Part shown: piece after piece, positions 1-64,000 of the stretch
Layout: the number at the start of each line of letters is the position of its first letter
Position numbering within the stretch: position 1 is the stretch's first letter
Assembly: GCA_942493285.1 (NCBI GenBank)
Contig: OW818691.1
Span: 950,875 to 1,014,874 of the forward strand
Origin: an uncultured Myxococcia bacterium
GTDB taxonomy: Bacteria; Myxococcota_A; UBA9042; PHBI01
Length of the DNA: 64,000 bases
Direction of reading: 5' to 3'
Program-made: the position numbers and the translations under genes
Notes under the pieces: generated by a model
The model's database searches: none
Told to the model about the DNA's origin: nothing
What the model saw: only the letters and a program-made list of their open reading frames with translations

Positions 1-1
1 G

Positions 2-748
2 GATGGCGCGCACACGTTCGAACGGGTCTTCGATGTTGGCGCGCAGGTACTGGCCGACAGCCGTGATGCTCTGCGTGTGTTCTTCGGGGATGCCTGCGAC
101 CAGCGGGTGGATGGTGGCGGGTAGCGGCCAGGTGAGGTTGGTTCCGACGATGGGGCGGCCGGGCGGGAGCGGCATGCCGTCGGGCGAGGTGGGGCGAGCG
201 GCCGGGCTCTGAGTAGGGGGAGCGACGGTCGATGTCGTGGCTGACGCGGACGATGTGCCGCTCGGGGGCGGCAGGATGTCCTCGGCCTCGGGGTCGGGTG
301 CGTAGCCCTCCTTCTGCGCGAGCTCGAAGAGCCACTCGAAGCCGTCCGCCAGGTCGTGCAGACCACCTCGGATAGCGTCGGCCGTCGGCGTGGTCGAGCC
401 TGCGAGCCACCAGTCGCCGCGGGTCGCGAGCGCCTTGAAGGTCGTCGTGGCGTGGGTCAGCAGCACGACCACGAGGAAGACGAGCGAGATGAACGACGAG
501 CGCAGGATGGCGTCGCGGATACGCCCACCGCGCTGGTCGCGGTCCGCGACGAGCTCCCAGATGAGCGGGACGATGAAGAAGCAGGTGAAGGCGCCCACGA
601 GGACGAGCCAGAGCGGGCCGTCGTGGTAGACCGCGAGGCTCGAGGCGACCCACGCCCCAAAGCCTGCGATGGCGAGCGAGACCAGCACCCATAGGGCGTA
701 GAAGATGACGACCAGAGGGTGCATCTTCGTCGACGTAGGCGCGGCCAT
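2..748 (-). CDS. Membrane-anchored protein, partial (runs off the window start); probable transglutaminase-like/cysteine-peptidase family
   Basis: Not in the ORF track. Manual minus-strand translation from ATG 748 (GGGGAAG upstream) stays open to base 2: MAAPTSTKMHPLVVIFYALW..., three hydrophobic segments, a Pro/Ser/Thr linker, then WPLPATIHPLVAGIPEEHTQSITAVGQYLRANIEDPFERVRAI. That last segment resembles the region just before the catalytic core of myxobacterial transglutaminase-like proteins. The catalytic residues lie outside the window, so the product call is tentative. Confidence 0.65.
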   Translation of the reverse strand, partial: MAAPTSTKMHPLVVIFYALWVLVSLAIAGFGAWVASSLAVYHDGPLWLVLVGAFTCFFIVPLIWELVADRDQRGGRIRDAILRSSFISLVFLVVVLLTHATTTFKALATRGDWWLAGSTTPTADAIRGGLHDLADGFEWLFELAQKEGYAPDPEAEDILPPPSGTSSASATTSTVAPPTQSPAARPTSPDGMPLPPGRPIVGTNLTWPLPATIHPLVAGIPEEHTQSITAVGQYLRANIEDPFERVRAI

Positions 749-921
749 GGAGCTTCCCCAAATGGTTGCAGGACGCGGCGTACTACGGTGGAGCCTGTGC
801 GCGTGTCAATTGGCCCGTCCTGCCTGGCAGGGATCGTGGACGCCTCGGGTTTGGGCCGGGGCCGTCGGGGGCCGCCGCCCGGTCCCGGTTCCGCGAGCGG
901 CGCCGGGATCGGGCGTGGAAA

Positions 922-963
922 GAGTCCATTGGATCGATCGGATCCAAGAGATCCAATGGACTC
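922..963 (-). terminator. 14-bp perfect inverted repeat just after the EGF-lipoprotein stop codon; probable terminator or RNA-stabilising hairpin
   Basis: GAGTCCATTGGATC (922-935) and GATCCAATGGACTC (950-963), 14-nt loop; only three U residues follow on the minus strand. Confidence 0.5.
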
Positions 964-969
964 GATACC

Positions 970-3546
970 TCACTGCGAGAAGTTCATCGTGTTGCCGGTC
1001 TCGAGCTCGACGATGACGATGCCGACGCGGTCGGTCGCGACGAACAGGCGGTTCTCGGCGAGCGGCGAGAGGCACCACGGGCGGTCGATGAGCGTGCCGT
1101 CGTTCGTACCCAGGATCGGACCGCGCAGCTGGTTGGTCGGGTTGGTGTTGATGGGGCCCGCGTAGACGTTCTGGCCGCCCGAGCCGCTGCCCGTCTCGGG
1201 GTCGGGTCTCTGGTACATCCAGCCCCAGGTGTCGCCGCTGGCGGGGTCGAACAGCGCCGCGTCCGAGGGGGTCTGGGCCTCGTTGCCGCCGGCGACCCAG
1301 AGCTGGAGGTAGGGCAGGTAGAAGAAGGACCAGACGCCCGGGCCCGGGCCGGTACCCGCCGCGTCGCCAAAGATGCGGGTGCGGACACCGGTCGCGACGT
1401 TGATCTTGTAGATCGCGCCGGTCAGGAACGAGGTCCCGTAGATGACCCCGTCCTTGTAGCCCCAGCCCGAGTCGAGCGCTGGCATGTCGAAGCCCGAGCC
1501 CGGGCCGGCGGCGCCGTTGGCCGTGACCCAGCTGCAGGAAGAGCGGTCGTTGGCGACGCGGATGACGCCGTTGCCGCGGACCGTGAAGAGCATGTCGCCG
1601 TTCTCGGTGAGCTCGAACTGGTGATTGAAGATGTCGGGACGTAAGGCCATGTTGCCGGTTGGGCTGCCGCAGTGAGCCGCGCTGAACGCGGTGTCGCGGT
1701 CATTCCACCAGAGGGTGCGGTTGCCGGTGACGAGGTCGACCCGGTAGACCGAGCGCCCGAAGAGAGGGCTCGTGTCGGCGGCCGTGCTGCCGGGCACCGA
1801 GTCCTCGAAGACGTAGAGGAAGCCATCGGGGCCGAGCGCCAGGTCGAGGATGGTGTCGAAGGCGGTGCCCGTCCCCTTCTGATAGACGCCGGTGTTCGGG
1901 TCCAGGTACTCGCCCGAGATGAGCGTGCGGTTGGCGGTCGCGGGGTCCATGGCGAAGATGAAGCCGCGGCGCGAGTCACCGTTGTTCGCCCAGTTCACGC
2001 CGAAGTAGACGAGGTCGGCCGAGAAGTCGGTGGCGCAGCCCTTGATCTCGCCACTCGGGGCGTCAGCGGCGTTGACCCCCGTGCCGAGGTGGAGGTTGGC
2101 GAGCTCCATGGCGGTCGGCGCCGCACACAGGAGCGAGCCCGCCTGCGAGCCGTGCGGGCAGCGGCAGTCGACGGGGAACGAGGTCTTCTGGTTGGCCTGA
2201 AACCAGATCTGCTCGGGGCCGACAGGGCCGGCGCACTGCATGTTGGGGTAGGGCGAGTTGTCGGGGTCGGCGAGCGAGGAGATGCCACCGTCGCCAAAGC
2301 ACTGGGCGCTGCCATTGCTGTTGTAACAGAGGCCGAGACAGGTCTGGTCGGGTGAGGGTGCGCACTCGTTGATGTCGGCGCAGAAGTGGTAGTCGAGGAC
2401 GAAGCCCGCGTTGCAGGCGCACTCGAAGCTGCCCTCGGTGTTGGTGCAGATCTGCGAGCAGTCGTCGGCGTTGGTCGCACACTCGTCGACGTCGGCGCAG
2501 GTCCGGCCATCGCCGGTGAAGCCGGGAGCGCAGGTGCATGAGAAGCTACCCGGCGTGTTCTGGCAGCGCGCGTTGGGCGAGCAGTCGGCGACACCGTTGC
2601 CACACTCGTCGGTGTCCACACACGTGCCGCTCGCGTTCGTCTCGTAGCCGGCATTGCACGGGGTCGGGGCGCAGAAGAAGCCGTCGCCCTGGAAGCCGGT
2701 CTTGCAGCGGCAGAGGGCGCTGCCCTGCAGGTCGAGGCAGGTCGCGTCGGCGTGGCAGCTGATGGCCCCGGTCGTGCACTCGTTGATGTTGGCGCACGAG
2801 CCGTTTGCCCCGCGCGTGTAGCCGCTCGGGCAGGCGCACGTCCGGCCGTCGCCGATGAGCGGGGCTCTGCACTGGCAGGTATAGAGCTCGGCGCCATAGC
2901 GGTTGAAGCACTGGGCGTCATCGGAGCAGGTGTCGACGCCGGTGTAACACTCGTCGATGTCGCCACAGCGCCCGGCGTTGGTGCCAGAGAGCTTGAACTC
3001 GAGGCCGGGGCCGCAGTCGATGGCCGTGCAGGCGAAGCCATCGCCCTCGTAGCCGGCTTTGCAGAGGCATGTGTCGTTGCCAAAGCCGTTGCTGCAGGTC
3101 GCGTTGGGATCACACGTCACGGCCCCCGTCGCGCATTGGTCGATGTCCTTGCATGCGGTGCCCTCCAAGGTGGTGCCTGGCGGGCAGACACACGCGTTGT
3201 CGACGAGGACGAGGCCGCCCGAGTCGCACACACACTCGAAGCCACCCTGGTTGTTGAGGCAGCGGGCGAGCGGGTCGCAGTCGTCGAGGGCCTGATAGCA
3301 CTCGTCGATGTCCTGGCACTCGGAGGAGCCTGGCCTGGTCGTGTAGCCGGGTGGGCAGCCGTCGCAGGTCTGGGTCGCGGCGTTGGGTAGCGTGCCCGCA
3401 GGGCAGTAGCAGCCGGGGCCGTCAGGGCCGTTGGCGACGAAGATGGCGCCCGAGCCAGCGGGACATTCGGTGTCTTCTGCGGCTTCTTGTTCGCAGGCGG
3501 TCGCGAGCAAGGCGAGTCCTAGACTCAGGAGGAGGTGACGGCGCAT
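970..3546 (-). CDS. Lipoprotein with about 7 calcium-binding EGF-like repeats and a C-terminal probable beta-propeller
   Basis: Lipobox LLATAC. Repeats such as DIDEC...C..NARC.NTPGSFSCTCAPGFTGDGRTC. The C-terminal ~370 aa is beta-rich with propeller-like blades (LDLALGPDGFLYVF, IYKINVATGVRT). Confidence 0.85.
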   Translation of the reverse strand: MRRHLLLSLGLALLATACEQEAAEDTECPAGSGAIFVANGPDGPGCYCPAGTLPNAATQTCDGCPPGYTTRPGSSECQDIDECYQALDDCDPLARCLNNQGGFECVCDSGGLVLVDNACVCPPGTTLEGTACKDIDQCATGAVTCDPNATCSNGFGNDTCLCKAGYEGDGFACTAIDCGPGLEFKLSGTNAGRCGDIDECYTGVDTCSDDAQCFNRYGAELYTCQCRAPLIGDGRTCACPSGYTRGANGSCANINECTTGAISCHADATCLDLQGSALCRCKTGFQGDGFFCAPTPCNAGYETNASGTCVDTDECGNGVADCSPNARCQNTPGSFSCTCAPGFTGDGRTCADVDECATNADDCSQICTNTEGSFECACNAGFVLDYHFCADINECAPSPDQTCLGLCYNSNGSAQCFGDGGISSLADPDNSPYPNMQCAGPVGPEQIWFQANQKTSFPVDCRCPHGSQAGSLLCAAPTAMELANLHLGTGVNAADAPSGEIKGCATDFSADLVYFGVNWANNGDSRRGFIFAMDPATANRTLISGEYLDPNTGVYQKGTGTAFDTILDLALGPDGFLYVFEDSVPGSTAADTSPLFGRSVYRVDLVTGNRTLWWNDRDTAFSAAHCGSPTGNMALRPDIFNHQFELTENGDMLFTVRGNGVIRVANDRSSCSWVTANGAAGPGSGFDMPALDSGWGYKDGVIYGTSFLTGAIYKINVATGVRTRIFGDAAGTGPGPGVWSFFYLPYLQLWVAGGNEAQTPSDAALFDPASGDTWGWMYQRPDPETGSGSGGQNVYAGPINTNPTNQLRGPILGTNDGTLIDRPWCLSPLAENRLFVATDRVGIVIVELETGNTMNFSQ

Positions 3547-3806
3547 GGGTGACCCCTTGGGGTGGATGGTTGGAACGCGCCGGAGGACCGATGCCCCGGC
3601 GTGTCGCGACCGTAGACGGTTCGAGGCGCTTGCCTTGGGCAGGTGTCAGATGGGAGCAAGACGGACCAGCGCGCAGGCGCGTAAGCTCTCGAGGGGCGTC
3701 AGAACGGCGACAGATGGCGCTTCGGCGCGGACTGTCCGCTTTGGATCGGCCAACGGGAGGTGTAGTCGACGGATATCTCGAAAGTCGAGATATCTGGCGG
3801 CTGGCT

Positions 3807-4715
3807 TCAGGTCTCGTCGACGACCCGATCGCCTTTGTGAAGGAAGAGCTCGAAGTTGCCGGTGCCGTCTGCGCGCACCAGATCGGGGCGGATACGATGG
3901 CTTCGGAGCTTGCGCCGCAGGCGTGCGACGGCGGTGTCCCACCTGCGGCGGAGGGCGATGGCGTCGGTCTCGTCGTTCCAGATCTCGCTGCCGATGACGT
4001 CCCAGCCGACCGGCAGTCGCATGACGGCGAGCTCGGACAGGATGCGCGCCGAGATCCCGTCGATGGCCACGCTCGGCTCGTTGGTTCGGTGGACGTGGAC
4101 GGTGTCGTAGCGGACGATTAGCTGGAGCGGGTCGCCCACGCCAGCGCCGTGGGTCATCGCCTGACCGGCGTGTCCCAAGGGGGTCGCGACGGCTCGGAAG
4201 GTCTGGCCGCCCACTTCGAAGGTGTCGCCCTCGACGATCGGAACGGCTTCGGATGCAGCTCCCGGCGGTCCGAGTCGGATCAACCAGCCGAGACCGTCGC
4301 TCCAGAGGGTAGCGTCGCTGTCGTTTGCGAGGCCCGGGATCAGCTCGGGGCGTGGGCGGACGCGCAGCGACGAGACGCCTGACAACACCTGGCGCGCGAG
4401 CCCTTCGCCCTCGAGGGCCAGCACCGAGTCGGGCAGGATGACCTCGAGGACGGTGATGGCGAAGTAGGGGGTGAGCTGGATTTCCAGCTCGGGGGTCAGC
4501 TCGACCTCGGTGAGGGTCCTGTGGCCGACCGCGAAGCGGCCTCGCAGTGCGTAGAGCTTCAACACGCTTCCGCGCAGGCTCACCATGGCGTGAGCTTCCG
4601 AGATGGCAGGGTCGGAGATCGACAGGCCGGCCGACCAGGTCCGGCCGATCAGCTCGCCGGGGCCGAGCTCGGTGGTTCTGCCGTCTGGGAGTTGAAATCG
4701 TACAAAGGCGCGCAC
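3807..4715 (-). CDS. Transcriptional regulator with N-terminal FHA domain and C-terminal winged helix
   Basis: FHA motifs IGR...S..H (GRTWSAGLSISDPAISEAHA). C-terminal OmpR-like wHTH (ARILSELA...EIW...WDTAVARLRRKL...LVRADGTGNFEL). Start moved from 5096 to GTG 4715, which lies 7 nt after TGaTAGCTT. Confidence 0.8.
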   Translation of the reverse strand: MRAFVRFQLPDGRTTELGPGELIGRTWSAGLSISDPAISEAHAMVSLRGSVLKLYALRGRFAVGHRTLTEVELTPELEIQLTPYFAITVLEVILPDSVLALEGEGLARQVLSGVSSLRVRPRPELIPGLANDSDATLWSDGLGWLIRLGPPGAASEAVPIVEGDTFEVGGQTFRAVATPLGHAGQAMTHGAGVGDPLQLIVRYDTVHVHRTNEPSVAIDGISARILSELAVMRLPVGWDVIGSEIWNDETDAIALRRRWDTAVARLRRKLRSHRIRPDLVRADGTGNFELFLHKGDRVVDET

Positions 4716-4831
4716 GGGGTCGAAGCTATCACGCGATCGGGCGAGCTCGATAGCGCGTGCGAGGCCATGCCGCGACGAGGCTACTGCGGGGCGCTTGCCG
4801 TGCGCGGCCGTCCACGCGTACCGTTCGGGGC

Positions 4832-7800
4832 GTGCACAGGGACGAAGAACTTGGCGGCAGCGTCGTCGGCGCCGAGAGCGGCGTTCCGCTTGGCCTGAGT
4901 TCCGTCGCGCCTGACCGCGCACCGATATCGCAGGCGTCGCCGCCGAGGGCGTCGTCAGCGTCCGAGCGCGGGCGCTACGAGCGTCGGGGAGAGCTCGGTC
5001 GGGGCGGGATGGGACGGGTCGTGCTCGTCCACGACGCGGTCCTTGGCCGCGATGTTGCGATGAAGGAGATCGTCCCTGGTCAGGAGGGCGCCGCATTCGC
5101 CGCGCGACTCGAGCGTGAGGCCGCCATCACTGCGCGACTGGAGCACCCGAACATCGTGCCGGTCTACGACGCCGGCTACGATGCGCAGCGCGGACCTTAC
5201 TATACGATGAGAGTCGTTCGTGGTCGCTCACTCGCGGACGTCGTGCGTGAGAGCCCGGAGCGCGCCTCGCGTCTGCGCCTCTTGAGCCATGTCCTGGCGG
5301 CGAGCCAGGCGGTCGCGTGGGCCCACCGGCATGGGATCGTGCATCGCGACCTGAAGCCGTCGAACGTCATGGTAGGCGAGTTCGGCGAGACGCAGGTCGT
5401 AGACTGGGGGCTGGCTCGCGCCATCGTCGGCAGCGACTTCCCTATCGTTCGAGCTGAGCAGAATGGGCAGGCCGGGCGGACTGGGCACGCTGGGCCCGCC
5501 GCTTCCATGGAGGCCATCGGCGCGGAGCCTGAGTCCGAGGACCCGAACTTCACGGCCTGGGGTTCGGTCGTCGGCACGCCGCACTACATGAGCCCCGAGC
5601 AGGCGATGGGCGAGCCCGTCGATGCCCGCTCGGATGTCTGGGCACTGGGCTTCATCATCTATGAGGTCGTCACGGGGCGGCCCGTTCGCGACCCGAGCAG
5701 CGCGAGCGACGTCATCGCCCAAGCCCGCTCGGGACTGCCGATGTTGGCCCTCGACGAGCTCCCCGTCGAGCTCGCGGCCATCGTGCGGCGCGCGACCGAG
5801 ACGCGACGCGAGAGGCGCTATCCCGAGGCCAAGGAGCTCGCCGACGACCTCGCGAACTGGCTCGAAGGCCGTCGCGTCACAGCCCACAGCTATACGCCCT
5901 GGGAGCTCCTGCGCCGCGTGGTGAGCGCCTGGCGGGTACCACTCCTGATCGTGGGGCTCGCCCTCGTCGCGCTCGCCGTGGCCATCGGGCTCGGCTTTCG
6001 CAGCACCACCCTCGAGCGCGTGCGCGCCGAGGCGGCCGAGGCTCGGGCGACCTCGGCCCTTGGCCTGGCCGAAGCCGAGCTCGGGCGTGCGCTCGCTGAG
6101 TCGTCACGCGCGCTCGCCTCCGACGGACGTAGGCCCGAGGCGGAGATCATGGCCGCCGTCGCGCTTGGCCACCTCGAGACCCCAGAGGCCCGCGGGGTCC
6201 TCGCCTCGCTCGCGACCGGCCCACGACCGAGGCTCGTGGCGACTCACGTCCTGCCCGTGTGTGAGGGCATCACCTTGTCGAGCGACGGCCTCGAGCTTTT
6301 GTGTCGCGGCGAGGACGCGTTGTCGCGGCATACGCTCGGCGTGGCAGGACCCCGCTGGCGACGCGCAGGCGCCTCATCGTTCGTAGCCTGGTTCGAGCGC
6401 GAGGGCAGGGTACTGGTCAACGGCACCCAGAGCGGCTCGGAGGTCCTCGACGCGGCCACAGGGCAGTCGCTCGGGAAGAGTGAGGCGTGCTGCAATCGTC
6501 TCCAATCGACGCTCGAGGGCGACGCCGTCTTTGGGTTCGGACAACAGACCCTCGAGGTCGTTCGCGCCGCCGCCGGGCCGTCGGAGCTCATCGCCTCGAC
6601 ATGCAAAGAGGTGAGTGTTTTCGGTGCTTTCGAGCGCATCGCGGGACACGAGCGCTGGCTGCAGGTGTGCTTTGACGGGCGCTTCCGGGCGCAGGACTCG
6701 CGACACGGCCAGCGAACCGGCGAGCTCCTCGCGCCGGCAGGCCACGACCTGCACTTCGGGGTCGCGCTCGTGCCGGGTGCCGACGGCGCCCTCATCGGCT
6801 CCAACTCGGGTGAGCTCGCCTACCTCGAGCTCGCGACCGGCGCGCTCCGGTGGAGGCGACAGGTCGGCGTGGGCGTCGTCGGTCCCATCACCGTCTCGCC
6901 CGACGGCAGCATCGCGGCGTTTCGCGACGGGGCGCGCGGCATCGCGATCTGCGACGTCGTGAATGGCCACATGTATGGCCGCCTCCCGGCCACCGAGGAC
7001 CTCGGCTTGCGGTTTTTAGCCGGCCATCCCAGTCGGCTCGCGACCTGGGGCCGCGGGCGCCTGACGACCTGGGATCTCGAAGGTGGGTTGCCTGCGACGA
7101 TCCCGCTCGAGGGTGGCGCGGCCGCGCTCGACGTGAGCCGCGATGGGCGGCTCCTGGCGGTCGGCACCAGCGAGCACCTGGAGGTGTTCGCGCTCTCGAG
7201 CGGCGCTCGTGTCGTCGCGCGCCGCGAGGGAGTCGTCGTGAAGAGCGTCCTCTTCTCGCCCGACGGGGCTCGGGTCGCCGCCGGCCTGGGTCACGTCGAG
7301 CGCCGCGTCGCGGTGGTACTCGTCGATGGCAGCGAGCCCTACGAGCTCGGCCCTGTCGGCTTCACGCGCCGGCTTGCTTCCGCGAGCGGTGGCCGCGTCC
7401 TGCGTGTCGGGGACTTCGGCCGCTACCAGCTCCTCGACTGGGACGGCGAGCCTATCGCCACGGAGCCGACGCGTCACGCCGACCACGACCTCGCGGTCAG
7501 CGCCGACGGCCGACATGCGGTGCTCTTGCGCGACGAAGCGCGACGGGCGGTCATCGCCGACCTGGGGGTCGCGCCGCTCTGGCGGGAGCTCGCAGCCGAG
7601 TCGTCCTGGGCCGCGGCCGCTCCCGACTCGTATGGGCTGCGTTGGGCGTTCGTCAGCGGGTCCACCGTCGAGGTGGTCGACGATTACGGGGAGCTCGTCG
7701 CCGTGTTCGCCGGCGATAGGGATGCGCAGCTCACCGATGTCGCCTGGTCACCCGACGACCGATGGGTCGCCAGTGGCACCCGACGCGGCGTCGTCTACGT

Positions 7801-8026
7801 CTGGTCCGCAGCCGACCGGGCGTTGCGACTCTCCATCCACGCTCACGCCGATCAGGTCGGCGCGCTCGCCTTCGACCCGCTCGGTCGCTGGCTCGCCAGC
7901 GCGTCCTGGGATGGCACGGTCCGCTTCGCGTCGCTCGAAGTCATCGCGCCATCACCAGCGATGCTGCGCGCCGAGGCCGAGCGCAACTGGGCGTCGACCT
8001 GGGACGCCATGGTGCGCGCGCGTTAG
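4832..8026 (+). CDS. Ser/Thr protein kinase with a transmembrane segment and WD40/beta-propeller repeats
   Basis: LGRGGMGRV, VAMK, HRDLKPSN, DWG, GTPHYMSPEQ, DVWALG; TM VPLLIVGLALVALAVAIGLGF; WD40 repeat HADQVGALAFDPLGRWLASASWDGTVRF. Start inferred at GTG 4832 (ORF track 4757). Confidence 0.9.
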   Translation: MHRDEELGGSVVGAESGVPLGLSSVAPDRAPISQASPPRASSASERGRYERRGELGRGGMGRVVLVHDAVLGRDVAMKEIVPGQEGAAFAARLEREAAITARLEHPNIVPVYDAGYDAQRGPYYTMRVVRGRSLADVVRESPERASRLRLLSHVLAASQAVAWAHRHGIVHRDLKPSNVMVGEFGETQVVDWGLARAIVGSDFPIVRAEQNGQAGRTGHAGPAASMEAIGAEPESEDPNFTAWGSVVGTPHYMSPEQAMGEPVDARSDVWALGFIIYEVVTGRPVRDPSSASDVIAQARSGLPMLALDELPVELAAIVRRATETRRERRYPEAKELADDLANWLEGRRVTAHSYTPWELLRRVVSAWRVPLLIVGLALVALAVAIGLGFRSTTLERVRAEAAEARATSALGLAEAELGRALAESSRALASDGRRPEAEIMAAVALGHLETPEARGVLASLATGPRPRLVATHVLPVCEGITLSSDGLELLCRGEDALSRHTLGVAGPRWRRAGASSFVAWFEREGRVLVNGTQSGSEVLDAATGQSLGKSEACCNRLQSTLEGDAVFGFGQQTLEVVRAAAGPSELIASTCKEVSVFGAFERIAGHERWLQVCFDGRFRAQDSRHGQRTGELLAPAGHDLHFGVALVPGADGALIGSNSGELAYLELATGALRWRRQVGVGVVGPITVSPDGSIAAFRDGARGIAICDVVNGHMYGRLPATEDLGLRFLAGHPSRLATWGRGRLTTWDLEGGLPATIPLEGGAAALDVSRDGRLLAVGTSEHLEVFALSSGARVVARREGVVVKSVLFSPDGARVAAGLGHVERRVAVVLVDGSEPYELGPVGFTRRLASASGGRVLRVGDFGRYQLLDWDGEPIATEPTRHADHDLAVSADGRHAVLLRDEARRAVIADLGVAPLWRELAAESSWAAAAPDSYGLRWAFVSGSTVEVVDDYGELVAVFAGDRDAQLTDVAWSPDDRWVASGTRRGVVYVWSAADRALRLSIHAHADQVGALAFDPLGRWLASASWDGTVRFASLEVIAPSPAMLRAEAERNWASTWDAMVRAR

Positions 8027-8049
8027 TGCTCTGACCGCAGCGCTTCGAT

Positions 8050-10512
<2,463 letters not shown>

Positions 10513-10607
10513 TCCTGGGCTGCTCTTCGCCCGGCACCAGGACTCGGTTCAGGTGGCGCGGGGCGCGGGGGTGTGGGGTGCCGGGGCGCAAGTGCCGCCC
10601 CGTGCGC

Positions 10608-11867
10608 TCAAGCGGAAGCGGCTTCTTTGTCGTAGACGATCATGGGCTTGGTCTTGCCCATGATGACGTCCTCGTTCACCACGACCTCTTTCGCGGAGGT
10701 CATGGACGGGATGTCGTACATGACCTCGAGCATCACGTTCTCGAGGATGCTGCGCAGTCCGCGCGCGCCGGTCTTGCGCTCGAGGGCCTTCTTGGCCACC
10801 GCGCGCAGTGCCGTCTCGGTGAAGGTCAGCCGCACGCCGTCCATCTCGAGGAGGCGCTTGAACTGGCGCGTCACGGCGTTCTTGGGCTCGACGAGGATAC
10901 GCATGAGCGCCTCCTCGTTGAGCTCGTGCAGGGTCGCCGCGACCGGGAGACGGCCGACGAACTCTGGGATGAGGCCGAACTTGATGAGATCCTCGGGCTC
11001 CACCTGCTCGAGTACCTCGCCGACCGACCAGTCCATCTTCACGCCCTTGGCGCGCTCGGAGGTGAAGCCCATCGACTTCTTGCCGATGCGTCGCTCGATG
11101 ACCTTGTCGAGACCGACGAAGGCACCGCCGCAGATGAACAGGATGTTGGTCGTGTCCATCTGCAGGAATTCCTGCTGCGGATGCTTACGACCACCCTTGG
11201 GCGGGACGTTGGCGACCGTGCCCTCGATGATCTTGAGCAAGGCCTGCTGCACACCTTCGCCCGAAACATCGCGTGTAATCGAAGGGTTGTCGGACTTGCG
11301 GCCGATCTTGTCGATCTCGTCGATGTAGACGATGCCGCGCAGCGCGCGCTCGATGTCGTGGTCTGCGTTCTGCAGGAGCGACACGAGGATGTTCTCGACG
11401 TCCTCGCCCACGTAGCCGGCTTCGGTCAGCGTCGTCGCGTCCACGATGGCGAACGGGACCTTGAGGAGGCGCGCGAGCGTCTGAGCGAGCAGGGTCTTGC
11501 CCGTGCCGGTCGGACCGAGCAGCAGGATGTTGGACTTCTGCAGCTCGATCTCCTCGCGGTGGTTCTCCTTCGCGTCGATACGTTTGTAGTGGTTGTAGAC
11601 CGCGACCGAGAGGATCTTCTTGGCCTTCTCCTGGCCGATGACGTACTCGTCCAGAACACGCCTGATTTCGGCGGGTTTGGGGATGGACGACAAGCCGGAG
11701 TAGGTGTCCTCTTTCTGGACTTCCTCGGCGATGATGTCGTTGCAGAGGCCGATGCACTCATCGCAGATGTAGACCGTGGGCCCGGCGATGAGCTTTTTGA
11801 CCTCCTTCTGGCTCTTGCCGCAGAAGGAACAGCAGAGGTTGGTACTGTCTCGACGTCTATCCACCAA
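10608..11867 (-). CDS. clpX: ATP-dependent Clp protease ATP-binding subunit ClpX
   Basis: Zinc finger CSFCGK...[40 protein letters not shown]. Confidence 0.98.
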
Positions 11868-11935
11868 TCAACTCCTGCTCTTCGTCTGCCTCAGTGTCGC
11901 ACCGTCGCTCGTGCTCGGCTGGCCGGACATCGAGG

Positions 11936-11964
11936 ACGATAGTCGATAGACACCTGTGACACAA
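11936..11964 (-). promoter_or_regulatory. Candidate sigma70-type promoter upstream of clpX
   Basis: Minus strand TTGTGT-N17-TATCGT in the clpP-clpX gap; motif match only. Confidence 0.3.
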
Positions 11965-12033
11965 TGTCCAAACCCGATTGAGCCGGGCCCCGAAACCTTG
12001 GGAAAAACCCCAGTCGCAACCAGAGGGTAGACT

Positions 12034-12618
12034 TCAGGTCTTGCGGGCCACAATCTGGTCCACGATTCCGTATTCGACGGCCTGGGTCGGCCGAAGGAAG
12101 AAGTCGCGGTCGGTATCGGTCCGCAGCTTGTCGATGGGCTGGCCCGTGTGGCGCGACACGACCTCGAGGAGCTGGCCCTTGAGGAAGAGGACCTCACGCG
12201 CGGCGATCTCGATGTCGGTCGCCTGGCCGCCGAGCCCACCATGAGGCTGGTGCAGCATGATGCGTGCGTGTGGCAGGGCATAACGTTTGCCCTTGGCGCC
12301 GGCCGCGAGCAGGACCGCCGCCATCGAGGCCGCCTGACCGAGGCAGATGGTCGAGACCGGGCTCGAGATGAACTGCATCGTGTCGTAGATGGCCATGCCG
12401 GCCGTGATCGAGCCGCCCGGGCTGTTGATGTAGATGTTGATCTCTTTGTCCGGGTCATCGCTGTCCAGGTACAGGAGCTGCGCGATGATGGCGTTGGCCG
12501 TGAAGTCGTCGATGGCCGTGCCGAGGAAGATGATGCGGTCCTTGAAGAGCCGTGAGAACGGATCCCAGGCCGTCTTGCCCGTGTGCGTCTGCTCGATGAT
12601 GTTCGGGATGTAAGTCAA
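12034..12618 (-). CDS. clpP: ATP-dependent Clp protease proteolytic subunit ClpP
   Basis: [21 protein letters not shown] (Ser), IMLHQP (His), DTDRDFFL (Asp). Start moved to TTG 12618 ([10 protein letters not shown]). Confidence 0.97.
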
Positions 12619-12994
12619 AACGAGCGCCCTCCTGGCGTGGTCTGGGTCGGCGGCGACGATGGAACGCGGTCCGACGCCGAAGCGATGCCACTGCATTGGC
12701 TACGTGGGGCGGTCCTGTCAAGCTGTCCAAATGGGCGGAAGCGGCGGGACGAACCCCGGTCGGTGGCTCGGTTCAACCGTCTCTGCCGCGCGAGGGGTGA
12801 TCCCGGTACCCGAACACGTTCGCTGCAGCGACGGCGCCGCACCGAACGTCGCGAGTCAGGGCAAACGTCTGCTCGCCAGGTCGCAGGCCCGCGGCGTTAG
12901 CTTGCCTTCGCCTGACGAGCGATCCGATCACGTCGCATACGTTTCCATCTCCAGGTGGGGCGGGAACCGCATTACGACGTCACGCTGGACGGCT

Positions 12995-14311
12995 TCAGCC
13001 CTCGTCGGTCGAGGCGTCGATTGCAGGAGCCTCGACCTTGGGGGCCTCGTCGACGAGGATCGCGGTGGCCATGAGATGGGCCATCGCCTTCTTCTCGAGC
13101 ATGTCCTGGCGCAGCGCCTCACGCATCTCGGGGCGCTCGTAAACCTTGCCGGCCTTCTCGCCGTGCTCCTGGATACGCTCGACGATCGCGGCCGACAGCT
13201 CGTCCTCCTCGATCTCGATCTTCTCCTGACGCGCGATGGCCTCGAGGATGAGGCTCTTGCGGACCTCGAACTGACCGATCGACTTGAACATCTCCCAGTT
13301 CTGCTCGACGAAGCGCATCGCCTGGTCGTCGCTCATGCCCTGGCCGCGGAACATACGCAGGAAGTGGCGGGCGCGCTCGGTGGCATAGCCCTCGACCATG
13401 GCCGGCGGGACCGGGAAGTCGTTGCGCTCGAGGATGACGTTGATGACCTTGCGCTCGGCCTCTTCGGTGCGACGCTTGTTGGCCTCGGCCCCGACCTTGG
13501 AGACGACGTCGTTGCGCAGCGCCTCGAGGTCGGCAAACCCGACGTCCTGGGCGAAGTCGTCGTCGAGCTCGGGCGCGTCTTCACGCATGAGGCCGGTCAC
13601 GACACACTCGAAGCGGGCCTTCTGACCGGCCATGCCGGGCGCCCCGTAGTCGTCGGGGAAGGTGATGTCGAAGCCCTTCTCGTCGCCGACGGACAGGCCC
13701 ATGAGCTCGTCCTCGAAGCCCGGGATGGTCTGGCCCGAGCCGAGCTTGACCTCGAAGGCCTTCATGTCGAGGCGCTTGTCGCGCTCGCCGTTGATGAAGC
13801 CGGTCGTGTCCACGATGACGATGTCACCCGTGTCGCTCTTGCGGTCCTCGACCGGGACCCGCTCCTTGTGGCGGTCCTGCATCGCGGTCAGGCGGCGCTC
13901 GACCTCGGCCGCTTCGACGTTGGCAGGCGTCACGGCGACTTCGATGCTCTGCCACGAGTGCAGCTCGACCTTGGGCTTTACCTGCGCGCGGATGGCGTAC
14001 TTGAGAGGCTCGCCGTGCTTGGCGATGCCGGGCTCGAGCTGCGGCTCGCCGACCATTCGGTCGCCGACCTTATCGGCCGCTTCCTGGAAGGAGTCGTTGA
14101 TGAGCTTGCGGGTCGCCTCGGTGGCGATCTCCTGAGCGAAGCTCTTCTTGACGAGGTCCTTGGGGGCCTTGCCAGGGCGGAAGCCGCGGACGCGGGCCTT
14201 CTTGCCGAACTCGCCGAGCTGGCGGTCGAGCTCACGGTTGACCTTGTCGGAGGGGATCTCGACTTCGATACGGACTTCGATTTCGCTTACGACCTGGACT
14301 GACGTCTGCAT
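12995..14311 (-). CDS. tig: Trigger factor
   Basis: Ribosome-binding signature GFRPGKAP, FKBP domain (IPGFEDELMG...FPDDY). Start moved to ATG 14311 (MQTSVQ). Confidence 0.97.
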   Translation of the reverse strand: MQTSVQVVSEIEVRIEVEIPSDKVNRELDRQLGEFGKKARVRGFRPGKAPKDLVKKSFAQEIATEATRKLINDSFQEAADKVGDRMVGEPQLEPGIAKHGEPLKYAIRAQVKPKVELHSWQSIEVAVTPANVEAAEVERRLTAMQDRHKERVPVEDRKSDTGDIVIVDTTGFINGERDKRLDMKAFEVKLGSGQTIPGFEDELMGLSVGDEKGFDITFPDDYGAPGMAGQKARFECVVTGLMREDAPELDDDFAQDVGFADLEALRNDVVSKVGAEANKRRTEEAERKVINVILERNDFPVPPAMVEGYATERARHFLRMFRGQGMSDDQAMRFVEQNWEMFKSIGQFEVRKSLILEAIARQEKIEIEEDELSAAIVERIQEHGEKAGKVYERPEMREALRQDMLEKKAMAHLMATAILVDEAPKVEAPAIDASTDEG

Positions 14312-14398
14312 GAGCTTGCCTTGTGGTGAGTCTTTTCGGTTGTTGCGTTCGCGTCGTCCGCGAGGTCGAGAGCCGACGAACGGGGCGGGTCCGGTGCG

Positions 14399-14481
14399 TG
14401 CGAGAGGGGGGACTCGAACCCCCACGACCTCAGGCCACTGGATTCTAAGTCCAGCGCGTCTACCAATTTCGCCACTCTCGC
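14399..14481 (-). tRNA. tRNA-Leu(UAG)
   Basis: GCGAGAGTGGCGAAATTGGTAGACGCGCTGGACTTAGAATCCAG...GGGGGTTCGAGTCCCCCCTCTCGCA; long variable arm; classic position upstream of tig; CCA not encoded. Confidence 0.96.
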
Positions 14482-14574
14482 GTAGGCCGGGACCGGCCCT
14501 GGGACCCGACGCGTTGGCGCGACTGCCATCGGGCCATCATCGGGGAAACGGTGCGGTAAGAGACCGCAGTAGAA

Positions 14575-14607
14575 ACAAAAAAAGGACAGGCCTTGCGGCC
14601 TGCCCTT
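14575..14607 (-). terminator. Intrinsic terminator after tRNA-Lys
   Basis: Minus strand AAGGGCAGGCC-GCAA-GGCCTGTCCTT followed by a T-rich run. Confidence 0.8.
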
Positions 14608-14611
14608 GCAG

Positions 14612-14684
14612 TGGGTGCGGAAGGAATCGAACCTTCAACCTACGGATTAAGAGTCCGGTGCTCTGCCAGTTGAGCTACGCACCC
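14612..14684 (-). tRNA. tRNA-Lys(CUU)
   Basis: GGGTGCGTAGCTCAACTGGCAGAGCACCGGACTCTTAATCCGTAGGTTGAAGGTTCGATTCCTTCCGCACCCA. Confidence 0.96.
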
Positions 14685-14836
14685 AGGATTGGTTGCCTGC
14701 TTTGCCGGCGCTTTCTGCATCGCGTCGGGAGGGCTGTCAATCAGATTCTGGGAGATTCTGATGTGAGTCGAGTCTGAGTCTATCGGGACATTGGCCGGCG
14801 AAAGAGTCTTGGTTTCGCGCGGTCTTCGAAGGGGTC

Positions 14837-14910
14837 TACACCCGGCAGGATTCGAACCTGCGGCCTACGGATTCGAAGTCCGACGCTCTATCCAGCTGAG
14901 CTACGGGTGT
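14837..14910 (-). tRNA. tRNA-Arg(UCG)
   Basis: ACACCCGTAGCTCAGCTGGATAGAGCGTCGGACTTCGAATCCGTAGGCCGCAGGTTCGAATCCTGCCGGGTGTA; anticodon loop CT-TCG-AA. Confidence 0.95.
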
Positions 14911-14977
14911 ATCCGTCCTGTCCGTTCCACGAAAGCCCGCAATCGCGCCGGGTCGTGGGAAGGAAAGAGGGGAGAGG

Positions 14978-15055
14978 TGGGGTGACTGAGGGGCTTTGAA
15001 CCCCCGACCTACGGTGCCACAAACCGTCGCTCTAACCAACTGAGCTACAGCCACC
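14978..15055 (-). tRNA. tRNA-His(GUG)
   Basis: G-1:C73 identity pair, anticodon loop TT-GTG-GC, encoded CCA. Confidence 0.95.
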
Positions 15056-15158
15056 ACGCTGAACAGAAGCCCCTGGAATCACTGGGGAATCTGTGTCTCT
15101 AGCGGAGACCCTTCATGGGGGTCACGCGTCTATTGGAATGGATTCGAGTGTAAGAGAG

Positions 15159-15232
15159 CGCGCCTGAGAGGATTCGAACCTCCGACCAACGGCTTAGAAG
15201 GCCGTTGCTCTATCCTGCTGAGCTACAGGCGC
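15159..15232 (-). tRNA. tRNA-Arg(UCU)
   Basis: GCGCCTGTAGCTCAGCAGGATAGAGCAACGGCCTTCTAAGCCGTTGGTCGGAGGTTCGAATCCTCTCAGGCGCG. Confidence 0.96.
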
Positions 15233-15383
15233 TCAGCATCCGTCGGAAGGTTTGGTTTCCGTCGGAGCGCAACCCGTGCTGCACCCGGCGGAGCCAGATG
15301 CCCCGCGGGTCGCGCGGTAGGCCACCAACAGGAGCGCCGCCCCCGTCAGCGAGGGCGGAGACTGATGGATCGGTTTTGGGCTG

Positions 15384-16136
15384 TCAACCCGAATCGACAC
15401 TTGTCTGGGTGAGATTTGATGGTGCGGGTTCAAGGGCGACCGGGCGGCGATGACGGGCGCGGCCGACGAGGGCGAAGTGAAGGACGAGCCACGCGACCTG
15501 CATCCAGAGGAGGACCGTGGGGACCCATAGGAGTGGGGCTTCCGGGCGCAGAGCGACGTCAGGGCCGATGAGACCGTCGGGACGGACGCGGTCGGACAAG
15601 ACGTCGAGACGTGCGGGGATGAGGTCGATGAGAATCCACGAGAAGAAGGCCATGAGGCCTGCGCTGAGCACGAACCAGATGACCTCGAGGATCCGAAAAC
15701 GTCGCAAGTGTGCGCGCACGTAGAGCAGCACGAAGCAGATGAGGGTGACGTACATGGCGAGGTGCATGTACCAATCGGAGAAGTCGCCGACGAACGGGAT
15801 GGCCGCCCCGACGATGGTCGTGCCGGCGAGCAGGGTCAGGCCGGTCATCAGGTAGCCCGTGCGAATCTGGCGCAGGAAGAGCTGGAGCCGGCTCACGTCG
15901 GAGCGGACCTTGGTGGCGACCGGGGTGGTCACCGGGGCAACCGCCTGAGCGACCTCGTCGGCTAGGTCCGTAGAAACGTCTGCTCGGGCGACCGCCCCGC
16001 TCAGACGATTGGGGCGGGAAGGCTCGCCCGAGCGATCCGATCGGTCTCCATGCGTTTCATCCTCTTTGGTGGCGAAACGCGTGGAGACGTCCGAGGGGCC
16101 GGCGGGTGTCGCGTCGTCTTGGCTGGTGGGGCGCAT
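15384..16136 (-). CDS. Hypothetical membrane protein (4 predicted TM segments)
   Basis: Four hydrophobic stretches after a polar N-terminus; co-oriented with neighbours. True start uncertain and probably downstream of 16136. Confidence 0.6.
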   Translation of the reverse strand: MRPTSQDDATPAGPSDVSTRFATKEDETHGDRSDRSGEPSRPNRLSGAVARADVSTDLADEVAQAVAPVTTPVATKVRSDVSRLQLFLRQIRTGYLMTGLTLLAGTTIVGAAIPFVGDFSDWYMHLAMYVTLICFVLLYVRAHLRRFRILEVIWFVLSAGLMAFFSWILIDLIPARLDVLSDRVRPDGLIGPDVALRPEAPLLWVPTVLLWMQVAWLVLHFALVGRARHRRPVALEPAPSNLTQTSVDSG

Positions 16137-16169
16137 CGGGGCCCATCCTGTGCGGCTGTGTGGTGGGTG

Positions 16170-16799
16170 TCAATGAGCGCGGTCGGGGTGTTGGCGATCG
16201 GGCGGGGCAACGGCGGGCGCGATGGGTGGGGTGGGCGTCGGGGCCGAGCGGGCGAGGGTTGCTTCGAGGTGGGCGCGTGCGGCGGGGTGGGACCAGTCAC
16301 GTGCGCCTTCGTAACGCTCGAGGCGGCGGTGGTTGGCGTCGAGCAGCAGCGTCACGGGCAGGGCCGAGATGTCGAAGGCGTCGACCTGTCTGCGGTCGAG
16401 CGCACGCAGGGCCCGGCGCATGTCGATGCCGGGGAGGCGACGCATGTTGGGCCAGGTGTCGTCGACGGCTACGGCGACCACCGTGAACGGGAGGTCGGGC
16501 GTGGAGGCCAGCACCTGCAGGAGCGGGAGCTCGTCGCGGCAGGGAGCACACCAGCTCGCCCAGAAGTGGAGCAGGACCGGGCCGCGATGGTTGGTGAGCG
16601 AGTCGCGCGTGAGCGAGGCCGACTCGAAGGTGAGCGGTGGTGCGGGGCGCAGCGTGTCGGGTGCGGAGCGGAAGGTGGGGGCCGCTGAGCGACCCTGTTC
16701 GACGAGGTACCAGATGAGGACGGCGGCGAGCTGAAGGCCGAGGATGATGGCGATGGCGATGAAGATGCGGCGTTTTCTGGGTTTGCCGGGGGCATTCAT
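16170..16799 (-). CDS. TlpA/ResA-family thiol-disulfide oxidoreductase
   Basis: N-terminal TM anchor, LLHFWASWCAPCRDELP, cis-Pro motif ALPVTLLLD; ATGA overlap with the RND gene. Confidence 0.9.
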   Translation of the reverse strand: MNAPGKPRKRRIFIAIAIILGLQLAAVLIWYLVEQGRSAAPTFRSAPDTLRPAPPLTFESASLTRDSLTNHRGPVLLHFWASWCAPCRDELPLLQVLASTPDLPFTVVAVAVDDTWPNMRRLPGIDMRRALRALDRRQVDAFDISALPVTLLLDANHRRLERYEGARDWSHPAARAHLEATLARSAPTPTPPIAPAVAPPDRQHPDRAH

Positions 16800-19700
16800 G
16801 TGGGAGTCGCCGCGGGGGCAAGTGGTGGCGTGGCGTCGCTGCGGCGCGTGAAGAGGACGTAGAGGGAGGGCAAGACGAAGAGCGTGAGCAGGGTCGACGA
16901 GATGAGGCCACCGATGACGACGGTCGCGAGGGGGCGCTGGACCTCGGCGCCGATCCCGCTGTTGAGGGCCATCGGGAGGAAGCCCAGGGCGGCGACGAGT
17001 GAGGTCATGAGGACCGGGCGCAGGCGGGTGGTGGCGGCGTAGAGCAGGCTCTGGGTGAGCGGCAGACCATGGGCCAGGTGTTGGCGCAGGGTCGAGACGA
17101 GCACCATGTCGCCGAGCACCGAGACACCCGAGACGGCGATGAAACCAACGGCCGCGGAGACGGACAAGGGCAGGTCGGCGAGCCAGAGGGCGAGCACGCC
17201 GCCGACCATCGAGAAGGGGACACTCGCGAAGATACGCAGGGCGTCGCGCCAGCGGCCATAGGTCAGGTAGAGGAGCAGCAAGACGACGAACAGCGCGATG
17301 GGGATGATGAGGGTGAGGCGGGCGCGGGCGGCCTCGAGCTGTTCGTACTGGCCGCCGATGACGATGCGATAACCCGATGGAAGGTCGACGCTTTCGAGGC
17401 GGTTGCGGGTCTCTTGCACCCAGCTCGTCAGGTCGCGGTCACGGACGTTGGCCTGCACGACGACGCGGCGCTGCCCCCACTCGCGGTTGATGGTGGCCGG
17501 GGTCTCACGGGGCTCGAGGCGGGCGAGTGTGGAGAGTGGGATCCGTTCGCCGCGGGGTGTTGTGACAAGCGTCTTGCCGAGCGTGTCGGCGTCGATCCGG
17601 AGGTGGTCTTCGAGGCGGATGGCGATGGGGAAGCGGCGCTCGCCGTCCTGCAGCTCGCCGGCCGGGATCCCGGAGAAGGCCGCGACGACCTGCAAGACCT
17701 CGTCGGCGGACAGGCCGTGGCGCGCAATGGCTTCACGGTCGACGACGGCGCTCATCATCGGGGCGCCCCTCAGTTGTTCGGTCACGACGTCGACGGAGCC
17801 GGGGATGGTCTTGAGGATCTGTTCGACCTCACGCGCCTTCTCTTTGAGGAGGGTCAGGTCCTCACCAAAGAGCTTGAGCCCGATGTGCGAGCGGATCCCG
17901 CCGACCATCTCGTTGACCCGCATCTCGATGGGCTGCAGGAACGAGGCGCGCATGCCCGGCATCACGCTGAGCTCCTCCTGCATGAGGCGCGTGACCTCCG
18001 CTTGGGTGGACGCGCGCGTCCAGACGTCGCGGGGCTTCAGCATGATGAAGACGTCGGAGAGCTCGAGTCCCATCGGGTCGGTGGCGACCTCGGCCGTGCC
18101 CGTGCGTGTCCATATCGTTTCGATTTCGTTGGGGAATCTGGCGAGCAGGAGCTGTTCGATCCGCGTGCCGTAGCGGATCGATTCGTCGAGTGAGACGGAC
18201 GCGAGGCGGACCGTGTTGATGACGATGGAGCCCTCCATGAGGCGGGGAACGAAGTCGACGCCCAGCCGGGTCGCGACGAACGCGGCGTTGCCAAGCACGA
18301 TGAGCGCGATGGTGGTGACGAGCCACGGGGCGCGCAGCGTGGCCGCGAGGAGACGCCGGTAGCCCGAGCGGATGTGTTCGCCAAGGCGTGTCAGTGGGTT
18401 CCTTCGTGGGCGGCGGCGGCGCAAAACAAGGCTCGCGAGGACCGGCATGAGGGTGACCGACAGAAGCATCGAGGCGGATAGGGCGAACACGACGGTGAGC
18501 GCCATCGGGACGAAGAGCTTGCCGTCGTGGCCTTCGAGCGTGAGGATCGGCAGGTAGACCGCCATGATGACGAGCTCGCCGAAGAGGGTCGGGCGGCGGA
18601 CCTCCAGCGCAGCGTTGAGCACGACGTAACGATCGGAGATGTCGGTCGAGGCGTCGTGGAGGCGGCGCTCGGCGTTCTCGACCATGATGACCGAGCTGTC
18701 GACGATCATGCCGAAGTCGATGGCGCCCAGGCTCATGAGGCTGCCAGCGACACCAAAACGCAACATGAGGTCAAACGCACACAACATGGATAGCGGGATG
18801 GCGAGGGCCACGATGAGGCCCGCGCGGAGGCTGCCCAAGAAGATGAAGAGGATGGCGATGACGAGCAGGGCCGCCTCGAGCAGGTTCCTTTTGACGGTTG
18901 TCAGGACCTCGTCGACCAGCGTCGTGCGTTCGTAGGCGACGTTCACTTCGAGGTCGGGTGGCAGGGTCTTCTTGATTGCGGTGAGGCTCTGTTCGAGGCG
19001 TTGGGTGACCTCGTGGCTGTTGCCGCCCATGAGCATGAAGGCGAGGCCCAGGACGACCTCGCCCTTGCCGTTGGCGGTCACCGCACCCCGTCGGATCGGG
19101 TGGCCGATGGCGACCCGCGCGACGTCACGAACGAGGACGGGGCGGCCGTCGGTCGTCGCCACGACGATGTCTTCGATGTGGCGGGTCGTCGTGATGAGGG
19201 CCTCGCCGATGACGGCGGTCGACTCACCCGCGAGGTCGAGGGTCCCACCGCCGACGATGAGGTTGTTGTCGGCGAGTGCCGTGATGAGGTGGTCGAGCGA
19301 GAGGCCGCGGCTCATGAGGTCGGTCGGGTCGACGAGCACCTGGTACTCGCGTTCGTAGCCGCCCCAGGCGACGACCTCGGCGACGCCGGAGACCTCGCGC
19401 AGGCGTGGGGCGATGAGCCAGTCGTGCTCGGTGCGGGCGCGGGTCGAAGTTGGGCCGGAGGCGGGCGTGGGCGTGGGCGCGTGGGCGGGCGTGGGCGCAG
19501 GCGCGGGGGCGGGCTCGGGCGCAGGCGTGGGCGCAGGCGTGGGGGCGGGCTCGGGCGTGGGCTCGGGCGTGGGCGCAGGCGCGGGCGCGGGCGTGGGCGC
19601 GGGCGCGGACGCGGGCGTGGGCGCGCGTGAGGTCGAAGCGTCGGTCACCAGGTAGTGGAAGATCTCGCCCAGCCCGGTCGCGACCGGACCAAGGGTCGGT

Positions 19701-20074
19701 GGGGTGACGTTGTTGGGGAGGTCGACTGCGGCGAGGCGTTCGGTCACGACCTGACGGGCGCGCCAGAGGTCCGCGTCGTCGTCAAAGACAAGCGTCACCT
19801 GTGAGAAGCCGTTGCGCGAGAGCGAGCGGATCTGCGTCAGGTCGGGCAGGCCCGAGAGCGCTTGTTCGATGGGGCGCGTGAGCTGGCGTTCGATCTCCAG
19901 CGGGGGCAGGGCAGGTGCGCTGGTATTGACCTGGACCTGGATCGGCGTCGTGTCGGGGAAGGCGTCGATGGGTAGTCGGGTGAGCGCACTGATGCCGAGG
20001 CCCGCGAGGCCAAGCCAGCCGAGCACGACGACGAGACGGTTGTCGAGAGACCAGCGGATGACGGCTTCGAGCAT
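16796..20074 (-). CDS. czcA: CusA/CzcA-family heavy-metal efflux RND transporter with a ~55-60 aa Pro/Ala/Thr insertion
   Basis: LPIDAFPD, TGLGEIFHY, TM4 LGAIDFGMIVDSSVIMVEN (CzcA-type DFG...D...E), RLRPVLMT, QRPLATVVIGG. Confidence 0.92.
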   Translation of the reverse strand: MLEAVIRWSLDNRLVVVLGWLGLAGLGISALTRLPIDAFPDTTPIQVQVNTSAPALPPLEIERQLTRPIEQALSGLPDLTQIRSLSRNGFSQVTLVFDDDADLWRARQVVTERLAAVDLPNNVTPPTLGPVATGLGEIFHYLVTDASTSRAPTPASAPAPTPAPAPAPTPEPTPEPAPTPAPTPAPEPAPAPAPTPAHAPTPTPASGPTSTRARTEHDWLIAPRLREVSGVAEVVAWGGYEREYQVLVDPTDLMSRGLSLDHLITALADNNLIVGGGTLDLAGESTAVIGEALITTTRHIEDIVVATTDGRPVLVRDVARVAIGHPIRRGAVTANGKGEVVLGLAFMLMGGNSHEVTQRLEQSLTAIKKTLPPDLEVNVAYERTTLVDEVLTTVKRNLLEAALLVIAILFIFLGSLRAGLIVALAIPLSMLCAFDLMLRFGVAGSLMSLGAIDFGMIVDSSVIMVENAERRLHDASTDISDRYVVLNAALEVRRPTLFGELVIMAVYLPILTLEGHDGKLFVPMALTVVFALSASMLLSVTLMPVLASLVLRRRRPRRNPLTRLGEHIRSGYRRLLAATLRAPWLVTTIALIVLGNAAFVATRLGVDFVPRLMEGSIVINTVRLASVSLDESIRYGTRIEQLLLARFPNEIETIWTRTGTAEVATDPMGLELSDVFIMLKPRDVWTRASTQAEVTRLMQEELSVMPGMRASFLQPIEMRVNEMVGGIRSHIGLKLFGEDLTLLKEKAREVEQILKTIPGSVDVVTEQLRGAPMMSAVVDREAIARHGLSADEVLQVVAAFSGIPAGELQDGERRFPIAIRLEDHLRIDADTLGKTLVTTPRGERIPLSTLARLEPRETPATINREWGQRRVVVQANVRDRDLTSWVQETRNRLESVDLPSGYRIVIGGQYEQLEAARARLTLIIPIALFVVLLLLYLTYGRWRDALRIFASVPFSMVGGVLALWLADLPLSVSAAVGFIAVSGVSVLGDMVLVSTLRQHLAHGLPLTQSLLYAATTRLRPVLMTSLVAALGFLPMALNSGIGAEVQRPLATVVIGGLISSTLLTLFVLPSLYVLFTRRSDATPPLAPAATPT
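19464..19625. repeat. About 27 tandem GGCGYG-type hexamers in frame inside czcA (encodes PAPTPAPEP...)
   Basis: Units ggcgtg / ggcgcg / ggcgca / ggctcg read directly from the sequence. Confidence 0.9.
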
Positions 20075-21423
20075 CAGTCCGTCTCGCAGCAGCCAGCCCC
20101 GATGCTGTCTTTCAATATCTCGGTTTTCAAGAGAAAGCTGCCGGCGGCGACGACGGGTTCATCCGGGGCGAGGCCGGCGCTGAGGACGACATGGTCGCCC
20201 TGGCGTTGGGCGACGGTGACGCGGCGGGTCTCGAACGTCGTGGGGGACGTCTGCACGAAGACGAGGTCGACCTCGGCGACGCGTTGGATGGCGGCGGCTG
20301 GGACACGGACGCTCGGGGCCCTTGTGCGGGTCTCGATGGAGGCGGTCGCGAACATGTGGGCGCGTAACGTAAGGTCGGGGTTCGCGATGGGGACCCGGAC
20401 GTTGACGGTGCGCGAGGCCTTGTCGACGGCGGGGGCGATGTAGGCGGTCTCGCCTTGGAAGGTCTGGTCGGGGAGGGCGTTGACGCTGACGGTGGCGGAC
20501 ATGCCGACCGTGAGGGTGCCGACGTCGCGCTCGGGGACGTCGAGCACGGCCCACATGGAGGACGGGTCGACGACGAGAAAGAGGGGTTCTTCCGCGGTGA
20601 CGGTCTTGCCCGCGTTGACGTGGCGCTCGACGATGAGCCCGGCCATTGGCGTGGTCACGGTGAAGCGACCTTCGGCATCCGCGACCACGAGCGACAGGGT
20701 TGCCTCGGCTCCCCGCAGGTCGGCGCGGGCGGAGGCGAGCGCTTCTTCGGCGTCGAGGACCTCGCTCTCGGAAACGAGCTGGGTGGTCTGGAGGTTACGC
20801 TTGCGGTCGCGTTGCCGGGTGAGGATCCGGACCTTCTCGCGGGAGGCCTGGAGCTTCGCGCGTTCGCCTTCCAGCGTGGTCGAGCGCAGGGTTGCGAGCG
20901 GTGCGCCGGCCTCGACCCGCGCGCCGACCTCGACGTGCAGGGTCTCCACGAGGGCCGTGAGGCGGGCGTTGACCTCGGCGACGCGGGTGGCGTCATAGGT
21001 CAGGGTGGCAGGGACGGTGAGCGTGTGGGTCGATTCGACCGACTCGGCGTGGACGATGGTGAGGCCGGCCTGGGCGGTCACTCCGTCGTGGGCGAAGCGG
21101 ATGACCGTGCCCGTCTCCGGGGCCTGGTCGTCGATGGCCTTGGCGACGTCGGGGTTGGGTCGGCCTTTGCGCTCGGGGTGGCAGGTCGGGCAGAGCGACT
21201 CCGGGAAGTCGTGTTCGATGCACCAATCGCCCTTGTTCTTGAAGACGACGGCGAGCGCGGGGTTGCAGCGGGTGCAGAGCGACTGGAGCAGGCCGTGCTC
21301 GGGGCAGATGGCGTCCGGTTCGGTCGGCGATGAGGGCGCAGGCGGCGCGGGCGGACCTTCGCCGCTCTGGGGTTGGCAGGCGCCAAGACAGAGGGCGAGG
21401 GTGACCGCGACCGCGCGCGTCAT
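20074..21423 (-). CDS. RND efflux periplasmic adaptor (CzcB/CusB-like) lipoprotein with an N-terminal tandem Cys/His motif
   Basis: Lipobox LCLGAC; CPEHGLLQSLCTRC and WCIEHDFPESLCPTC; lipoyl/barrel motifs (VTTPMAGLIVERHV, YIAPAVDKASRTVNVR); C-terminal GAGCC. Start moved to ATG 21423; TGATG overlap with czcA. Confidence 0.9.
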   Translation of the reverse strand: MTRAVAVTLALCLGACQPQSGEGPPAPPAPSSPTEPDAICPEHGLLQSLCTRCNPALAVVFKNKGDWCIEHDFPESLCPTCHPERKGRPNPDVAKAIDDQAPETGTVIRFAHDGVTAQAGLTIVHAESVESTHTLTVPATLTYDATRVAEVNARLTALVETLHVEVGARVEAGAPLATLRSTTLEGERAKLQASREKVRILTRQRDRKRNLQTTQLVSESEVLDAEEALASARADLRGAEATLSLVVADAEGRFTVTTPMAGLIVERHVNAGKTVTAEEPLFLVVDPSSMWAVLDVPERDVGTLTVGMSATVSVNALPDQTFQGETAYIAPAVDKASRTVNVRVPIANPDLTLRAHMFATASIETRTRAPSVRVPAAAIQRVAEVDLVFVQTSPTTFETRRVTVAQRQGDHVVLSAGLAPDEPVVAAGSFLLKTEILKDSIGAGCCETD

Positions 21424-21809
21424 TGCGTCGCCGGAGCCGGAGCGTCGGCCTTGGGAGGTCGTACGATCTTGAGGTCCGGGTTGCACTTCAAGCATTGGGA
21501 CTCAGGGAGCCCGTGCTCGGCGCACCAGTCGTTCGTCGCTTTGAAGGCCGGGATGAGCTTCGGGTTGCAGCGGGTGCAGACCGACTCGGGGACGGCGTGG
21601 CCGCCGCACCAGTCCTCCCAGGTGCCGGGCGCGTAGCCGGCGGGAGCGTGGTCAGGTGAGGTGGCCGCGGCGGCAGGGGAGGGGGCGGGCGCGGCGGCGG
21701 GAGCCGGAGCGGGCGATTGCGCGGGTGTCGTGTCGCCCTTGCAGCCGAGGCCGAAGGCGACCGAAATCACCAACAGCAGAGGCAGGATAGGCAGAACCGG
21801 TCGCGACAT
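21420..21809 (-). CDS. Small lipoprotein with two C-x2-H-x6-C-x2-C motifs (putative periplasmic metal chaperone)
   Basis: Lipobox FGLGC; WCGGHAVPESVCTRCNP and WCAEHGLPESQCLKCNP; ATGA overlap with the adaptor gene. Confidence 0.8.
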   Translation of the reverse strand: MSRPVLPILPLLLVISVAFGLGCKGDTTPAQSPAPAPAAAPAPSPAAAATSPDHAPAGYAPGTWEDWCGGHAVPESVCTRCNPKLIPAFKATNDWCAEHGLPESQCLKCNPDLKIVRPPKADAPAPATQ

Positions 21810-21832
21810 CGGGGCCCCTCTGCGAGTCGGGT

Positions 21833-23434
21833 TCAGGGGGTGGGCGCGGTCACGGTGGGCTCGCCCGAGGGTGCGACCACGGGGACCTCGACCTTGCTGA
21901 TGCGGGTGCGCTGGCTCGACTGAGCGAGGCTTTCGCCGGCGGTCTTGGAGAAGTCCAGCGCGCGGGTTGGCAGGATGCCGATGATGATGATCGCCGCGGC
22001 GGATAGGCCGAGTGCCAGCGCCAGCGGGCGGCTCGTGATCATGTGGATGGGGCGCTCGGTCGACTCGTCGCGCATGTAGGTCACGAGGATGACACGCAGG
22101 TAATACCAGGCCGAGATGACCGAGTTGATGACGGCCACGATGACGAGCCAGAGGTACTCGGACTGGCGGGCTTCGAGGATCTCTTCGAAGATGGTCAGCT
22201 TGCCCATAAAGCCGGCCGTCAGCGGGATGCCGAGCAGCGACAACATGGCGATGGTGAGGACCAGGGCGTGACCTGGGCTGCGCTTGGCGAGGCCTGCATA
22301 GGCCGCTTCGCCGATGTCTTCGGTGTCGTTGCCGGACACCGAGGCCGCGACGCCGAAGGCCGCGGCGTTCGCGAGCGTGTAGGCGAGCAGATAGAAGAGG
22401 AGGCCTGCACCGAGGCCCGCGAGCGCGCCCGAGGTGCCGGTCGGCACGACCAGGAGCGCCACCATGATGTAGCCCGTGTGCGCGATGGCCGAGTAGGCGA
22501 GCATCCGCTTGAGGTTCTTCTGGGCGAGCGCCATGAGGTTGCCGACGAACATCGAGGCGACCGCGCCGATGGTGACGAGCAGCTCCCAGGAGAGGCCCTC
22601 ACTCCGGAGCTCGGGGGTACCAAAGGCCGTGAGCAGCACGCGGGCGAAGGCGCCGAACGCGGCGGTCTTGACGGCGATGGCCATGAAGCCGGCGGCCGTG
22701 GCGGGTGCGCCCTCGTAGACATCGGGCGTCCACATATGAAAGGGAGCGGCTGCGACTTTGAAGAAGAACGCGCTGATGAGCAGCACCAGGGCGAAGCGGA
22801 CGAGCTCTGGGGTCTTGGCCATGGCGCCGCCCGACAGGGCTTCGGCGATGCCGGGCAACGAGATGGTGCCGGTCGCGCCGTAGGCGAAGGCGATGCCGAG
22901 GAGCAAGAGGCCGGACGCGAACGAGCCCAGGACGAAGTACTTGGTTGCCGACTCGGTCGAGAACTTGGACTGACGCTTGAAGCCCGCGAGCACGTAGACC
23001 GAGAGCGACATCAGCTCGAGCGCGATGAAGAAGGTCAAGAGGTCGTTGGCCATCACGAGCGCCATCATGCCGACCGAGGCGAAGGCGACGAGGCCGTAGA
23101 ACTCGCCGTGGTCGGACTTCTGTTCGGGCAGGTAGTGCACGGTCGCGAGCGACATGAGGGCGGCGCCGACGAGGATGACGATGGACAGGCCAAGACCGAA
23201 GTGGTCGAGCACGAGCGCGTACGAGAAGATGTCAGACGTGAAGACGAGCTCGCTCTCGGTGCGGCCGTAGAGGAAGAGCGCGAAGACGAGCGCCAACACG
23301 AAGCCGACGGTCGTCAGGTTGCCAAGCCAGCCCTTGAACGAGTTCTTCGGCGAGAAGACCGCGGCGAGCAGCGCGACGAGTCCGACGACCGTCACGATGA
23401 TGAGCGGGGAGATGAGGTAGAGGTCGTGCCACAT
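21833..23434 (-). CDS. nuoN: NADH-quinone oxidoreductase subunit N
   Basis: FIALELMSLSVYVLAG, ESATKYFVLGS, FKVAAAPFHMWTPDVYEGAP, KRMLAYSAIAH. Confidence 0.96.
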   Translation of the reverse strand: MWHDLYLISPLIIVTVVGLVALLAAVFSPKNSFKGWLGNLTTVGFVLALVFALFLYGRTESELVFTSDIFSYALVLDHFGLGLSIVILVGAALMSLATVHYLPEQKSDHGEFYGLVAFASVGMMALVMANDLLTFFIALELMSLSVYVLAGFKRQSKFSTESATKYFVLGSFASGLLLLGIAFAYGATGTISLPGIAEALSGGAMAKTPELVRFALVLLISAFFFKVAAAPFHMWTPDVYEGAPATAAGFMAIAVKTAAFGAFARVLLTAFGTPELRSEGLSWELLVTIGAVASMFVGNLMALAQKNLKRMLAYSAIAHTGYIMVALLVVPTGTSGALAGLGAGLLFYLLAYTLANAAAFGVAASVSGNDTEDIGEAAYAGLAKRSPGHALVLTIAMLSLLGIPLTAGFMGKLTIFEEILEARQSEYLWLVIVAVINSVISAWYYLRVILVTYMRDESTERPIHMITSRPLALALGLSAAAIIIIGILPTRALDFSKTAGESLAQSSQRTRISKVEVPVVAPSGEPTVTAPTP

Positions 23435-23440
23435 CTGGGC

Positions 23441-25180
23441 TTACTCCGCGGACGTGAGGGGCGAGGTGAGGGAGGCGAGCCCGGCGGGGACGACCTGGTC
23501 GAAGGTCGGCGCGCGGCCTTCGGTGTCCTCGACTATGGGGGCGCCCGGTGTGGCGGGGTCGGCCGGATTGAGCTGGGCGCCGCGGCGGCGCGTGCGCTCG
23601 GCCTCGGCCTTGGCGCGTGGGTCACGGGCGGCTTCGACGCGGGCACCGGGGCCGGCGACGAGCGACTCGACCGAGGCGGTCATCGAGCTCGTGAACGAGG
23701 TCGGGAAGAAGCCGATGACGAAGATGAGGACGACGAGCGGCATGAGGACCGAGACCTCGCGGAAGGTGAGGTCGGTCAGCTCTTCGTTGTGGGGGTTGGT
23801 GAGCGGGCCGAAGAAGACGCGGCGCACCATGGACAGCATGTAGATGGCGCCGAGCAAAACACCCGTCGTGGCCACGACCGCGCAGATGAGGGCGAGCCCG
23901 TTCCAGCTGTCGAAGGGCATGAACGGCATCGACTCGAGGAAGGCGCCCGACAGGATCATGAACTCGCCCGCGAAGCCGTTGGTGCCGGGCAGCCCGATGG
24001 AGCTCATCGTGACGATGATGAAGAAGGTCGTGAAGATCGGCATCTTCGCCGCGATGCCGCCGTAATCGGTGATCTTGCGGGTGTGGGTGCGCTCGTAGAC
24101 CATGCCGACGAGGAGGAAGAGGGCGCCGGTCGAGATGCCGTGGTTGATCATCTGCAGGATGGAGCCTTCCACGGCCTGCTGGTTCAGGGCGACGATGCCG
24201 AGCATGACGAAGCCGAGATGGGAGACCGAGGAGTAGGCGACGAGCTTCTTCACGTCGCCTTGAGCGAACGCCACGAACGCGCCGTAGACGATGCCGATGA
24301 CCGAGAGCACCAGGATGGCCGGTGAGAAGTCGGCCATGGCCTCGGGGAAGAGCGGGATGGCGAAGCGCAGGAGCCCGTAGGTGCCCATCTTGAGGAGCAC
24401 ACCGGCCAGGATGACGGAGCCCGAGGTCGGGGCTTCGGTGTGGGCGTCGGGCAGCCAGGTGTGGAATGGGAAGAGCGGGACCTTGATGCAGAAGGCGAGC
24501 GCGAACGCCAGGAAGAGCCAGGTCTGCTCGGTCCCGGTCAGCGAGAGGGCCAGGATGTCGGTGTAGGCGAAGCTGCCGGCTTTGACGTAGAGCCAGACCA
24601 CGCCGACCAGCATGAGCAGCGAGCCGACGACCGTGTAGACGACGAACTTGATGGTCGCGTAATGGCGGTTTGCGCCGCCCCAGATCCCGATGAGGAGGTA
24701 CATCGGGATGAGCATCATCTCCCAGAAGAGATAGAAGAGGAGGAGGTCGGTCGCCAGGAGGGTGCCGAGCATTGCTGTCTCGAGGACGAGCATGGCGATG
24801 ACGAACTCACGCACACGCTCGGCGACGCCGGTCTTGGCGGCGAACAGGATGATGGGCGTGAGGAAGGTCGTGAGCATCACGATCCAGAGCGAGATGCCGT
24901 CGAGCTGCAGCGTGAAGGTCGCGCCGATGGAGTCGATCCAGGGGATCGAGAAGTCGAACGACGGCTGGAAGCCGGGCGCCGAGTAGTCGAACGACGTGAG
25001 CAGCGGGATGCTCACGGCGAGCGCGATGAGCGAGAAGACGAGCCCGATGCCGCGATGGGCGGCCTCCTGCTCGCGTGGCACGAAGGCCAGCAGAATGGCG
25101 CCGATGAGCGGCAACAGGACGAGGATCGGGAGCAGCACGCTCTGGCTCTCGACCGGGGTCACGAATGAAGTGAGTTCCAT
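23441..25180 (-). CDS. nuoM: NADH-quinone oxidoreductase subunit M
   Basis: LDGISLW, FWEMMLIPMY, PFHTWLPDAHTEAP, KKLVAYSSVSH, GLPGTNGFAGEF; extra polar C-terminal tail. Confidence 0.96.
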   Translation of the reverse strand: MELTSFVTPVESQSVLLPILVLLPLIGAILLAFVPREQEAAHRGIGLVFSLIALAVSIPLLTSFDYSAPGFQPSFDFSIPWIDSIGATFTLQLDGISLWIVMLTTFLTPIILFAAKTGVAERVREFVIAMLVLETAMLGTLLATDLLLFYLFWEMMLIPMYLLIGIWGGANRHYATIKFVVYTVVGSLLMLVGVVWLYVKAGSFAYTDILALSLTGTEQTWLFLAFALAFCIKVPLFPFHTWLPDAHTEAPTSGSVILAGVLLKMGTYGLLRFAIPLFPEAMADFSPAILVLSVIGIVYGAFVAFAQGDVKKLVAYSSVSHLGFVMLGIVALNQQAVEGSILQMINHGISTGALFLLVGMVYERTHTRKITDYGGIAAKMPIFTTFFIIVTMSSIGLPGTNGFAGEFMILSGAFLESMPFMPFDSWNGLALICAVVATTGVLLGAIYMLSMVRRVFFGPLTNPHNEELTDLTFREVSVLMPLVVLIFVIGFFPTSFTSSMTASVESLVAGPGARVEAARDPRAKAEAERTRRRGAQLNPADPATPGAPIVEDTEGRAPTFDQVVPAGLASLTSPLTSAE

Positions 25181-25196
25181 CGGTTGGGTCCTCGGC

Positions 25197-27221
25197 TCAC
25201 GCAGCGAAGAGGAGCGCGGTCGCGAGCCCGACCACGATCACGGTGACATAGGCCTGGACATCGCCGTTCTGGAGGCCGCGCATGCGGTCGCCGACGAAGC
25301 CGAGGAGCTTGGCGGGGCCCCTGACGAGGAGGCCGTCGATGATAGCGACGTCGACGACCTTGTGCAGGCCGCGGGCGATGACACGCATCGGGCGGATGAA
25401 GGCCCAGGCGTAGAACTCGTCCACGTAGTACTTGTTGGTCAGGACACGATGCCAGGCGGACTCGGTCGGGGCGACCGGCAGCGTCGACTTGTCGTACCAG
25501 GCCTTGGCGAGCAGCATGCCACCGATGCCGATGCCGGACGAGACGACCATGACGGCGATCTCGATGACGGCGTTGTGGCTGTAGTAGTAGTGGGTGTCCT
25601 TGAGCCAGGCGAAGTTGGGCGAGAGCCAGGCGTCGAGCGCGTGGGCGTGCGGGATGATGTGGGGAATGCCAACGAAGCCTGCGAAGGCGGCGAGGATGCC
25701 GAGTACCGCCAGCGGGATGGTCATCGAGCGCTCTTCGTGAGCGTGGTCGTAGACGTGCGGGTCGCCGCGATAGGTGCCGCCAAAGGTCAGGTAGTAGAGG
25801 CGGAACATGTAGAAGGCCGTGCATGCGGCCGCGATGAAGCCGAGCGCGCCCGCGATGTAGTTGGGCGAGTAGCCGATGGCGTGGCTCGCGACCGCGTTGA
25901 AGAGGATCTCATCCTTCGAGAAGAAGCCCGAGAAGAACGGGATGCCGGCGATGGCCAGACAGCTCACGAAGAAGGTGATGTTGGTGACGGGCAGCTTCTT
26001 TCGGAGGCCACCCATCTGGCGGATGTCCTGCTCGTGGTGCATGGCGTGGATGACCGAGCCCGAGCCGAGGAACAAGCAGGCCTTGAAGAAGGCGTGTGTC
26101 ATCAGGTGGAAGATGGCGCCGACGTAGTTGCCGACGCCGACCGCGAGCACCATGAAGCCGATCTGGCTCACGGTGGAGTAGGCCAGCACCTTCTTGATGT
26201 CGTTCTGGACGAGCGCGATGGTCGCCGCGAAGGCTGCCGTCAGGCCGCCGACAATGGCCACGATGGTCATGGCGTCGGGGCTCGCTGCGAAGAGCGGGTT
26301 CATACGGGCCATGACGTAGACGCCGGCCGTTACCATGGTCGCGGCGTGGATGAGGGCCGACACGGGCGTCGGTCCGGCCATGGCGTCCGGGAGCCAGACG
26401 TAGAGTGGGATCTGGGCCGACTTGCCGGTCGCGGCGACGAAGTAGAGGAGGCAGATGACGAACAGGGTCGACTCGCCGCTCTCGCCGCTGCTCGTGAGGT
26501 GGCCGACGGCCGAGGCGACGCCGCCCTCGCTCATGAAGTCGAGGCTGCCGTGCGAGTAGAAGACGAGCAGGAAGGTGGCGACGAGGAAGGCGAGGTCACC
26601 GACGCGGTTGGCGATGAAGGCCTTCTGGCCAGCCTCGGCCTTCTCCATGTCCTTGTACCAGAAGCCGATGAGCAGATAGCTGCAGAGGCCGACACCTTCC
26701 CACCCGACGAAGAGCACCACGAGGTTCTTGCCGAGGATGAGGAGCAGCATCGAGAACATGAAAAGGTTGAGGTACGAGAAGTACTTCCAGTACGCGTCGT
26801 CCGTCTTCATGTAGCCGGTCGAGAACACGTGGATGAGCGTGCCGACGCCCGTCACGACGAGCACCATCACCGACGAGAGGTGGTCGAGCATGAACGAGAA
26901 GCTGATGTCGAGCTCGCCGCTCGAAAACCAGGTCCAGCCGTTCACGACGAGGTAGTCCTCGGCCGGCAGGGTCGTCAGGCGGATGACCTCGATGAAGGCG
27001 AAGCAGAACGCGAGCAGCACCGAGCCGACGCCGATGGTCGTCACGGTGGACTGGCTGAAACGTTTGCCGAAGACGCCGTTCAAGAAGGCGCCGATGAGCG
27101 GCAACAGGATGACCCAGCTGAGGAAGTCAGCGGGGTGCGCGTTGCCGATGGCGGGGCCTAACAAGGCCGTCGCCTGGGCGGCCGCGTCGACCACGTGTTC
27201 GGTTTGTGCTGCGAGAAACAC
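25197..27221 (-). CDS. nuoL: NADH-quinone oxidoreductase subunit L
   Basis: GWEGVGLCSYLLIGFW, GKSAQIPLYVWLPDAMAGPTPVSALIHAATMV, HAFFKACLFL. Confidence 0.97.
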   Translation of the reverse strand: MFLAAQTEHVVDAAAQATALLGPAIGNAHPADFLSWVILLPLIGAFLNGVFGKRFSQSTVTTIGVGSVLLAFCFAFIEVIRLTTLPAEDYLVVNGWTWFSSGELDISFSFMLDHLSSVMVLVVTGVGTLIHVFSTGYMKTDDAYWKYFSYLNLFMFSMLLLILGKNLVVLFVGWEGVGLCSYLLIGFWYKDMEKAEAGQKAFIANRVGDLAFLVATFLLVFYSHGSLDFMSEGGVASAVGHLTSSGESGESTLFVICLLYFVAATGKSAQIPLYVWLPDAMAGPTPVSALIHAATMVTAGVYVMARMNPLFAASPDAMTIVAIVGGLTAAFAATIALVQNDIKKVLAYSTVSQIGFMVLAVGVGNYVGAIFHLMTHAFFKACLFLGSGSVIHAMHHEQDIRQMGGLRKKLPVTNITFFVSCLAIAGIPFFSGFFSKDEILFNAVASHAIGYSPNYIAGALGFIAAACTAFYMFRLYYLTFGGTYRGDPHVYDHAHEERSMTIPLAVLGILAAFAGFVGIPHIIPHAHALDAWLSPNFAWLKDTHYYYSHNAVIEIAVMVVSSGIGIGGMLLAKAWYDKSTLPVAPTESAWHRVLTNKYYVDEFYAWAFIRPMRVIARGLHKVVDVAIIDGLLVRGPAKLLGFVGDRMRGLQNGDVQAYVTVIVVGLATALLFAA

Positions 27222-27298
27222 CGGGTTGTCTCCGTTCCTCGGGGGATGGGCTCAGGCCGACACCCGTTCAGGGGCCGGCATGGGTTAGGGGTGAAGGC

Positions 27299-27637
27299 TC
27301 AGTTCTTGAGCGCGTTCATTTCGTCGAGATTGACGTTCTTGCGGTGACGGAAGATGCCGAGCACGAGTGCCAGACCGATGGCGGCCTCGGCGGCGGCGAC
27401 CGCGATGACGAAGAACGTCATGACGTGGCCGTGCATGTCGCCCCACTGGCGGGCGAACGCGAGGAACACGAGGTTGACCGCGTTCAGCATGATCTCGACC
27501 GACATCAGGACCGTCAGCGCGTTGCGGCGTGCGAGGACGCCGGCAGATCCGATGGCGAAGAGGATGATGGCGACGATGAGGAACCAGTGGAGCGGGATGG
27601 CGTGGTTGACGCCCGCATCGGCTAGCGTGTTCAGCAT
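27299..27637 (-). CDS. nuoK: NADH-quinone oxidoreductase subunit K
   Basis: RRNALTVLMSVEIMLNAVNL, AAAEAAIGLA; ATG 27637 overlaps the nuoJ stop. Confidence 0.95.
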   Translation of the reverse strand: MLNTLADAGVNHAIPLHWFLIVAIILFAIGSAGVLARRNALTVLMSVEIMLNAVNLVFLAFARQWGDMHGHVMTFFVIAVAAAEAAIGLALVLGIFRHRKNVNLDEMNALKN

Positions 27638-28149
27638 CACAGGGTCCTCTTGGCGAGCACGACCGCGCCGATGACGGCGACGAACAGGAGCAGGCCCGTC
27701 AGCTCGAACGGGATGAGGTAGTTCTTGAACAGCACTTCAGCGATGGCATCCACGCTGCCGAAGCCCGCCGGGATGGGCTGGGCCACGATGCCGACCGACT
27801 GCGCGTCCACCATGAGGACGGTCTTCACGGCGAGCACGCCCACGCCCACGATGCCAAGCCCCTTGGCCACCGTGCGGGTCTCGTCACCGAGCTCCTTCTT
27901 GGTCAGGTTGAGCAGCATGATGACGAACGTGAACAGAACCATGATGGCGCCCGCGTACACGAGGATCTGCAGGATCGCCATCGTGTGCGCGAAGAGCAGG
28001 ATGTAGACGCCTGCCATGAAGAAGAAGCTCACGATGAGGAACAGCGCGCCGTAGAGCGGGTTCTTGCCCGAGGGGGGCAGGACCACGAGCGCGCTGGTCA
28101 CGATCGCTCCGATCGCGAGCAGCCAGAAGAGGATCTGTTCGAATCCCAT
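27637..28149 (-). CDS. nuoJ: NADH-quinone oxidoreductase subunit J
   Basis: QILVYAGAIMVLFTFVIMLL, YLIPFELTGLLLFVAVIGAVVLA. Confidence 0.95.
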   Translation of the reverse strand: MGFEQILFWLLAIGAIVTSALVVLPPSGKNPLYGALFLIVSFFFMAGVYILLFAHTMAILQILVYAGAIMVLFTFVIMLLNLTKKELGDETRTVAKGLGIVGVGVLAVKTVLMVDAQSVGIVAQPIPAGFGSVDAIAEVLFKNYLIPFELTGLLLFVAVIGAVVLAKRTL

Positions 28150-28239
28150 GGGGGTGATGGCCTTTTCTTCTGTGGGTGGCGTCCGGTGGGATGGCAGAGG
28201 TTCCGACCGGACTTTCGCGACAGGTCGCGACAGGCCGCG

Positions 28240-29589
28240 TCAGCCGCGCGGCAGCGGGATATGGTCGTGGGGGCATCCGCGGTGGGTCACATGCGCCTCG
28301 AACTCGTCCCAGAACTTGCGAACGAAGCTCTGGACGGGGAGGGCGGCCGCGTCACCGAGGGCGCAGATGGTGTTGCCGCCGATCTGGTCGGCGACGTCGA
28401 GCAGCACGTCGAGGTCGCTGCGCTGGCCGCGCCCCGCCTCGAGGTCATCGAGGATGCGGGCCAACCAGCCGGTGCCCTCGCGGCACGGGGTGCACTGGCC
28501 ACACGACTCGTGGGCGTAGAAGTGGCTGATGCGCTGCAGGCACTTCACGAGGCAGGTGCCCTCGGCGATGACGATGATGCCGCAGGTGCCGAGCATCGTG
28601 CCGGCCTTCATCATGGCGTCGACCGTCATCGGGATGTCGATCTCGTCGGGCTTCAAGACCGGGCAGGACGAGCCGCCCGGGATGACGGCCTTGAGCTTGC
28701 GGTCTTCGAGGACACCGCCGCCGGGGCCGTAGATCATGTCGCGCAAGCTGACGCCCACGCCGACCTCGTAGAGGCCCGGGTTCTTCACGTGACCCGAGAT
28801 GCCGACGATGCGGCTGCCGCCGTCGCGCTCGACGCCGAGCGAGAGGAACCATTCGGCGCCGTGCTCGATGATGAGCGGCACCGACGCCAACGTCTCGACG
28901 TTGTTGATGACCGTCGGGCAACCAAAGGCGCCGACGACCGCCGGGAACGGGGGCTTCAGGCGGGGCTGGCCGGGCTTGCCCTCGAGGCTCTCGAGGAGGG
29001 CGGTCTCTTCGCCGCAGATGTAGGCGCCCGCACCGGTGTGGACGAAGATGTCGAGCCGCTTGCCCGAACCCATCGCGTTCTCGCCGAGGATACCTGCGGC
29101 GTAGACCTGGGCGATGGCCTTCTCACAGGTGGCGATCTGGGTGAAGAACTCGCCGCGGATGTAGATGTAGCAGGTCTGGATGCCCAACGTGGTCATGCAG
29201 ATGATGCAGCCCTCGATGAGGCGGTGCGGGTCTTCGGACAGGTAGTAGTTGTCCTTGAAGGTGCCCGGCTCGCCCTCGTCGCCGTTGACGACGAGGTACT
29301 TGGGTTTCGAGGTGTCTTTCGGGACGAAGCCCCACTTGATGCCCGCGGGGAAGCCGGCGCCGCCGCGACCGCGGACAGAGGCTTTCTTCATCTCTTCCAG
29401 GACCTTGTCGGGTCCGATGGCGATCGCCTTCTTTGCGCCATTGTAGCCGCCGGCGCCCACGTAGACCTTGAGGTCGCGATAGTCCTTGCCGTGGCTCGAG
29501 CGGAGCAGGTGGTCGTAGAGCTTGACCGGACGCGCTGGTTGCACACCCACCGGAGCGCCAACCGAAGGACCCTGGATCGTCGCCGTCAT
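28240..29589 (-). CDS. nuoF: NADH-quinone oxidoreductase subunit F
   Basis: GRGGAGFPAG, NGDEGEPGTFKD, GAGAYICGEETAL, N3 cluster ESCGQCTPCREG...ICALG. Confidence 0.97.
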   Translation of the reverse strand: MTATIQGPSVGAPVGVQPARPVKLYDHLLRSSHGKDYRDLKVYVGAGGYNGAKKAIAIGPDKVLEEMKKASVRGRGGAGFPAGIKWGFVPKDTSKPKYLVVNGDEGEPGTFKDNYYLSEDPHRLIEGCIICMTTLGIQTCYIYIRGEFFTQIATCEKAIAQVYAAGILGENAMGSGKRLDIFVHTGAGAYICGEETALLESLEGKPGQPRLKPPFPAVVGAFGCPTVINNVETLASVPLIIEHGAEWFLSLGVERDGGSRIVGISGHVKNPGLYEVGVGVSLRDMIYGPGGGVLEDRKLKAVIPGGSSCPVLKPDEIDIPMTVDAMMKAGTMLGTCGIIVIAEGTCLVKCLQRISHFYAHESCGQCTPCREGTGWLARILDDLEAGRGQRSDLDVLLDVADQIGGNTICALGDAAALPVQSFVRKFWDEFEAHVTHRGCPHDHIPLPRG

Positions 29590-29635
29590 CGTACCCCCGT
29601 CACATCCGTTGAGAGTTTCTGAGAGAGCCTGTGGC

Positions 29636-30160
29636 TCAAGCCCCGCGGCCGTTCTTCGTGCGGAGCTCTTCGACGAGTTGGCGCGCGCCGTCGGCGGTCA
29701 CCCACTCGTGATAGTCTTCGTTGACCTGGACGACGGGCGCACGACCACATGCGGCGAGGCACTCGACCTCGGTCAGCGTGAAGAGGCCATCGTTCGTGGT
29801 GGCACCGCAGTCGACGTCGAGCTCGTCCTCGAAGGCGCGCGTCACGTCATCGGAGCCACGGAGATAGCAGCTGATGTTCTTGCAGACCTGGACGTGGAAG
29901 CGTCCGACCGGCTCTTTGTTGAACATCGTGTAGAAGGTTGCGGTCGAGATGACCTTCGAGGCCGGCAGGCCGAGCGTTTGGGCGACGAGCTCGAGGGCGG
30001 CCGCGTCGAGGTGGCCGAACTCGCGCTGCGCCACGAAAAGCGTCGGGATGAGCGCCGCCTGGTTGGTCGGATAACGCTTACGCAGGTTGGCGATGGCCTC
30101 GAGGGCGGAGGCCGAGAAGGTCGGGTTCCGCTGGCCGGTCTGGATGTCGTTGCCTTCCAT
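29636..30160 (-). CDS. nuoE: NADH-quinone oxidoreductase subunit E
   Basis: ATFYTMF, [2Fe-2S] ligands CKNISC...CLAAC. Confidence 0.95.
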   Translation of the reverse strand: MEGNDIQTGQRNPTFSASALEAIANLRKRYPTNQAALIPTLFVAQREFGHLDAAALELVAQTLGLPASKVISTATFYTMFNKEPVGRFHVQVCKNISCYLRGSDDVTRAFEDELDVDCGATTNDGLFTLTEVECLAACGRAPVVQVNEDYHEWVTADGARQLVEELRTKNGRGA

Positions 30161-30515
30161 GACTCTCCTCTCGCACTCGCCGTCGGCGCTCCGTATCCCC
30201 GGAGATGCCGGGCCGGAAGATTCCGCCCCGTGTTCTGGCCACTGCCCTTGGCCGACGATTCTTTCGCTCTGCCAGTTGTTCGTCTGGAGAGCGGAGACGT
30301 TCTGCCCCGTCCGGGGGGCGTTCTAGGCGAGGCTTCCGAAAAGTGCAAGGTCGAAGGGGAGGGCGATAGACGGGGGTTTCGCTGGGTCTGACAAGCGGTA
30401 TCCGGGACGGTCGTGGCCCTGCCGTAGGGGTATGGTGGGGCGGCGCGGTTGGAGGTTGGACATCCATCGTGCGTCGTCCTTGACAGCGCGGGCGGCGTGG
30501 GAGAGGGCAGCCGCG

Positions 30516-31529
30516 ATGGCGATGCATGTCAGGGGGCGCGTAGTCGAGGTGCACGGGATGCTGGTCACGGTGCGCCTCGCGGACGTCGTGAGCGGGGCCG
30601 CGGACGACTTACACGGGCTCAGGGTGCGGGTGCGCCCGCCGCGCGACCGCATGAAGCCGGTCATCGGCGACCTGTGTGAGGTCGAGCTCGATGCGACGGA
30701 TGGGGCGTCGCTGCGCGCGGCCGGGCGGGTCGAGGCGCGGGTCGTGGCGATTACGCCGCGGACGCGGGTCTACGAGCGTCTCGGGATGCCGCGCCAGGTG
30801 CTCGCAGCAAACGTGGACCGGCTGGTCATCGTGTCGGCGGTCGACCCGGAGCCGAAGCCGGGGCTCATCGACCGGATGTGGGTGGCGCTCGCCGATAGCC
30901 GCGTCGAAGTATTGCTGGTCGTAAACAAATGCGAGCTGCCTGGGCGCGCTGCAGCGCTGGCACTGCTGGCTGACCATGCGCGGGCCGGGGCGACGTTGGT
31001 GCCGACGTCGACGCGGACCGGCGAGGGCGTGAGCGAGCTCGCCGCGATGCTGACGACCGGGGTGTCGGTCGTGGTCGGCCACTCCGGGGTGGGCAAGTCG
31101 TCGCTCGTCAATGCGCTGGCTCCGGGTGCGAACCTGCTCGTCGGCGACATCAACGAGGCGACGCGTAAAGGGCGGCACACGACGACGGTTGCGACCTGTC
31201 ACGAGCTTCCGGGGGCGCCTGAGTCAATCCTCGTCGACACGCCGGGTGTCCGGGCCTTCTCGCTCGAGTCGCTCGCGGAAGCCGAGGCGGCGGCTCGGTT
31301 TCCTGGGCTGGCCGCGCTCTCCGAGGAGTGTCACTTCGCGGGTTGCCTGCACAACGCCGAGCCGAGGTGCGCCGTGATCGCGGCGATCGCGGGTGGGGCC
31401 GACGACGTCGGGCGCCACCGGGAGCGTTGGCGGGCCCTGGCGTTGGCGATGCGTGAAGAGGCGGGGCCGGTCGATGCCAAGAACCCACGCAAGGCCTCAC
31501 GCGCGCCGGGATCGTCGCGTCCCCGATAG
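30516..31529 (+). CDS. rsgA: Ribosome small subunit-dependent GTPase A
   Basis: Circularly permuted GTPase: NKCE, GHSGVGKSS, GRHTT, DTPG; zinc motif CHFAGCLHNAEPRC. Start inferred (ATG 30516 or 30522). Confidence 0.93.
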   Translation: MAMHVRGRVVEVHGMLVTVRLADVVSGAADDLHGLRVRVRPPRDRMKPVIGDLCEVELDATDGASLRAAGRVEARVVAITPRTRVYERLGMPRQVLAANVDRLVIVSAVDPEPKPGLIDRMWVALADSRVEVLLVVNKCELPGRAAALALLADHARAGATLVPTSTRTGEGVSELAAMLTTGVSVVVGHSGVGKSSLVNALAPGANLLVGDINEATRKGRHTTTVATCHELPGAPESILVDTPGVRAFSLESLAEAEAAARFPGLAALSEECHFAGCLHNAEPRCAVIAAIAGGADDVGRHRERWRALALAMREEAGPVDAKNPRKASRAPGSSRPR

Positions 31530-31803
31530 AATCTTCCGCGTCGTCAGAATCTTCAGAATCGGCTGCACCGTCGCGTCGCCGTTGTCCAGGTTGAAAGGGC
31601 CGCCCCCGCGGCAACTTCGTCGACCACGGTTTCGAGGAGGGAGAGTCTCGCGAGGTCCGGATTCGGGGGCCACGCGTTCATGGCTCGAGTGCCCGCAGGG
31701 GGCGGCTTGTGAGTCGAACCGGGCAGGGTCGGGGGCGATTCCGAAAGCGTTGTTGAATGCTGTCGGGGGCGCTCACGACTTGTGGAATGCGAGATCCTCT
31801 GCC

Positions 31804-33339
31804 ATGCGTTCGGTGCCTGCCCCGAGGCCTGGCGGGCCGGTTTTGTTGCCACCCAAGACGCGCCTCGCGATACTGGACGACGTGTTGCTTCTACCTCTGA
31901 CATGTGCGCTGGCGCTGAGCGGCGCGGCCGCGGGCGGGCCGGTGCCCGACGACGTGGTGCTGCCGCCGCTCGGCGACGTCATCCATACCGACCGGCTCGG
32001 GATCGCGATGCCGATCGAGAACCCGCCCGGCCAGAACGCGTTGCGCAACTTCCACCTGGCGCTTGTTCGGACGGCCCACCGGGAGGACGACCCGCAGACA
32101 CCGACGCGTGAAGACCAGGCGCGAATCGTGGTGTGGGGGGCGAGCCATGTCGCAGGCGACATGTTCACAGGTCTCGTGCGCAGCGAGCTGAAGTCGCGTT
32201 TCGGCGACGCAGGGCTGGGGCTGCTCGTGCCGGCCAAACCGTGGCGCGACTACTACAATCGTGACGCGAACATCAGCTACTCGGACAACTGGGACTCGAG
32301 CTGGGTGTCGCGCCGCAACAAGCGTGAGGACGGGCGCTACGGGCTCGCGGGGGTCGCGTTCTCGGCCGACAAACGCAGCGCCTGGGCGCGGGTGTCGACC
32401 GCCAAACAGAGCTCGCAGGGGCGCGAGATCGATAGGGTCGAGGTCTGGTATTGGCGCGATGAGCGCAGCGGGGACTTCATCGTCGAGATCGACAAGCGCT
32501 TCTCGAAACGTGTGAAGACGAAGGTCGACAAGCGAAAGAACGAGGCGCCCGGGTTCGCGGTGTGGAGCTACGACGTGAAGCTCGGGCGGCACGAGGTCGA
32601 GATCCGGCCGGCCGGCAACGGCAAGGTCACGTTCTTTGGCATCGTGCTGGACCGCAAGGGACCTGGCGTCGTGATGGATTCGCTCGGCATCAACGGCGCG
32701 CGCGCGACCGACCAACTCGATTGGGATGCAGGGCTGTTCACGCAGCAGCTGCAGCGGCGCGACCCCGACCTCATCGTCATGGCCTACGGGACCAACGACA
32801 TCGGCGACGACGAGCCGCCGAGCGAGTACGAACGTAAGCTGGACCTGGTGGTGAATCGGGTGCGGTCGGCCGCGCCCGACGCGAGCTGTCTGTTCGTCGG
32901 GCCGTCCGATCGGCCGGTGAAGGTCGAGGTCGACGATGAAGAGTACCTGGAGGCGCTGACCTCGGCAGGGCTGCCGGCGACCCTCATCGACGACGCGCCG
33001 AGCCGGAAGAAGAAGAAGCTCCTGTTCTCGCGTCGCCCGCGCCAGCAGCAGATCATCGATGTGCAGAAGAAGGTCTCGTGGCGCTATGGCTGCGGCTACT
33101 GGAACTGGGCGGGTGCCATGGGCGGCGACCTGTCGATGTTGAAGTGGGTTCATGCGGATGCGCCGCTCGGGGCGCCGGACTATGTGCACCTGACCAAGCT
33201 CGGCTACGAGCGTATCGGCCAGCTCTTCTGGGATGCGCTGATGGGCCCCTTCGAAGGGGGTGTGCCGACGCTGAAGCCCGGCGGCGGGCCGACGTTCCGT
33301 GTGCCCGGACGCGGTCGACCGGATAGCCGCACGCCCTGA
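31804..33339 (+). CDS. SGNH/GDSL hydrolase family protein (PatB/Ape-like two-domain type)
   Basis: Blocks WGASH, GINGAR, YGTND, DYVH; hydrophobic N-terminal segment. Start moved to ATG 31804. Confidence 0.8.
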   Translation: MRSVPAPRPGGPVLLPPKTRLAILDDVLLLPLTCALALSGAAAGGPVPDDVVLPPLGDVIHTDRLGIAMPIENPPGQNALRNFHLALVRTAHREDDPQTPTREDQARIVVWGASHVAGDMFTGLVRSELKSRFGDAGLGLLVPAKPWRDYYNRDANISYSDNWDSSWVSRRNKREDGRYGLAGVAFSADKRSAWARVSTAKQSSQGREIDRVEVWYWRDERSGDFIVEIDKRFSKRVKTKVDKRKNEAPGFAVWSYDVKLGRHEVEIRPAGNGKVTFFGIVLDRKGPGVVMDSLGINGARATDQLDWDAGLFTQQLQRRDPDLIVMAYGTNDIGDDEPPSEYERKLDLVVNRVRSAAPDASCLFVGPSDRPVKVEVDDEEYLEALTSAGLPATLIDDAPSRKKKKLLFSRRPRQQQIIDVQKKVSWRYGCGYWNWAGAMGGDLSMLKWVHADAPLGAPDYVHLTKLGYERIGQLFWDALMGPFEGGVPTLKPGGGPTFRVPGRGRPDSRTP

Positions 33340-33373
33340 AGCGGCGGGCGCCGGCGGCGACCTCAGCCCGGTC

Positions 33374-34851
<1,478 letters not shown>

Positions 34852-34855
<4 letters not shown>

Positions 34856-35034
34856 CGTTGCGCATCCAGTCTTTCGACCTCGGTGGCGGCCTTGTGCGCC
34901 TCCTCGCGCGCAGTCTCGATGGCCAGAGCCAGCATCGCCTTGTCGTCTCGAGCGAGCGCGATGCGGGCAACCTCGAGCTGCAGGATGACGCCGTTCAGGC
35001 GGCCGCGCAGGGCGTGTTTGGGGAGCTCGTTCAT
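34852..35034 (-). CDS. 60-aa stand-alone HisKA/DHp-like protein
   Basis: ATGA overlaps with both neighbours; KHALRGRLNGVILQLEVAR resembles an H-box helix and is followed by a second amphipathic helix. Confidence 0.75.
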
Positions 35035-36167
35035 GTGTCGGACCGTCGTTGAGCGCGAAAGGCGATGCGCTCGGCGATGAGGAGCTTGGCGGTGTCGAGC
35101 AGGCGGCCGGGCGAGACTGGTTTCTCGAAGATCGCGGCGACCTTGCGACTGAGGCTCGGCGGGTACTGGCCGGCTCCGAGCCCGCTTACCACGATCATTG
35201 GGACACGCGGATCGAGCGAGCTCATGCGGTCGATGTGGAGGCCGATTTTTTTGGCGTCGAGGTGGAGGTCGGTGACGACGAGGTCGGGCCTCAGCTCGTG
35301 GAAGGCCATGACGGCCTCATTGGTCGACGACACGCTCGTGACCTGGTGCCCACTCGCTTCAAAGAGGATGTGGAGCGCCTGGCGCGTCGCGTGGTCATCA
35401 TCGACGACGAGGACACGGGCGCCATGGTTCGTCGGGGTCAGCTCGAGGTCGGTCAACGGCCGTGCCTCTGCAATGGCTGCGACGTCTTCGTCGGCCAGAG
35501 TGGGCAATGCAAAGACCGCCACCGTACCCTGATTGCCGCTCTCGAGTCGGAGCGTCCCGCCGTGCGCCTCGACCGTGGAACGAGCGAGGTACAGGCCGAG
35601 CCCAGTTCCGGTTTGGCGTGTCGTGAAGAAGGGTTCGAAGACCCTGTCTACGAGGTCTGCGGCAATCCCAGGGCCGTCGTCGATGATGCGGATCTCGCCC
35701 GCAAGGTTCACGCTGATCGCGACGAATCGGGTCGCCGCATCGACGGCGTTGTGCAGCAGATTGATGGCGACCTGCTGCAGCTCGCCGGGGTTGCCCTCGA
35801 CCCACGGACCCGCGCTGGTATCCGACGATCCAAAGACGGCGCCGATTTCGATGCCTCGGTTCCGAGCCCTCACCAGGGCGACCTCCCGGGCCTCGCGGAC
35901 AAGGGCCGGCAGGCTGACCCTGGTCCTTTCCCGGCTCGGCGTCGGGCGCACCATGCTGCGGATACGCTCCACGACCTGGCTTGCGACCCGCGCCGTCTTG
36001 AGGATGGCTTCGGCGTGGACCAACAGGGCCGGGTCGCGGGTCTGCGCCCGAAGGAGGCCCGCGTGGCTCACGATGGCGGTCAATGCGTTGTCGAAGTCGT
36101 GGGCTACACCCGCCGCCATTCGGCCAAGCGCGTAGATGGTTTCATCCCCAGAATTCTCGGTTACCAA
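35031..36167 (-). CDS. Hybrid histidine kinase (DHp-CA-REC) with no apparent sensor domain
   Basis: AHDFDNALTAI H-box, QVAINLLHNAVDA N-box, DDGPGI, FFTT, GTGLGL; C-terminal receiver VVDDD...VTDLHL...EKP. Start inferred at TTG 36167 (AAGAGG upstream). Confidence 0.9.
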   Translation of the reverse strand: MVTENSGDETIYALGRMAAGVAHDFDNALTAIVSHAGLLRAQTRDPALLVHAEAILKTARVASQVVERIRSMVRPTPSRERTRVSLPALVREAREVALVRARNRGIEIGAVFGSSDTSAGPWVEGNPGELQQVAINLLHNAVDAATRFVAISVNLAGEIRIIDDGPGIAADLVDRVFEPFFTTRQTGTGLGLYLARSTVEAHGGTLRLESGNQGTVAVFALPTLADEDVAAIAEARPLTDLELTPTNHGARVLVVDDDHATRQALHILFEASGHQVTSVSSTNEAVMAFHELRPDLVVTDLHLDAKKIGLHIDRMSSLDPRVPMIVVSGLGAGQYPPSLSRKVAAIFEKPVSPGRLLDTAKLLIAERIAFRAQRRSDT

Positions 36168-36239
36168 GGGTTGCCTCTTTTGTGCGGTCCCAGGCTGTCC
36201 TGCTGCGTCAGCGTATTGCCTTTTCGTGGCCTGAGCCTC

Positions 36240-36248
36240 TAGACTATA
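36240..36248. promoter_or_regulatory. Overlapping back-to-back -10 hexamers (candidate bidirectional promoter)
   Basis: TAGACT on + (36240-36245), 7 nt before ATG 36253; TATAGT on - (36248-36243). Confidence 0.45.
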
Positions 36249-36252
36249 GGTC

Positions 36253-38079
36253 ATGGTGAACAGTTCTGAAACCCATGGGGGACGCGTAGTTGCCCCAACC
36301 ATCATCCCGCTCATCGGTGACCCCGACGAGCGGGTCGATGACCCGTCGGAACTCATCGGTTGCATTCTGGATGGTCGTTATCGGGTCGACTCGGTGGTCG
36401 GCGCAGGTGCCACATCAGTCGTCCTCGAGGCGCGTCATGTCATGCTCGGCCGGCGTGTCGCGCTCAAAGTGCTCCACCCATCGCTCGTCGGGCTACCAGA
36501 TGTGCGGGCCCGCTTCGAGCGTGAAGCGCGCGCAGCGAGCAGCTTGTCACATCCGAACATCGTTGCCGTAACTGACGCCCGTGTAAAGGAGGGTGGACTC
36601 CACTATATGGCGATGGAGCTGCTCGAGGGTGACGACCTCTGCACCTGGGCGGGCACCCAATCTCCCGTCTCGACGACGACCATCGCTTCGATCGGGGCGC
36701 AAGTCGCCGACGCGTTGACGGCGATGCATACAGCCGGGTTCGTCCACCGGGATCTCAAGCCGGAGAACATCATCGTCTTGCGGGACGCCGCCGCCGACGG
36801 CGATGTCCGAATCAAGCTCATCGACTTCGGCATCGTCGCGCACCTGGGCGCGGGTGACCACGGGCCTCGACTGACACGAAGCGACCTCACCCTGGGTACG
36901 GTCTTCTACATGTCTCCCGAACAGGCCGTGGGTGGGAGCGTCGATGGTCGCGCCGACATCTATGCGCTCGGCTGCATCCTCTGGGAATTGGCCACGGGGA
37001 GGCCGCTCTTTGGGGCGGGCACACCGACCGAGGTCCTGGTGCGTCAGATCGGCCAGGCGGCCGAGCCACCCTCGGCGTTGAATCCGGGGATTCCTGCCTG
37101 GCTCGACGCGGTCATCCTGAGATGCCTGGCGAAGAAGCCCGAGCAGCGTTTCCAGACATGCGACGAGCTCAGACTCGCCCTCACCCGAGAGCCCGCAGCA
37201 GCGACCGCCGAGAAGCCCAGACGTGTGTGGGTGCATTCGGCTATCGGCGCAGCTCTGGGCTTTGCTGCCGCGACCGTGCTGGCAATGACGGGCGGCATCG
37301 GCGTCACGGCAGGTGGTGATCCCGTCGCCGATGGTCACCCGCCTCCCGTCGCGGTCGCTGGGGCGCCACCTTCGAGTGGAGTGGAGCCCTCAGCCGGAAT
37401 TGCGGCGCTGCCAGGTCAGGTGCCAAGAACCCAGCCCTCAACGACCCACGATTCACGAGCCGAGCAGCCCCTCGGCGTAGGACCAGACCCCGGAGGCGCG
37501 CCTGACGCGAACGCCCAGGTGCGTCTTGTTTCGGAGCCGAGCCGCGGCGAGCCGAGTCCCGAGCCGACGGCTCAGGTCGAGGACGCGGCGACCGCGGCAC
37601 AGGCTTCGCCCCGGCCCACCTCCTTGGCAGCATCGGGTGCGTCGCGGTCTTTGACCAGGCAAGCGAAGCGGACGGCCGAGGGTCCGAAAACGACCGCGGC
37701 GGAAGCCGTGCCGCTCGAGGTCGAACCGCGGAGGGTCTCGCTGACGTTTGCCATCGAGCCGCGTGGCGCGACGGTGACCCGCAATGGGCAAGTGCTCGGA
37801 AAGACGCCGCTCACAATCGAGGTCGTCGCGTCCGAGACGCAGGTCACTTATGAGGTGAGCCACCCCGAACGTGTAGGCCTGCGTCTCGTTTATCCACACG
37901 AAGAGGACAGGCTCGTGTCGCGAACCCTGGATCGAATCGTCGCCGCCGAGCGGACCCCGCATCCGACGGAACACCCGACAGCGGGTATCGGGCGCCCGGG
38001 TACGGACGCGTCGGCGCCTCCCGAGCTGTGGCGGCCTCCGAAGCCCTCTTCCACGAGCCACGGCAAGACTTCGCCATGA
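36253..38079 (+). CDS. Ser/Thr protein kinase with TM segment and C-terminal PEGA domain
   Basis: VGAGATSVV, VALK, HRDLKPEN, DFG, GTVFYMSPEQ; TM AIGAALGFAAATVLAMTGG; PEGA IEPRGATVTRNGQVLGKTPL. Confidence 0.92.
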   Translation: MVNSSETHGGRVVAPTIIPLIGDPDERVDDPSELIGCILDGRYRVDSVVGAGATSVVLEARHVMLGRRVALKVLHPSLVGLPDVRARFEREARAASSLSHPNIVAVTDARVKEGGLHYMAMELLEGDDLCTWAGTQSPVSTTTIASIGAQVADALTAMHTAGFVHRDLKPENIIVLRDAAADGDVRIKLIDFGIVAHLGAGDHGPRLTRSDLTLGTVFYMSPEQAVGGSVDGRADIYALGCILWELATGRPLFGAGTPTEVLVRQIGQAAEPPSALNPGIPAWLDAVILRCLAKKPEQRFQTCDELRLALTREPAAATAEKPRRVWVHSAIGAALGFAAATVLAMTGGIGVTAGGDPVADGHPPPVAVAGAPPSSGVEPSAGIAALPGQVPRTQPSTTHDSRAEQPLGVGPDPGGAPDANAQVRLVSEPSRGEPSPEPTAQVEDAATAAQASPRPTSLAASGASRSLTRQAKRTAEGPKTTAAEAVPLEVEPRRVSLTFAIEPRGATVTRNGQVLGKTPLTIEVVASETQVTYEVSHPERVGLRLVYPHEEDRLVSRTLDRIVAAERTPHPTEHPTAGIGRPGTDASAPPELWRPPKPSSTSHGKTSP

Positions 38080-39005
38080 CACGTGATTTTCGGCCGTTGT
38101 TGCAGAGGCTCTGCGCGCTTCTGGTGGCTCTCGTCACGTCGACCTCTGGCCAGGTGTTGGCGTTGCCGTCGAATCCGGAGGCGGCTTATCTCCGGTACGA
38201 AGAGGGCGAAGCAGCGTTTGCAGAGAAGCGGTTCGACGACGCGGCCACTGCCTTCGGCGCCGCCTTCGAGCTCCATGCGGAGCCGGCCTACCTCTACAAC
38301 CAGGGCCTTGCCCTCGGATGGGCCGAGAAGCTCGCGGCGGCAATCGCCGTGTTCGAGGTCTTTCTTGTCAGGTTTGCGGCCGAGCCACGTGCGGCGGAGG
38401 TCTCCCGGCGGCTCAGCGAGCTGAAGAAGCGCCGCCAGGACGCGCGTGCGACCATCCTCGTCAACACCATCCCAGGCGGGGCGATGGTGCGCATCGCCGG
38501 GAGCGAGGACCTCACCTGTCAGAGCCCGTGCGAGCTCGAAGTCGACCCCGGTGTGGTCGCGCTCGAGGTGGAGCTCAACGGAAAGAAGCGGCGTGAGACA
38601 CGCGAGCTGAGTGCACGGGAGCGCTGGTCCGTCGGCTACGACTTGAGTCCGGCACCAGGGGCTGCGGCTTCGGCACACGTAGGGAGCTGGTTGTCTTTTG
38701 GAGTCGGAGCGACGGCGCTCGTAGTCGGGACGGTGTTCGCCATCGCGGCCCAGGGGAGTTACGACGAAGGCCATAGGCTGGCAGACGCGTCGCCCCTGGA
38801 CGGGGAGGACTATGGTCGCCTCTCCGACCTTCGAAAGGAGGTACGAACTCAGAGCCTGGTTGCCGATACCAGCTTCGGGATCGCATTGACGGGGGCTTTG
38901 TTGGGCGCTGTGTTATGGTTCCTCGACGATGATGCGGACGACCGGGGAGGGGTTCCCGGTGCCGCGTCGACTAGGCAGATCAACAAGGCCGCATTCCACT
39001 TCTGA
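38076..39005 (+). CDS. Secreted TPR + PEGA domain protein with hydrophobic C-terminus
   Basis: Signal peptide, TPR-like YEEGEAAFAEKRFDDAATAF...YLYNQG, PEGA VNTIPGGAMVRIAG; ATGA overlap with the kinase. Confidence 0.82.
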   Translation: MTRDFRPLLQRLCALLVALVTSTSGQVLALPSNPEAAYLRYEEGEAAFAEKRFDDAATAFGAAFELHAEPAYLYNQGLALGWAEKLAAAIAVFEVFLVRFAAEPRAAEVSRRLSELKKRRQDARATILVNTIPGGAMVRIAGSEDLTCQSPCELEVDPGVVALEVELNGKKRRETRELSARERWSVGYDLSPAPGAAASAHVGSWLSFGVGATALVVGTVFAIAAQGSYDEGHRLADASPLDGEDYGRLSDLRKEVRTQSLVADTSFGIALTGALLGAVLWFLDDDADDRGGVPGAASTRQINKAAFHF

Positions 39006-39039
39006 CGTCGGAACGCGGCTTGACGCGAAGGGTGTCGGG

Positions 39040-39915
39040 GTGGCTGATCACAGGGGCGCCATCAAGTGGGGGCGTGCGCTTGACCGCCTGCGGGTCTTCG
39101 TGGCGCTTGGACTATGGGCGACGAGCCTGCTCGGGGCGACGGGGTGCTCGTTGGTACTGGACCCGAACGAACTCGTCGCCGACCGGCGGGAGGGCGACGA
39201 CTCCGGGACCGATGACTCGGCGAGTGACCTGGTCGAAGACAGCGCTGGCGACGCGGCGGATGGTACGGCCCCGAGCGACGTCGATGCGACCGAGGGCGAT
39301 GGTCAGGCCGTGGATGTTGTGTCCGACGCCCACCTGGAAGACGGCTTCGACGCCGCGAGCGATGCCGCGGACTCTTCCGATTCCGTCGCGGATTCGGTCG
39401 AAGACGGCTCGCCTGATATCTCGGAAATCGAGGATTCTATCTACGTGGCCGATGTCCCCGCGGATACCTCCGAGGACGCTGACACCCAACTTCCCGATGG
39501 CGATGCAACGCCGACCGAGGTCGATAGCAGCGGTCCGCAGCTCGTCCTCCGACACTCCGGCGAGGACGGGTGCACCCTCGACTTCTACCGACAGAACCTG
39601 ACGAATTGTCCCAAGACCTGCGCCTGGAACCTCGTCTTCGACGCCTCCGAGAGTGTAGGGATCACCACCTTCCATTGGAGGATGTCGGTCAGCGGTGGCT
39701 ACACGATCACACCCGACGTCGCATCGGGTCCGATCGTGAACGTCGTCATCTCGACCCCCGCCTGTCTGCTCTTCCCCTTGAGCAACGTCATGCCCGCAAC
39801 CGTCACGGCCGAGCTCGCCATCGATGGTGGCACCTACAACGCCGTCGCCACCGTCGACTTCAGCGTGCGCACCGTCAACGAGTGCGCCCCCACGACGCTG
39901 TGCCCCCATCCCTGA
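39040..39915 (+). CDS. Lipoprotein with Asp-rich linker and C-terminal Cys-containing PKD/Ig-like domain
   Basis: Lipobox LGATGC; D-x-x periodic linker; FDASESVGITTFHW is PKD-like. Start uncertain. Confidence 0.65.
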   Translation: MADHRGAIKWGRALDRLRVFVALGLWATSLLGATGCSLVLDPNELVADRREGDDSGTDDSASDLVEDSAGDAADGTAPSDVDATEGDGQAVDVVSDAHLEDGFDAASDAADSSDSVADSVEDGSPDISEIEDSIYVADVPADTSEDADTQLPDGDATPTEVDSSGPQLVLRHSGEDGCTLDFYRQNLTNCPKTCAWNLVFDASESVGITTFHWRMSVSGGYTITPDVASGPIVNVVISTPACLLFPLSNVMPATVTAELAIDGGTYNAVATVDFSVRTVNECAPTTLCPHP

Positions 39916-39994
39916 GCAGCCGTGGCCCACGCGTCAGCATGAAATCCCTCGCTCGCTTGCCCCCCCTTCGACCGCCCTGGCGGTCGGGGGACGA

Positions 39995-41731
39995 TCATCG
40001 CATGGCCGTCAAAGAGACCGTGACGATGCGTGTGTCCGGCAGCGGGTCGAGCCGCAAAGCCTCTGGGCGATGGTCCGGGTGGACGAGCAGGACCGCCACC
40101 GGGGCATCGAGGTCGAGAGCGAGTGGTGTCTGACCGCGGAGTCGACCGTCAGCGAAGACGTTCGCCCCCTGGGGTTGTGACTGCAGGTAGACGCGTGGTG
40201 CGCGTGCCACACCGTCGGCGGTGACACTTGCGCGGGCCGGAGCTGCGGTCGGACGAATTGGGGCGGCTGGGTCGCCGGGCGTCGCGCTTGCCCTGTTGGC
40301 GGCGGCCGCGAGCGGCGGGACGTCGGCATATCGCTCTTGCGGTGGGGCGGGGTGGTGGTCCAAACGCGGCGTGATGCTTGCCGTGGGCTTCACGACCTCG
40401 GCGACGCGAGCTGAGACAACCCGTGGGGCTGGCGGGGCCTTCGTAATAGGCGTGGCTACGCTTGTGGCTCCGACGTTGGTAGCGGTGAGCGTGGCCGTCA
40501 TCGCCCCGGGGCTGGCTGTGGGCGCCGGAGCTTTCGGCGTCACGGCGACTGGTTCGGCTTCGGACCCAGAGGCGGGCGATGGTGCTTCGATGGGCGGCGA
40601 AGGTCGGGTGCTGGGAGCGACGCCTGCGACCCTGTCGGCCTTCGTGACGCTTGGGACGGTCGATGGGGGAGGAGGTGCCAGGGCAACGATCTGCTGCCCG
40701 TCGAGGTCGGACCCGAGGGGACCGAGGACCCCGACCAGCACGAGTCCGAGTGCAGCGCCCGCGAAGAAGGCGAGCCGGCTTCTGCGCCGGGCCGGACGCG
40801 GAGTCGTTGGGGCCGTCGTCGCGTTGGCCGGCCGCGCCGACGGGTACGTGGACAGGTTGGTCACGGCGGTTGGTGAAAGCGGCGCGACGCTGGGTGCCGG
40901 GACCACGGCGCCGGGTGTTGGGACCAGGCCCAGCGGAGGCTCAGCGCACACAACCTCCTCGGGTTTGTCGGTGACGACGAGGCGCGACGAGATGATGACC
41001 TTTGGAACAGGCTCGGCCGGGGCCTCGAGCCTCGGCGGAGACGGCCTGACTCCTTCGAAGGTGCCGCTGACGGCCATGTTCCGACCGTCTCCCACGAATA
41101 CGACCGCCGTCGGTGGGGCTTCTCGGACGACGCGTCGGCGGGATCGGCGACGCAGCTGACCTTCATCGACCAGCGGAAACGCGGGCATGGGCGGTGGCGG
41201 GAGGTGATCGAGCTCGGGCGGTGGAGCGGCCGTCTGCACTGCATCGGGCTCGTCGGGTGGCAGGGCAGGGGGGCTCGCCACATCCTCGACGGTCGCCCCG
41301 TACGGGTCGACGAACCACTCCAGGTCGGCCTCGTCCATCGTGTCCACTTCAGGAGTCGTCGTGGGCACGGTTGGTGCTGCTTCGAGAGTCGTCGTGGGCA
41401 CGGTTGGTGCTGCTTCGAGAGTCGTCGTGGGGACGGTTGGTGCTGCTTCGAGAGTCGTCGTGGGGACGGTCGGTGCCACTTCGAGCGTCGCAGTGGGCAC
41501 GGTCGTCGCCACATCGAGAGTCGCAGTGGGCACGGTCGGTGCTGCTTCGAGAGTCGTCGTGGGTACGGTCGTCGCCACTTCGAGAGTCGCAGTGGACACG
41601 TTCGGTGTCACTTCGAGGGTCGTCGTGGGCACGGTCGTTCGTTCCGCCCGGGCATCCGGAGAGGCTTCGGGTGCCAGGCTCGGCACGGCCTGGACGGCGG
41701 TCCTGGGCTTTCGTTTGCGCTTCGTGGTCAT
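39995..41731 (-). CDS. Single-pass membrane protein with N-terminal Thr-rich 11-aa repeats and C-terminal PEGA domain
   Basis: GGAGG SD; TM LAFFAGAALGLVLVGVLG; PEGA LQSQPQGANVFADGRLRGQTPL. Confidence 0.8.
   Translation of the reverse strand: MTTKRKRKPRTAVQAVPSLAPEASPDARAERTTVPTTTLEVTPNVSTATLEVATTVPTTTLEAAPTVPTATLDVATTVPTATLEVAPTVPTTTLEAAPTVPTTTLEAAPTVPTTTLEAAPTVPTTTPEVDTMDEADLEWFVDPYGATVEDVASPPALPPDEPDAVQTAAPPPELDHLPPPPMPAFPLVDEGQLRRRSRRRVVREAPPTAVVFVGDGRNMAVSGTFEGVRPSPPRLEAPAEPVPKVIISSRLVVTDKPEEVVCAEPPLGLVPTPGAVVPAPSVAPLSPTAVTNLSTYPSARPANATTAPTTPRPARRRSRLAFFAGAALGLVLVGVLGPLGSDLDGQQIVALAPPPPSTVPSVTKADRVAGVAPSTRPSPPIEAPSPASGSEAEPVAVTPKAPAPTASPGAMTATLTATNVGATSVATPITKAPPAPRVVSARVAEVVKPTASITPRLDHHPAPPQERYADVPPLAAAANRASATPGDPAAPIRPTAAPARASVTADGVARAPRVYLQSQPQGANVFADGRLRGQTPLALDLDAPVAVLLVHPDHRPEALRLDPLPDTRIVTVSLTAMR
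41345..41635. repeat. About 9 tandem 33-bp repeats encoding TVPT(T/A)TLE(A/V)A(P/T)
   Basis: gtcgtcgtgggcacggttggtgctgcttcgaga and close variants, head to tail without spacers. Confidence 0.9.
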
Positions 41732-41749
41732 GTCACACCTCCCCTGGGC

Positions 41750-43594
41750 TCACTTGGTTGCTTTGGTGCGAATCACCTGATTCTGGATGGGCTTGCCGTC
41801 GATCTCGAGGATGTTGAACTCGACACGGCGATTCTGGTCGCGGCCTTCCTCGGTGTCATTCGTGTCGATCGGGAAGTCGAAGCCATATCCCTTGGCGATG
41901 AAGCGGCTTGCCGTGACACCCTTGCTCACTAGGTATTTTGTGACAGCTTTGGCGCGCCGGTCCGACAATCCGAGGTTGTAGGCGCGGGTGCCGATGCGGT
42001 CGGTGTGGCCTTCGACACGCACGAGAGTGATATTCGGGTTGTCGTTCAGGATGCTGGCGACGACATCGAGCAGGGGGTAGCTGCGGTCCTGCAGGGTGGC
42101 TTTGTTGAAGTCGAAATAGACACGCTCGAGGATCTTGATGGCCGTTTCGGTCAGGATTGCCCTGGGCTTCTCGTCGGGGCATCCATCCTCGTCCTCCCAC
42201 TCGTTGATCGTCTCGGGTTGGTCGCGGCAGGTCCCGAAGCCGGCGTTGTCGGCGGGGCCGTCGGCGACATCGAGAATGCCGTCGCCGTCGTTGTCGACGT
42301 CGGGGCAACCGTCCCCGTCTTCGAAGCCGTCCTTGTCTTCGGGCGCATTGCGGCAGGCACCGAATCCGGATGCGTCGAGAATGCCGTCGGTCGCGTCTGG
42401 GATGCCGTCAGCGTCATTGTCCAGGTCGGGGCAGCCATCCGCGTCTTCGAAACCGTCGACGTCCTCGGCGGTGTCGCGGCATCTGCCAAACCCCGATCCG
42501 TCGTCAGCCCCATCGGTCACATCGAGCACCCCGTCGCCGTCATTATCGGGTTCGGGGCAGCCATCGCTGTCCTCGAATCCGTCGTAGTCCTCCGGGTCGA
42601 GCGGGCACTTGTCGTCGGGGTCGAGGAGGCCGTCGCCGTCTGTGTCCCGCTTCCGGTCGACCGCGCTGTACCCGATGGAGAGCGCCGCTCGGAAGTCCGG
42701 CGACCCTACGCCTGAGGTCAGGCCCGCGCCGGCGGCGACGTTGCCACCCCAGTTGTCGTCGAACCAGAACTGGATTCCGCCGAGTGCCTCGGCCGGCGCC
42801 GTATTGTTTGCGCTGATGTCGACCTCCTCGCCGACCCCGACCGCACCGTAAGCGACGCCGATGAGGGCGAGGTGGTCCTCGACCAGCGGGATTTCGACGC
42901 CCAGGCCCCAGCGAAGGGCGTTGGTATTGATGAAGTTCAGGACCTGCTGCCGGCTACGCGCCATGAACCCGAGATTGGCGCTCACCGAGAAGCCACCGCG
43001 CGTCTGATACTCGAGGACGAGCCGCGGCTCGATGCGCACACTGCCCTCCGAGTGGTAGCTTCCGGAATCGCCTGTGGGCAGGTGGATTGGAGCCATGAGT
43101 GCCAGGCCAAAGCCGCCGAAGTCGCGAGAATCGAGGATCCTGACCTTGGGCACGATCCGCAGGTCACCCGTGGTGAACGAGTTGAACTCCTGCGGTGTCT
43201 CGGAATCGAAATCCAGGTCGGTGGCACTCTGAGCCAGAATCAGCGGCATCACAAAGCCGATGTCGATGACGTCGAAGAGCCCGAGACCAAACCAGACCTC
43301 GCCCTTCAGGACGTAGTCGACGATGCGCCGCTCTATCTGCTCCGGGTCTTCGGCAAAGACCAGATTCAGGGGGTCGTCCTGGTAGTGGAAGACGAGCCCG
43401 AACGACGGGGTCAGGTGCCGCGTCACGTCGGAGCGGCCGATGTTCAGGATGTTCGTTCCAAGGCCGGGCAGGGGCTCGAACTGTTCGATAGCGAAGCTGC
43501 GGTCTGGGTCCTCCTGCGCCCTGACGCTCGTCGAGGGGACGAGACCGAGCACCGAGGTGGCAAGAGATGCGGTGAGTAGTGAGGTGGTCTTCAT
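41750..43594 (-). CDS. OmpA-family outer-membrane protein: N-terminal beta-barrel, 4 thrombospondin type-3 repeats, OmpA C-terminal domain (TraB-like architecture)
   Basis: Signal peptide; alternating beta-strands; DxDGDGxxD...DGCP repeats; VEGHTD...YNLGLSDRRAKAV, NRRVEF. Start moved to ATG 43594. Confidence 0.9.
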   Translation of the reverse strand: MKTTSLLTASLATSVLGLVPSTSVRAQEDPDRSFAIEQFEPLPGLGTNILNIGRSDVTRHLTPSFGLVFHYQDDPLNLVFAEDPEQIERRIVDYVLKGEVWFGLGLFDVIDIGFVMPLILAQSATDLDFDSETPQEFNSFTTGDLRIVPKVRILDSRDFGGFGLALMAPIHLPTGDSGSYHSEGSVRIEPRLVLEYQTRGGFSVSANLGFMARSRQQVLNFINTNALRWGLGVEIPLVEDHLALIGVAYGAVGVGEEVDISANNTAPAEALGGIQFWFDDNWGGNVAAGAGLTSGVGSPDFRAALSIGYSAVDRKRDTDGDGLLDPDDKCPLDPEDYDGFEDSDGCPEPDNDGDGVLDVTDGADDGSGFGRCRDTAEDVDGFEDADGCPDLDNDADGIPDATDGILDASGFGACRNAPEDKDGFEDGDGCPDVDNDGDGILDVADGPADNAGFGTCRDQPETINEWEDEDGCPDEKPRAILTETAIKILERVYFDFNKATLQDRSYPLLDVVASILNDNPNITLVRVEGHTDRIGTRAYNLGLSDRRAKAVTKYLVSKGVTASRFIAKGYGFDFPIDTNDTEEGRDQNRRVEFNILEIDGKPIQNQVIRTKATK

Positions 43595-43729
43595 GGAGCG
43601 TTCTCTTGATGAATGGCATATTGGCGAAACAGGGAGCTTGCGGACCCGCAACGAGGCCTCGACCGCTTGCCGCGGTCATGCCCTCGCAGTGGGAGCCGTC
43701 GTCGCGGGAGCACGAGTGGAGAAAAGGGT

Positions 43730-43785
43730 CGACATGACCTCGAGCGATGACGGCCGTCACGCGAATATCGGTCGAGGTCATGTCG
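43730..43785. other. Nested palindrome: 14-bp perfect inverted repeat enclosing a 12-bp palindrome
   Basis: CGACATGACCTCGA / TCGAGGTCATGTCG around TGACGGCCGTCA (43748-43759). Confidence 0.75.
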
Positions 43786-43985
43786 GAGCAGCGAGACACC
43801 GATGTCCAGGCGCCAGGGGAAATGTCTGCTCGCCACGTCGCAGGCCAGCGGCGGAGCGGGCCGTAGCGTGCGCGAGCGACGTCAAAAGCGAAGGGGCATA
43901 TGATCTCGTGCGTGCGAACAGGGCGTTGGCGGTGGCGCCTCACCCAGCCTCGCGTTCACGAGGCCGGGCGAGAACAGTCGCTGAA

Positions 43986-46900
43986 TCAGACGCGGTGGCT
44001 GCGGCGGCGGAGCATGCCGACCAGCATGAGGGCCAGCCCCACGAGTGCGAAGTCTTGAATGCCACCGCCGGTACAGGTCGGTCCGCCGGTCACGCGCATC
44101 TGCTTGGGCTCGCTCAGGATACCGACAGTCGCCGTGCCGGTGTTGCATGCGTCGTGCACGTCGCACACCGTGTACTCGAGCAGGTCTTCACCGACGAGGT
44201 CCGCACCGGCCTGGTAGCGGATATCGCCATTCTCCTCGAGAGTGACAGTGCCCAGAGGCGCGTCGTTCGTGATGCGGACACGGGTAATCCGCAGCACATC
44301 GCCATCGGCATCGGTGTCGTTGGCGAGGACGTCGAGGACGGTCGTGCTGTCAGGCATGACCACGAACATGTCGTCGTTCGCTTCCGGGGCCCGGTTCGTC
44401 TCGGTCGGGACGGTCGCGGTGACGGTGAGCGTGACGCTCGCGGTGGCACATTGCTGCATCGAGTCGCAGGCGTCGTAATAGAAGACGTCGAGCCCCACAA
44501 ACCCAGCCGAGGGTGTGTACCGGAGGGCACTTCCAATGCGGACGACTGCGCCATTGGTCGGAACCGTGAAGGCACCGAGGGTCAGGGTCACTCCCACGGT
44601 CGCATGGCTGTCGTTGGCCAGGACGTCGACGAGGACCGACGTGTCTTGTTCGAGCGAGGCGGTGTCAGCCATGGCATTCGGAGTGCCGACATTCCCCGTG
44701 TCGACCTCGATCGTGACATCGGCTTCGTCGCAAGCGCCGGACGGGTCACACACCTCGTATCTCACCGTCACCTGGCCGCGGAATCCGCGTGGGGCCGAGT
44801 ACACCAGGAGGTCGCGGTCGATTGACGCGCCGCCCTGGTCCTCGAGCGGCTGCAGGACTATCGCGGTGAGTGTCAGGGCGTCGCCGTCGGGGTCCGTGTC
44901 ATTGCCAAGGACGGTGATGGAGGTGGATGAGCCAGGGTTGACACGCGCACCATCGTCGACCGCCACGGGGGCGTCGTTGACCGGAAGAACCGTCACGAGG
45001 ACGTCACCTTCGGCGCACTCTCCGCGGGCGTCACAGGCGACGTAGACGAAGTTGTCCTCGCCGAAGTAGTTCGCCGCCGGGACATAACGCGCGAGCCCGC
45101 TGCCGACGACCTGGACCGAACCATTCTGCGGGAGGACGGCGAAGCTCGAGATCGTCAGGGCATCACCATCCGGGTCGCTGTCGTTGGCGAGTACATCGAT
45201 ATCGACGACGGTGTCCTCGTCGAGCTCGACGTCGTCATCGGCGACAATCGGCGTGGTGTTGGACGGCTCGACCACCGTGATGTCCACCCGCGCCAACGCG
45301 AAGCCACCGCGGCCATCGCTGATACGGTAGGCGAACGAGTCGCGACCGACGAAGCCATCGTTCATCCGCACGACGAGGAGCTGCGCGTCGGCGTCTTCGG
45401 GGAGCTCACCCGCGACGAAGAGGGCGGTGCCGTTCGACGGTTGCTGAACCTCCACGATGGTGAGCGGGTCGGAGTCGGGGTCCGAGTCGTTCGCCAGTAC
45501 ATCGAGAATGCCCTCGGCGCCGAGCTCGAGGACGAGCGTATCATCGACTGCGACGGGAGCCGTGTTGGCACTCTCGAGGACGATCACACGCACCGTGCTT
45601 GTCGCGGTCAGGCCCTCCGGGTCGGCGATCTCGACTGCGAAGATGTCCTCGCCGACATAGGCTGCCGAAGGTGTGTAGGTGACGAGATTGCCATCGCCCG
45701 GTTCGGTGCTGCCGAACTCCGGCATGGACACGAATGTGACCGTGAGGTCGCCACCTTCGGGGTCGATGTCGTTGCTGGTCGGGTCGAAATCGACGGCGGT
45801 GTCGACCAGCGTCGTGACGAGGTCGGCGAATGCCAGCGGCGGGGCATTGAGGCCTGCTCCAACCGAGACAGTGACGGTTGCGGCGCCGCATCGGCCATCG
45901 GCCGTGCAAGCGGCGTATCGGAAGGTGTCCTCGCCGGTGAAGCCGAGCGCTGGCACATAGGACAAGCCCTGCGCGTCGAGAGCCACAAAGCCGTGGGCGC
46001 CGTTGCTCCACGTGGCCACCATCAGACCGAGTCCGGCGGGGCCGACGTCGTTCGCGAGGACATCGATGGCGACGCGCACACCCGACGTGGTCTCGGCCGC
46101 GTCGTCGTTGACGTTCGGCATCTGAGGCGCCTGGCCCTCACCGACGATGATGGTGAGCAGTGCACTCTCGCAGGCCATTTCCGGGTCGCAGGCCATGTAG
46201 GTGATAGACACGGTGGTATCCGGATCCGCGCTGGCAGGTGCGAACTCGACATTGCCGTCGTCGTCGATGGTCGCGGTGCCGGAGCCGTTCGCGACGAGGA
46301 GCTGTGTCACGACGAGGCTATCGCCGTCGCGGTCGACATCATTGTCGAGGACGTCGACTGCGACGGTGGTTTCGGCCGGGGTCTGAGCGAAGTCATCGAA
46401 GGCGTTGGGGGCGTCATTGACCGGAGTGACCTCGACCCGAACGGTACCGACATCGCACGCACCGAGCTCGTCGCAGACCTCGTAGCTGAAGAAGTCGAGG
46501 CCGAAAAAGTCGTCCATCGGCACATAGAGGACGGTTCCATCGGTCAGCATGGAGGCCGCGCCAAAGAGCGGTTGCGCAGAGATGGCACGAGGTGTCAGGG
46601 CCTGGCCGTCGGAGTCGGTATCGTTGGTGGCCACGACGATGAGAACCCTTGTGTCTTCAGGAGTCAGCGCTGCATCATCGAAGGCGACAGGTGGCGCATT
46701 GACCGGGCCACAGTTCCCGCGGACACCGTCGGCACACTCGACGCAGTGATTCGATGAATCGCACACCAGGCCATCCTCACAATCGGGGTCGACCGTGCAC
46801 TCTTCGCAGCGGGCCGCGGTAGCGGTCTCGTCGCATGCGGGAGCCTCGAGGCCGCACCCGGAATCGACATCGCCGACGGTGTCGTCGATGCAGGTGGTGC

Positions 46901-49205
46901 AAATCGAGTCATCACCCGAGCCCTCGCAGAGCGGCTGCTCGGGAGTGCAGCCCGCATCGACCTCGCTCCCCGTGTCGAGGCAATCGACACAGGTGTTCGT
47001 CGTGGGGTTGCAGACCTGATCGCCATCACAATCGGCGTCGAGCGTGCACTCGACACACTCGCCCGCGCCGGTTGTGCCGGAGCCGACATGGCACGCCGGC
47101 AGGACCTCGTCGCAGCCCTCGTCGACTCCACCGGAGACCGTGTCCTCGCAGACCACGCATGTGTTGGTGGTGGGATCGCAGACCTGATCGCCATCACAAT
47201 CGGCGTCGAGCGTGCACTCGACACACTCGCCGGCGCCGGTTGTGCCGGAGCCGACATGGCACGCCGGCAGGACCTCGTCACATCCGGCGTCGATTCCGCC
47301 AGAGACGGTGTCGTCGCAAGTGACGCAGCGGTTGTCTGCGCCGCAGATCGGCGGTCGGCAATTGCCATGGGTGGCACATGGGTCGACGTTGATCTCGATT
47401 GGAGCCACGAGGCAGTTCGTGAGCAATCCACCGATGTCCACACAAGCCTGGACGTAGCAGGTGACCTGGCCGTAGACCTCGGTGGTGGAGATGACGCGGA
47501 TATTGCCATCGAGGTCGATTTCGCATTGGGCGAGGTCGGCTTCGACATCCAGAAGGGCCGACTCGGAGAAGGGGCCGGTCAGGGTGGCCGACACATTCAA
47601 CGAGTCGATGAGCGCATTTGCGGCGAGGCCCAGCGAGGCGAGGACGAGGTCGCGGTCGATGAGGCCGGTCTCGCCGAGGTCGAGGTCGAGCAGCGGGAAA
47701 CGCGGCGTGCAGTCGGCGTCCTCGAGGCACTCGACGCACGAGCCGCCGTCGCAGGCGGGAACGTCGCCGTCGCAGCCGCGGTCGATGGAGCCTGCGGAGG
47801 CAGTGTCCGCGCATGAGGCGCAGGTCGAGTCGTCGAGGCACACCGGGGCGATATTGCAGGTATTGGAGAGCACACACGCGTTCACGTCGACATCGAGTGG
47901 GGCGGTGACGCAGGTCTCGACGGTCTGGCCGAGCAGCGTCGTGCACACCTGGATATAGCAGGTGACCTGGGCTTCGACCGCGTTGGCCGTGATGGTGATG
48001 TCGCCGTTGGCGCCGACCGCGCAGTTGGCGACCGCGACGTCGGCACCGAGGACAGCTTCGTCGCTGAACGGGGTGTCGAGGCGTGAGGATACCGCGACAT
48101 TGGACGGCAGGAGCGCGGTCGAAAGGCGCAGGAATTCGAGGACCTCGGCGAGTCCGACCGTGACCTGTTGGCCTGGGCCGAGGAGCGTCGAAAGCAGGCT
48201 CGCTTCGCAGTCGGCGTCGGCGGCGCAGGCCACACATGATGCACCGCTTTCGTCGACGTGGCAGGACGGCGAGCCCGAGTTGCAGCCGGAGTCGATGAGG
48301 CCGGGGCCGCGGTCGTCGCGACAGGCGACACACGCGTGGGTCGCGGTGTCGCAGGTGGCGACCGGGTTGCAGGTGCCGCCGACGAGACAGAGGTCGACTA
48401 GGATGTCGAGCGGGGCGGTCGTGCAGATGCCGAGCAGGGGGACACACGCGCGCACATAGCAGGTGTGGACCTGGGCATCGGCGTTGGCGCCGGCGACGAC
48501 TTCGACGCGGTCGTCGGTGGTCACGGTGCAGGCGACGTCGCTGCCGACGAGGGCTTCGTCGGTGAACGGGCCGTTGACGTCGGCGCTGACCTGGACGTCC
48601 GTCAGGAGGGCCGTGGCGCTGACGCCGAGGAGGTTGCGCAGGAGGTCGTCGGTGACCCGCACGACCTGGCCGACGGTGGCTGCGACAAAGCCAGAGGCGG
48701 CGCCGCAGTGGGTGTCGTCCGTGCAGCCGACGCAGGTCGGCTCGGCGGCGTCATCGCAGGCCGGGGCGGCGCTGGTGCAGCCGCGGTCGATGGCGTCGTT
48801 GCCGGCTTCGCAAGCGACGGAGCGCAGGGGGTAGGTCGTCTGCTGGCAGATCGTGATGAGGCCAAGTGTGACGGTGCAGGCGCGAGCGTGGCAGGTGGCG
48901 GAGGCGGCCGGGCCCTGGCCTGCTTCGAAGACGAGGTTGTTGTTGTCGGTGCGGCAGGTCAGGCGGCCGTCTCCGGTGAGATCCGCAGAGGCGGCCCATG
49001 GGCCGGCGGCGGCGGCGGAGACGGTGACCGTGGTGTTCACGCCGGGGACGACGCCGAGGATCTGGAGAAGCGTCGCGAAGGGGACCGACTCGTCCGTGCC
49101 AAAGACGAGGTCATTGGGTGAGGCCTGGGCGTTCGCTGTGGATGAGTGGAAGGCTGTGAGCGTTGCGCACAGCCCGACGATGAGACCGGTAGTTCTCGTA
49201 AACAC
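43986..49205 (-). CDS. Large surface adhesin: four copies of an unrecognised ~100-aa domain, Cys-rich repeats, 9 cadherin-like Ig (Big_9-type) repeats, MYXO-CTERM-like tail
   Basis: Signal peptide from GTG 49205 (GGGGAAG upstream); CVxCxxDxxC repeats; N-x-P-x-A-x-DD...DVLAND-x-D-x-DG repeats; tail GGPTCTGGG...ALVGLALMLVGMLRRR. Confidence 0.88.
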   Translation of the reverse strand: MFTRTTGLIVGLCATLTAFHSSTANAQASPNDLVFGTDESVPFATLLQILGVVPGVNTTVTVSAAAAGPWAASADLTGDGRLTCRTDNNNLVFEAGQGPAASATCHARACTVTLGLITICQQTTYPLRSVACEAGNDAIDRGCTSAAPACDDAAEPTCVGCTDDTHCGAASGFVAATVGQVVRVTDDLLRNLLGVSATALLTDVQVSADVNGPFTDEALVGSDVACTVTTDDRVEVVAGANADAQVHTCYVRACVPLLGICTTAPLDILVDLCLVGGTCNPVATCDTATHACVACRDDRGPGLIDSGCNSGSPSCHVDESGASCVACAADADCEASLLSTLLGPGQQVTVGLAEVLEFLRLSTALLPSNVAVSSRLDTPFSDEAVLGADVAVANCAVGANGDITITANAVEAQVTCYIQVCTTLLGQTVETCVTAPLDVDVNACVLSNTCNIAPVCLDDSTCASCADTASAGSIDRGCDGDVPACDGGSCVECLEDADCTPRFPLLDLDLGETGLIDRDLVLASLGLAANALIDSLNVSATLTGPFSESALLDVEADLAQCEIDLDGNIRVISTTEVYGQVTCYVQACVDIGGLLTNCLVAPIEINVDPCATHGNCRPPICGADNRCVTCDDTVSGGIDAGCDEVLPACHVGSGTTGAGECVECTLDADCDGDQVCDPTTNTCVVCEDTVSGGVDEGCDEVLPACHVGSGTTGAGECVECTLDADCDGDQVCNPTTNTCVDCLDTGSEVDAGCTPEQPLCEGSGDDSICTTCIDDTVGDVDSGCGLEAPACDETATAARCEECTVDPDCEDGLVCDSSNHCVECADGVRGNCGPVNAPPVAFDDAALTPEDTRVLIVVATNDTDSDGQALTPRAISAQPLFGAASMLTDGTVLYVPMDDFFGLDFFSYEVCDELGACDVGTVRVEVTPVNDAPNAFDDFAQTPAETTVAVDVLDNDVDRDGDSLVVTQLLVANGSGTATIDDDGNVEFAPASADPDTTVSITYMACDPEMACESALLTIIVGEGQAPQMPNVNDDAAETTSGVRVAIDVLANDVGPAGLGLMVATWSNGAHGFVALDAQGLSYVPALGFTGEDTFRYAACTADGRCGAATVTVSVGAGLNAPPLAFADLVTTLVDTAVDFDPTSNDIDPEGGDLTVTFVSMPEFGSTEPGDGNLVTYTPSAAYVGEDIFAVEIADPEGLTATSTVRVIVLESANTAPVAVDDTLVLELGAEGILDVLANDSDPDSDPLTIVEVQQPSNGTALFVAGELPEDADAQLLVVRMNDGFVGRDSFAYRISDGRGGFALARVDITVVEPSNTTPIVADDDVELDEDTVVDIDVLANDSDPDGDALTISSFAVLPQNGSVQVVGSGLARYVPAANYFGEDNFVYVACDARGECAEGDVLVTVLPVNDAPVAVDDGARVNPGSSTSITVLGNDTDPDGDALTLTAIVLQPLEDQGGASIDRDLLVYSAPRGFRGQVTVRYEVCDPSGACDEADVTIEVDTGNVGTPNAMADTASLEQDTSVLVDVLANDSHATVGVTLTLGAFTVPTNGAVVRIGSALRYTPSAGFVGLDVFYYDACDSMQQCATASVTLTVTATVPTETNRAPEANDDMFVVMPDSTTVLDVLANDTDADGDVLRITRVRITNDAPLGTVTLEENGDIRYQAGADLVGEDLLEYTVCDVHDACNTGTATVGILSEPKQMRVTGGPTCTGGGIQDFALVGLALMLVGMLRRRSHRV

Positions 49206-49347
49206 GTTTCTTCCCCGCTTTTGGACGGTTGGGTGGGTGAACGGCTCTTCCATCCGATTGGGGCGGATGGCGGAGCCACCTGGGGGGGCACGTGGGCGAG
49301 TGAGCAAAGGTCGGGCCAAAACGCCGGCCGGCTTTAGGTGTCTGAAA

Positions 49348-49430
49348 AGTATAGGCTTTTTGGATCTTGCGGGCGAAGTTCGGACAGTTTTTCCGGTAAA
49401 GGATGCTGAACGGATCGGGAAGTTTTGCCG
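49348..49430 (-). promoter_or_regulatory. Candidate adhesin promoter (-10 TATACT) with two upstream 16-bp direct repeats
   Basis: TATACT at 49353-49348; CGGCAAAACTTCCCGA and CGGAAAAACTGTCCGA (13/16 identical), 35 bp apart. Confidence 0.4.
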
Positions 49431-49606
49431 AGGTTTTCGGACGGACTCGGGTGTTGGGCTCGAAGAGAAGGCGCATGTCCGCCGAGCCTCCCGGGCCAGA
49501 CCTTTCGGCATTTGTTTGGCCCTCTGTCCTTGCCAGTGCGGGCGAGGCGCTTCACTCTCTTCGTATGACAGGCGCACCACACCCCGCGCCTGCCGGGAGC
49601 TCGATC

Positions 49607-49909
49607 ATGCGCAAGTCCAATGCGTCGACGACTGAGGACTACGAGGCCACCAAGACCCAGCCGCCGAAGCCCGGGCATGGGGGTGACGACGATGCGCCGA
49701 TCTCGACCGCCGGTGAGGCTTCCGAGGTGAGGACCGGGCCGCGTGAGCTGCCGGATACACAGGAAGGACTCTACTCCGACAACTGGGCCTATCGGGTCGA
49801 CGAGAACGAGGGTGAGGGGGAGCTGCACGCCGACCCGGAGGAGCTCGCGGCCGAGCTCGATGGGCTGGAGATCAGGACGGAGAAGGAGATGCGGCGCACC
49901 GTGAACTGA
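49607..49909 (+). CDS. Small acidic hypothetical protein (100 aa)
   Basis: GGGAG SD, typical GC3 bias; start moved to ATG 49607. Confidence 0.55.
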   Translation: MRKSNASTTEDYEATKTQPPKPGHGGDDDAPISTAGEASEVRTGPRELPDTQEGLYSDNWAYRVDENEGEGELHADPEELAAELDGLEIRTEKEMRRTVN

Positions 49910-49936
49910 GGTTGCGCGCGTAGTGTCCGAGCGTCG

Positions 49937-50743
49937 TCAGCGTCCGAGTGACTCGGGCTGGAAGATGGCGTCGGGGAAACGCGCGTCCGGGTTCTGGGCA
50001 GTGATGTCCAGGGTCGTCTGGGTCGACTGGACGAGGTCGGTCATGACGAGACGCGAGGGGACGAGGCGCTTGTCGGGGCCGATACGCGCGACGCGTTTGA
50101 CCTCCAGTCGGCGGACTGCAGCGAGCCCGTTTGTGGTCTGGCGCTCGAAGTCGAGTCGCACGGGGAGGAGACCGTCTTTCAGGATCCAGGCGGTCACCCG
50201 CGAGAACCCGCCGGGCGCCCGGGTGCCGGGCTTCGGGGTGATGGCGAGTCGGTAGCAGGGCTGGCCGCCGAGGTTCTCGTCGGGCAGGCCGGCGATCTCG
50301 GCGTTGTCGAAGTCGCGTTTCTCGAAGTCGGCGAATGAGAAGTCCGAGCCGCCAAGCCGCCCTTCGCGATCGTCCGGGGTGACGCGGCGCAGCTCGGCGC
50401 TCTTGGGAAGCCAGAGGTACTGGAGCGGAGGCGCGCCGCGTTTCTCGACGAGCAGGTACTCGATGCCGCGCTGGTCGATGGGCTCGAGAAAGGAGAGGCG
50501 CATCTTGCGTGTGCCGTCGGCGATGGCCGAGCGGGCTTCGAGCTTGCGTGAGATGAGGCGCCCCGCTTTGTCGCGCAGCTCCATGCCGAGCGTAGCGCTG
50601 CCGGCGCCGAAGCCCAGGCGATCGCCGCCGAGCGCGGACTCGGCGATGTCGCGTGGGGTGGGCTCGGCGCGGGCCGAGGCGGACCAGGCGAGGGTCAAGG
50701 CCAGGGCGAGGCGGGCGGCGTGGCGTCGGGCGGAGGCGGGCAT
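49937..50743 (-). CDS. Outer-membrane lipoprotein-sorting protein (LolA-like fold)
   Basis: Signal peptide; FLEPIDQRG...L; QYLWLP...RRV; GGSDFSFADF; ENLGGQPCYRL. Start moved to ATG 50743. Confidence 0.85.
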   Translation of the reverse strand: MPASARRHAARLALALTLAWSASARAEPTPRDIAESALGGDRLGFGAGSATLGMELRDKAGRLISRKLEARSAIADGTRKMRLSFLEPIDQRGIEYLLVEKRGAPPLQYLWLPKSAELRRVTPDDREGRLGGSDFSFADFEKRDFDNAEIAGLPDENLGGQPCYRLAITPKPGTRAPGGFSRVTAWILKDGLLPVRLDFERQTTNGLAAVRRLEVKRVARIGPDKRLVPSRLVMTDLVQSTQTTLDITAQNPDARFPDAIFQPESLGR

Positions 50744-50886
50744 GCACGGCCTTTGGGGGCGGAGGAGCTGGGGGCCGCACCAGAGGCGGGCGTAAAATGA
50801 AATACGAAATGTCCCGACCCCTATTCCAGGACCCCGGTGAAGATGGGGCGAGACAGGGCTGGATTCGTGGGGCCATCCTGTCGACA

Positions 50887-51738
50887 ATGCAACCCGTGGT
50901 GACGTTTCGAAGATGGTGGTGGGGGACGGTGGCGGGGCTCGTGGCGGCGCCGGCGGCCTTCGCATGGGTGGCCTACCGCTCCGAGAGCGGTGCGGTCCTG
51001 CGTTGGACCGAGCCGGACGTGGTGATCGCTCTGAGCCCGCCGCCCGGTGCCTTGGATCGAGGCGCGACGCGTGCGGCCCTGGACTGGGGGGTTGCTCAGT
51101 GGGCGGAGCTCGATTGCGACGGACCGGTCGTGACGATTCGGGAGGTCGGGGCGACGGTGCTGGATGCCGAGGACGCCCAGAGCTCGGTGGTTTGGATCGA
51201 CGACGTCGCGGTATGGAACCAGCGGTTCTCGGCGACGGAGCTGGCGCGCACCATCCTCATCTATCGTGTGCAGTCGGGGCGGATGGTGGACGCGGACATC
51301 GCGGTCAACCTCGGAGGCTTCGACTTCTCGGCGAGTGAGAGCTGTGATGCTGAACGTTACGATTTGTGGATGACGCTCACCCACGAGCTCGGGCACTTCT
51401 TTGGGCTCGACCACAGCTTGGCAGATGGGGCCACGATGCAGGCCAAAGCGTCGCCCGGGGAGTGTCAGGGGCGAAGCCTGTCGCCCGATGACCGCGAGGG
51501 GTACTGCTCGAGCTACGACGTCCCCACACCCGTCGAGCCCGAGCCGGGGCCCGAGGTGGCCGACGTCGTCGAAGCTGCGGACATGGGCGACGTGAGCGAG
51601 GCCGAAGCGGACGGGGCGCGGCGAGACGACGGGTGTTGCGGCGCGGGCGGGTTGTCTGGGGCCGGCGCGTGGATGCTGGTGGGCCTGGGAACGGCGTTGG
51701 TGCGCGGCCTCAGGCGAGGCGCGCGTCGAGCCACCTGA
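50887..51738 (+). CDS. Matrixin (M10)-like zinc metalloprotease with MYXO-CTERM-like tail
   Basis: HELGHFFGLDH, Met-turn ATM, DDREG; tail DDGCC...AWMLVGLGTALVRGLRR. Start inferred. Confidence 0.87.
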   Translation: MQPVVTFRRWWWGTVAGLVAAPAAFAWVAYRSESGAVLRWTEPDVVIALSPPPGALDRGATRAALDWGVAQWAELDCDGPVVTIREVGATVLDAEDAQSSVVWIDDVAVWNQRFSATELARTILIYRVQSGRMVDADIAVNLGGFDFSASESCDAERYDLWMTLTHELGHFFGLDHSLADGATMQAKASPGECQGRSLSPDDREGYCSSYDVPTPVEPEPGPEVADVVEAADMGDVSEAEADGARRDDGCCGAGGLSGAGAWMLVGLGTALVRGLRRGARRAT

Positions 51739-52564
51739 CGAGGTCGTCCATGACCACGTTCTTCTCGGGCTCGTTCAGGATTTCGTGGAAGAGCTCGGGA
51801 TAGGGCAGGAGCGTCTTGTCCGGCGAGCCGAGCCCCTTGAACCACACCTCCTGCGCGGGCACGGAGACGAGGCCGTCCTTGCCGCCGAGCATGTGGAGGA
51901 CCGGAATGCGGATGGCCTGCGCGTGGGCCAGCGCGTTGGTCTGGGCGTCGAGGAACTCGGTGTACCAGCGAGCGGTGGCGTTCTTGGTCACCATCGGGTC
52001 GGTCTCGTAGGCCTTCACCACGGCCGGGTCGCGAGACACGAGCGAGGCGCTGATGCCCGTCGGGATCGCGAGCGATGGCCACACCTTCGACATGATCCGG
52101 CCGAGTGCGTCTTTCCACTTCGGGACCACGACCGCGACGCCGAGTCCCGGGCCCGTCAGCACGGCGGCTTGCACGGCGCCCGGGTGGTCGAGCAGGTGCT
52201 GGATACAGATGAGGCCGCCCATGGAGTGGCCGAGCAGGGCGACCTTGATAGGCGCCGCGGACGCGCCCGCGAGCTTGGCCGAGCCCATGGCGACGATGGC
52301 CTGCAGGTCGTCGCTGTACTCGCTGAAGCGCTGCACGAAGACTCGTTTGCCTGACGACTGGCCGTGTCCACGATGGTCGACGCTCAGGACGGCGTAGCCA
52401 CCCGCGAGCAGGCGCTGCATGACGTGCTCGTAGCGGCCGGAGTGTTCGGCCAGGCCGTGCGAGATGACGACGAGCGCCTTGGGGGCCGCGGGGCGGGCGA
52501 AACGCCAGAAGAGGCGGGTACCGTCGGGGCGCTGGAGGAAACCGGTCTCGGGCGTTGTGCTCAT
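51710..52564 (-). CDS. Alpha/beta hydrolase (lysophospholipase / monoacylglycerol lipase family)
   Basis: HGLAEHSGRY, DHRGHGQS, GHSMGG, FHEILNE. Confidence 0.93.
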   Translation of the reverse strand: MSTTPETGFLQRPDGTRLFWRFARPAAPKALVVISHGLAEHSGRYEHVMQRLLAGGYAVLSVDHRGHGQSSGKRVFVQRFSEYSDDLQAIVAMGSAKLAGASAAPIKVALLGHSMGGLICIQHLLDHPGAVQAAVLTGPGLGVAVVVPKWKDALGRIMSKVWPSLAIPTGISASLVSRDPAVVKAYETDPMVTKNATARWYTEFLDAQTNALAHAQAIRIPVLHMLGGKDGLVSVPAQEVWFKGLGSPDKTLLPYPELFHEILNEPEKNVVMDDLVRWLDARLA

Positions 52565-52607
52565 GGGGTCGTTCTAAGCACAGCTCGCGGCGGTTGGCTA
52601 TGGGGCG

Positions 52608-52769
52608 GGCGTTGGCGTGGGCGCAGGCGTGGGCGCGGGCGTGGGCGCAGGCGTGGGCGCGGGCGTGGGCGCGGGCGTGGGCGCGGGCGTGGGCGTGGGC
52701 GTTGGCGTGTGCGTGGGCGCGGGCGTGGGCGTGGGCGTGGGCGCAGGCGTTGGCGTTGGCGCTGGCGTG
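52608..52769. repeat. About 27 tandem GGCGYN hexamers between the divergent hydrolase and recN genes; G-quadruplex-compatible
   Basis: ggcgtg / ggcgcg / ggcgca / ggcgtt units give consecutive GGG-N3 tracts on the + strand. Confidence 0.9.
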
Positions 52770-52825
52770 GGGAGGGGAGCGCCAAGGCCCTTCCCGCCGC
52801 GGGCGGCCGTTGCTATAGGCGGCGC

Positions 52826-54541
52826 GTGCTAGTCAGCCTCACCATCCACGACCTCGCCATCATCGAAGACACGACCCTCGAGCTGTCCGACGGGCTCAAC
52901 GTGCTCACGGGCGAGACGGGGGCCGGCAAGTCCATCATCATCGAGGCGCTCTCGCTCGTGCTCGGCGACCGCGCCGAGGTCGAGTTGATTCGCCGCGGCA
53001 AGGAGCGAGCAGAGGTCGAAGCTTCGTTCAGGCTCGCTGCGGACTCGCCGGCAAAAGTCCGGCTCGCGGCGCTCGACCTGCTCGACAGGGACGACCCGGA
53101 TGGGCTGCTCGTGCGGCGGCTGGTTGCGCCGGGCAAGGCCCGGGCCTACGTCAATGGGCGGCAGGTCACGATCGCCACGTTGGCCGAGGTCACGCGTGGC
53201 CTCGTCGATGTGTCGAGCCAGCACCAGCACACCCAGCTCCTCGACCCCGGGTCCCACCTGGAGATCCTCGACCGCTTCGGTGGTCTCCTGCCCGAGCGCC
53301 AACGTTTCCTCGCCGCCTTTGGTGAGGTCGAGAGCCAGCGCCGTAAGCTCACCGAGCTCGGCCGCCGTGAGACCGCGCGCGCGAGCCGTGAGGCCTTCGT
53401 GCGATTCCAGCTCACCGAGCTCGACGAGGTCGACCCGAAGGTCGGCGAGGACGAGTCGCTCGAGGGCGAGCGTGTCAAGCTGTCGCACGCGGATCGCCTC
53501 GCCAGCGGCGCACACGAGGTCGCATCGCTCGTCGGCGTGTCGGCGAGCCAGGGCTCGGCCAACGAGCGGCTGGTCGTGGCGCAGCGCCAGCTCGACCGGT
53601 TGAAGGCGTACGACACCGGGCTCACGACGCTGGCTGCACGGCTCGAGAGCGCGCGAATCGAGCTGAGCGACATCGCGGCCGAGATCAAAGACTACGGCGA
53701 TGGGGTCGACTCCGACCCGCGGCGGCTCGACGCCGTGAGCGAGCGGCTCGACCAGTTGAAGCGTATCAAGAAGAAGCATGGCGGAATCCTCGAGGCGGTC
53801 ATCGCTTCACGTGAGGCCCTGCGTGAGGAGCTCTCGGGCTTCGAGTCGCTCGAGCTCGAGGTCAAAGAAGGCGAGCGTGAGCTCGACAAACGCCATACCC
53901 GCGCGGTCGAGCTGGGGCGGCTCTTGTCGGCCGCGCGACTCAAGGCCAAGGCCGACCTCGAGGCCCGCGTCGGGACCGAGCTGCAGAGCCTCGCGATGGG
54001 CGGGGCGGCGATCCGCTTCGAGCTGCAGGAGGCGACCGAGCTGTCGAGCGAGGGCTTCGAACGCGGCGAGATCCACATCCAGACCAACCGCGGCGAGGGG
54101 TTCTTGCCCCTGCACAAGTCGGCCTCGGGTGGAGAGCTGGCGCGTGTGCTGCTGGCGCTGAAGCGGGTCCTGATGCACGTCGACCCGGTCGAGACCTGTA
54201 TCTTCGACGAGGTCGACTCCGGCACGGGTGGCGCCGTCGGTGACATGATCGGCAAGAAACTCGAAGAGATAGGGGCCGAACGCCAGGTGCTGTGTATCAC
54301 CCACCTGCCTCAGATCGCGGCGCGCGGGCGAACCCACTTGAAGGTGATGAAGGTCGCCGATGGTGAGCGCACGCTGACCCACGTCGTGCGGCTCGGCGGC
54401 GACGAGCGTGTCGATGAAGTGGCGCGGATGTTGGGCGGCGTGGAGATCACGAAGACCACACGTGAGCACGCGCGGGAGCTCGTCGGGCGCAGCGCCGATG
54501 CCGTTCGCAGCGACAAGAAGGCGCGTGCGCGGCGTAGCTGA
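52826..54541 (+). CDS. recN: DNA repair protein RecN
   Basis: [16 protein letters not shown], coiled coil, [36 protein letters not shown]. Start moved to GTG 52826. Confidence 0.96.
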
Positions 54542-54635
54542 GGCCGCACCTCGGTTGTGTTGCGACCCGTGACCACGGGTGGCCCAGCCGTCCGTGGGAC
54601 CTGACGTCGCAAAGCGGTTCTGCTAGGGTCCGTCC

Positions 54636-56570
54636 ATGAACGCCATCGGTTCGACCAGACGGGTGAGTGAGAGTGTTGCCGCGTGCGCCTTGGCGCTCGC
54701 GCTGATGCTGGGTGTCGGTTCGGGTTGTGAAGAGACACGCACGGGTGGGCAGATCCTGCCCGAGCTGACCGTCGCGTCAGTCGGCCCGCAGACACTCGTG
54801 CCAGGGTCGCGCCTCGTCGTGCGAGGGTCGGGGTTCGTCCTGCCCGAAGCGGCCGAGCTGACGCTCCAGCTCGACGGGCTGCTCGCGGGTGTGCCCTTCG
54901 TCGTGAGCGCGCCGGCCGAGCGTTTGGACGACGAGACGGTCGTCGTCACCATCGTCGGCGACCTGCAGCAGGCGCTCATCCCGCCGGGCACCGATCTCGC
55001 GCGACTGGCAGGGCGTTTGACTGTTACGCGCCGCGCTCGCGACGCCAACGGAACGCTCGGCGAGCCCGAGTCCCAGGGCCGCGACTTCGACCTCACGGTG
55101 TCGCAGACCATCACCCCCGAGCTCGTCTCGGTGGCTCCCGAGCAACTCTACGTCGGTGAGGTAGTGACGTTGTCGGGACGTCAATTCCTCTTTCCAACCG
55201 AAGGGGTTACGCTGGTCGAGCTCAGCGGCAGCATCGTCACCACCGCGCCCGCCCGGGTGGTCGAGGTGCAAGGGCTCCAGGTCCCGGCCATCCCGTCCGG
55301 CGACGAACGCGACACCGTCGACTTCGTGCTCACCCCCGACGTGCTCGGCATCCTGCCGGGGCGCTTCACCGGCACCATGCGTGTCATCAACAGCAGCCGT
55401 GTCGGTATCACGACCGTGTCCGAGCCGGTCGCCGTCGACCTGCCGCTGGCACCACCGCGCATCGACGAGGTGACCCCGCAGGCCGCGTCGCGAGGGCAGT
55501 GGATCCGGGTCCGAGGCCGGGGGTTTCTCGCGGCGGATGGGCTCCTGCAGGCGGCGATGGTGCTGGTCCTCGATGGGACTTTCAGGCCGGCTGTCGGCGG
55601 GCAGATCGAGCTCACCGGGCCCCGGGCTTTGACCCTCGTGCCGGACATCCAGCTCGACAACCAGCTCGTCTCGACCGTGCTCCGCGTCGGGCGCGACGGC
55701 AATGGGCAGCTCACCGGGCTCGGGCTCATCGCGGGCACCTTCGAGGGCACCATCTCGCCCTGGCTCTTCCTCGGGCCCGACCTGGTGAAGGGTGACAGCA
55801 TGCCGTTCACCTTCCAGGTCCTGCCCCAGAAGCAGGTCGTCTATCTGCGTGAGCTGCCGGGCTTCGACGACGCACTCATCGAGTTCGGCCTGCTCGCCGA
55901 GAAGGACGCCGTAAAGGCCCGAATCCTCGATGTGTGTGTGCGCGACTACCAGGGCGTCCACATCGAGTTCACCTGGGACGAACCTACCGAGTACGCGGAG
56001 TTCGGCGTCGTGGAGATCGCTGGGCGCGACCCTAACGGCACCGGGCTCTTCGGCCTCGACAACACGACCGGCAAGGACGTCGGCAACCTGCGCTTCAACG
56101 ACATCATCGGTGGCTACAACGCCGACACCCAGGCCGAGGGCTACTCGGCTTACGGCGGCATCTTCCCGGCCGAGTTCATGAACCTCTCGGCCCGTCTCGG
56201 GGACAATCCGCTGTCGTCTCAGCGCTTCGACGACATCTTCGGACCGGTCGCCCCGGCCCTGAATGGCAAGCCGGCCGAGCGCGGCGAGATGGATGCGGGC
56301 GGCCAACGCGCGGTCGACATCCGTGAAGCGGTGCGGGTCTATGGCAATCTCGTCGGCTCGACCGTCTCACACGAGGTCGGCCACAGCCTCGGGCTCGCGG
56401 ACGTCGATGGGCAGTTCCACAATGTCGGGGACAACCCCGGCTGGCTCATGGACTCGGGCACCTTTCGCACCTTCGAGGAGCGCGGCGAGGTGGACGGTCA
56501 GGGGCCGAGCTTCTTCGAGCCCGAGAGCCTGGAGTACCTGCAGGGGATCCTACCGCTGCCGATCCAGTAG
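54636..56570 (+). CDS. Lipoprotein with IPT/TIG-like Ig domains and a C-terminal metzincin-like metalloprotease motif
   Basis: Lipobox VGSGC; VASVGPQTLVPGSRLVVRGSGF-type repeats; HEVGHSLGLAD; WLMD Met-turn. Confidence 0.78.
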   Translation: MNAIGSTRRVSESVAACALALALMLGVGSGCEETRTGGQILPELTVASVGPQTLVPGSRLVVRGSGFVLPEAAELTLQLDGLLAGVPFVVSAPAERLDDETVVVTIVGDLQQALIPPGTDLARLAGRLTVTRRARDANGTLGEPESQGRDFDLTVSQTITPELVSVAPEQLYVGEVVTLSGRQFLFPTEGVTLVELSGSIVTTAPARVVEVQGLQVPAIPSGDERDTVDFVLTPDVLGILPGRFTGTMRVINSSRVGITTVSEPVAVDLPLAPPRIDEVTPQAASRGQWIRVRGRGFLAADGLLQAAMVLVLDGTFRPAVGGQIELTGPRALTLVPDIQLDNQLVSTVLRVGRDGNGQLTGLGLIAGTFEGTISPWLFLGPDLVKGDSMPFTFQVLPQKQVVYLRELPGFDDALIEFGLLAEKDAVKARILDVCVRDYQGVHIEFTWDEPTEYAEFGVVEIAGRDPNGTGLFGLDNTTGKDVGNLRFNDIIGGYNADTQAEGYSAYGGIFPAEFMNLSARLGDNPLSSQRFDDIFGPVAPALNGKPAERGEMDAGGQRAVDIREAVRVYGNLVGSTVSHEVGHSLGLADVDGQFHNVGDNPGWLMDSGTFRTFEERGEVDGQGPSFFEPESLEYLQGILPLPIQ

Positions 56571-56887
56571 GGGCAGCTGCGACCGTCAGGCGCAGCGTCG
56601 GAAGTCACGCCTTGACGTGGTCGGCGAGCAGGCGAGTCCACGCGCCGGACATCCGGCTCCACTCTTTGGGAGGCTGCTTGTTCGAGCGGGTGCACGCCCC
56701 AGATGCGCGACATCCAGGTCCACCTTCGCGAACGCTTTTGCACCGAGCTCATCTCGGCGGTCACGGACGCTCTTCGAAGGCCGTATGCCCACCTATGCCG
56801 CACTCACACAGAGTTTCTGACACTCTCCTGGCAGACGCGCGCGGAGCTTTCCTGCAGCAGCCCACCCCAATTGGGTCGTTCTGCTCG

Positions 56888-57181
56888 TCAGCGACGACCA
56901 GCAGCTCGTGACCGTACGACCCACCAAGCGACAACGCCCGAAAAGAGCGCGATCAGTCCCACGGTCTTGCCCGCAAACTGACCTTGTTCGCGAGGCGTAT
57001 CCACCCCATGAGGAAATGCATCAGCCGCAAAAAGAACGGCGATGCCAACCCCGAGCATAAGCAGGAAGACGAGGAGCGCGATCCGAAACGGTGTAGCAGT
57101 CAAGACAACCTCCTGTGAGGCCTCTACTCCATAGCGCCGACGAGGGTCAATGGACGGCGCCCCTCGTGACCTGCGCTGCAA
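56888..57181 (-). CDS. Small hypothetical membrane protein (2 TM)
   Basis: Two hydrophobic segments; weaker codon bias than neighbours; start uncertain. Confidence 0.4.
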   Translation of the reverse strand: MQRRSRGAPSIDPRRRYGVEASQEVVLTATPFRIALLVFLLMLGVGIAVLFAADAFPHGVDTPREQGQFAGKTVGLIALFSGVVAWWVVRSRAAGRR

Positions 57182-57313
57182 CCGAGGGATTGCACCGAGC
57201 GACCCGAGGGTGCCAACCTGAGAGTGACAAAACAGCTACAGGTGGCTGGTCAATTGAGCATCATGCCCCCTGAGCGGCGTGACAACTCGGGCGACTGAAC
57301 GACCCGGACAGCG

Positions 57314-57357
57314 AGACAACTTGAGCATCAAGACAACTTGAGCATCAAGACAACTCG
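57314..57357. repeat. 17-bp tandem repeat AGACAACTTGAGCATCA (two exact copies plus a partial), with degenerate copies over about 57215-57455
   Basis: Exact units at 57314 and 57331; related CAATTGAGCATCA (57251), GACGAGCATCAA (57374), CTTGAGCGTCAAG (57404). Confidence 0.85.
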
Positions 57358-57751
57358 CCGGCAGTACGAGCTGGACGAGCATCAACCCCGAGCAGCGGGG
57401 CGACTTGAGCGTCAAGATAGCCATCGTGGCTGGCGAACCTGAGCGAGACTACAATCCACCCGGCGGATGTGCTTGTGCCTTACGAAGACCCAAACGAGGA
57501 ACCGCTCTTTGAGGCCGACGGCCGAGCGGAGGCGCGTACTTGGGCGGACGCCCTTGCGGAGGTGAGGTCGATGGGACGCGCAGAGGCCCGATTGACCGAT
57601 GCGCACCGGGGCTTCACCCGCAGTACGCAGAGTCGTTGAAGGGTGCGGTCGGAGAGTCGAGCGGACGCGGAGCAGGAGCGTCGACGAGACCATTCCTTTG
57701 AGCGGAGTTTAGACGGTGGATTGAGGGACTGTGCCTGAGAACACCGGGACC

Positions 57752-57802
57752 TTGACACTGGCGTATCGACGTGACACTTCATCAGGTGTTGAAGTGATGA
57801 AG
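57752..57802 (+). promoter_or_regulatory. Promoter/operator of the ArsR/SmtB operon
   Basis: TTGACA at 57752-57757; two overlapping inverted repeats, CACTTCA-N8-TGAAGTG (57775-57796) and CTTCATCA-N10-TGATGAAG (57777-57802), covering the -10 region and start codon. Confidence 0.6.
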
Positions 57803-58174
57803 ATTACACCCCACCAGCATCCACCGCGCCCGGCCGAGCCGCCTGACGTCGCCCTCCTCGAGCGCACGGCCGAGCTCCTGCGGGCACTCGCCGATCCGCT
57901 CAGGCTGAAGCTCGTATTGACGCTCGCACGCGGCGAGGCATGCGTGAGCGAGCTCCTCGACTCGCAGGACGCGGGCCTGTCGACCGTGTCGCAGCGCTTG
58001 AAGCTCCTGCGTCAGGTCGGCCTCGTGAGCCGCCGGCGCGAAGGCAAACACATCTACTACCAGCTGGCCGACACACACGTCCGCGAGCTCGTCGACAACG
58101 CGCTCGCTCACGCCGCGCACTCCCATTCCCCGTCCGTCCCAAGTCCCTCAATTCCCCTGGAGAGCTCACCATGA
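57797..58174 (+). CDS. ArsR/SmtB-family metal-sensing repressor with alpha5 site
   Basis: LRALADPLRLKL...CVSEL...STVSQRLKLLRQVGLVSRRREGKHIYY; alpha5 motif D-x-H-x10-H-x2-H (DTHVRELVDNALAHAAH). Start moved to ATG 57797. Confidence 0.92.
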   Translation: MKITPHQHPPRPAEPPDVALLERTAELLRALADPLRLKLVLTLARGEACVSELLDSQDAGLSTVSQRLKLLRQVGLVSRRREGKHIYYQLADTHVRELVDNALAHAAHSHSPSVPSPSIPLESSP

Positions 58175-58533
58175 CGACCTGCACCCTTCACAACGCCCAC
58201 GACGAACACGTCCACGGTCCCGAGTGCGGGCACACCGCCATCGCTCACGCTGGCCACATCGACTACGTCCACGACGGCCACCTCCACCACGTGCATGGCG
58301 ACCACGTCGACGAGCACCACCTCGAGGTCGACCGCACCAACCCCGACGACTGCGGGCCCGGTCACGACTGCGCGGCTCACGACGCGCAGCATGTCCACGG
58401 CGAAGGCTGCGGACACGAGGCGGTCCCACACGGCGACCACGTCGACTTTCTCGTCGCCGGCCACCTGCATCACCCGCATCAAGGTCACTGCGACCACCAT
58501 GGGCAGGTCGCGATGGCTGGCGGCGCCGCCTGA
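58171..58533 (+). CDS. His/Cys-rich metal-binding protein (120 aa; 29 His, 6 Cys; two internal repeats)
   Basis: Real start is ATG 58171 (ATGA overlap) inside ORF 57940..58533; HVHGPECGHTAIAHAGHIDYVHDGHLHH and HVHGEGCGHEAVPHGDHVDFLVAGHLHH. Confidence 0.88.
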   Translation: MTTCTLHNAHDEHVHGPECGHTAIAHAGHIDYVHDGHLHHVHGDHVDEHHLEVDRTNPDDCGPGHDCAAHDAQHVHGEGCGHEAVPHGDHVDFLVAGHLHHPHQGHCDHHGQVAMAGGAA

Positions 58534-58637
58534 TCTTGTTGCAATGAGGGGACCCAACGCATCTGGGGTGGAGCCGAGCTCGCCCCATGCGCTGGGTCAC
58601 TGACTCTAGCTTGACCTCATCGCTGTCGATGCCGGGC

Positions 58638-59885
58638 TCACTTCACGGTGAACGTGACCTCCGTCTTCGCGAGTCGCTCCACCAGGGCCTCGCCAAGTGC
58701 GGTCGACGGGGTCAGGACCCCGGCTGGCAACGTCCCTTCGGTCGTGTCGAAAGCCAGCGCGAGCGCGCTCTCGGCGAGCATACGCGAGGTCGCTCCATAG
58801 CCCGGGTCGCCACGACCGTTCACCTCGACATGAATCTCGTGGTCGCCCGCGGTGCCGATCAACTCGGCCCGGAAGAACCCGTCGCGCATCGTCTTTTCGG
58901 ACGGACCTGCGCCTGGCTTCGGCAGGACGCGTCGTTCGAGCAGGCCCTTGAGCGCGGGTACCGAGAGGGCAGCCATGAAGCCCACGAGCCCGCTGCTCAT
59001 GGCGATAGCCTGTGCCAGGCCGCGTGGGCCACGACCGAAGCTCATGACCTCGTCGTAGCGGAAGTCCTTGCCCCACGGAAAGCCGCGCAGCGCGTGTGAG
59101 CGACGCACGACACGTGTGTTGACGGGGCCCATCAGGAACGGGCCAACCCACCGGCCGGTCGTGGTGTCGCGTTCTGGTTTGATGCTATCGCGGCCGTCAG
59201 GGCCCGAGCGCTGGCCCTCGGGGTTGAGGGAGTACGGGTCGGCGGCGATGCGACGGACGGCCTTGTCTTTCAGCTGCTCGACCATGTTGAGCATGCTCGC
59301 GACTGTTCCGCCCGAGAACCCGCCTGTCGCTTTGCGCATGTGGAAGCGGACACGCTCGGCCGGCCGCCCGAAGCGGCGCAACGCTTCGCGCTGCAGGACG
59401 AAGGTGCCGATGTCGCTAGGGATGGAGTCAAAGCCGCAGCAGTGGACGATACGCGCGCCGCTGGCCACGGCGCGGTCGTGATAGCGGTCGACCATCCGCC
59501 GGATGAACGGCGTCTCGCCCGTGAGGTCGCAGTAGTCGGTGCCGTGGTCGACGCAGGCGGCGACGAGCGGCTCGCCGAGCAGGTCGTAGGGGCCAACGGT
59601 CGTGCAGACGACTCTGGTCTTGGCCGCGACCTCGTCGAGGCGGGCCTTGTCGGCGCTGTCGGCGACGAGGATCGGCAAGGACACGAGCGCCGCATTGCCC
59701 GGGTGTTTCGCGGCGAGGTCGGCGCGTAGGCCCTCGAGCTTCGAGGCGTTGCGGCCCGCCAGTGCCCACTTGAGGTCGTAGTGGCGGGCGAGCTCATGCG
59801 CGACGAGGGTACCCGTGAAGCCGGTGGCGCCAAAGAGGACAACGTCGAAGGGGCGGTCGAGACGGTTCTGGCGAGCGGTCGACAT
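58638..59885 (-). CDS. Saccharopine dehydrogenase-like / trans-acting enoyl reductase family oxidoreductase
   Basis: FGATGFTG, ALAGRN, TTVGPY, DYCDLTGE, CGFDSIPSD, DPGYGATSRMLAES. Confidence 0.9.
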   Translation of the reverse strand: MSTARQNRLDRPFDVVLFGATGFTGTLVAHELARHYDLKWALAGRNASKLEGLRADLAAKHPGNAALVSLPILVADSADKARLDEVAAKTRVVCTTVGPYDLLGEPLVAACVDHGTDYCDLTGETPFIRRMVDRYHDRAVASGARIVHCCGFDSIPSDIGTFVLQREALRRFGRPAERVRFHMRKATGGFSGGTVASMLNMVEQLKDKAVRRIAADPYSLNPEGQRSGPDGRDSIKPERDTTTGRWVGPFLMGPVNTRVVRRSHALRGFPWGKDFRYDEVMSFGRGPRGLAQAIAMSSGLVGFMAALSVPALKGLLERRVLPKPGAGPSEKTMRDGFFRAELIGTAGDHEIHVEVNGRGDPGYGATSRMLAESALALAFDTTEGTLPAGVLTPSTALGEALVERLAKTEVTFTVK

Positions 59886-59969
59886 CGGGAGTCCTTGTTC
59901 CGAGGAGCAGGTCGAGGAATCACCGAGGCCAATCTGGGCAAGTCCGAAGTGCAGAGCGCCGAGCGGGCT

Positions 59970-61313
59970 TCAGAAACGCGCCATGCAGGCTTCATCGTAG
60001 CGCCCCATCAACCAGGCCGAGAGGCCTTCGACGTCGCTGCGGGTCGCGGCGACCTGGGCGAGACGATAGAGGTGGGGTGCGGCAAAACGACCTAGCTGTT
60101 GATAGGCGGCGTCGAGCGCCTCAGGAGCGGCTGACGCTTTGCTCCAGGCCGAAGCAAAGCGCTCCATGAGGGCGGTCTCATCGGCGTCGGAGAAGATCTC
60201 GACGCGACCGACGAGCGTCCGGACGAGCTCGTCGGGGGGCGGGTCGATGGCAATAGGAAGCAACGAGTCGGTCCAGCGCGAGGGGACGATGTAGAGCACA
60301 CGCGCGCCCGTGCTCTGGAAGTAGCTGTGGCTCCAGGTGTCGACCATCGAGAGGGCCTCGTCGGGTCGGAGGCCCGAGTCGGTAAGGGCCGAGATCAGGT
60401 CGGCGCGGGCCTCGTCGAGGTGGTTGTTGCCCGACCGCGGGTCGGAGCCAGACGAGCCGGACGCGCCAGACTTGGAGGTCTCGAAGGTCGTCGTCGAATG
60501 CGGGGCGATGGCGCCCAGGCGTTGCCAGTGGCCGCTGCCGTCGGGGTCGAGGCGCAGGTGGAATGCAGCCGCGATGGTGTCGGCGGAGTCGTTGTGGAAG
60601 GTGGCCTGCGTGCCTTGTGTCGTGATGCGCATGGGCGGCGTGAAGCGACCGAGGCCCCGGTAGAAGATGAAACGTTCGTGTTCATCGCCGGCGCGCAGCG
60701 GGGTCGCGGCGACCAGGCGGGAAGGCGCCCAGATGTCGTCCGTCGGGACCCACGGGAAGGTGTCGAGTGGGATGGTCGGGTCGAGCTGGACCTCCCAGCT
60801 CATGGCACCGTCGCGGATCCCGTCCATGGCGCCGACGGCCGGGGCGAAGGCCGAGGCGCGTGGGAAGTGTTGGCTGATGATGCCGTCAGGAAAGTCGACG
60901 GTCACACGCACGGTCTTCGGGGTGTCCGAATAGAAGAAGAGGACAGGTGTCTCGAGCTTCTGGGTGGCCGCTTCAGGCAGGTTCTCGAGGTCCTTGTCGC
61001 CGATGGTGAGGCAGACCGGCCCGCTGTCGCAGCGACCGTGCACGAACGGTGGCAGGCCCTCTTCTTCGATGTGGAGGCCGGGCAGGGGCTCGCCGGTCTT
61101 GTCCATCACGGAGGTGAAGGTGCCCCATTCATGGACGACGAACGCAGGTGCGACCGGGGCAACTTCGTGTGGTGCCGGCGTTTCAGGCGTGTTGGGCACT
61201 TCGGGCGTGGCGAGCACTTCGGGCGTGGCGAGGGGAGCCGAGGTCCCCGAGCGCGGCTCGGCAGAGCCGGCGCAGGCGAGGAAGGGCAGGGCGAGCAGGA
61301 CGGCGATGCGCAT
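59970..61313 (-). CDS. Conserved-looking hypothetical lipoprotein (VHEWGTFTS motif)
   Basis: Lipobox FLAC; VHEWGTFTSV, KLETPVLFFY, ERFIFYRGLG, LVRTLVGRVEI. Start moved to ATG 61313. Confidence 0.75.
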   Translation of the reverse strand: MRIAVLLALPFLACAGSAEPRSGTSAPLATPEVLATPEVPNTPETPAPHEVAPVAPAFVVHEWGTFTSVMDKTGEPLPGLHIEEEGLPPFVHGRCDSGPVCLTIGDKDLENLPEAATQKLETPVLFFYSDTPKTVRVTVDFPDGIISQHFPRASAFAPAVGAMDGIRDGAMSWEVQLDPTIPLDTFPWVPTDDIWAPSRLVAATPLRAGDEHERFIFYRGLGRFTPPMRITTQGTQATFHNDSADTIAAAFHLRLDPDGSGHWQRLGAIAPHSTTTFETSKSGASGSSGSDPRSGNNHLDEARADLISALTDSGLRPDEALSMVDTWSHSYFQSTGARVLYIVPSRWTDSLLPIAIDPPPDELVRTLVGRVEIFSDADETALMERFASAWSKASAAPEALDAAYQQLGRFAAPHLYRLAQVAATRSDVEGLSAWLMGRYDEACMARF

Positions 61314-61644
61314 GGGGACCTCGGGTGGTGGTGAGTCCGAGGTTGTCCTGAGCAAGGCGAGTGCCAGCGTCGCGACACGCAGAACGGCCACATTGGGCTG
61401 GGCAGCGCGCCAGGATGTAAAGTCAATTTACTGCCAGCCGTAGCCCTGGTTGCGGATGTAAGACCGGTTGCCGTCCCGAGTTGGGGGCGAGGCTTGTTTG
61501 CCCTCAATGGTGACTCGGCGCTGATTCTGGGGTTGGCCGGGTTCGATGTGGAGGCACGGCTCGCCATGCACTCGAATGACGACCCGGCAACGGCAGGTTC
61601 GAGGCAGGCGCACGGCTCGCATTGCCCAGGGGGTGACGACGAGC

Positions 61645-62298
61645 TCAGTGCTTGCAGCAGTCCGGCGCGACTTCCAGGAAGGGGCGCGGCGTGCACTCCA
61701 TGACATGACCACGCGCATCGAGGGCGACCTCGCAACACGCGTGGATCATGGCTTCGAGGCGCCGCTTGCCGCGTAACACCCGGGACTTGAGCGCGGGCAA
61801 CGATAGGCCGAGCAGCTCGGCCGCCTCTTTGCCGGTCCGGCCCTCGAGCTCGGTGAGGGTCAGGGCGTCGCGGCTGTCTTTGGGCAACGCCGCCACGAAG
61901 GCGACCAATGCCGTCGAGAGCAGGCGAGTAGGTTCGTCCATCGCCTCCGAAAGTGTCTCGGCCGCGTCGACGGCCGGCGCTACCTCATCGGGCCGTGTGC
62001 CTTCGCGTGCAGCCTCCTCGGCTTCGAGCCCGGCCAGCGGGTGCCGCTGACGCATCCGCAGGTGGTCGAAGACGGCCGAGCGAGCGACGCCGAAGAGCCA
62101 TGAGCCGAGCCGCTCCGTGCCGCGCACCTGATGGATGCCGCGCAGCATTCGGAGCCACACTTCCTGCATGACGTCGTCGATGTCGCTCGGCCCGACCCGG
62201 CGCGCAACCCAGGGTCGAATCCGCCCGTCGAGCTCCGACCAGTCGAGTCGGTCGAGCCCTTCTCCGGTCCCGCGACCCTCGGTGTGCGCGCCCTCCAT
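61645..62298 (-). CDS. ECF sigma factor, SigZ-like, with Cys-rich C-terminal tail
   Basis: Region 2 DIDDVMQEVW...SWLFGVARSAVFDHLR; region 4 LP...ELEG...KEAAELLGLSLPALKSRVLRG; tail ACCEVALDARGHVMEC...DCCKH. ATG 62298 overlaps the arsM stop (TGATG). Confidence 0.87.
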   Translation of the reverse strand: MEGAHTEGRGTGEGLDRLDWSELDGRIRPWVARRVGPSDIDDVMQEVWLRMLRGIHQVRGTERLGSWLFGVARSAVFDHLRMRQRHPLAGLEAEEAAREGTRPDEVAPAVDAAETLSEAMDEPTRLLSTALVAFVAALPKDSRDALTLTELEGRTGKEAAELLGLSLPALKSRVLRGKRRLEAMIHACCEVALDARGHVMECTPRPFLEVAPDCCKH

Positions 62299-63128
62299 CA
62301 GCGGGCTCCTGGCTTCTTCGCCTCGATGGTGGCCGAGGCGACGAAGTTCTCGGCGCCCGAGCCGGGCAACCACCCGGCGATGAAGGCCCGGCTCTCGGGC
62401 TTTGTGCGCACCGCGATGGCCTCGAAGCCCGCCTCGGCCAGCTGGCGCTTGACGTCGCTCACCAGCGCCGCCCCGGACACGCAGCCCGTGAGCGCGTCGA
62501 CCTGAGCCTGCAGCGCGGCCGGGATCTCGGCCAACGCCACCACGTCGGAGATCGCGAGCCGACCGCCCGGCTTGAGCACCCGGAAGGCGTCGCGGAAGAC
62601 CTGCGCTTTGTCGGGCGACAGGTTGATGACGCAGTTCGAGAGGATGGCGTCGACGCTCTGGTCGGCGACCGGCAGGTGCTCGATCTCTCCCAGCCGGAAC
62701 TCGACGTTGGTCACCCCGGCACTCAGCGCGTTGGAGCGGGCGCGGGTCACCATGTCCGGCGTCATGTCGACGCCGATGACGCGGCCGCTCGGGCCGACGG
62801 CGCGGGCTGCCAGGAAGCAGTCGATGCCGGCGCCACTGCCGAGGTCGACGACCGTCTCACCCGCCCGCAGGCTGGCGATGGCGTGGGGGTTGCCGCAGCC
62901 GAGCCCGAGGTCCGCGCCTTCGGGGATAGCCTCGAGCTCGTCCGGGCTGTAGCCGAGCGACGTGCTCTGCGGGCCGCAGCAGCCGGTAGCCTGGTTGGTC
63001 GCCTGTGGGGTCGCCGCCGCACTGGAGGCAGGGGCGCAGCAGCCCGGTCCGGCCGCGCCTACGCGGGCGATCTTGCCGTACTGGTCGCGGACTGCGACGC
63101 GCACGGCGTCGGGGTTCAACTGGGACAT
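62298..63128 (-). CDS. arsM: Arsenite S-adenosylmethionine methyltransferase
   Basis: [41 protein letters not shown] cover the conserved ArsM cysteine positions; GAGGAG SD. Start moved to ATG 63128. Confidence 0.92.
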
Positions 63129-63266
63129 GGTCTTGCTCCTCGGGAGTGTGGCGACGTGGTGTCGCGTCATCCATGAAGACGGGCATCGCCCGGAAAGGAT
63201 GCGCACCGCGATGCGCAAATGTGTCCGTCACCCCATGCTCGGACACCGCCGCCCGAGGCCCGGACA

Positions 63267-64000
63267 TCAGCGGCCGACGACCTCGGGCACCGCGTAGTCG
63301 GTCGGCTGAATGGCCAGGAAGAGCGAGCCCTCGCTGGGGATGAGGCTCAGCGGGCCCGGCATGTTCGGGGTCGTCGAGGTCGCGCTCCGCCACCCCATGA
63401 TGAACCGGTCATTGGCCGAGACCCAGCCCACGTGTTCGAGGACCTGCCCCGCAAACACGACGCGGTGCGAATAACGCGAACCTACGGCCGACGTGAACCA
63501 CCACCCAGGCCCTACATCCGAGTTCTCGTCGCCCGTGAACAGCTCCCCGTCGACCATCGCGCCGGCTTGATAGCCGATGACCCCGGCATCGAACCGGTGG
63601 ACGATCTGTGCGCCGACCGGGTCGGGAGACCCGATGCCGCCGTGCATCGACACGAACGCATAGGGGCCTGAGAGGTTGGCGCGGCCGGCGGTGCGGTCAC
63701 GGACGAGGACGAGGATGCCATAGCGGATGGCGCCGTCGTCGCGTGTGAGGACGATGACGTCGCCGCGTGGACCGATGCCGCCGGTCCACCTGACAGGTGT
63801 TCTCTGGGCCGGGTCGGTGACGCCGTCGGCAATGAGCTCGAGGTTGATACGATGGCCGCCCTGGAAGCCGGTGAAACAGTCGCTGCCGTCGGCCACATAG
63901 CTGTGGCTGACACCGAGGTCTGGGCTCGTCGCGATGATGCCCGAACCTGTGAGGCAACCGCCGTCGAAGGTGATGGTGCCTTGCCAGGTCATGACCGGTG
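63267..64000 (-). CDS. Hypothetical beta-rich protein, 5-prime partial
   Basis: Frame is open to the window end with strong GC3 bias; no family recognised. Confidence 0.6.
   Translation of the reverse strand, partial: PVMTWQGTITFDGGCLTGSGIIATSPDLGVSHSYVADGSDCFTGFQGGHRINLELIADGVTDPAQRTPVRWTGGIGPRGDVIVLTRDDGAIRYGILVLVRDRTAGRANLSGPYAFVSMHGGIGSPDPVGAQIVHRFDAGVIGYQAGAMVDGELFTGDENSDVGPGWWFTSAVGSRYSHRVVFAGQVLEHVGWVSANDRFIMGWRSATSTTPNMPGPLSLIPSEGSLFLAIQPTDYAVPEVVGR

Follow-up and report, generated by a model that had tools for sequence, protein, structure and literature searches.

The window analyzed here is the whole stretch of 64,000 nucleotides from an uncultured Myxococcia bacterium. On its minus strand, the gene of a hybrid histidine kinase is followed by a 60-codon open reading frame (ORF) and by the gene of an NtrC-type sigma-54 activator, while a Ser/Thr protein kinase and a TPR-like protein are encoded on the plus strand. 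A preliminary description of the locus had reported the order hybrid kinase, 60-aa ORF, NtrC-type regulator, with ATGA overlaps at both junctions, and this agrees with both the coordinates and the Pfam assignments. The features are as follows.

33374..34855, minus strand: NtrC-type sigma-54 enhancer-binding response regulator, REC-AAA+-HTH_8 (Pfam, NCBIfam); product CGATGACG
34852..34855, minus strand: ATGA stop/start overlap between the small gene and the regulator gene (small-gene TGA and regulator ATG)
34852..35034, minus strand: gene of a 60-aa DHp-like hairpin, the proposed H2 of a relay (ORF, overlaps, homologs, AlphaFold2 [AF2] model, coding signature); product, 60 aa, MNELPKHALRGRLNGVILQLEVARIALARDDKAMLALAIETAREEAHKAATEVERLDAQR
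34951..35016, minus strand: helix 1 core of the small protein, His7 to Ala28, with the conserved surface H-x-L-R-G-x-L-N-G-V-x-L-Q-L-E-V-A
35014..35016, minus strand: codon of His7, the candidate phospho-accepting histidine (invariance and HisKA register)
35031..35034, minus strand: ATGA stop/start overlap between the hybrid kinase gene and the small gene (kinase TGA and small-gene ATG)
35031..36365, minus strand: sensor-less hybrid histidine kinase, DHp-CA-REC, with His89 and Asp366 (Pfam); product ACATGAAC
36253..38079, plus strand: Ser/Thr protein kinase with a C-terminal PEGA-like region (Pfam Pkinase, 1.7e-41)
38028..39005, plus strand: TPR-like/PEGA-like protein, downstream of the Ser/Thr kinase (tblastn, Pfam)

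The true start of the hybrid kinase is probably internal to the ORF at 35031..36365. The same gene order (TPR-like protein, Ser/Thr kinase, divergent hybrid kinase, small ORF, activator) is found in 13 of 13 loci with enough flanking sequence, namely, the window, L001, L006, L007, L008, L010, L011, L015, L016, L017, L018, L019, and L020. The three-gene arrangement for which a tblastn search had been proposed is therefore common to all of them. Two of these loci, L019 and L020, were reached via the kinase and not via the small protein, and each still has a 65-aa ORF with the motif described below. In related loci, the Ser/Thr kinase ortholog adjoins the hybrid kinase and is transcribed divergently from it, and an ortholog of the TPR-like protein lies beside the Ser/Thr kinase in all nine loci tested by tblastn. 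These orthologs have TPR matches in precomputed Pfam lists, while the window copy has a weak PEGA match alone. The small gene and the regulator gene overlap by 4 nt (ATGA or GTGA) in 10 of the 12 loci examined; one of the remaining two has a 1-nt overlap and the other a 3-nt gap. The junction between the kinase gene and the small gene varies in the relatives from -11 to +32 nt, and a GGAGG-like Shine-Dalgarno sequence is often present. The neighbors listed in the window, as previously noted, and in the related loci include no HPt-domain gene. A consensus sigma-54 promoter was looked for near the operon, and none was found.

ORFs of this size are abundant in high-G+C DNA: within 10 kb of 67% G+C sequence around the locus, there are 97 ORFs of at least 40 aa, so a length of 60 codons is by itself no evidence of a gene. 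The small ORF could be a chance ORF or an untranslated spacer between two genuine genes, and the database match at L014, in an Armatimonadetes MAG, was exactly such a spurious antisense ORF, which we rejected as a family locus. Nevertheless, we assign a negligible probability to this explanation. Amino acid conservation persists down to 37 to 45% identity with the motif invariant, and the position of the gene is kept in 13 loci, with Shine-Dalgarno-like sequences or start/stop overlaps. The reading frame also has the codon-position signature of a coding sequence, with a GC3 of 0.78 to 0.97 versus a GC2 of 0.39 to 0.53, and differences in the conserved core are about twice as frequent at third positions as at positions 1 and 2. 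The dN/dS ratio is 0.17 for the single close pair of small-gene homologs. For distant pairs, it ranges from 0.3 to 1.2 and is uninformative because extreme GC3 constrains synonymous sites; we therefore used dN/dS for the close pair alone and otherwise relied on codon positions. The small protein and its neighbors are conserved to the same degree: between the window and L001/L006, the small protein is 70% identical and its neighbors are 65 to 69% identical. Judged by these comparisons (homologs of 52 to 92 aa, the same position in 13 loci, the coding signature, and the low dN/dS of the close pair), the 60-aa ORF is a genuine, conserved gene, as had been thought very likely from its overlaps.

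A word-indexed search recovered four 59-aa relatives with about 70% identity, and HMMER, run exhaustively against 1.84 billion representatives (E ≤ 1e-3), yielded ten further proteins of 58 to 75 aa. The latter search gave no multidomain or fused relative of the hairpin; its sole long match was rejected as a spurious leucine-rich-repeat protein. With a profile search, the family grew to about 39 clusters of 52 to 92 aa from Myxococcota-type MAGs and metagenomes. None of the homologs found is fused to a larger kinase or is a fragment of one, in agreement with the earlier remark that the small protein has no ATP-binding domain. A scan of species-representative genomes with a close-relative profile gave no match; a narrower profile gave three loci, two of them genuine and both in Myxococcota MAGs, the third being the antisense ORF at L014. 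A metagenome scan for the family likewise returned no match. With two genuine loci among the species-representative genomes, the distribution of the family is narrow. A second copy of the module is present in the same 9.29-Mb genome (small protein P0039, with kinase P0048), and this paralog has an ortholog, P0038.

Where the source names them, family members are called “hypothetical protein” and come from MAGs labeled Deltaproteobacteria or Myxococcota. The expectation that annotation pipelines would easily miss the ORF did not hold: gene callers pick it up at every locus, with NCBI entries as “hypothetical protein,” and it is the domain assignment that is absent. No domain model covers the family, which is unrecognized rather than uncalled.

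AlphaFold2 predicts the single chain to be a two-helix hairpin, as had been suggested, with helices at residues 4 to 28 and 32 to 59 and a mean pLDDT of 91.9. The pattern H-x-L-R-x-x-L-x-x-[IV]-x3-E reported for the 60-aa ORF is indeed found on helix 1, with Ala after the His in the window copy. His7, whose conservation the preliminary description had proposed to check, is invariant in 35/35 aligned members and also in the L019 and L020 ORFs. In the same 35-sequence alignment, conservation reaches 100% for Leu18, Glu21, and Ala26; 97% for Arg10, Leu13, Asn14, and Gln19; 91% for Gly15; 83% for Gly11; and at least 90% for Leu20. Counted from the histidine, H+3 is R in 34 of 35 members, H+4 is Gly in 29/35 (83%), and H+5 is Ala in 25/35 and Pro in none (0/35), while H+1 is D or E in 14 of the 35 (about 40%). 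The helix 1 motif can be summarized as H-x-L-R-G-A-L-N-G-V-x-L-Q-L-E-V.

Both exposed (R+3, G+4, N+7, G+8, Q+12, and E+14) and buried (L+2, L+6, V+9, and L+13) positions of helix 1 are near-invariant, suggesting that the surface around the His is a conserved interaction site. This pattern is the one that would be expected of a receiver-docking DHp alpha1 helix. Helix 2 retains its core Ala and Leu heptad alone. The a/d hydrophobic pattern of the two helices (L9, L13, V16, L20, A23, and L27; A38, A42, A46, A49, and L53) is compatible with a bundle. Across 10 loci, mean pairwise identity is 67.5% for helix 1 of the small protein, 57.5% for the kinase DHp, 53.9% for the regulator receiver, 44.4% for the kinase receiver, 44.3% for the kinase CA domain, and 33.7% for helix 2 of the small protein. 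Helix 1 is therefore the best-conserved part of the kinase-hairpin-receiver relay, equaled by the AAA+ domain of the regulator alone (67.8%).

Such conservation might also befit an auxiliary phosphatase that docks on the phosphorylated regulator or on the kinase receiver and positions a water molecule with Asn14, Gln19, or Glu21, in the manner of Spo0E, CheZ, or a DHp in its phosphatase state. All three residues lie on helix 1 and are nearly or fully conserved; in two members, Asn occupies H+4, where the HisKA phosphatase motif lies; and Spo0E-type phosphatases are helical hairpins of about this size. Yet H+4 is Gly in most members, and the consensus contains neither the E/DxxT/N motif of HisKA nor DxxxQ (HisKA_3 and CheZ), ExxN (CheX), or SQELD (Spo0E). 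Spo0E-like Pfam matches are also absent, and a phosphatase would leave the absolute conservation of the His unexplained. We consider this role improbable.

The 60-aa protein of the window has no match in Pfam or NCBIfam, even at E ≤ 10. Among its relatives, 12 of 35 match Pfam HisKA and 6 of 35 match HisKA_3, all below threshold, with a best HisKA score of 21.9 bits against a gathering cutoff of 26.9. No member (0/35) matches Pfam Hpt at E ≤ 1, and there are no matches to SPOB_a, HPTransfase, Spo0E-like, or Sda among the family members. Eight of ten members inspected match HisKA, and all eight place the family His at profile position 11, where His89 of the neighboring kinase also aligns. The best natural match in PDB profile searches is the DHp of QseC (3jz3), aligned His on His with E values of 0.004 and 0.002. 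The two share L+2, R+3, L+6, Q+12, E+14, V+15, and A+16, and the alignment also agrees at H+7 (N/T) and H+9 (V/I). The top PDB profile matches were designed Ala/Glu/Arg-rich repeat proteins, which cover helix 2 alone and were set aside as a composition effect. Neither Spo0B nor ChpT was among the chains matched at E ≤ 10 by any of three profile searches of the PDB. The proposed match to the HisKA hairpin thus stands as far as the register of helix 1 is concerned, but it does not extend to profile thresholds, since the window copy is unmatched and its more distant relatives, through which the link to HisKA emerges, score below the cutoff.

A Foldseek search of the PDB with the AF2 hairpin gave a best E value of 0.43 and none below 0.4; the matches (rubrerythrin, ferritin, Vipp1, ROP, and the HK853 DHp) are all generic hairpins, and Foldseek is therefore unable to classify this one. 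An alignment of the family with the DHp of the partner kinase by hhalign gave a probability of 6.7%, by which we rejected a recent duplication of the neighboring kinase's DHp.

That the fold search yields generic hairpins alone would suit a non-phosphorylated modulator, that is, a DHp mimic that binds the kinase DHp/CA, as an Sda-like antikinase or in a heterodimer (the alternative named in the preliminary description), or that binds a receiver. Kinase regulation by small helical hairpins has a precedent (Sda on KinA), and the tight cotranslation with the regulator would suit a stoichiometric binding partner. Sda of Bacillus subtilis is likewise a very small helical hairpin acting on a histidine kinase; it lacks both an H-box and a conserved phospho-acceptor His, binds the DHp, and blocks autophosphorylation. 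In the small protein, in contrast, the His and the H-box-like helix are the most conserved features, and an inhibitor needs no invariant His exactly at the HisKA phospho-His position. The very low similarity to the partner DHp argues against heterodimerization, and Sda is among the Pfam families with no match here. On balance, a modulator of this kind seems unlikely.

Measured against known families, the small protein resembles HisKA in having the phospho-acceptor His on helix 1 in H-box register and an antiparallel two-helix hairpin. It falls below the curated Pfam threshold and does not keep the H+1 acid/H+4 Thr/Asn/H+5 Pro set or a linked CA domain. A motif resembling the HxxKG of HPt proteins is present (R at H+3 and G at H+4); a profile match and a single-chain four-helix bundle are not. 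The chain ends after helix 2, with no CA-like alpha/beta domain of the Spo0B/ChpT type, and the SQELD-type motif of Spo0E-like proteins is absent from the alignment. By their own criteria, the small protein lies outside the HisKA, HPt, and Spo0B/ChpT families. Its assignment as a divergent, free-standing HisKA-like DHp is weak but consistent.

The hybrid kinases across the loci are about 340 to 445 aa long and have no sensor domain. In Pfam, the window copy matches HisKA with 26.6 bits (just under the cutoff of 26.9), HATPase_c, and Response_reg. Its orthologs form a set of 25 clusters, with a sharp break between them and generic PAS/GAF hybrid kinases. In alignments of 7 and of 10 locus orthologs, the H-box AHDF[DN]N does not vary, and it is at least 90% conserved in a 26-sequence set, where the few exceptions include N-terminally truncated entries. 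The N, G1, F, and G2 boxes and the receiver residues D322/D323, D366, S394, and K415 are conserved across orthologs, again with few exceptions in the 26-sequence alignment, truncated entries among them. An AF2 model of residues 48 to 444, built with 26 orthologs (mean pLDDT, 77.6), comprises a DHp hairpin, a CA domain, and a receiver.

A kinase of this design could conceivably use the hairpin as a split-kinase substrate, in resemblance to split CheA systems: its CA domain would phosphorylate His7 directly, and the detachable phospho-His pool would feed the regulator. Both H-boxes have H-D-[FL]-x-x-A-L-x-x-[IV]-V in common, and partner choice might provide regulation to a kinase that has no sensor domain. 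However, HisKA autophosphorylation chemistry requires an acid at H+1, which is present in only about 40% of the members. The H-box of the kinase itself is intact in all orthologs covering it, and the universally conserved kinase receiver would have no explanation. We regard direct phosphorylation of His7 by the kinase as very improbable.

The regulator matches Response_reg, Sigma54_activat, AAA_lid_14, and HTH_8 in Pfam and is placed by NCBIfam among NtrC/AtoC/ZraR-type regulators. Its key residues are Asp54, Thr82, Phe101, and Lys104, with GAFTGA at 219 to 224. The receivers of the kinase and of the regulator both retain the acidic pair, the phospho-Asp, the Ser/Thr, and the Lys. Intermediary receivers, such as that of CckA, which has a degenerate fold and no allosteric switch, have been distinguished from terminal receivers such as that of CtrA (PMC9981736). 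In the AF2 model, alpha4 of the kinase receiver is reduced to coil (395 to 404) and one helical turn; this segment, rich in Gly and Pro, is unconserved, and residue K-3 varies (I/V/F/R), with no conserved aromatic residue. The regulator receiver, in contrast, keeps Thr82 and a Phe/Tyr at K-3 (position 101) in 10/10 loci. By the published criteria (PMC9981736), degenerate alpha4 and lack of an aromatic switch on one side and Thr82 with Phe/Tyr101 on the other mark the kinase receiver as the relay intermediate type and the regulator receiver as the canonical terminal type, a contrast that is indicative, not diagnostic.

We propose that the hairpin is a DHp-only dimeric His phosphotransferase that completes an H1-D1-H2-D2 relay, a reading that we hold to be somewhat probable. 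Two copies of the hairpin would most likely pair into a four-helix bundle. The sensor-less hybrid kinase would autophosphorylate on His89 and pass the phosphoryl group to its own receiver at Asp366; from there, it would move to His7 of the small protein, the putative phosphorylation site, and from His7 to Asp54 of the sigma-54 activator, turning transcription on. The flow could also be reversed and serve as a drain, and its direction is put forward here as presumptive. A real gene, strict synteny, an invariant His, a HisKA-like register, and intact acceptor sites are the observed basis of the proposal, to which the predicted hairpin fold may be added. The contrast between the two receivers and the lack of HPt-domain genes among the listed neighbors also favor it. 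In this regard, the features that a kinase needs and a shuttle can dispense with are absent or variable in the family: the H+1 acid, the H+4 Thr/Asn, the H+5 Pro, and the CA domain.

Other considerations count against a relay through the small protein. The known DHp-type shuttles (Spo0B, ChpT, and PhyT) all keep a second domain. The window copy has no Pfam or NCBIfam match, and the HisKA scores of its relatives are below threshold; similarity to the partner DHp is very low by hhalign (6.7%), and the Foldseek matches are generic hairpins (best E value, 0.43). In addition, the kinase, whose H-box is complete, could pass phosphate straight to the regulator, and the kinase receiver would then be regulatory or a sink, as in some hybrid kinases. 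The preliminary description held that a hybrid kinase needs a His shuttle to reach a downstream regulator; this was overstated, as signaling by such kinases “typically involves” one (PMC11481889) and direct transfer from DHp to regulator is possible.

The closest precedent for the 60-aa hairpin, as compared by published description alone, appears to be HmrB of Caulobacter crescentus (CCNA_03325), a 108-aa putative atypical HPT that adjoins the hybrid kinase HmrA (PMC11481889). AlphaFold gives HmrB as a helical hairpin, modeled as a homodimeric four-helix bundle, and the protein has been proposed to shuttle phosphate from a hybrid kinase; it has no HPt Pfam signature and no HxxKG-like motif, and H50 and H74 are implicated by genetics alone (PMC11481889). 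Its pathway concerns adhesion and motility and is linked to HmrC (PMC11481889). The two proteins are alike as small all-helical hairpins encoded beside a hybrid kinase. They differ in length (108 versus 60 aa), phylum, and pathway, and the present family has a HisKA-type H-box.

Spo0B (from Spo0F to Spo0A) and ChpT (from the CckA receiver to CtrA/CpdR) are dimeric four-helix bundles (PMC3433190; PMC11481889), and, like PhyT, they are shuttles of the DHp type that carry an additional domain (PMC3433190; PMC5898713). Their His-bearing hairpin between two receivers corresponds to the H2 step proposed here, yet Spo0B and ChpT keep a C-terminal CA-like alpha/beta domain, whereas the small protein stops after the hairpin. 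With the HisKA DHp domains of QseC (3jz3) and EnvZ, it shares the hairpin and the heptad register; unlike them, it is a stand-alone protein that has no CA domain, a variable H+1, Gly at H+4, and no Pro at H+5. Monomeric HPt proteins (Ypd1, ArcB-HPt, ShpA, and LuxU; PF01627) have the H2 role that we propose for the hairpin. They carry an HxxKG motif with a conserved H+4 glycine (PMC6341664; PMC11481889), which the H-x-x-R-G of the small protein echoes, although the value of HxxKG as a diagnostic HPt motif has been questioned (PMC11481889). HPt domains are longer and form a four-helix bundle from a single chain, whereas a hairpin of 60 aa cannot form four helices alone.

Overall, we see an even chance that a bare 60-residue DHp hairpin is a functional histidine phosphotransferase, the smallest H2 module known, belonging to an unannotated Myxococcota-clade family that would couple a hybrid kinase with no sensor domain, possibly under Ser/Thr kinase control, to a sigma-54 activator. 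If this is true, a DHp helix pair alone would suffice for a His-Asp relay, and the extra domain of Spo0B and ChpT would be dispensable. Hybrid kinases far outnumber recognizable HPt proteins in many genomes, so missing His shuttles are a practical gap in the mapping of two-component networks. The signature H-x-L-R-G-x-L-N-G-V-x-L-Q-L-E-V would then help to find shuttles that domain databases miss, and searches could be directed at very short ORFs that lie between the genes of a hybrid kinase and its regulator. Structural studies and the design of synthetic relays would also profit from a phosphotransfer module as small as 60 residues. As a Ser/Thr kinase and a TPR protein are conserved companions of the module, eukaryote-like kinase signaling may be linked to a His-Asp relay.

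The operon encoding the hybrid kinase, the hairpin protein and the sigma-54 regulator is flanked by a conserved gene set and by genes that are not conserved neighbors elsewhere. The neighboring features in the window are as follows.

36253-39005 (+): Ser/Thr protein kinase and TPR-like protein gene set, divergent from the module; also present in L007, L008, and L015-L020
30432-31529 (+): RsgA-type ribosome GTPase, downstream of the regulator
31393-33339 (+): 648-aa protein ending in a GDSL/SGNH hydrolase domain, downstream of the regulator
39995-41731 (-): 578-aa ORF with N-terminal tandem repeats and a weak C-terminal PEGA-domain match

All loci examined have two conserved genes beside the kinase-hairpin-regulator operon, one for a Ser/Thr protein kinase whose C-terminal region is PEGA-like and one for a TPR-like protein; in L011, another locus with the orthologous module, the set lies on the opposite side. 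In six of these loci, the pair is followed by a protein of ~200 to 260 aa without a Pfam domain. The conservation of these neighbors suggests that Ser/Thr phosphorylation is the input to the sensor-less histidine kinase. By contrast with this set, the RsgA-type GTPase and GDSL/SGNH hydrolase genes are not conserved neighbors of the module in the other loci.

In its longest form, which starts at 36365, the hybrid kinase ORF shares 113 nt (36253-36365) with the 5' end of the divergent Ser/Thr kinase gene, whose own start is at 36253. The N-terminal ~70 residues of the hybrid kinase ORF are conserved in no orthologue, and the orthologues have just 10 to 35 residues ahead of the DHp domain; therefore, the true start is probably internal to this ORF. 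Initiation at M38 (36254) would place the gene directly against the Ser/Thr kinase gene, and no alternative start with space for a promoter before that gene is obvious.

A scan of the window for the sigma-54 promoter consensus (TGGCAC-N5-TTGC) found no site near the module operon. The sole exact match, at 61352-61366 (-), may be due to chance, since shuffling predicts 3.7 matches with at most one mismatch in the window.

One hairpin candidate was rejected: in L014 (positions 3558-5111; Armatimonadetes MAG UBA11051), the motif LNGVVLQLE ends a long ORF on the strand opposite a genuine 573-aa gene. High-G+C antisense frames, as this case shows, easily mimic Ala/Leu-rich helical proteins. Separately, the 578-aa ORF opens with a tandem array in which a stretch of ~11 residues (TTLEAAPTVPT, with variants) recurs many times, and its C-terminal PEGA match is weak.

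The 9.29-Mb contig to which the window belongs carries, outside the window, a second copy of the module, with P0039 as its 76-aa hairpin protein and P0048, of 397 aa, as its sensor-less hybrid kinase; an orthologous locus is L010 (1242-3684). The two hairpins differ at positions +1, +5, +15, +17, and +18 relative to the invariant His, differences that may prevent cross-talk between the two relays.

Follow-up and report, generated by a model that had tools for sequence, protein, structure and literature searches.

The window analysed here is a stretch of 64,000 nucleotides from an uncultured Myxococcia bacterium; coordinates are counted from its first letter, and the genes described below, with their parts and the spacer between them, are all given on the minus strand. 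Gene A (43986..49205), called from its open reading frame and translation, encodes 1,739 residues from a GTG at 49205 and ends in a sorting tail. After a spacer of 391 bp (43595..43985) comes gene B (41750..43594), which encodes a 614-residue barrel-TSP3-OmpA protein, delimited by its open reading frame, Pfam, NCBIfam, motifs and a structure model. Downstream gene D (39995..41731; 578 aa), with Thr/Pro-rich repeats, a TM segment and a weak PEGA match, starts 18 bp past B. A preliminary description, made from the sequence alone, had presented A and B as a TraAB-like pair of adhesin and outer-membrane partner; the strand, the positions, the order of the two genes and the gap, given there as about 390 bp, were all borne out.

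The GTG start of A, preceded by the RBS-like GGGGAAG, gives the length of the database protein P0003 and agrees with the start of the orthologue on the metagenomic contig L147; an alternative ATG lies upstream at 49253 and would give 1,755 residues. As read from the translation, the protein begins with a Sec signal peptide (49125..49205; …TAFHSSTANAQA/SP), which ends in ANAQA/SP and aligns with the signal peptide of the orthologue. There follow four head units (47214..49121), whose borders (48699-49121, 48207-48698, 47709-48206 and 47214-47708) come from an alignment of 20 units from five proteins. In each unit, an Ig-like beta-sandwich (about 105 residues, five invariant cysteines) is followed by a Cys-rich module. 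The AlphaFold2 model of the head (pLDDT 88.1) had its best PDB matches in dystroglycan and other Ig/cadherin-like domains (E 4e-3, TM 0.34-0.40), Pfam and NCBIfam searches of the units returned no match, and among 1.84 billion sequences just 21 representatives were related at E<=1e-3. The Ig-like domain of the head is a rare family covered by no library.

Cys-rich CxxCxxDxDC modules, located by motif count, form a stalk at 46704..47375; six exact CxxCxxDxxC motifs lie within the Cys-rich region, and the whole protein holds 92 cysteines. The stalk gives a weak match to that part of the TraA model NF033759 which covers Cys repeats (19.3 bits, E 3.5e-4), and TIGR04201 gives 13.9 bits for the Cys repeats, with a cut-off of 25. 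The nine Big_9/Cadherin_4/tandem-95 repeats (44109..46691) were recovered by Pfam (PF17963, 489 bits over nine stretches) and by NCBIfam (NF012211, 314.6 bits over nine stretches, passing the cut-off of 90). A resembles the tandem-95/Big_9 bacterial Ig-like adhesins that these two models describe, its nine canonical repeats scoring far past the cut-offs, but such repeats make up its membrane-proximal half only, whereas in the distal half the rare, unclassified Ig-like domain alternates with Cys-rich modules. A is probably a giant rod-like surface adhesin, exported by the Sec route and built from 13 Ig-like domains and Cys-knot modules.

The C-terminus of A, read directly, is GGPTCTGGG-IQDFALVGLALMLVGML-RRRSHRV (43989..44093), which has the MYXO-CTERM layout of a Gly-rich motif with an invariant Cys, a TM helix and an Arg cluster, in a protein with an N-terminal signal peptide. 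This tail gave no match to TIGR03901 at E<=10. Sorting tails are conserved among the orthologues of A, and the same tripartite tail is found in about 60 proteins of the genome, some of which reach the TIGR03901/TIGR03382 cut-offs (up to 21.8 bits with a cut-off of 20, and 17.1 bits with a cut-off of 15.85). MrtX cleaves MYXO-CTERM (PMC11980579). A search of the genome with the MrtX model NF040593 returned one CPBP match of 80.7 bits (cut-off 180) over model positions 133-231, and the ORF of this candidate CPBP protease (C1:7508892-7509974) carries EExxxR, H and HxxxN motifs; A may be sorted by a pathway of this kind. The earlier account of A, with its length, signal peptide, Cys repeats, nine Ig repeats and Cys-TM-Arg tail, was accurate.

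B has the architecture of TraB: a signal peptide (43517-43594), an outer-membrane beta-barrel (~42665-43462), TSP3-like repeats (~42170-42652) and an OmpA domain (~41795-42160). Pfam assigns a Phenol_MetA_deg-type barrel to residues 125-294 and OmpA to residues 493-589, the repeats show four DxDxDGxxD and four D/E-x-D/E-GCP motifs, and the AlphaFold2 model (pLDDT 85.5) has some 12 strands in its barrel, a repeat region in coil and the OmpA domain; the three-part partner first read from the translation is confirmed by all three. The barrel gave no meaningful match in a sequence search against the PDB. Its best structural matches are the 12-stranded barrels of FapF (5O65) and the COG4313 channel (4RL8) at TM 0.66-0.72, a likeness of fold only, with 11-15% identity. 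The periplasmic part, in both its TSP3 repeats and its OmpA domain, is best matched by the corresponding fragment of Capnocytophaga gingivalis OmpA (5WTL, E 1.7e-15). To our knowledge, neither secretion of the FapF type nor uptake of the COG4313 type has been demonstrated for TraB-family barrels.

The best NCBIfam match of B is the TraB model NF033763, which gives 232.9 bits, short of the curated cut-off of 700, and aligns over the barrel (positions 3-291) and OmpA (339-499). Two other paralogues from the same genome score 233 and 205 bits with this model, and TraB orthologues of other families 550-612 bits. B is one of at least 11 barrel-TSP3-OmpA paralogues in its own 9.3-Mb genome. In the family tree, the lineage of B (the window, L147 and P0021) has 99% support; the preliminary description would have had B group with TraB, but B falls in a clade with stand-alone OmpA-TSP3 paralogues (99% SH-aLRT), and true TraB lies elsewhere. 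Forcing B together with true TraB in the 31-row set cost 39 lnL units, a borderline result by the AU test (p 0.05). The nearest relatives of B, which are a paralogue in its own genome (64.5% identity), the same-genus orthologues of that paralogue, and the relatives at L011 and L017, lack an upstream sorting-tag protein, which speaks against a pairing of A with B. The relatives come from uncultured Myxococcota/'Deltaproteobacteria' MAGs. Score, tree placement and operon structure together rule out B as a TraB orthologue; by these comparisons B is a member of the TraB family, with homology to TraB from end to end.

The comparison with kin recognition and outer-membrane exchange deserves some care. 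TraA and TraB form 1:1 complexes, which TraB anchors to peptidoglycan (PMC12045341), and all known traAB pairs overlap (PMC6372800). In Myxococcus xanthus (NF033759, NF033763), as here, a sorting-tag surface protein is followed by a protein with signal peptide, barrel, TSP3 and OmpA. The true traAB operons that we retrieved have the same gene order, with a 4-bp overlap in place of the 391 bp between A and B, and all came from other classes of the phylum; to speak of a distant lineage, as had been done, is fair. Like TraA, A starts with a signal peptide, carries Cys-rich CxxCxxDxxC modules and ends in a Cys/TM/Arg tail. Unlike TraA, it is about 2.5 times longer and has nine Big_9 repeats along with four novel Ig-like units, but no PA14-like variable domain. 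True TraA proteins score 220-342 bits in the TraA comparison (NF033759; TIGR04566 N-terminal domain), and profile searches found neither this domain nor a PA14-like one in A or in its whole genome; the missing PA14-like head had been reported correctly, and the absence of the N-terminal domain rules out A as TraA. The profile comparison that had been proposed thus came out in part only, with the TraB model the best match of B (233 bits against 700) and neither the TraA N-terminal model nor TIGR03901 matching A. A shares only generic features with TraA.

A true analogue of TraAB would have the head of A bind A on neighbouring cells, making A a polymorphic receptor for kin recognition that, with B, drives outer-membrane fusion and exchange. 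The gene order and the partner family are those of traAB, and A is limited to a few close lineages that differ by 35-53% from one another. Against this, four repeats of an Ig-like domain make up the head, where no single domain stands out as one for recognition, and the variable domain of TraA is absent from A and from the genome. The comparison of adhesin N-termini that had been proposed showed no hypervariable head either: identity to the L147 orthologue is 58-74% in the head units and 62-73% in the Cys modules (five sequences in all), and the units are no more variable than the modules. B stands outside the TraB clade, its upstream gene is not traA, and A and B lack the translational coupling to be expected where every known pair overlaps (PMC6372800). 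We consider such an analogue very improbable, and kin recognition or outer-membrane exchange by A and B is unsupported. What stands of the TraAB-like pair of the preliminary description is the architecture, the homology of B to TraB and the recurrence of the pair in one other contig; neither gene is an orthologue of traA or traB.

The spacer itself is highly structured. A GC-rich hairpin lies directly after the stop codon of A (~43936-43966), followed by a REP-like dispersed repeat (43818-43879), copies of which are found throughout the genome, and by a hairpin with a 14-bp stem and then CCCTTTTCTCC (~43728-43783). The predicted RNA fold of the spacer has z = -3.1, and in L147 a strong hairpin likewise lies just past the stop codon of the adhesin. 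A scan of 41500-50100 for promoter and terminator consensus sequences gave nothing useful within the spacer, and an Rfam scan of 41500-50000 gave chance-level miRNA matches only. Because the gap is 391 bp long and holds strong hairpins and a REP-like repeat, A and B are not translationally coupled. The hairpin-rich spacer with its REP-like element probably ends or attenuates the transcript of A, and the two proteins would therefore be made in unequal or separately regulated amounts. D may be co-transcribed with B, and since it starts only 18 bp later, B may belong to another unit than A. D was not found downstream of the B-lineage orthologue in L149 nor at any of 80 related loci, and D was rejected as the partner of B since it is not conserved beside the B lineage.

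Conservation of the pair is narrow. The contig L147, from run SRR29352996, carries the adhesin orthologue P0004, collinear with A and 56% identical to it, and 272 bp after this gene, on the same strand, an orthologue of B that is 60% identical to B and 50-52% identical to the paralogue lineage. In a same-genus genome (L132) and in a MAG (L146), more distant adhesin relatives (47-51% identity) lack an OmpA partner and are followed by convergent unrelated genes; the contigs L149 and L133 end too soon to be informative. When parts of the adhesin, D and the upstream LolA-like gene were searched by tblastn against 80 loci with B relatives, no adhesin adjoined any of them. The pairing thus appears to be conserved in one other known sequence only, L147, and this single adjacency could reflect simple inheritance. 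The linkage that the preliminary description relied on holds as far as L147 but is lost around the more distant adhesins, and the strong hairpins in the spacer speak against it as well.

A rival possibility is that A and B are independent neighbours, A being a self-sufficient lipid-anchored adhesin and B one more general tether between outer membrane and peptidoglycan, perhaps acting with D, so that their adjacency carries no functional meaning. The genome has at least 11 such paralogues, most of them stand-alone, as is the closest clade of B; synteny is lost in L132 and L146, the spacer is rich in hairpins and holds a REP-like repeat, and D begins only 18 bp after B. However, a sorting-tail gene is expected within 1.2 kb at a rate of about 0.004 per gene (our own rough estimate, from about 60 tails in 9.29 Mb), and a same-strand adjacency of a tail gene with a barrel-TSP3-OmpA gene is therefore not expected by chance. 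The lineages of A and B are both rare and lie side by side in the only two informative cases, D is not kept beside the B lineage, and across the family such pairs are repeatedly found fused. Independence of the two genes is a possibility to be taken seriously, if on the whole a somewhat doubtful one.

Such fusions are also present in the genome of the window: of its 11 barrel-TSP3-OmpA genes, three are directly preceded by a sorting-tag tail, and in two cases (C1:3943490-3948811 and C1:2710233-2715098) the parts are fused in frame. At 71 informative loci in other Myxococcota, a motif scan marked 12 with an upstream tag, to which the TraA tail of L117 was added by eye, giving about 13/71; some 11 of the 71 relatives are in-frame fusions, and at two others a separate gene for a tag protein lies close upstream. 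L104, like the window, has tag and barrel-TSP3-OmpA protein unfused, with a gap of about 400 nt. The fused polyproteins set tag and barrel back to back, and the nearest folds to the barrel model of B are the polypeptide transporter FapF and the hydrophobic-substrate channel COG4313 (TM 0.66-0.72), as might be expected if the barrel were a dedicated export or docking pore, the passage or insertion site in the outer membrane for the lipidated C-terminus of A, with mechanical anchoring secondary. Most of the roughly 60 sorting-tag proteins of the genome have no adjoining barrel gene, however, and neither TraA nor TraB of M. xanthus needs the other to reach the outer membrane, MYXO-CTERM export requiring the type II secretion system (PMC12045341, PMC11980579). 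A dedicated pore of this kind seems unlikely to us.

The explanation that we prefer, and to which we give about an even chance, is that A is an adhesin and B its TraB-like anchor, the two being unlinked in expression. The outer-membrane barrel of B (12 strands, FapF/COG4313-like) is joined to calcium-binding TSP3-like repeats and to an OmpA domain that binds peptidoglycan; most likely B would dock the membrane-proximal end of A and, in the manner of TraB with TraA, fasten A mechanically to the cell wall. The domain anatomy of both proteins, the homology of B to TraB, the one conserved adjacency and the recurrent fusions speak for such a pair; a contact between A and B, and a role in adhesion, are inferred. 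A wider reading can be put forward, in which barrel/TSP3/OmpA proteins of the TraB family are general dedicated partners of Cys-tag-sorted surface proteins in Myxococcota, encoded as in-frame polyproteins, as overlapping operons or as unlinked neighbours. A and B would then represent the unlinked end of this series, the rod of unclassified Ig-like domains mediating cell-cell or cell-substrate adhesion that needs B. We offer this as a speculation that is rather unlikely to hold.

If A does need B, the logic of TraA and TraB, a lipid-anchored surface protein coupled to the cell wall by way of a barrel/OmpA protein of the TraB family, would not be special to outer-membrane exchange; it would be a general myxobacterial way to mount large adhesins, with genomic linkage that could range from fused to loosely adjacent. 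Such a relationship would also help with the annotation of Myxococcota genomes, each of which has dozens of 'OmpA family' paralogues and sorting-tag proteins. The locus itself consists of an ordinary adhesin gene beside one for an ordinary envelope protein, and its design principle has been published before: MXAN_5598, a fused protein, was described as TraA+TraB-like, noted once in the Discussion of an mBio 2025 paper (PMC11980579). Fusions of the MXAN_5598 type, in which a large adhesin, an internal MYXO-CTERM, an outer-membrane barrel and OmpA are joined, have both components of the A and B pair, arranged in identical order. Here, in contrast, a long structured spacer keeps the two genes apart, and the adhesin domains of A bear no relation to those in the fusions.

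The adhesin gene A (positions 43986-49205, minus strand) encodes a protein of 1,739 residues, the same length as the database entry P0003, from a GTG start that lies behind a GGGGAAG ribosome-binding site and matches, in the alignment, the start of the closest orthologue; starting instead from an upstream ATG at 49253 would lengthen the protein by 16 residues, to 1,755. The protein opens with a Sec signal peptide (cleavage ANAQA/SP) and a head of four units, each a domain of about 105 residues with five invariant cysteines joined to a Cys-rich module. An additional Cys-rich stretch follows the head and brings the exact CxxCxxDxxC motifs to six in all. Nine Big_9/Cadherin_4/tandem-95 repeats come next (489 bits on PF17963 and, where the cut-off is 90, 315 bits on NF012211), and the C-terminal tail reads GGPTCTGGG-IQDFALVGLALMLVGML-RRRSHRV. 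Gene B (41750-43594, minus strand), 391 bp further on, encodes 614 residues with a signal peptide, a barrel resembling Phenol_MetA_deg in Pfam, four DxDxDGxxD and four D/E-x-D/E-GCP motifs, and an OmpA domain. The preliminary description had reported an adhesin with signal peptide, Cys repeats and sorting tail, followed on the same strand by a barrel-TSP3-OmpA partner; open reading frames, Pfam/NCBIfam searches and AlphaFold2 models bear out each of these elements, and its figures of ~1740 residues, nine Ig repeats and a ~390-bp gap agree with our counts, the repeats being Big_9/tandem-95.

None of the four head domains of A has a match in Pfam or NCBIfam. In a confident model of one unit, built from 20 aligned units (pLDDT 88.1), a small Cys-knotted module trails an Ig-like beta-sandwich; dystroglycan and further adhesion molecules supply its closest PDB matches, which are weak (E 4e-3, TM 0.34-0.40), through their Ig/cadherin-like domains. 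Searched against 1.84 billion representatives, a domain profile yields just 21 proteins at E<=1e-3, nearly all of which are large, and no more than four proteins in a set of 5.8 billion have the complete head layout. A is thus an Ig-like-domain rod over its whole length, without a distinct lectin-type head.

The earlier reading of A and B as a TraAB-like pair holds in part: B is homologous to TraB along its full length, but it is not an orthologue, and A is not TraA. We rejected A as TraA. Neither A nor any other part of the 9.29-Mb genome has the TraA variable domain (TIGR04566); the Cys repeats score low, at 13.9 bits on TIGR04201, whose cut-off is 25, and at 19 bits where the TraA model covers Cys repeats; and the head is not hypervariable. 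TraA diverges most in its variable domain (PMC6372800), whereas the head units of A are 58-74% identical between orthologues and its Cys modules 62-73%. The tail is missed by the MYXO-CTERM HMM but has the tripartite form; about 60 proteins of the same genome share this type of ending, some exceeding the TIGR03901/TIGR03382 cut-offs. The genome also holds a CPBP protease candidate (C1:7508892-7509974) with EExxxR, H and HxxxN motifs, its sole MrtX-like one, which scores below the myxosortase MrtX cut-off (80.7 bits against 180) and carries an insert of ~150 residues before the catalytic core.

For B, the top NCBIfam match is the TraB model NF033763, which aligns to the barrel over model positions 3-291 and to the OmpA end over 339-499. 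The AlphaFold2 model of B (42 relatives, pLDDT 85.5) comprises a ~12-stranded barrel, a repeat region modelled as coil and an OmpA fold; the barrel is nearest to FapF and a COG4313 channel (TM 0.66-0.72), the periplasmic part to a TSP3+OmpA fragment of Capnocytophaga OmpA. B is nevertheless not a TraB orthologue, because its 233 bits fall short of the cut-off of 700, its own genome has at least 11 full-length paralogues (two scoring as high as B), and orthologue-grade matches (550-612 bits) occur in only two genomes, both of other classes, in a 301-genome sample of the phylum. Both of those loci are real traAB operons, with an upstream protein scoring 220-342 bits on the TraA N-terminal model and overlapping traB by 4 bp. 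In an 86-sequence tree B falls, with 99% support, beside a stand-alone paralogue of its own genome (C1:2226715-2228784, 64.5% identical) and beside the orthologous copies of this paralogue from two MAGs of the same genus, an outcome that the preliminary description had itself named as counting against its reading. True TraB lies away from B, closer to other paralogues, on a weak backbone; forcing the B clade beside TraB costs 39 log-likelihood units (AU p 0.05, borderline, from a 31-row version of the set). The 65-69% best hits in those two MAGs are orthologous to the stand-alone paralogue, not to B.

Are A and B more than mere neighbours? No adhesin was found at any of 80 loci with B relatives, nor a sorting-tag protein upstream in B's nearest clade. 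The adhesin has relatives, 47-51% identical, in a genome of the same genus (L132, 5802-11852) and at L146 (10001-16090); there convergent, unrelated genes follow, and the neighbourhoods are unrelated and contain no OmpA partner. These ~2,020-residue proteins share the four head units and sorting tail, have extra Cys-rich modules, and probably form a sister subfamily. The 391-bp spacer (43595-43985) folds into strong hairpins (z = -3.1) and contains, at 43818-43879, a hairpin-forming element of ~50-62 nt (GACGTCGCTCGCGCACGCTACGGCCCGCTCCGCCGCTGGCCTGCGACGTGGCGAGC…) that resembles dispersed intergenic repeats of the REP type and recurs at ~80 places in the genome at 89-96% identity, sometimes in tandem. 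Gene D (39995-41731, minus strand, 578 aa) begins only 18 bp past B. These observations count against a meaningful pairing. In its favour, the arrangement recurs on the metagenomic contig L147, where P0004, the closest A orthologue (56% identical, collinear), is followed after 272 bp by a same-strand barrel protein 60% identical to B and 50-52% to the paralogue lineage; that spacer likewise opens with a strong hairpin. A second tree unites B, the L147 fragment and P0021 in one lineage (99% support) separate from the paralogue's. From the L147 order and this tree, therefore, both informative B-lineage members sit behind an A-lineage member, the third (L149) having only 80 bp of upstream sequence. 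That the two genes are merely neighbours is the main rival to the reading proposed below, though less likely than not. D, with nine TVPTTTLEAAP-like repeats, a TM segment and a weak PEGA match, is absent beside every B relative examined, including the L149 orthologue. Some 730 bp upstream of A, on the same strand (49937-50965, minus), lies a gene for a LolA_like (PF17131) protein of outer-membrane lipoprotein sorting, which is not conserved beside adhesin relatives.

We propose, with the balance about even, that A is an adhesin held at the cell surface by a lipid anchor, with B as its TraB-family partner, which would dock A and anchor it to the cell wall, by analogy with TraAB. TraA and TraB form 1:1 complexes that TraB restrains through peptidoglycan binding (PMC12045341). 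Unlike traAB, A and B show neither overlap nor fusion and have a long structured spacer instead, which probably terminates or attenuates the A transcript; the ratio of the two proteins therefore need not be constant. A role in kin recognition or membrane exchange has no specific support and seems very improbable. The FapF-like barrel might suggest that B is a pore or insertion site, an unlikely role that conflicts with the finding that in M. xanthus neither TraA nor TraB depends on the other to reach the outer membrane.

Neither the components nor the design principle is new. What is new is this adhesin, whose head repeats a rare Ig-like domain four times, together with a partner from a different TraB-family clade and the unlinked gene arrangement. 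In favour of a meaningful pairing, the adhesin-plus-barrel principle recurs beyond A and B. Two other B paralogues of the genome (C1:3943490-3948811 and C1:2710233-2715098; 1,773 and 1,621 aa) form one open frame with the upstream protein, the GGC/TM/RRR sorting tag leading without a stop codon directly into the signal peptide of the barrel-TSP3-OmpA protein; they are MXAN_5598-type adhesin-anchor fusions. A sorting-tag motif scan of other Myxococcota marked 12 of 71 informative loci; together with the TraA tail at L117, read by eye, the tag-bearing loci comprise about 11 in-frame fusions and two more with the tag protein encoded by a separate upstream gene. At L104 (G156:C24) a second unfused sorting-tag protein is followed, after ~400 nt, by a TraB-family gene, and the spacing between A and B is therefore not unique.

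Follow-up and report, generated by a model that had tools for sequence, protein, structure and literature searches.

Can arsenic turn on its own methylation through a sigma factor that carries the sensor on its C-terminus? The question is raised by a locus in the window (i.e., the whole stretch of 64,000 nucleotides of DNA that was analysed), where the arsenite methyltransferase gene arsM is followed by a gene for an ECF sigma factor with a Cys-rich tail. To our knowledge, the arsenic-responsive transcription factors described for ars genes all belong to the ArsR/SmtB repressor family, and arsenite oxidation is under separate two-component control. We report that the layout promoter-arsM-sigma is conserved across myxobacteria, which suggests a way of switching arsenic genes that differs from the classical ArsR repressor, and we give about an even chance to the complete explanation, an autoregulated arsM-sigma operon that would be gated by an arsenical through the sigma tail. 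The locus comprises, in the direction of transcription:

63221..63246, minus strand: inverted repeat GTGTCCG-N12-CGGACAC, followed by ATTT (identified from sequence only)
63198..63217, minus strand: direct repeat TGCGCATC-GCGG-TGCGCATC, the second copy of which overlaps the -35 box
63194..63203, minus strand: -35-type box CGCATCCTTT, with two substitutions relative to the family consensus TGCGTCCTTT, each known from relatives
63176..63181, minus strand: -10-type box CGTCTT, 12 nt past the -35 box and 53 nt ahead of the arsM ATG
62298..63128, minus strand: arsM, arsenite S-adenosylmethionine methyltransferase, 276 aa (NCBIfam NF008823)
61645..62298, minus strand: SigZ-like ECF sigma gene, 217 aa, the start codon of which shares one base with the arsM stop
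61648..61737, minus strand: Cys-rich C-terminal tail of the sigma factor, residues 188-217, CCEVALDARGHVMECTPRPFLEVAPDCCKH, a predicted beta-hairpin after the last sigma-4 helix

The arsM product scores 335.7 bits against NF008823 (cut-off 263), with residues 6-275 corresponding to profile positions 4-270 of 272. Vicinal Cys pairs are present at C30/31 and C50/51, and the ArsM motifs, including the SAM-binding motif, were all found: GLGCGNP (C78), SNCVINL (C166) and GCVSGA (C216), the cysteines of which we take to be equivalent to the catalytic cysteines of characterised ArsM/AS3MT enzymes. The second gene encodes an ECF sigma factor (group 4 sigma-70): its only Pfam domains are Sigma70_r2 (residues 31-85) and Sigma70_r4_2 (residues 130-181), and a Foldseek search with the AF2 model (mean pLDDT 81) gave ECF sigma factors for all of the top 25 matches, SigH, RpoE, SigW and CnrH among them. 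The best NCBIfam family is SigZ TIGR02959 (119.3 bits, E 1e-34; cut-off 168.65), and the score against NF007215, 120 bits, likewise lies below the cut-off of the SigZ equivalog (212). Because SigZ is the best-scoring family but the score stays below its cut-off, we refer to the protein as SigZ-like, not SigZ; as such it would belong to the former ECF24 part of ECF238, where the ECF238 placement is by proxy, SigZ being a stated member of that group and the best NCBIfam match. At the junction of the two genes, CGCTGATGGAG, the A of the arsM TGA is also the A of the sigma ATG (TGATG). The 473-aa lipoprotein gene that comes after the sigma gene (59970-61391) is not counted in the module because it has no counterpart downstream of sigma in related loci.

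The tail cysteines are C188, C189, C202, C214 and C215, i.e. CC-x12-C-x11-CC. Sequence and translation thus bear out three statements of the preliminary description, namely that arsM overlaps the sigma gene through TGATG, that the sigma factor ends in five Cys with this spacing, and that TGCGCATC-N16-CGTC with a duplicated TGCGCATC (63198-63217) is located upstream. In the AF2 model the tail is a hairpin on sigma-4, with the last 12 residues being of low model confidence, and a Foldseek search for solved structures related to the Cys tail returned ordinary ECF sigma factors only. The tail is conserved in 26 homologues and at 77 loci; the vicinal CC pair is present at 74 of the 77 and the distal Cys pair is nearly universal. 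The number and spacing of its cysteines vary: the middle one is missing in about one third of the relatives, the distal pair is spaced as CC, CxC, CxxC or longer, and three sigma relatives are down to three Cys, the lowest number seen. A vicinal Cys pair together with a third Cys constitutes the As(III) S3 site in ArsD and in the Acidithiobacillus- and Corynebacterium-type ArsR proteins. Four tail thiolates would be equally suited to As(III) and to a Zn site of structural or regulatory function.

A survey of sigma-arsM linkage and of a shared promoter motif had been suggested in the preliminary description. Among 80 genome loci with sigma relatives arsM is present at 77, almost always directly upstream and on the same strand, with an RTGA start/stop overlap at 52 of these 77 and TGATG at three, the window included. 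In a sample of 401 genomes from the phylum, 29 of 34 sigma matches adjoin arsM, among them every one of the 24 with E <= 1e-37. At least 14 GTDB families share the gene pair, its start/stop overlap and the promoter motif; gene order, overlap and promoter have all been retained although the linked sigma proteins share only 40-55% identity. Culturable relatives with the pair are, for example, Minicystis rosea, Nannocystis and Sorangium. Neighbour clustering showed arsenic-related surroundings of the linked loci (acr3, a MIP channel gene, arsC, arsH and arsR), and at more distant sigma paralogues genes for an ArsK-like MFS transporter, ArsN2 or Cys-pair peptides are found behind the same motif.

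This motif, TGCGTCCTTT-N12-CGTC(T/C)T, precedes arsM at 65 of 74 sigma-linked loci vs none of 19 close sigma-less arsM orthologues (Fisher p = 2.4e-13; background frequency 0.003 per 180 nt), and linkage together with motif is far beyond chance. At most loci TGCGTCCTTT-N12-CGTC sits 18 to 27 nt ahead of the arsM ATG. It is still there at one locus with a frameshifted sigma gene; where the sigma gene is divergent (L011) the motif goes with arsM, and where arsM is absent and sigma stands alone (L045) it goes with the sigma gene. In 27 sigma-positive genomes we counted 15 exact matches to the motif (0 for the reversed control), 12 of them directly upstream of a linked arsM and one ahead of a DUF924 gene (L083); the other two, one inside a coding start and one without a downstream gene, look like chance and were discarded as regulon candidates. 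Loose motif scans were contaminated by the coding sequence for LRPFVARRV, which is conserved inside the sigma gene, and strict scans of the window's own genome and the 27 sigma-positive genomes for a regulon beyond arsM gave essentially the arsM promoter only. A predicted -35/-10 promoter that is specific to the group, with a CGTC-type -10 and a spacer of about 16, lies upstream of the sigma-containing operon.

In the window, arsM is preceded by TGCGCATC-GCGG-TGCGCATC-CTTTCCGGGCGATGCC-CGTCTTCA, which gives a promoter geometry of TGCGTC-N16-CGTC. The relatives conserve (T/C)GC(G/A)TCCTTT-N12-CGTC(T/C)T, to which positions 63203-63194 and 63181-63176 are equivalent, and the window copy, CGCATCCTTT-N12-CGTCTT (63203..63176), is the sole match of the strict motif scan in the 9.29-Mb genome. 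It is atypical in having two mismatches to the consensus and a leader of 53 nt vs about 20, and the TGCGCATC duplication is peculiar to this genome, the relatives being without it. The inverted repeat 63221..63246, located past the stop of the upstream gene (63267) and ahead of the promoter, looks like a terminator that would insulate the operon. No sigma-70-type promoter was seen in 61200-63400.

As to partner regulators, the preliminary description had noted that no anti-sigma gene is adjacent and that the nearby ArsR has a Zn-type site, and both points hold. Downstream of the sigma gene neither an anti-sigma gene nor one for an HxxxCxxC protein was found here or in 72 related loci, and the 72 loci have no conserved same-strand downstream partner gene. 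The translated arsR gene at 57731-58174 (plus strand) has D-x-H-x10-H-x2-H, with a single Cys in place of ELCVC. An SmtB-type regulator gene and a gene for a His-rich protein are located 3.5 kb from the operon, within the window. The suggestion of arsenic sensing without ArsR has to be qualified on two counts: an arsR is present within 1.5 kb at 14 of 70 sigma-linked loci, mostly divergent from the promoter (80% have none), and this genome has a canonical arsR-arsD-arsA-acr3-arsC operon elsewhere, at 4.92 Mb, the As-type ArsR of which (C1:4919615-4919989) could act in trans. Because at about 10 of the 70 related loci the promoter is abutted by an As-type arsR (ELCVC or CVC) in divergent orientation, ArsR may share control at these. 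Co-directional arsR genes were found at 10 of the 19 sigma-less arsM loci, and the arsR-arsM and sigma-arsM arrangements are largely alternative to one another. In this genome the upstream regions of arsM and arsR have only a 9-mer in common, which is near chance, and no shared operator was detected.

Given the conserved linkage, the overlap and the sigma-tracking motif, the view that promoter-arsM-sigma is a positively autoregulated unit is well supported; the comparative data (motif at 65/74 vs 0/19) likewise lend strong support to the earlier proposal that a sigma factor without anti-sigma drives arsM and itself. In the mechanism that we propose, an ECF-type promoter, arsM and the SigZ-like sigma gene, in this order, would form a self-contained two-gene operon. 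The sigma factor very probably binds the CGCATCCTTT-N12-CGTCTT promoter; by recognising it ahead of arsM it would transcribe arsM plus, through the TGATG overlap, its own gene, and the operon is apparently its sole strict target in this genome. Its activity would most likely be gated on the protein itself. The signal is probably an arsenical. A direct readout of As(III) or MAs(III) by the tail cysteines, with activation of the sigma factor, is suggested by the CorE/CorE2-type precedent and the near-invariant vicinal Cys pair, and we put this at somewhat less than an even chance. A trivalent arsenical (As(III), possibly methylarsenite) would then bind the tail thiolates, i.e. the vicinal Cys pair and the distal cysteines, which would enable the factor to bind RNA polymerase or the promoter, by analogy with the effect of Cu, Cd and Zn on CorE/CorE2, and arsenic would induce its own methylation with no ArsR repressor acting at the operon. 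More tentatively, SigZ-type Cys-tailed ECF sigma factors may be one-component sensors of trivalent arsenicals, a class so far unrecognised, in which the As(III)- or methylarsenite-bound sigma factor would transcribe a short "promoter, cargo, sigma" cassette. In most Myxococcota this cargo would be arsM; other cassettes would carry an ArsK-like pump, a Cys-pair peptide or a TauD-like dioxygenase, and those on enterobacterial plasmids ArsP/ArsE.

Alternatively, the sigma factor might drive the operon without being the sensor. The tail would then be a structural Zn site, and the arsenic signal, if any, would come via an unlinked anti-sigma factor or via ArsR, which in trans or from a divergent gene would occlude the ECF promoter. 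The As-type ArsR encoded in the 4.92-Mb ars operon, the divergent As-type genes (ELCVC or CVC) at the promoter in about 10/70 loci, the suitability of four conserved thiolates for Zn(Cys)4 and the need of a positive loop for some brake all speak for such an arrangement. We consider it unlikely, however: at 80% of the sigma-linked loci no arsR is present within 1.5 kb, the arsM and arsR upstream regions of this genome have no operator-like sequence in common (only the near-chance 9-mer), a conserved partner gene is absent from the 72 loci, three relatives retain only three Cys, and ECF238 as a group is without anti-sigma factors (PMC7826278). The tail could also be an in-cis Zn-thiolate or redox switch, like a built-in ZAS domain, serving a general thiol-stress or soft-metal (Cd, Zn, Cu, Sb) response with arsM as one cargo among several. 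The signal is Cu for CorE and Cd and Zn for CorE2, and the Cys motifs of these factors have been noted as ZAS-like (PMC6851896); moreover, some paralogues are accompanied by Cys-pair-rich peptides that resemble general thiophilic-metal binders, and the SmtB-type regulator and the His-rich protein are encoded 3.5 kb off in the window. This, too, is distinctly unlikely, with cargo and neighbours being overwhelmingly arsenic-specific (arsM at 77/80, acr3, arsH, arsC, ArsN2, ArsK-like) and not Cd/Zn/Cu efflux genes.

A part for ArsM itself in the signalling seems quite improbable to us. Its product methylarsenite could be the inducer in a feed-forward by product, or the coupled ArsM could hand arsenic to the tail or sequester the tail, with translational coupling fixing the ArsM:sigma ratio of a partner-switch. 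The strict order of arsM then sigma with overlapping stop/start in 55/77 loci would fit, as would MAs(III)-handling genes near family members (arsH; an ArsP-type permease beside plasmid relatives) and ArsM C-terminal CC tails that co-vary with the type of sigma tail. This co-variation may, however, reflect shared ancestry alone, and the window ArsM is without a C-terminal CC tail; furthermore, paralogues with the same promoter and tail have first genes other than arsM, and at L045 the sigma gene stands alone. Finally, all sigma-arsM loci are from one phylum, bar one Binatia MAG, as expected if the adjacency were a frozen accident inherited from one ancestor and devoid of regulatory meaning. 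That reading is strongly disfavoured and hardly credible, given that order, overlap and promoter are kept despite 40-55% sigma identity and that the presence of the motif strictly follows that of the sigma gene. We likewise rejected a single origin for the linkage, since linked and unlinked genes are interleaved in the ArsM tree, which forces at least three changes (nine by parsimony).

Our literature search revealed no link between ECF sigma factors and arsenic, and searches on arsM and ECF sigma, Myxococcus sigma, and CorE and arsenic gave nothing relevant. Neither arsenic nor methyltransferase is mentioned in the main text and preprint of the ECF reclassification paper, and neither "arsen" nor "metalloid" occurs in the 2019 review of metal-responsive ECFs. 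If the arsenical-gated reading is true, arsenic regulation outside the ArsR/SmtB repressor family would have its first representative in this sigma factor, which would at the same time be the first metalloid-gated one. Reading arsenic on its own C-terminus, it would represent a second, mechanistically different solution, with positive control by promoter recognition, a single polypeptide and a self-amplifying loop. The CorE-type principle would be extended from metals to a metalloid, and the SigZ/ECF24 part of ECF238, large and so far unstudied, would gain a function. Control of arsM in soil myxobacteria would also become easier to explain, with bearing on soil arsenic methylation and volatilisation, and predatory myxobacteria might use the switch to time when toxic methylarsenite is made as a weapon. 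The module is compact (about 35 bp of promoter and a 217-aa factor), and as ECF factors are generally orthogonal to host promoters, it is a possible arsenic biosensor part.

Among known systems, SigZ of Bacillus subtilis (TIGR02959 / PRK09637; ECF238 subgroup 9) can be aligned with the window sigma factor into the Cys tail, and it likewise has no anti-sigma factor, its function being unknown (PMC7826278); unlike the window protein with its five, it is reported to have two C-terminal cysteines. No arsenic link for SigZ is reported in the literature searched. A Cys-rich extension of about 20 aa and the lack of an anti-sigma partner characterise the members of ECF238 (PMC7826278, PMC8999054, PMC6851896), and in the window sigma factor we find a 30-residue tail with five Cys, no anti-sigma gene in the conserved neighbourhood (72 loci) and only ars genes in the neighbour clustering.

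CorE and CorE2 of Myxococcus xanthus (former ECF44, now within or near ECF238) are from the same phylum and share one-protein signalling, the lack of an anti-sigma partner and the C-terminal Cys-rich extension, through which CorE2 is activated by Cd and Zn (PMC7826278, PMC8999054, PMC6851896). In both cases a thiophilic ion is expected on the cysteines, switching the factor on, and the Cys-rich domain of CorE2 starts, like the window tail, with a vicinal CC. The preliminary description had drawn on CorE-type ECFs, but the window sigma factor is no CorE-like protein in the narrow sense, because it is without the CxC linker motif that defines CorE-like sigma factors (PMC6851896, PMC8999054), having no Cys in residues 86 to 129, and because its CC-x12-C-x11-CC departs from the spacing in CorE (C-x4-C-x2-C-x-C) and CorE2 (CC-x3-C-x2-C-x-C; PMC9023288). 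The cargo differs as well, Cu, Cd or Zn efflux vs arsM and other ars genes here, and so would the ligand, a metal vs a metalloid. Expression of CorE-like genes is described as largely metal-independent and they are reported not to be fully autoregulated (PMC6851896), whereas the window sigma gene is second in an operon behind its own predicted promoter.

OrbS of Burkholderia cenocepacia (ECF243) reads a cytoplasmic ion directly on a short Cys-rich C-terminus without an anti-sigma factor, and experiments on it prove that the binding to core RNA polymerase can be controlled by tails of this kind, the metal on its Cys cluster being inhibitory and not activating (PMC9023288). It belongs to another ECF group and has a C-x2-C-x3-C-x5-C motif, and it is inhibited by Fe(II), whereas the window sigma factor would require activation. 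ArsR/SmtB-controlled arsM operons, finally, have the same output gene, with close ArsM orthologues (55-71% identity) from the same phylum behind co-directional arsR, and the three-thiolate As(III) site is the sensing chemistry expected in both; there, a sigma-70-type promoter is derepressed, whereas here arsM would be under positive control by a dedicated sigma factor and its own promoter.

We report that all elements of the preliminary description of this locus, i.e. the two genes, their overlap, the cysteine tail and the upstream promoter sequence, are present in the window, with the following arrangement:

63128..62298, minus strand: arsM, 831 nt, 276 aa; full-length match to NCBIfam NF008823, arsenite methyltransferase (335.7 bits, cut-off 263)
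62298..61645, minus strand: SigZ-like ECF sigma factor gene, 217 aa; domains Sigma70_r2 and Sigma70_r4_2 only
63203-63194, N12, 63181-63176, minus strand: promoter motif, CGCATCCTTT-N12-CGTCTT; two substitutions, both seen in relatives
63221-63246, minus strand: inverted repeat GTGTCCG-N12-CGGACAC, then ATTT; flanked by the arsM promoter and by the upstream gene's stop (63267)

ArsM carries the SAM motif VVDLGSGAG together with GLGCGNP, SNCVINL and GCVSGA, and has two vicinal Cys pairs at its N-terminus. At the junction, CGCTGATGGAG, the last base of the arsM TGA (62298) is the first base of the sigma ATG, which is the TGATG overlap claimed earlier. The best curated family of the sigma factor is SigZ (TIGR02959, E 1.4e-34), where its 119 bits fall below the equivalog cut-off of 168.65, and its C-terminus, CCEVALDARGHVMECTPRPFLEVAPDCCKH, reads CC-x12-C-x11-CC, in agreement with the five-Cys tail noted before. 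In an AlphaFold2 model (mean pLDDT 81) a beta-hairpin (189-193/199-204) lies right behind the last sigma-4 helix and the last 12 residues are poorly defined; Foldseek matches of the model were exclusively ordinary ECF sigma factors.

An alignment of 26 homologues was scanned over one genome per species and gave 80 loci, nearly all in Myxococcota (Polyangiaceae, Sandaracinaceae, Nannocystaceae, Kofleriaceae and Haliangiales) with one in a Binatia MAG. arsM is present at 77 of them, almost always on the same strand and directly upstream of the sigma gene; one of the three loci lacking it has no room upstream. The sigma start lies within the arsM stop (RTGA) in 52 of the 77, TGATG is found in three including the window, and most of the remaining loci have a gap of ≤21 nt. 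Moreover, across 401 evenly sampled genomes of the phylum (sigma threshold E ≤ 1e-25) the sigma factor was detected in 32 genomes from 28 genera and adjoins arsM in 29 of 34 matches, including 24 of 24 with E ≤ 1e-37. Since arsM is much commoner (166 genomes), the sigma gene accompanies just a subset of the arsM genes. Linked and unlinked genes are interleaved in a maximum-likelihood tree of 85 ArsM proteins, with at least three changes of linkage forced by well-supported branches (nine by parsimony), which rules out that the linkage is one frozen event. As to the ArsM C-termini, CC occurs in the last six residues at 34 of 77 related loci, and most related ArsM end in CCxP... or CCxPxCCx; the window protein ends in KKPGAR (62301-62330), without a CC tail. 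ArsM and sigma tail types co-vary among the loci L001-L080, which may reflect shared ancestry alone.

For the promoter, k-mer enrichment over 180 nt upstream of arsM identified GCGTCCTT and CGTCTTCA, which in register form TGCGTCCTTT-N12-CGTC(T/C)T, that is TGCGTC-N16-CGTC with typical ECF geometry, usually ending 18 to 27 nt before the arsM ATG. Allowing ≤2 substitutions, 65 of 74 loci have it (67 of 76 when two loci just beyond the scanned span are included), the background frequency being 0.003 per 180 nt. In 27 sigma-positive genomes (≈200 Mb) there are 15 copies of the exact 14-base pattern, 12 of them directly upstream of a linked arsM, and none of its reversed version. Among 20 close control ArsM orthologues (55-69% identity, no sigma match), neither sigma gene nor motif was found for 19, and the twentieth has the motif and a frameshifted sigma gene; motif and sigma presence are associated with p = 2.4e-13 (Fisher). 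The motif remains with arsM where the sigma gene is divergent (locus L011) and precedes the sigma gene where arsM is missing (L045). The window copy is the sole strict match in the 9.29-Mb genome, and no sigma-70-type promoter was found in 61200-63400. The promoter had been located correctly, while the TGCGCATC duplication stressed at the time is not conserved in relatives.

The inverted repeat upstream is terminator-like, yet uncalled by a simple terminator scan, and may insulate the arsM-sigma unit. In L083 (568-1294, contig 368 of genome G327) an exact motif copy is found 45 nt ahead of a DUF924 gene (PF06041), with an ArsR-family HTH gene and then a 206-aa ORF behind it; the DUF924 gene may be an extra regulon member there. 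The conserved sequence coding for LRPFVARRV inside sigma genes reads TGCGGCCCTTCGTCGCGCGCCGCGTC (e.g. L006 4065, L027 4059, L063 4023), imitates the motif with two mismatches and gives false positives in loose scans.

In 72 loci we found neither a conserved same-strand gene nor an HxxxCxxC protein 3' of the sigma gene, and the lipoprotein gene at that place in the window is not conserved; the reported lack of an adjacent anti-sigma factor extends to these related loci. The nearby ArsR, 3.5 kb away, does have the Zn-type alpha-5 ligand set. The suggestion of control without ArsR holds in part: any arsR within 1.5 kb is found at 14 of 70 sigma-linked loci, nearly always divergent, and is absent from 56, while 10 of 19 sigma-less close arsM genes have a co-directional arsR immediately upstream (p = 0.008). 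These arrangements look like alternative controls of the same enzyme. About ten relatives have a divergent As-type arsR abutting the ECF promoter, making dual control possible in those, and the window's own genome has a canonical arsR-arsD-arsA-trx-ccdA-acr3-arsC operon outside the window (contig C1, 4.9196-4.9257 Mb):

C1:4919615-4925685: arsR (124 aa), arsD (MCCSTGICGP), arsA (598 aa), thioredoxin-like gene, CcdA-like gene, acr3 (458 bits), gene for a 289-aa protein

In its first half, this last protein looks like an ArsC of the low-molecular-weight phosphatase type. No operator common to the arsM and arsR upstream regions of this genome was found.

The arsM-sigma pair has acr3 among its neighbours at 16 loci, a MIP channel at 17, arsC at 10, arsH at 8 and arsR at 20. 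More distant paralogues of the phylum (E 1e-26 to 1e-29) retain motif and tail and have a different first gene, in two cases for a peptide full of Cys pairs; in one the sigma gene stands alone beside ArsN2 (146.9 bits, cut-off 125). These variants, and other genes found with the sigma factor, are as follows:

L108 3211-3465 and L109 3130-3471: Cys-Cys-pair ORFs, 84-113 aa, in arsM's place between the motif and a distant SigZ-like gene; no NCBIfam match
L106 4152-5369, minus strand: MFS transporter, first gene, directly behind the motif (5440) and ahead of the sigma gene
L109 5511-6791: MFS transporter following an ArsO-like oxidoreductase, 3' of the sigma gene
L105 5959-7903, Citrobacter amalonaticus plasmid NZ_CP011133.1: SigZ-like sigma factor, ArsP_1 permease, ArsE-family thioredoxin-like protein
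L002 4001-5590, L064 4001-5623, L077 4001-5578, L069 4636-5613, L028 1069-2037, L043 575-1237 (minus strand), L001 6077-7030: TauD-like dioxygenase
L001 4576-, L038 4775-, L070 4829-5374, L004 about 3300-3858: ~180-aa membrane protein

Both MFS transporters, beside SigZ-like paralogues, match ArsK best (E 1e-42 to 1e-44, below cut-off). The SigZ-like factor of L105 scores 144.6 bits against TIGR02959, below cut-off; its block with permease and thioredoxin occurs on at least 100 Citrobacter, Klebsiella and Enterobacter plasmids, the sigma factor there being annotated only as 'sigma-70 family'. The dioxygenase, of the TauD/TfdA family (PF02668, E 2.9e-29), is found with the module at 7 of 80 loci, three of which have it joined in frame to the Cys tail of the sigma factor; in L043 it has its own motif copy, and the window's genome lacks it; an arsenic role of TauD-type enzymes was not found in the family libraries or literature searched. 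At 8 loci the membrane protein (start MNEIASILLAVYA..IDGIYLHLW.YRL; no NCBIfam match) is encoded 3' of the sigma gene, whereas L004 has its gene between arsM and sigma.

At the level of sequence, operon structure, conserved coupling, a sigma-specific promoter, the missing anti-sigma and a conserved tail are established. We consider it highly probable that the sigma factor would transcribe arsM and its own gene from the motif promoter, and an arsenical is probably its signal; more tentatively, the tail thiolates may read the arsenical directly and so activate the factor. In favour of direct reading, As(III) is bound by vicinal-Cys-plus-one sites in ArsD and some ArsR types. In the tail, 74 of 77 relatives retain the first CC and almost all a distal pair, the middle Cys is missing in a third, and three relatives have just three cysteines. 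The sequence is just as compatible with a Zn switch, a redox switch or an external regulator, and the dispensable middle Cys and the absence of the CxC linker motif needed by CorE-like factors speak against direct sensing; the three-Cys relatives, with the kept CC and distal pair, fit As(III) S3 coordination better than Zn(Cys)4.

Direct thiolate sensing would make this a one-component sigma factor working like CorE, although two defining features of CorE-like factors, the CxC motif and the Cys spacing of the C-terminal domain, are missing. Below the equivalog cut-off it is SigZ-like, and it fits the broader description of ECF238, a group characterised by a Cys-rich extension and the lack of an anti-sigma factor. 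Two precedents favour direct sensing: Cd and Zn activate CorE2 through this extension (PMC7826278, PMC8999054, PMC6851896), and OrbS proves that a Cys tail can govern how a sigma factor binds core RNA polymerase (PMC9023288); metal binding inhibits OrbS, whereas activation is proposed here, and the sign of the response is therefore not to be assumed. A link of any ECF sigma factor to arsenic was not found in the literature searched; among Cys-tailed ECF factors that lack an anti-sigma, this one is set apart by its arsenic cargo, its own promoter and the order promoter, cargo, sigma.
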